IMG/VR virus record: IMGVR_UViG_2585427731_000003
From: a virus
Lineage: Duplodnaviria; Heunggongvirae; Uroviricota; Caudoviricetes
Reading direction: 5' to 3' (one strand)
Length of the DNA stretch: 7,546 nt
Shown: one piece after another, positions 1 through 7,546 of the stretch
Numbering within the stretch: the first letter of the stretch is position 1
Layout: every line of letters begins with the position of its first letter
Notes under the pieces: model-generated
What the model was told of the DNA's origin: nothing
What the model saw: the letters and a program-made list of their open reading frames with translations, nothing else
Databases searched by the model: none
Program-made: the position numbers and the translations under genes

Positions 1-41
1 TAGACTGGCCCCCTGAATCTCCAGACAACCAATATCACTTA
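1..41. repeat. IS2 terminal inverted repeat (orfA-proximal end)
   Basis: The first ~41 nt (TAGACTGGCCCC-CTGAATCTCCAGACA-ACCAATATCACTTAA) pair imperfectly with the reverse complement of 1291-1331. The extent is approximate. Confidence 0.7.
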
Positions 42-91
42 AATAAGTGATAGTCTTAATACTAGTTTTTAGACTAGTCATTGGAGAGCAG

Positions 92-418
92 ATGATTGAT
101 GTCTTAGGACCGGAGAAACGCAGACGGCGTACTACACAGGAAAAGATCGCTATTGTTCAGCAGAGTTTTGAACCGGGAATGACGGTCTCCCTTGTTGCCC
201 GGCAACACGGTGTGGCAGCCAGCCAGTTATTTCTCTGGCGCAAGCAATACCAGGAGGGAAGTCTTACTGCTGTGGCCGCAGGAGAACAGGTCGTTCCTGC
301 CTCTGAACTTGCTGCTGCCATGAAGCAGATTAAAGAACTCCAGCGCCTGCTCGGCAAAAAAACGATGGAAAATGAACTCCTTAAAGAAGCCGTTGAATAT
401 GGGCGTGCAAAAAAGTAG
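92..418 (+). CDS. insC: IS2 transposase OrfA (InsC), helix-turn-helix DNA-binding subunit; 108 aa here, ending at a TAG immediately after the A6G slippery run
   Basis: ATG at 92 gives [56 protein letters not shown]...EYGRAKK, which matches IS2 InsC as I recall it. The track ORF 47..418 is the same frame with a spurious upstream extension. A GGAGAG Shine-Dalgarno-like motif lies a few nt upstream of the ATG. Confidence 0.85.
409..415 (+). other. A AAA AAG heptamer, candidate -1 programmed ribosomal frameshift site joining insC to insD
   Basis: AAAAAAG sits at 409-415 at the end of the orfA frame, with the orfA stop (TAG 416-418) directly downstream. orfB is open in the -1 frame from here to 1320. 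This is the standard IS3-family arrangement. Confidence 0.7.
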
Positions 419-1320
419 ATAGCGCACGCGCCCTTATTGCCCGGGGATGGGGAGTAAGCTTAGTCAGCCGTTGTCTCCGGGTGTCGCGTGCGCAGTTGCA
501 CGTCATTCTCAGACGAACCGATGACTGGAAAGATGGTCGCCGCAGCCGTCACTCAGATGATACGGATGTGCTTCTCCGTATACACCATGTTATCGGAGAG
601 CTGCCCACATATGGTTATCGTCGGGTATGGGCGCTGCTTCGCAGACAGGCCGAACTTGATGGTATGCCTGCGATCAATGCCAAACGTATTTACCGGATCA
701 TGCGCCAGAATGCGCTGTTGCTTGAGCGAAAACCCGCTGTACCGCCATCGAAACGGGCACATACCGGCAGAGTGGCTGTGAAAGAAAGTAATCAGCGATG
801 GTGCTCTGACGGGTTCGAGTTCCGCTGTGATAACGGAGAAAAACTGCGAGTCACGTTCGCGCTGGACTGCTGTGACCGTGAGGCACTGCACTGGGCGGTC
901 ACTACGGGCGGCTTCAACAGTGAAACAGTACAGGACGTCATGCTGGGAGCGGTGGAACGCCGCTTCGGCAACGAGCTTCCGGCGTCTCCAGTAGAGTGGC
1001 TGACGGATAATGGTTCATGCTACCGGGCTAATGAAACACGGCAGTTTGCCCGGATGTTGGGGCTTGAACCGAAGAGCACGGCGGTGCGGAGTCCGGAGAG
1101 TAACGGCATAGCAGAGAGCTTCGTGAAAACGATAAAGCGTGACTACATCAGTGTCATGCCCAAACCAGACGGGTTAACGGCAGCAAAGAACCTTGCAGAG
1201 GCGTTCGAGCATTATAACGAATGGCATCCGCATAGTGCACTGGGTTATCGCTCGCCACGGGAATATCTACGGCAGCAGGCCAGTAATGGGTTAAGTGATA
1301 ACAGGTGTCTGGAAATATAG
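415..1320 (+). CDS. insD: IS2 transposase OrfB (InsD) catalytic region, expressed as an OrfAB fusion by -1 frameshift; DDE/rve integrase core
   Basis: The -1 frame is open from 415 to the TAG at 1318-1320. The track ORF 481..1320 (GTG-initiated) is the same frame: ...[14 protein letters not shown]...[11 protein letters not shown]...[11 protein letters not shown]...[13 protein letters not shown]...[19 protein letters not shown].... This matches IS2 InsD from memory. The canonical GTG start (GTGGATAGC in the reference as I recall it) reads GTAGATAGC here. Confidence 0.8.
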
Positions 1321-1331
1321 GGGCAAATCCA
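1291..1331. repeat. IS2 terminal inverted repeat (orfB-distal end)
   Basis: Reverse complement of 1291-1331 reads TGGATTTGCCCC-TATATTTCCAGACA-CCTGTTATCACTTAA, an imperfect match to 1-41. The shared GCCCC...TTCCAGACA...ATCACTTAA blocks are directly visible. Confidence 0.7.
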
Positions 1332-1333
1332 CT

Positions 1334-1414
1334 CAGTATCTCGATAAGCGCAGAGAAATGATGCAGTGGTGGGCGGACTGGCTTGATGAAAAGGGGGAGG
1401 GATGGTTATTCTAA
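1334..1414 (+). other. 26-codon open frame ending at TAA 1412-1414 (QYLDKRREMMQWWADWLDEKGEGWLF*), open at the IS2 junction; possible 3' remnant of a gene cut by IS2
   Basis: Reading frame is open from the first base after the IS2 end to a stop at 1412-1414, and is convergent with the tailspike gene. I do not recognise the peptide. It could equally be non-coding. Confidence 0.2.
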
Positions 1415-1436
1415 ATAAAAATAATGCATTAATTTA

Positions 1437-1459
1437 GCCCTTACATTATCTGTAAGGGC
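1437..1459. terminator. Candidate bidirectional intrinsic terminator: 9-bp perfect stem GCCCTTACA / TGTAAGGGC with 5-nt loop, flanked by A/T runs
   Basis: GCCCTTACA (1437-1445), loop TTATC, TGTAAGGGC (1451-1459). On the minus strand the hairpin is followed by a T-rich tract (reverse complement of 1416-1436), 14 nt downstream of the tailspike stop at 1473-1475. On the plus strand it is followed by TTT. Confidence 0.55.
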
Positions 1460-1472
1460 TTTGCCTTAAAAA

Positions 1473-3320
1473 TTAAAAAAACTCTTTTCCTGTTGTAAAC
1501 ATGCCTTCGGGAAGACGCGCACCGTTAACTGAAGAAAATATAGGACCATAATATTGCTTGTTATAGCTTTGTTGAAATGAAATATATCCACCACCATATC
1601 CGTTATCTGACATATTTACTTGAGAAAAATAACAATTAATTGTTGACGCATCAATAGCTCTAAACTGCTGCATGAATCCGCATTGGCCAACAACAACATC
1701 ACCATCATCTTCTTTTCTTATTAAAATAGGAAGGTGAATCCAGTTAAAATTCCTTGCGCTCGTAGCCATATGTGTATACACGCGCTCGCAAATAATATCA
1801 TCACCAGATGTTTTATTTATTGCATAATTTGTCACGTTTGCTCCATCGCCAAATATAGTTTCAGCAACATAGCTATATGTAGATGACGAAACTGTAAGCG
1901 TTGATGCTGTATGTAGTGTTACATGCCTTGATAAGAGCAATTTAGGAGCATAACCAGAATCAAGGTTATAGGATGCATTTTCTGTCCTCAACCTTTGAAG
2001 AAAATCACTATGACCACCATGGTATGTACCGAAGAACTTTCCAGTTGATAATTCTTTTGCAGCAAACTCTGTTGCTCCATTCCCACCGAAGTAATATGAA
2101 GGCTCCCCATTCACAAAAGGAGTTATTGTTGCTATAAAATTGTCATAATCTAGTAATTCACAACATCCAAGGCTAAAAACGTTTAGCCCAACGAGATTTG
2201 CAGGTTGAAGCGTTGTCTTATCTGTATTTTCAACTTTAAGATACCAAGTTCCTCCAAGTCCATTTATTTCAATATCAATAGGAAGTGGTGGCTGACCACC
2301 TGGTAATGTTTTTGTGTCAACGATCTTTTGCGTTATCCAGTCAGCGTTGTTTCTGCTTATTGATATTGTTACTGACTTACTTGATGCATTAGAGCATGCA
2401 AGTCTGACATGCGCTATGCTATTTGTTAACCTGTATGTTACATAAGCGTTTGTGGAAATTGAATAAACTTGAGGTGTGTTAAGGGTGAAATCACCTTGTT
2501 CTGTTTCCGCGTGTATAGCGTCATCTGTTTTAGAAAAGCCATACAATGTACTTATTTGAGATTCAGTAAATGAAGATAGGGAGACGCCAGTGTCACTTTT
2601 TGTATGTGGTGATAATTTTGCGATAACTGCATCACTTACCATATATACCCTTCCAGGCAAAAAAGGTGATCCCCCGCCATAGTTATTCGAGTCTGATGGT
2701 GAAACCTCATTTGTTACTCTATGAGAAATATATTTTCCTTTCCCATGACATCTTTTACTTATAATATAAAAGTCATTAGAATTTTCATCTTTGACTATTG
2801 CTTTTATGTGTGTTGTTATTGTAGGTGATGTTGGGGGGATGATTGATGTCACAAAGTTAACATCTATAGATTTTCGCACATTAATAAATTCATCATCTAT
2901 ACTAGTAATTTTATCTTTTAACGTTCCATCTTCATATCCAATATTTTCAGTCCCATCAGGACCTGCGAGAGACTTTGATAGTTGATCCGGGTCATACTTC
3001 AGAACATTCGGAAAATAGAACTGCTGCGCACCATACGCATCATAAACAGCCATAGAGTGGCCTTGCACGGTTACAAACTTGGCAATCTGTCCGTTATATA
3101 CCGGATATCCAGCAGCGTTAATGATGATTGGTTGCGAAACAGGAACGTGAGAACCGTCTTCATTTTCCACATAAACCTGAATCTGGTTTTCATGATTTAC
3201 CGGGTCAGTGTCAATTTTACCGATATAAATTTTACCATTAGCTACGGCTTTAAAAGAACGAGCCATAGTGAAGAGTTGCGAAGGCATTCCTATAACCACA
3301 TTTGGTGTTATATTAGTCAT
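1473..3320 (-). CDS. Phage tailspike protein: P22 gp9-like N-terminal head-binding domain (~115 aa) fused to a divergent, AT-rich receptor-binding domain (~500 aa) of unknown fold
   Basis: From the ATG at 3318-3320 the product starts [59 protein letters not shown]...[15 protein letters not shown]...NVLKYDPDQ. This closely matches the P22 tailspike N-terminus as I remember it ([42 protein letters not shown]...NVLKYDPDQ). AGGA lies ~10 nt upstream of this ATG. The track ORF 1473..3422 extends 34 codons further upstream from a GTG, which I regard as spurious read-through. Stop is TAA at 1473-1475. Confidence 0.85.
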   Translation of the reverse strand: [615 protein letters not shown]

Positions 3321-3423
3321 GTGTGCAATCCTATTAGACTTGTTTGATAAAGAAGATAATGGAGTTAATGCTACAAATGACGCTATTGATTTGAAAAATG
3401 ATCTTCTATTCATATTAAACACA

Positions 3424-3450
3424 CATTAATGCAGAAAATTTGCATTAATG
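3424..3450. promoter_or_regulatory. Perfect 10-bp inverted repeat CATTAATGCA-(7 nt)-TGCATTAATG in the spacer between the ejection-protein gene and the tailspike gene; candidate operator or weak terminator/attenuator
   Basis: Directly visible: 3424-3433 CATTAATGCA, spacer GAAAATT, 3441-3450 TGCATTAATG. Each half contains the self-complementary octamer CATTAATG. It lies ~100 nt upstream of the tailspike ATG and ~60 nt downstream of the preceding stop. Confidence 0.3.
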
Positions 3451-3511
3451 TAAGCAAAAAGCGCAATCAACTCCATAGCAATTTAATTTTTAACTGTAAT
3501 TTACATCTACA

Positions 3512-5509
3512 TTACCATGACAACGCATCAGACTTAGCCCCCTGCGTCATAGCGTTAATGGCCTTTTGCGCCTGCTGCATGGCTTTCTCGAACACTGTTG
3601 ATCCGCGTGGGGTGTTTGCCATTCGGAGCATTGCATTTCTGAATGGCTCGCTCTCATAGGCGCGAGTAAGAAGTCCGTAGCTTACTGCTGCGCCAGTTGT
3701 TGCAGGGTTCATTGCCGTCCCATACCCGATAATGAACGGGATGGTTTGCTGGCCTGTTGGTGTTGTTACAGCCGCTTTTGCAGCCTGCTGCGTTGATTGA
3801 AGGTAGTTTTTCAATCCTTTCAGATAAGCAGCATCCTGACCTTTAAATGTGATGCCAGTCTGGTTTTGCAGGATGTTAAGCTGTCGAAGGAACTGATCAG
3901 GTGAACCACCTGATTTCTCCATCGCCTTTCCAATGATGCCATTGCGCATTTGCGCCCTGCCAACACGACCAACTGAGTTATACAGCGTCTTAATTTCCGA
4001 TTTGTTCTTGCTGAATAGCATGTTGTTGACAACTTCCGGCGTCAGATCGCCTTTCATGAGAACATTCTTCAGCCTGGTATTCTTTAGTTTCGCGGCTTCG
4101 TCAGCGTAGACGGCATTGGCCTGCTGATATTTACGGAGAGTATCGTTGCCAAGATTCTGACCAATGGCACCATTGATATCGTCGGTCATTGCCTTGTAAA
4201 CGCGCTGAATGGCAGCATCGGAACGGTTTGGTAACACTGGTCGCTCACCCTTCACGTCCATTCTGAACTGGCTGCGCAGATCGCTTAATTGCTTCAAATC
4301 CAGATTTACCGGACCATCAGGACCAGCATTGCGAACAAGCTCATCACGATAGGACTGAAGTTTTGAAATGGTCTCGTTATCAGCAACCTTACCAAGCTTC
4401 TGCAGGTTAGATATTTCTGTATCAATCTGCTGAATTGCTCTTGCAGGCTGAATGTTTATTCCCGCCATAGCATTCTGAACCTGCTCCAGTCGATTTCCTG
4501 CAGCGCGACGAATTCCTGATGTTTTCGCTTTAAGGCTGTCAATAACAACCGCTGGATCATACTCACCGAATTTATCAGCAAATCTCTGAACCAACTGGCT
4601 TCTCGCTTCCTGTTGCGTTGCTCTCATTCCGCTTGTGCCAGCCAGGGGGATATTTTCTGCTGTCGTTTGCGCCATTTTTCCGACGCGGGAAGTAGGCTGT
4701 AACAGGTCTGTGGTGTGCAGAGGCACTCCTTCACGCTCTGCAAATCTGATAGCTTGCTGCGCTTCTGGTGCAATAGCACCACGAACGCCACGATAAGCAG
4801 CGCCTAATCCACGTCCGGCAGCGTTAATAGCGCCGCCAGCCAGAAAGCCAATGCCTAAATCGGTAGCGAGTGCTTCCGCATCATCTTTCGCACTATTTGC
4901 AGCAAGTGACCCGACTGCGTTTTCAGCGAGAAGGCGAGTTGCACCCTGAGCGATTCTACCAGCGAGTGTTGGTGCCTGTGTTGCCGCTCTCTCAATGCCA
5001 GCAGGAGTGAGGTAAGGCAATGCCTCAGCAAATACCCTGCCCTCTGTAGTTTGTGGAGTCAGCGCGCCTTGCTGAAGGCCAAAGTCCTGCTCTAATCCCT
5101 GCGTTGTTACTCGTGGCGCTGGGGGATATGTCCCATCGCCAATTCCGAGTTTACCGCCAGCCCAAGCCGCCGCGCTTGTTACAGCATCGGCAACTGATGC
5201 AGGTATGTTTGCCACGTTCACGCCAGCCTGCACCAGTCCGCGACCAGTTTCTTTCACGGCTTCACCAAGATCCGACATAAATCCACTTTGCTGTGGTTGT
5301 TGCTGTGATACTGGTTGTTGTGTCTCCACTGGCTGCACAGATGGCAATGGATAGGCAGCATAGAAAGCTTTCTTAGCCTGCTCTGCATTTTCTCCGGCTT
5401 GCGGGGCAACGACTTCATTGAAGTATTGCTCCTGAGCCTGCGCTTTTTGTTCTGGTGCTAACGCCTGATACTGTGGAGAGGCGATAACATCTTTCCATGC
5501 TTTAGCCAT
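3512..5509 (-). CDS. Probable P22-like ejection (DNA-transfer / internal virion) protein, 665 aa, gp16-position homolog; Q/P-rich linker and Gly/Ala-rich segment
   Basis: Long minus-strand ORF at ~55% GC, ATG at 5507-5509 with a GGGGTGA Shine-Dalgarno-like motif upstream, stop TAA 3512-3514. The function is inferred from its position immediately upstream of the tailspike in a P22-like layout (14-7-20-16...9), from its size, and from low-complexity linkers. I do not recognise a specific family by eye. Confidence 0.5.
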   Translation of the reverse strand: MAKAWKDVIASPQYQALAPEQKAQAQEQYFNEVVAPQAGENAEQAKKAFYAAYPLPSVQPVETQQPVSQQQPQQSGFMSDLGEAVKETGRGLVQAGVNVANIPASVADAVTSAAAWAGGKLGIGDGTYPPAPRVTTQGLEQDFGLQQGALTPQTTEGRVFAEALPYLTPAGIERAATQAPTLAGRIAQGATRLLAENAVGSLAANSAKDDAEALATDLGIGFLAGGAINAAGRGLGAAYRGVRGAIAPEAQQAIRFAEREGVPLHTTDLLQPTSRVGKMAQTTAENIPLAGTSGMRATQQEARSQLVQRFADKFGEYDPAVVIDSLKAKTSGIRRAAGNRLEQVQNAMAGINIQPARAIQQIDTEISNLQKLGKVADNETISKLQSYRDELVRNAGPDGPVNLDLKQLSDLRSQFRMDVKGERPVLPNRSDAAIQRVYKAMTDDINGAIGQNLGNDTLRKYQQANAVYADEAAKLKNTRLKNVLMKGDLTPEVVNNMLFSKNKSEIKTLYNSVGRVGRAQMRNGIIGKAMEKSGGSPDQFLRQLNILQNQTGITFKGQDAAYLKGLKNYLQSTQQAAKAAVTTPTGQQTIPFIIGYGTAMNPATTGAAVSYGLLTRAYESEPFRNAMLRMANTPRGSTVFEKAMQQAQKAINAMTQGAKSDALSW

Positions 5510-6317
5510 TAATCACCCCATAGCGAAGAAAAGTTACTGCCAGTAGTAGATTGTTGCCCTGGCATATTCTGCACCGGCTCCTGATAATCAAACTGTTTTT
5601 TAACAGTGCTCAACTTGCTTTCAAGCTGATTTCTAATCTTTCCGATAGAGTCACGAAAAGCCTTTTCACTCATTTTGGGGCTTAGGGCACCAACCGCATC
5701 GGATAATTTTTTACCCTCTGCATCTGAAAGAGCGCCCATACCCTTCAGGGACTGCACCATAGGAAGGAATGTTTGAGCTTTAAAGGTGTCGAGCCTTGCT
5801 TCAAAGTTAGCCGCATCAGAGCCGGGAACTGTCGGAAACGCTGAGCGAATTCCTACTGCTTTTGAAAGGCCGGGGCTTTGCTCTATCTCGTTGAGAGAAT
5901 CAAGCGCGGTGCTGAACGTATCAACTGCACCCTGAGCGGCGGCCTGCCTGTCCGCGCGGGCTATGTCAGCCTTTTGCCGAACATCTGCCTGTTTCTGTTT
6001 TAGCTCTTCAAGCTTTAACTGATTGCTTTCTCTGGCTATCTGTCTGTCCAGAGCCTTTTCTTGTAATTCTGCTCTTTGTATTTCTCGGGAAAGAGCAGCA
6101 TTCTGTGCGCTGATGTTCTGTCCACGTATCTGGATGTCCTGACCTCGAGCTGTTAGTGCTTCTCCTGCCTGATTGCTGCGGATTGTCTCTGCCAGCCTGC
6201 CTCGGTCAATCTCACGACCAGCCATCTTGTCCTGAACATTGAAGTAATCAATCGGACCAAGAGCAGCCATTCCAAGGTGATCAACAAACTCACCAAATCC
6301 TGAAGGATTCTGCTGAT
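5509..6317 (-). pseudogene. 3' portion (at least 253 codons) of a probable ejection-protein gene (gp20-position), 5'-truncated by the IS629-like insertion at 6318
   Basis: Track ORF 5509..6270 (-). The same frame stays open upstream of the M at 6268-6270 right up to the IS boundary (...NQQNPSGFGEFVDHLG-MAALGPIDY...), and the first stop in that frame lies inside the IS (6343-6345). There is no convincing Shine-Dalgarno before the ATG at 6270. The protein is coiled-coil-like and K/E/Q/R-rich. Its stop overlaps the next gene's start (TAATG, 5507-5511). Confidence 0.55.
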
Positions 6318-6342
6318 TGAACCGCCCCGGGAATCCTGGAGA
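6318..6342. repeat. Left terminal inverted repeat of the IS629-like element
   Basis: TGAACCGCCCCGGGAATCCTGGAGA. The partner repeat is outside the window, so pairing cannot be confirmed here. Confidence 0.55.
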
Positions 6343-6371
6343 CTAAACTTCCTGAGAAAGAGGTAAACAGG

Positions 6372-6698
6372 ATGACTAAAAATACTCGTTTTTCCCCCGA
6401 AGTCCGTCAACGGGCAGTCCGTATGGTTCTGGAAAGTCAGAGCGAATATGACTCACAATGGGCGACAATTTGTTCCATTGCTCCAAAGATTGGCTGTACG
6501 CCGGAGACTCTGCGTGTCTGGGTTCGCCAGCATGAGCGGGATACCGGGGGCGGTGATGGAGGGCTCACCACCGCTGAACGTCAGCGTCTGAAAGAGCTGG
6601 AACGTGAAAATCGTGAACTGCGCCGCAGTAACGATATCCTTCGCCAGGCTTCCGCTTATTTTGCGAAGGCGGAGTTCGACCGCCTCTGGAAAAAATGA
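6372..6698 (+). CDS. IS3-family (IS629-like) transposase OrfA, 108 aa, helix-turn-helix plus leucine-zipper-like C-terminus
   Basis: Track ORF 6372..6698: [57 protein letters not shown]...[45 protein letters not shown] lies ~8 nt upstream of the ATG. Stop is TGA at 6696-6698, immediately after an A6 run. Confidence 0.85.
6690..6698 (+). other. A6 run plus in-frame stop (AAAAAATGA); candidate -1 frameshift window joining orfA to orfB
   Basis: AAAAAA at 6690-6695 is followed by the orfA stop. The -1 frame has ATGATG at 6695-6700 and stays open to the window end. Confidence 0.5.
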
Positions 6699-7546
6699 TG
6701 CCACTGCTGGATAAGCTGCGTGAGCAGTACGGGGTCGGACCGCTATGCAGCGAACTGCATATTGCCCCGTCAACGTATTACCACTGTCAGCAACAGCGAC
6801 ATCATCCGGATAAACGCAGTGCCCGTGCGCAGCGCGATGACTGGCTGAAGAAAGAGATACAGCGCGTATACGATGAAAATCACAAGGTATACGGTGTGCG
6901 TAAAGTCTGGCGTCAGTTGTTACGGGAAGGTATCAGAGTGGCCAGATGCACTGTGGCACGTCTCATGGCGGTTATGGGACTTGCCGGTGTTCTCCGGGGT
7001 AAAAAGGTCCGTACGACCATCAGCCGGAAAGCCGTTGCCGCAGGCGACCGCGTAAACCGTCAGTTCGTGGCAGAACGACCTGACCAGCTGTGGGTGGCTG
7101 ATTTTACTTACGTCAGCACATGGCGGGGCTTCGTCTATGTGGCGTTCATCATTGATGTGTTTGCCGGATACATCGTGGGGTGGCGGGTCTCATCGTCCAT
7201 GGAGACGACATTCGTGCTGGATGCACTGGAGCAGGCGTTATGGGCCCGTCGACCGTCCGGCACGGTCCATCACAGTGATAAAGGTTCTCAGTATGTATCG
7301 CTGGCCTACACACAGCGGCTTAAGGAAGCCGGATTACTGGCATCAACAGGAAGTACAGGCGACTCGTATGACAACGCGATGGCGGAGAGCATCAATGGTC
7401 TTTACAAAGCGGAGGTAATACACCGTAAGAGCTGGAAAAACCGTGCAGAAGTGGAACTGGCCACACTCACGTGGGTGGACTGGTATAACAATCGACGATT
7501 GCTGGAAAGGCTGGGCCATACTCCTCCGGCAGAAGCAGAAAAAGCT
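6695..7546 (+). CDS. IS3-family (IS629-like) transposase OrfB, DDE/rve catalytic domain; 3'-partial (runs off the window)
   Basis: I translated this frame by hand from 6695: [284 protein letters not shown]. No stop occurs before 7546. D (LWVADFTY), D (HHSDKGSQY) and E ([10 protein letters not shown]) are spaced as in retroviral-integrase-type transposases. It is absent from the ORF track, presumably because it has no stop within the window. Confidence 0.8.

Follow-up and report, generated by a model that had tools for sequence, protein, structure and literature searches.

A P22-type tailspike with an unnamed, predicted beta-sandwich receptor module in a decayed Escherichia coli prophage

The receptor modules of tailspikes set the strain range of a phage and are mined as enzymes that degrade capsule or O-antigen. 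In surveys of phage depolymerases beta-helix folds dominate, with some beta-propeller and triple-helix folds, and to our knowledge every characterised P22-type tailspike (P22, Sf6, HK620, CUS-3) is an enzyme. The closest described counterparts of the gene treated here are Sf6 gp14, P22 gp9 and the HK620 tailspike, with which it has in common the head-binding domain, the YDPDQ hinge and a gene position after the ejection genes, near int/att. Their receptor part, however, is a trimeric right-handed parallel beta-helix, whereas that of our protein is predicted to consist of beta-sandwiches and matches theirs neither in sequence nor in fold.

Other described systems resemble single parts of the protein. 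The N-terminal domain of Pantoea stewartii WceF (PDB 6tgf) is a homologue of the P22 head-binding domain (E 1.2e-8) and follows a Tat signal (PMC7949094). This is the arrangement suggested here by an in-frame leader, although WceF is an enzyme of a chromosomal exopolysaccharide (EPS) cluster with a beta-helix body, whereas our protein is phage-derived and has a sandwich module as its body. A supersandwich of the kind predicted for that module serves as the catalytic domain in GH174 endo-fucanases and in PL4/PL26 lyases. The GH174 endo-alpha-1,3-L-fucanases (PDB 8jd7, 9k1g) are from marine Bacteroidota, have sulfated fucan as substrate and show 6-11% identity to the module, with no sequence-level relationship; the critical residues of GH174 Fun174A are D119, E120 and E218 (PMC11943901). 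Members of the galactose mutarotase superfamily and the PL4/PL26 rhamnogalacturonan lyases are non-phage proteins that are not known to form trimers, and Pfam gave no match of our protein to the aldose 1-epimerase family (PF01263, Aldose_epim) at E <= 1.

A search of a phage database found no characterised tailspike that resembles the C-terminal part, and its matches were limited to hypothetical or putative proteins. The sole deposited phage genomes with a homologous module are those of Aeromonas PhAER-3/-4 ('hypothetical protein') and Vibrio vB_VpM-PP270 (ORF22, 'tail spike protein', directly 3' of the baseplate wedge genes). Identity is 34.5% and 25.7%, respectively, over 70-82% of the protein, and both have other N-terminal anchors and virion types (myovirus baseplate, 115-kb phage).

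The tailspike gene and its prophage remnant

The window, i.e. the whole stretch of 7,546 nucleotides that was analysed (IMG/VR record IMGVR_UViG_2585427731_000003, Caudoviricetes), carries the tailspike gene at 1473..3320 on the minus strand, as given by the ORF list and translation. It encodes 615 amino acids plus stop and starts with ATG at 3320, with AGGA just upstream; the exact protein is present in public collections as WP_032224743.1, labelled 'head binding family protein' and found on just one contig, of 7,546 bp. Residues 1-113 (2982..3320, minus strand) form the head-binding, particle-anchoring domain, which is covered by PF09008 Head_binding over profile positions 1-113 of 113 (E 2.9e-65, Pfam) and has the hinge at its end (NVLKYDPDQ, residues 105-113). 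Identity amounts to 105/113 positions for Sf6 gp14 (93%) against 81/112 for P22 gp9 (72%); the anchor is therefore P22-type, with Sf6 nearest. The initial annotation had correctly assigned this domain to the P22 type, but the near-identity to P22 gp9 that it stated does not hold.

Alignments to the solved Sf6, P22 and HK620-type tailspikes all end at residue 115-119, which bears out the early claim that everything after NVLKYDPDQ is unrelated to their enzymatic domains. DNA matches in 1,120 E. coli genomes end near gene nucleotide 338-393, with the exception of 7 complete genomes, in which the whole gene was found. Base composition differs along the same stretch: the head-binding part has 41.3% GC and the C-terminal part 36.4% (GC3 23%), against 50.8% and 48.8% for the two ejection genes (GC3 44%) and 53-55% for the flanking IS elements. 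This 14-point fall across 1.5 kb far exceeds sampling noise (standard error approximately 1.3 points). The module is AT-rich, as was noticed from the start, but the value of about 55% that had been given for the neighbouring ejection genes belongs to the IS elements, the ejection genes being at about 50%. The cysteine motifs described earlier are present at their places in a protein with 7 Cys in total.

The YDPDQ junction, the lack of a characterised match and the predicted fold without a beta-helix support the view, already put forward in the initial annotation, that a receptor-binding or depolymerase module was horizontally swapped. Exchange by recombination at the classical YDPDQ hinge is thereby supported, and the gene is best explained as the tailspike of an Sf6/P22-like temperate podovirus.

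The surroundings are P22-like in order, with a gp16-type gene and a gp20 fragment upstream and the integrase/att end downstream. The DNA-ejection protein of the P22 gp16 / Sf6 gp13 type (3512..5509, minus strand) is intact and agrees in length (665 aa) and position with Sf6 gene 13; a 665-aa homologue is tagged PF26808, and the PGAP label of the ejection protein is 'hypothetical protein'. The P22 gp20-type ejection protein is present as a C-terminal fragment (5509..6270, minus strand), matched by the end of profile PF16928 only and marked 'incomplete' by PGAP in TW11681. It is cut upstream by an IS3-family element that interrupts the ejection-gene cluster and reaches to the contig end (6372..7546, plus strand; Pfam HTH_Tnp_1, TW11681 annotation). 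The transposase ORFs of IS2, also of the IS3 family, lie between the tailspike and intS/argW (47..1320, plus strand; Pfam HTH_Tnp_1 and rve, identical TW11681 region). Downstream of the tailspike, intS and tRNA-Arg are found in the identical TW11681 locus as well as in LR-45. The gene thus lies in a decayed prophage at argW of a diarrhoeal E. coli, broken by IS2 and IS3. As part of a dead remnant the tailspike cannot therefore now serve a virion, and in this particular genome it is a relic with no evident role.

Probably the window copy is also non-functional as such, an intact-looking ORF that drifts in a dead prophage and whose low GC reflects foreign origin. Of the prophage, only int, tailspike, gp16 and the gp20 fragment are left, with IS2 and IS3 inserted; moreover, comparison with the LR-45 / IMG-VR allele shows 15 differing codons, 13 of them nonsynonymous. 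In addition, codon 221 (2658..2660, minus strand) is Leu (TTG) at a near-invariant Arg position. This Leu is peculiar to the window copy; the two further copies that were read at the DNA level (TW11681, LR-45) and two IMG/VR contigs have Arg (AGG), and the change sits in a private cluster of 4 nucleotide changes (window 2649-2672). An Arg221 allele is deposited as WP_000182088.1. On the other hand, all 7 complete E. coli genomes that have the entire gene keep an unbroken ORF, 99.1-99.8% identical throughout its 1,848 nt and also annotated as an intact CDS. The ORF is likewise intact in 62 variants from its 90% cluster and in a second, independently decayed remnant; the changes fall on both lineages, and 16 substitutions are too few for a selection test. 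Domestication of the tailspike in ETEC was weighed as well, since two remnants that decayed independently both preserve the gene; given the 13 nonsynonymous codons among 15, the changes on both lineages and the small number of differences, it is unsupported. Loss of function concerns the present state of the gene and not the identity of the module, and is therefore compatible with the explanations weighed below.

Family and predicted fold of the receptor module

Residues beyond YDPDQ gave no match to Pfam, NCBIfam or PHROG families, and no solved structure in the PDB was matched by the C-terminal part, either as a single sequence or through two close-family profiles. The module (residues ~158-615) belongs to a genuine family, as yet without a name, of modules in phage distal tails. 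Its close family comprises 38 clusters at E < 1e-44 among 5.8 billion proteins, and a profile search of 1.84 billion proteins (E <= 1e-3) establishes a wider family of 261 representative clusters (50% identity). Within this family the module is invariably C-terminal, behind varied phage anchors (PF09008, PF18668, PF12571, BppU_N and T7 tail N), and many relatives match 'tail spike' or 'tail fiber' PHROGs. A literature search returned no account of this accession, of a tailspike with a mutarotase, or of a depolymerase with a supersandwich. In agreement with the novelty first ascribed to the module, no close full-length match to a characterised tailspike was found. That it falls outside recognised domain families holds for the larger part, the nearest case being the middle domain, which is distantly CBM6/35-like according to the broad profile and Foldseek.

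The AlphaFold monomer model of the tailspike (pLDDT 91.1, pTM 0.86) is all-beta without a beta-helix, and the right-handed parallel beta-helix of P22, Sf6 and HK620 is absent from the predicted receptor part. Behind the anchor, residues 114-157 (2850..2981, minus strand) are modelled at lower pLDDT (53-68) as a linker with a predicted long helix (~134-155), possibly the neck of a trimer. The first beta region of the module (residues 158-270; 2511..2849, minus strand; pLDDT > 90), in which N213 and the Arg221 position lie, may complete the supersandwich that follows further on; against GH174/mutarotase folds the alignment of the whole model is about 35 residues longer than that of residues 388-615 alone.

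The domain composition of the remainder is established at the level of predicted fold. The middle domain (~residues 275-385, approximate bounds; 2166..2498, minus strand) is predicted to be a CBM6/CBM35-like beta-jelly-roll, which Foldseek matches to CBM35/CBM6 modules with prob 1.0 and a target TM of 0.5-0.6. The broad family profile matches CBM35 2w3j at E 1.7e-5, and also CBM6 and CBM36; the close-family profile gave no CBM match, and neither did Pfam for the window protein. Residues 388-615 (1476..2159, minus strand), which contain the most conserved block, are predicted to form a galactose-mutarotase-like beta-supersandwich, and the predicted structure shares both the GH174 fold and the aldose 1-epimerase beta-supersandwich fold. 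With the whole model as query, Foldseek found no global match in the PDB (query TM <= 0.25, CBM-sized pieces only). The module is thus predicted to combine a CBM6/35-like jelly roll with a galactose-mutarotase-like supersandwich, rather than to form a beta-helix.

Conserved residues and possible functions

Across distant family members, with a mean identity of only ~17%, H434, K588 and Y590 never vary, an acidic residue (Asp or Glu) always occupies position 418, and Arg221 and Q552 are kept in 73/75 and 70/75 members, respectively. N213 is invariant among close homologues, and H517 (in a 'THM' motif) is not conserved across the wider family. Judged from the alignment, the (near-)invariant R221, D/E418, H434, Q552, K588 and Y590 suggest the active site of a glycan-cleaving enzyme.

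We give roughly even credence to the following reading: the unnamed, exchanged sandwich module of the tailspike, here encoded by a relic gene, binds and cleaves a surface polysaccharide. The CBM-like domain would bind the polysaccharide (O-antigen or capsule), which would then be cleaved in a cleft of the supersandwich; we infer the position of this cleft, with Arg221, Asp/Glu418, His434, Glu/His437, Gln552, Lys588 and Tyr590 as its putative lining. The chemistry might be beta-elimination (as in a His/Tyr/Lys-type lyase) or hydrolysis, and cleavage would give the short-tailed virion access to the outer membrane. An enzyme is favoured because polar and charged residues that are invariant across receptor-binding proteins (RBPs) of many hosts fit chemistry better than ligand recognition. 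Against an enzyme counts that in glycosidases and lyases a sandwich of the mutarotase type is often an accessory domain without catalytic function.

The serotype of the hosts did not lead to a substrate. Strain TW11681 is typed as O19:H45 (PMC6630672), with a wzy that is present in 80 genomes, whereas LR-45 has the same tailspike and an O-antigen cluster other than the O19 of TW11681. With O-antigen clusters differing between the present hosts, no substrate can therefore be proposed.

It might be argued that the module merely attaches to its receptor, a glycan or a protein, in the manner of a lectin and without enzymatic activity; the conserved residues would then make up a binding pocket or hold the fold or the trimer together. 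The presence of a CBM6/35-like domain and the lack of a sequence match to any enzyme family are consistent with this, yet we consider it rather unlikely. RBP pockets for differing hosts normally vary, whereas here His, Lys, Tyr, Arg, Gln and one acidic position are fixed at ~17% identity, from P22-type to BppU-type anchors. The best fold matches (GH174, PL26, PL4) use such a fold as their catalytic domain, and P22-type podoviruses have to cleave the layer of O-antigen or capsule, or else alter it.

Improbable, finally, is a module that modifies a carbohydrate receptor without depolymerising it (a deacetylase/esterase, or a mutarotase-like isomerising or binding enzyme): the fold has its nearest neighbours among aldose-1-epimerase-like proteins as well as in GH174, and a local YHGG resembles, as a lead only, the LHGG around catalytic His104 of E. 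coli GalM, but a profile comparison shows no significant similarity to GalM (hhalign probability 0.24%, leaving galactose mutarotase homology unsupported), its best local alignment pairs other segments, H517 of 'THM' varies in the wider family, no Ser-His-Asp or SGNH-type motif is found, and mutarotation of free sugars has no obvious role in a virion.

The upstream leader and wider significance

A conserved in-frame leader precedes the window tailspike as well as other P22-type tailspikes. In the window it is a 31-codon extension (3321..3413, minus strand; MNRRSFFKSIASFVALTPLSSLSNKSNRIAH) that shows Tat-signal features and is missing from the PGAP annotation. Three diverged leader variants keep an RR-x-hydrophobic-hydrophobic-K motif (NRRSFFK, NRRLFFK and KRRTLLK), an uncharged h-region (mean Kyte-Doolittle hydropathy 1.2-1.4, 0-1 charges) and a small-x-small site, with SLS, SIS and AAS as candidate cleavage sites. 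Differences between the variants number 7, 4 and 18 at the three codon positions, an indirect hint at translation from the upstream start. The Tat-signal HMMs PF10518 and TIGR01409 gave no match to the leader at E <= 10; these are short, weak models, and marginal hits are lost in the filters of HMMER. Among PDB chains, none resembles the leader. A protein search with the leader plus the head-binding domain yielded mostly short partial proteins, only two of which included the leader, and a literature search on tailspikes and Tat found the WceF paper alone. A terminator-like scan located an AT-rich hairpin (12-bp stem followed by a T-rich run; 3422..3452, minus strand) that ends 8 nt before the leader ATG.

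With 261 clusters and sharply conserved polar residues, the family lends itself directly to a test of function. A widespread family with another predicted fold would broaden the targets for predictors of depolymerases and RBPs.

More tentatively, two linked readings can be taken together, a combination that we regard as doubtful. The first holds that the family would be a new class of virion-borne depolymerase, with a catalytic mutarotase/GH174-like supersandwich plus CBM, distributed from P22-like podoviruses to BppU-type siphoviruses; if true, a new CAZy family would be merited. According to the second, two isoforms would be made of this tailspike and of roughly one in ten of its nearest P22-type relatives; the Tat signal would export the long isoform to the periplasm, where its target would be the surface glycan of the lysogen itself. 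Such a periplasmic isoform would serve to control chain length, to exclude superinfecting phages or to destroy the receptor at release. In the putative exported tailspike, phages would have a counterpart of their own to bacterial enzymes of the WceF/AmsF type, which may even descend from it. If the leader is translated, some temperate phages would export a tailspike enzyme in the lysogen, and phage tailspikes would be mechanistically tied to bacterial EPS-modifying enzymes such as WceF.

A tailspike retained in decayed prophage remnants

The window is an entire 7,546-bp draft contig of E. coli 6-537-08_S1_C1, with one end inside IS2 and the other inside an IS3-family element. Six complete genomes have the same locus, 99.9% identical (TW11681, 504239, 67-1, WS1933D, S1-NGR-02-A and LR883000), and the order IS2, tailspike, gp16, gp20 fragment, IS3 is fixed in all six; TW11681 belongs to ETEC lineage L6, O19:H45 (PMC6630672). 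The tailspike ORF (3320-1473, minus strand, 615 aa, AGGA preceding its ATG) lies downstream of an intact 665-aa P22-gp16/Sf6-gp13-type ejection protein (3512-5509, minus strand) and of a gp20-type ejection gene (5509-6270 and 6153-6410, minus strand) of which the last 253 codons remain, the IS3-family element having cut off the rest. On its other side lie intS and tRNA-Arg (argW), with IS2 in between. Given the ejection genes upstream and IS2, intS and argW downstream, the tailspike gene is part of a decayed Sf6/P22-like prophage.

The whole gene occurs in 7 of 5,426 complete E. coli genomes. In E. coli LR-45 it is 99.1% identical and kept in a second, differently decayed remnant adjoining intS, and two IMG/VR viral contigs of 35-38 kb hold the same tailspike. 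The argW remnants of LR-45 (L002 18259-23312) and TW11681 (L001 7381-16648) decayed independently; both retain the tailspike, an identical 191-nt upstream region and intS, most other phage genes being lost. TW11681 has a further ejection-gene fragment across the IS, beside a truncated dsdX, so prophage decay also deleted part of the D-serine locus.

Relative to the TW11681 allele, the window allele carries four nucleotide changes clustered at 2649-2672 on the minus strand (A217G, R221L and S224R), the gene being otherwise 99.8% identical. Leu221 is seen only in the window contig, a draft contig, and the cluster reflects a private mutation that would inactivate the protein, or else an error in assembly. 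Compared with the LR-45 / IMG-VR allele, 13 of the 15 differing codons are nonsynonymous, with changes on both lineages; these numbers, too small for a test, would fit relaxed or diversifying selection and leave domestication of the tailspike unsupported.

Pfam Head_binding aligns from end to end with residues 1-113 (E 2.9e-65). The initial annotation called this anchor near-identical to that of P22; it is of P22 type, but its closer likeness is to Sf6 (105 of 113 residues identical to Sf6 gp14, against 81 of 112 to P22 gp9). Alignments with solved tailspikes all stop at residues 115-119, and the DNA resembles ~1,100 further tailspike genes of E. coli only up to nt 338-393, corresponding to the YDPDQ hinge (residues 109-113). 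The C-terminal part is indeed AT-rich (36.4% GC, GC3 23%), whereas the ejection genes have 50.8% and 48.8% (GC3 44%) instead of the ~55% first proposed, a value that fits the IS elements. All four Cys motifs are present, with seven Cys in total. Apart from these small corrections, the observation as a whole is confirmed.

A putative Tat-like leader

Directly 5' of the annotated tailspike start lies an in-frame leader of 31 codons (3321-3413, minus strand; ATG at 3413), which reads MNRRSFFKSIASFVALTPLSSLSNKSNRIAH and continues into MTNITP. A diverged homologue, MNRRLFFKTIASLSAVIPFSSISKSSNRMTN, is annotated within the tail spike of phage JEP4 (Lederbergvirus; L005 3009-3101). Gene calls in E. 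albertii (L015 4109-4201) and Salmonella Kentucky (L014 6001-6096) also include a leader, the latter far more diverged (MKRRTLLKSLLGLTSLLPVKFAASQNLQGKST). Leader length is 31-32 codons across variants, and common to all are an RR-x-hydrophobic-hydrophobic-K motif (NRRSFFK, NRRLFFK and KRRTLLK in three diverged variants), an uncharged h-region with Pro and a small-x-small site. The two alignable variants differ 7, 4 and 18 times at codon positions 1, 2 and 3 (p ~0.004 against an even distribution, by our own chi-square calculation), and through this third-position bias the leader bears a coding signature. Curated Tat HMMs gave no score for the leader. Among the E. coli variants, a clear Shine-Dalgarno sequence precedes the annotated ATG but not the upstream one.

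Leader DNA is found ahead of various tailspike genes in 46 of 5,426 E. coli genomes. Of the 80 IMG/VR loci with the most similar head-binding domains, 70 lack such an open frame and one has the frame but not the motif. In the other nine, 25 or more in-frame codons are open and encode the RR-x-hydrophobic-hydrophobic-K motif; the receptor modules to which these stretches are joined are of at least five kinds. The leader is absent from Sf6, where a stop codon immediately precedes the tailspike start. The stretch from the gp16-type gene to the leader contains an AT-rich hairpin with a perfect 12-bp stem (3422-3452, minus strand; TACATTAATGCA-AATTTTC-TGCATTAATGTG, then a T-rich run), which ends 8 nt before the leader ATG and might act as terminator or operator. 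The JEP4-type variant shows no obvious equivalent and has a different short palindrome instead.

Pantoea WceF consists of a 28-aa Tat signal, a P22-like head domain and a glycan-hydrolysing tailspike body (PMC7949094), and its head domain (6tgf) matches the window tailspike (E 1.2e-8). The putative leader and the tailspike parallel this Tat-exported, tailspike-like arrangement; the searched literature holds no mention of a Tat signal on a phage tailspike. We consider the leader a putative Tat signal that would give a long exported isoform, and a separate lead possibly of higher interest.

An uncharacterised family of receptor modules

The C-terminal part matches no Pfam, NCBIfam or PHROG family and no PDB sequence. 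Among 50,697 phage records a homologous module occurs in only two groups: Aeromonas phages PhAER-3/-4 (in a 'hypothetical protein', 34.5% identity) and Vibrio phage PP270 (ORF22 'tail spike protein', 25.7% identity, directly 3' of baseplate wedge genes). A search of 5.8 billion proteins gave 38 clusters at 31-99% identity, from Enterobacter, Citrobacter, Siccibacter, Providencia, Aeromonas and metagenomes, and searching 1.84 billion representatives with a profile gave 261 proteins at E <=1e-3 (193 at <=1e-10). Judged from these sequences the family is real; annotations and searched literature contain no characterised member.

The module is C-terminal in the aligned close homologues and in the listed representatives, preceded by Head_binding, Tail_spike_N (PF18668), a tail-collar fibre N-domain (PF12571), BppU_N or a T7 tail-fibre N-domain, and many relatives match 'tail spike' or 'tail fiber' PHROGs. 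Position, differing phage anchors and PHROG matches together indicate that phage tails carry it as a mobile distal receptor module. Very strong matches to phrog_7992, phrog_36390 and phrog_23412 ('tail spike' or 'tail protein') and to phrog_34776 ('haemolysin-type calcium binding') occur among some of the distant relatives (proteins P0039-P0174), so the wider family is already present, unnamed, in isolated phages.

Predicted fold and activity

AlphaFold2 modelling of residues 113-615 from a 37-sequence alignment (pLDDT 91.1, pTM 0.86) yields a linker of low confidence, in which there is one long helix, and then ~450 residues that are nearly all beta-strand and form no beta-helix. Foldseek against the PDB found no global match for the whole module (query TM <=0.25), and matched CBM6/CBM35 modules with probability 1.0 (target TM 0.5-0.6). 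In agreement, a profile from 75 distant members matches CBM35 (2w3j, E 1.7e-5), CBM6 and CBM36 sequences in its middle region. Against GH174/mutarotase-type folds the whole model aligns ~35 more residues, at higher Z, than residues 388-615 alone; since near-invariant Arg221 also sits in the first beta region, we suspect that the sandwich is completed by residues 158-270 and that the CBM-like domain is inserted between its two parts. As modelled, the fold would have no counterpart among solved phage receptor proteins; its nearest neighbours are GH174, PL4 and PL26, in which the fold is catalytic.

Across the 75 distant members, which share ~17% identity with the window protein, His434 (with Gly435), Lys588 and Tyr590 are invariant, Arg221 is kept in 73 and Gln552 in 70; position 418 is always Asp or Glu, and position 437 is Glu in 61, His in 13 and Gln in one. 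These residues lie in the motifs G-A-x-(D/E)-(F/Y)-A, (S/T)-Y-H-G-G-(E/H) and Y-N-K-x-Y-Y-G-P. Because of this fixed polar set and the catalytic use of the fold in GH174, PL4 and PL26, we favour a polysaccharide-cleaving enzyme (lyase or hydrolase) with an attached CBM, giving it about an even chance. Sequence-level homology to GH174, PL4, PL26 or mutarotase families was not demonstrable (hhalign probability against E. coli GalM, 0.24%). The main rival, a pure binding module, seems distinctly less probable: a His/Tyr/Lys/Arg/Gln/acidic set fixed across receptor modules of many hosts would point to conserved chemistry rather than conserved ligand recognition. A modifying enzyme is a minor and improbable rival. 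The module offers a plausible, testable active site for such a cleaving enzyme. The O-antigen clusters differ between the two host backgrounds (TW11681 and LR-45).

Overall, the proposal of a swapped, uncharacterised receptor-binding/depolymerase module is supported, with depolymerase activity as a prediction only. Modular tailspikes with exchanged receptor parts are a well-known kind; what is uncharacterised here is the family of the module.

Follow-up and report, generated by a model that had tools for sequence, protein, structure and literature searches.

The question raised by this locus is whether an insertion sequence lodged in an ejection-protein gene is what makes a P22-like prophage defective. 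The window analysed here, 7,546 bp long, is the whole of draft contig JORI01000020.1 (assembly GCA_000713105.1), whose ends fall in IS2 and IS629. A sequence-only reading had considered the prophage likely defective, with an IS629-like element as the cause. As the contig stops inside IS629, the far side of the element was read in relatives carrying the window: six complete genomes contain it entirely at 99.9% identity, with 8-9 differing positions overall and 7-8 in the native 4,986 bp. The window also has five base differences of its own, of which three lie within 12 bp; these are possible sequencing errors. The host is an enterotoxigenic E. coli (ETEC) lineage, and the locus is chromosomal, at tRNA-Arg argW. 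Very probably, three events account for its present state: an IS629 insertion in the gp20-type gene of what is now a remnant of about 6.5 kb at argW, a separate deletion reaching dsdX, and a later insertion of IS2 into intS. The features of the window are as follows.

1..1331, plus strand: IS2-type element of the IS3 family, complete; the window opens exactly with its left terminal repeat, TAGACTGGCC, and its right end, ...GGGGCAAATCCA, lies at 1331.
1332..1402, plus strand: 3' end of intS, severed by IS2; the CTCAG target duplication (1332-1336), then the last 21 codons.
1473..3320, minus strand: tailspike gene of 615 codons, with a P22-type head-binding domain (PF09008, E = 3e-65) and a rare receptor-binding part.
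3321..3511, minus strand: spacer from the gp16-like gene to the tailspike gene, with a 12-pair hairpin (3452-3422) and an in-frame, Tat-signal-like extension of 34 codons (3422-3321).
3512..5509, minus strand: gp16-type (Sf6 gp13) ejection protein gene of 665 codons with an intact ORF (PF26808, Phage_P22_gp16).
5509..6270, minus strand: 253-codon ORF starting at the internal Met179 of a 431-codon gene, without a Shine-Dalgarno sequence.
5509..6317, minus strand: gp20-type (Sf6 gp12) ejection gene, of which the 3' part is present: nt 488-1296 of 1,296, from part of codon 163 to the stop, as shown by aligning it with Sf6 gp12 and the intact gene of CH10508.
6315..6317, minus strand: right-hand copy of the IS629 target duplication, ATC; its partner past the IS is ATG in the complete genomes.
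6318..7546, plus strand: IS629, the first 1,229 of 1,310 bp, ended by the contig edge; orfA occupies 6372-6698, and orfB extends past the window's end.

The element at the right-hand edge is IS629, as the sequence-only reading had supposed. Its terminal repeat begins at 6318 on the plus strand (TGAACCGCCCCGGGAATCC...), and positions 6318-7546 match elements that carry the annotation 'insertion sequence: IS3 family IS629' at 99.5-99.6% identity. The full element, read in the related locus L002 (10691-12000), measures 1,310 bp and carries both imperfect terminal inverted repeats, beginning TGAACCGCCCC. Its orfA matches HTH_Tnp_1 and the downstream ORF matches rve domains, while PGAP names it 'IS3-like element IS629 family transposase' in L005 and adds 'programmed frameshift' and 'AL1L pseudoknot'. 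It resembles the IS629 of Stx-converting phages and O157:H7 genomes in identity (99.6%), length, terminal repeats and the orfA/orfB programmed frameshift, and apparently in a 3-bp duplication; unlike those annotated copies, it resides in an ETEC lineage, and its duplication is imperfect. IS629 insertions in prophage genes are well described in pathogenic E. coli (PMC3271280). Strain E562 has a group II intron inserted into this IS629 copy.

The 253-codon ORF next to the element corresponds to the 3' 62% of an ejection gene of the Sf6 gp12/P22 gp20 type. Proteins of this family contribute to the trans-envelope conduit for DNA, and infectivity depends on them (PMC8954989). The ejection-gene DNA in the window is 98% identical to Sf6 gene 12 (P22 gp20 homolog; PF16928, Inj_translocase) and, like it, lies upstream of a 665-aa gp13/gp16-type gene; the ORF stop overlaps that gene's start (TAATG at 5509), an arrangement shared with intact phages. 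The retained protein region is 97% identical to the intact CH10508 ortholog, which is in turn 98% identical to Sf6 gp12. Unlike Sf6 gene 12, the window gene holds only nt 488-1296 and cannot encode the 431-aa protein; contiguous codons remain for 164-431 only, short of the full 431. A PDB sequence search with the intact 431-aa ortholog gave no match.

That gene callers report a 253-aa protein on about 50 contigs might speak for a genuine shorter gene with a natural start at 6270, but the evidence makes this almost certainly wrong. The ORF aligns to residues 179-431 of the 431-codon orthologs of Sf6 and the CH10508 prophage, in which the Met at 6270 is codon 179, and conserved coding sequence continues upstream of that Met up to the IS end. 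The first reading had named an ortholog that naturally starts at this Met as fatal to its case, and none of the phage and E. coli matches examined includes one. The Pfam match (PF16928, P22 injectosome translocase, E = 2e-20) enters the profile only at position 156 of 218, and PGAP labels the ORF 'incomplete, missing N-terminus'. Moreover, the 12 nt preceding the ATG at 6270 (GATCACCTTGGA) contain no Shine-Dalgarno sequence at a usable distance, which bears out the earlier doubt about a ribosome-binding site. The frame, as had been noticed, stays open beyond the last native base before the IS terminus (6317), as far as codon 6342-6340, and meets a TAG at 6345-6343, within IS629; between 6270 and codon 6342-6340 it offers no further ATG, GTG or TTG. 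Judged from its sequence, the 253-codon ORF is a pseudogene fragment and not a functional member of the family.

The placement of the IS within the coding sequence of the gene at the gp20 position, also proposed from the window, is confirmed by aligning both halves, as read in the complete relatives, to an uninterrupted ortholog. The flanks in the complete genomes read ...CAGATGTATG[IS]ATCAGCAG..., and the intact gene reads CAGATGTATCAGCAG; the far junction in relatives contains ...GCTCAGATGTATGTGAACCGCCCC.... IS629 in the gp20-type gene thus reads as a simple insertion, because intact orthologs have the sequences on either side of it exactly next to each other. The flanks share 3 bp of the intact gene, but the two copies read ATG and ATC, a difference that a later point change or imprecise integration could explain. 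Such a mismatch is also a possible product of recombination between two IS629 copies, by inversion or deletion, in which case the flanks would not originally have been neighbours. This origin is highly improbable, since inter-copy recombination would join unrelated DNA and the flanks are instead adjacent in intact orthologs with the expected 3-bp overlap. Imperfect or absent duplications are, in addition, common for IS629: duplications are 3-4 bp, and the repeats are identical at only 21 of 47 sites (PMC3271280).

The junction could in principle be an artefact of assembling a short-read contig that ends in repeats, given that this draft contig is bounded by IS2 and IS629 and carries the private differences mentioned above. 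The probability of an artefact is negligible, however, as the junction is base-identical in the six complete chromosomes and in 13 other related loci from about a dozen separate assemblies.

The complete genomes also show what lies past the element, where the sequence-only reading had called for the right IS end, a 3-4 bp duplication and the 5' half of the gene. The right end is present; the duplication is the imperfect ATG/ATC pair, and only part of the 5' half survives. Past the 1,310-bp IS, the same gene continues exactly for 313 bp (nt 178-490) in the six genomes; unrelated DNA at this place, the other finding that had been set down as counting against the interpretation, is thus not what they show. 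After those 313 bp comes a truncated chromosomal dsdX, to which the gp20-type gene is fused. The junction sequence is GCAGAATAAGAGCCACTATTGCAGGGGTG, within ...GCAGAATAAGAGCCACTATTGCAGGGGTGTTTCAGC..., and the breakpoint, compared with K-12, shows a 2-bp microhomology (TA), with only the final 296 nt of dsdX remaining. Gene nt 1-177, all prophage DNA upstream, chromosomal dsdC and 78% of dsdX are deleted in the six genomes. An IS629-adjacent deletion was rejected as the source of this junction, the breakpoint lying 313 bp from the IS at a plain 2-bp microhomology.

Annotated maps of three complete relatives (504239, TW11681 and E562) give the order evgAS-emrKY-dsdA-dsdX'-gp20'-IS629-gp20'-gp16-tailspike-intS'-IS2-intS-argW-yfdC. 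Between dsdX' and argW, these maps contain no phage genes besides the split gp20, gp16, tailspike and intS. In these relatives, the head, packaging, lysis, replication and immunity modules have been lost, while the att site and the integrase gene are kept. In the intact relative CH10508, the portal, scaffold, capsid, gp4, gp10, needle, gp14 and gp7 genes lie directly upstream of the gp20-type gene; none of this set, from portal to gp7, occurs in the three remnant maps. The gp16-type gene directly follows the gp20-type gene at the locus, and the gp7-type gene, present in intact relatives, is missing in the remnant.

The contig itself ends within IS629, leaving the sequence past the element out of view, and a comparable arrangement exists elsewhere: in CFSAN027350 and four other genomes, an IS3-family element interrupts the orthologous gene after about 126 nt, in a prophage with its capsid-to-tailspike genes all annotated. 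On these grounds, the window could belong to an otherwise complete P22-like prophage in which IS629 is the only or main defect. This is nevertheless very unlikely. All six complete genomes with the exact IS629-gp20 junction share the dsdX'-gp20'-IS629 junction as well, with its deletion to dsdX 313 bp past the IS, and their few differences from the native part of the window have been given above. A chimeric 183-aa ORF spanning dsdX'-gp20'-IS629 is, furthermore, found in draft assemblies, and its protein accession series match those of the 253-aa ORF, an indirect sign that the two occur together. Judging by the relatives, the window's own genome probably continues in the same way past IS629. 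The prophage is thus very probably a remnant of about 6.5 kb at argW, defective chiefly by deletion rather than by the IS. The earlier view was right that the prophage is defective, but its implied picture of an otherwise present prophage disabled by the IS is not supported: IS629 is one scar among several and not the cause of non-inducibility, because the upstream prophage is deleted and intS is interrupted by IS2.

The element at 1..1331 is presumably IS2, a name based on the form of its ends and on the 5-bp duplication. Its ORFs (47-418 and 481-1320) match HTH_Tnp_1 and rve, and PGAP describes the element only as 'IS3 family transposase, programmed frameshift'. The CTCAG duplication around it is perfect, and the related loci L012 and L019 have the empty site with a single CTCAG. 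The left flank in 504239 ends ...CATGCTCAG, and the intact CH10508 intS reads CATGCGCAGTATCTCGAT. At 1400-1402, where relatives have the intS stop TGA, the window contig has GGA. The locus L012 carries the IS629 junction with an intact intS, so the IS629 insertion is earlier than that of IS2.

The following course of events is proposed. An Sf6/P22-like prophage would have integrated at argW in the ETEC lineage, and the 1,310-bp IS629 would then have transposed into codons 163-164 of its 431-codon gp20-type gene, producing a 3-bp duplication. The orphaned 3' part, whose first in-frame Met is codon 179, would be left as the 253-codon ORF, lacking a ribosome-binding site or evident promoter. A separate deletion through the 2-bp microhomology probably ran from gp20 nt 177 into the dsdX gene of the chromosome, removing the whole of the upstream phage DNA together with the far attachment site. 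In a later step, IS2 would have split intS, and the remnant would thus consist of intS, the tailspike gene, the gp16-like gene and two abutting gp20 pieces.

The tailspike and the last ejection gene are retained intact, as first reported, with uninterrupted ORFs of 615 and 665 aa. The gp16-type protein has 13 amino acid differences from Sf6 gp13, whose gene is 1,998 bp, and the tailspike ORF has no internal stops and is annotated as a complete CDS. It is intact in two independently decayed argW remnants, that of the ETEC lineage and that of LR-45; among the collections searched, no intact prophage or phage carried its receptor-binding domain. The spacer upstream occurs in 18 of 5,426 genomes and lies at the same position in each. 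Its in-frame extension resembles a twin-arginine export signal (MNRRSFFK followed by a hydrophobic stretch), and the annotated tailspike start, which has a good Shine-Dalgarno sequence, falls downstream of it. These features might suggest a domesticated, exported protein that degrades polysaccharide or excludes phages and is kept as useful to the host, possibly with the gp16-like gene, a reading that nonetheless appears most improbable. The retention of the tailspike gene is equally well explained by its position adjoining att and int. A consensus scan yielded 9 promoter-like sites against 9.3 expected, which is chance level, with none pointing from the IS into the phage genes, and terminators were likewise at chance level. 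This result, with the gene orientation, tentatively suggests that the remaining ORFs are not expressed.

Among known systems, the locus as a whole is close to the cryptic prophage CPS-53 (KpLE1) of E. coli K-12, which occupies the same argW site between yfdC and dsdCXA and has decayed in the same manner, with intS and a small number of att-proximal genes surviving. In CPS-53, gtr genes, tail-fibre scraps and torI are still present, and dsdC and dsdX are intact. In contrast, the remnant described here keeps the tailspike gene, gp16 and a split gp20; the torI side is lost, and the deletion reaches dsdX.

The locus is a case of ordinary genome decay, already annotated as pseudogene fragments in RefSeq. 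Recognising this 7.5-kb contig as the relic of a dead prophage in an ETEC lineage, rather than as an inducible phage, matters little except for annotation; the 253-aa 'protein' called on so many contigs should accordingly be treated as a pseudogene fragment. The fixed set of scars, comprising IS629 in gp20, the dsdX-gp20 deletion and the later IS2 in intS, could act as lineage markers. For the bacterium itself, the loss of dsdC and most of dsdX predicts a defect in D-serine utilisation.

The gene preceding the 665-codon gp16-like gene persists in the window as an open reading frame next to IS629, and a second insertion element occupies the opposite end of the sequence, at the phage integrase gene intS:

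5509-6270, minus strand: 253-codon ORF, the 3′ part of a gp20-type ejection gene
1-1331: complete IS2-type element, both ends read, with the window starting at its first base
1332-1402: orphaned last 21 codons of intS, beyond IS2

The coordinates and description of the 253-codon ORF given by the sequence-only reading are correct. Its frame stays open 5′-ward to 6342 with no start codon there, the in-frame TAG lies at 6345-6343, and the bases preceding its ATG, GATCACCTTGGA, contain no usable Shine-Dalgarno sequence. The terminal repeat TGAACCGCCCCGGGAATCCTGGAGACT starts at 6318 on the plus strand, so that 6317 is the last native base and the stop falls inside the IS. At its other end, the ORF runs into the 665-codon gene, stop and start codons overlapping as TAATG at 5509. 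The Pfam family matched by the extended ORF is PF16928 (P22 injectosome translocase, to which gp20 belongs; E = 2e-20). The alignment enters the profile no earlier than position 156 of 218, the signature of a gene without its 5′ part. This gene order is that of Shigella phage Sf6, to which the window DNA is 98% identical over gene 12 (431 codons, annotated as a P22 gene 20 homolog) and the start of gene 13 (665 codons, a gene 16 homolog), the tailspike gene being next. A review gives the same ejection protein sizes and describes these proteins as needed for infectivity (PMC8954989). Alignment to the intact Sf6 gene and to that of the intact E. coli prophage CH10508 places the Met at 6270 at codon 179 of 431; orthologs do not start there.

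Reverse-complemented, the window is identical to the whole contig JORI01000020.1 (7,546 bp, assembly GCA_000713105.1), matched by exact-protein look-up with the 665-aa product. The left edge of the window coincides with base 1 of IS2 and its right edge falls within IS629, as in a short-read contig broken at two repeated IS elements, and the record holds no flanking sequence, so that the DNA beyond 7546 has to be read in relatives. The whole window is found at 99.9% identity in six complete E. coli chromosomes (504239, 67-1, WS1933D, TW11681, S1-NGR-02-A and L6_E562_ETEC). Over 4,986 native bases the window departs from these genomes at only 7-8 positions, which makes the same far side very likely in the window's own genome. 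Among 13 related loci, five base differences are private to the window contig (1395, 1400, 2649, 2659 and 2660; also 2671), three of them within 12 bp in the tailspike gene. T-to-G changes account for two, one of which destroys the relict intS stop codon. These may be draft-sequencing errors.

The IS portion of the window is 99.5-99.6% identical to Stx-phage elements annotated "IS3 family IS629", and the PGAP name for the copy in one relative is "IS3-like element IS629 family". In 504239 the element measures 1,310 bp with both terminal repeats present. The DNA past it belongs to the same gene, as the sequence-only reading had proposed: the far side corresponds to gene 12-type nt 178-490, and the near side starts at nt 488. 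Aligned to the intact Sf6 and CH10508 genes (...CAGATGTATCAGCAG...), the flanks ...CAGATGTATG[IS629]ATCAGCAG... abut with a 3-bp overlap and are thus contiguous, as expected for IS629. The two copies of these 3 bp differ at one base (ATG/ATC). Such imperfection is unremarkable, since in a survey of IS629 insertions, where duplications measured 3-4 bp, the two repeats were identical at only 21 of 47 sites (PMC3271280). In E562, a group II intron encoding ltrA (reverse transcriptase/maturase) has inserted into this IS629 copy and divides its transposase gene (locus L005, 2962-6445).

The view of an otherwise present prophage disabled by the IS is not borne out. According to the annotated maps of three complete genomes (504239, TW11681 and E562), the gp20-type sequence beyond IS629 is only 313 bp long and is followed by the last 296 nt of chromosomal dsdX, then dsdA, emrYK and evgAS; the upstream phage DNA is gone. 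In RefSeq, the gp20 pieces on either side of the IS3-family transposase are both already labelled "phage DNA ejection protein, incomplete" in these genomes. The dsdX′-gp20′ junction sequence is common to all six complete genomes carrying the window, and among complete genomes either this junction or the IS629-gp20 junction occurs only in these six. Comparison with K-12 dsdX and the intact CH10508 gene places the breakpoint at ...GAGCCACTA|TTGCAGGGG...; the join carries no IS and shows 2-bp microhomology (TA). In CH10508 the order is terminase, portal, scaffold, capsid, gp4, gp10, needle, gp14, gp7, gp20, gp16, immI genes, tailspike, intS and argW; together with the junctions, this indicates that the deletion took nt 1-177 of the gp20-type gene and all prophage DNA upstream, including the remaining virion genes. 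By standard P22-like gene order, the losses would also include the far attachment site and the genes for lysis, replication and immunity. About 6.5 kb of phage DNA remains, versus 39 kb in Sf6. The exact chimeric ORF spanning dsdX′-gp20′-IS629 also occurs in drafts whose protein accession series matches that of the 253-aa ORF, which suggests that the two scars travel together.

A third scar lies in intS, where IS2 has inserted 66 nt ahead of the stop codon and the 5-bp duplication, CTCAG, is perfect (window 1-1402; 504239 locus 16900-18330); the shortened 364-aa IntS is still annotated as intact by PGAP. In a 265-kb contig of another assembly, the IS629-gp20 junction is identical, but intS is intact (385 aa) and the IS2 site empty, so IS629 was in place before IS2.

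Neither the tailspike ORF (615 aa) nor the gp16-like ORF (665 aa) is disrupted, as had been noted from the sequence, and in so clonal a lineage this is expected without selection. Nothing in the sequence suggests their expression: the phage late promoter region lies in the deleted part, the phage genes are oriented away from the left end of IS629, and a promoter scan returned promoter-like matches at chance frequency, none facing from the IS into phage genes. Of 5,426 complete E. coli genomes, only 7 have the receptor-binding part of the tailspike (window 1473-2980, minus strand): the six of the ETEC lineage and LR-45. In all four loci whose annotation was read, it lies in a decayed remnant. 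Its best match among 50,697 phage records is to Aeromonas phages (34.5% protein identity), and neither those records nor the 5,426 genomes yielded an intact phage of this specificity. The spacer module is present in 18 of the 5,426 genomes and in each lies between gp16 and a tailspike. In the window this spacer, which separates the gp16-like stop from the start of the tailspike gene, contains a 12-pair hairpin, TACATTAATGCA...TGCATTAATGTG (3452-3422, minus strand), with a T-rich stretch after it; the hairpin may be terminator-like or operator-like. The tailspike frame can also be extended 5′-ward by 34 codons (3422-3321, minus strand); this extension, (V)FNMNRRSFFKSIASFVALTPLSSLSNKSNRIAH, resembles a twin-arginine export signal but lacks a Shine-Dalgarno sequence. 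The annotated ATG at 3320, by contrast, is preceded at 8 nt by AGGA, and the extension is probably a chance occurrence in AT-rich spacer.

Strain LR-45 carries a second, independently decayed remnant at argW (locus L019, 18400-23600), in the order intact dsdC, torI, eag, DUF551, lysozyme fragment, 216-bp gp16 fragment, tailspike, intact intS and argW. Its tailspike is the same 615-aa protein with 13 aa differences and an intact ORF, and its internal deletion differs from that of the ETEC-lineage remnant. CFSAN027350 (locus L006, 5645-8364) and four other genomes have an independent IS3-family insertion ~126 nt into the orthologous gp20-type gene, within a P22-like prophage annotated with every gene from capsid to tailspike; this is the configuration first imagined for the window, but in a different lineage.

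The K-12 cryptic prophage CPS-53 occupies the same site, argW, as the IS629-bearing remnant, and an IS629 insertion in a prophage gene is a known kind of event, here within a cryptic argW prophage, itself a known kind of element. The deletion also reached into the chromosome, removing dsdC and 78% of dsdX (the first ~1,042 nt) and leaving dsdA (504239 locus 10083-10379). The loss of dsdC and most of dsdX predicts that this lineage has no regulated D-serine uptake and use.
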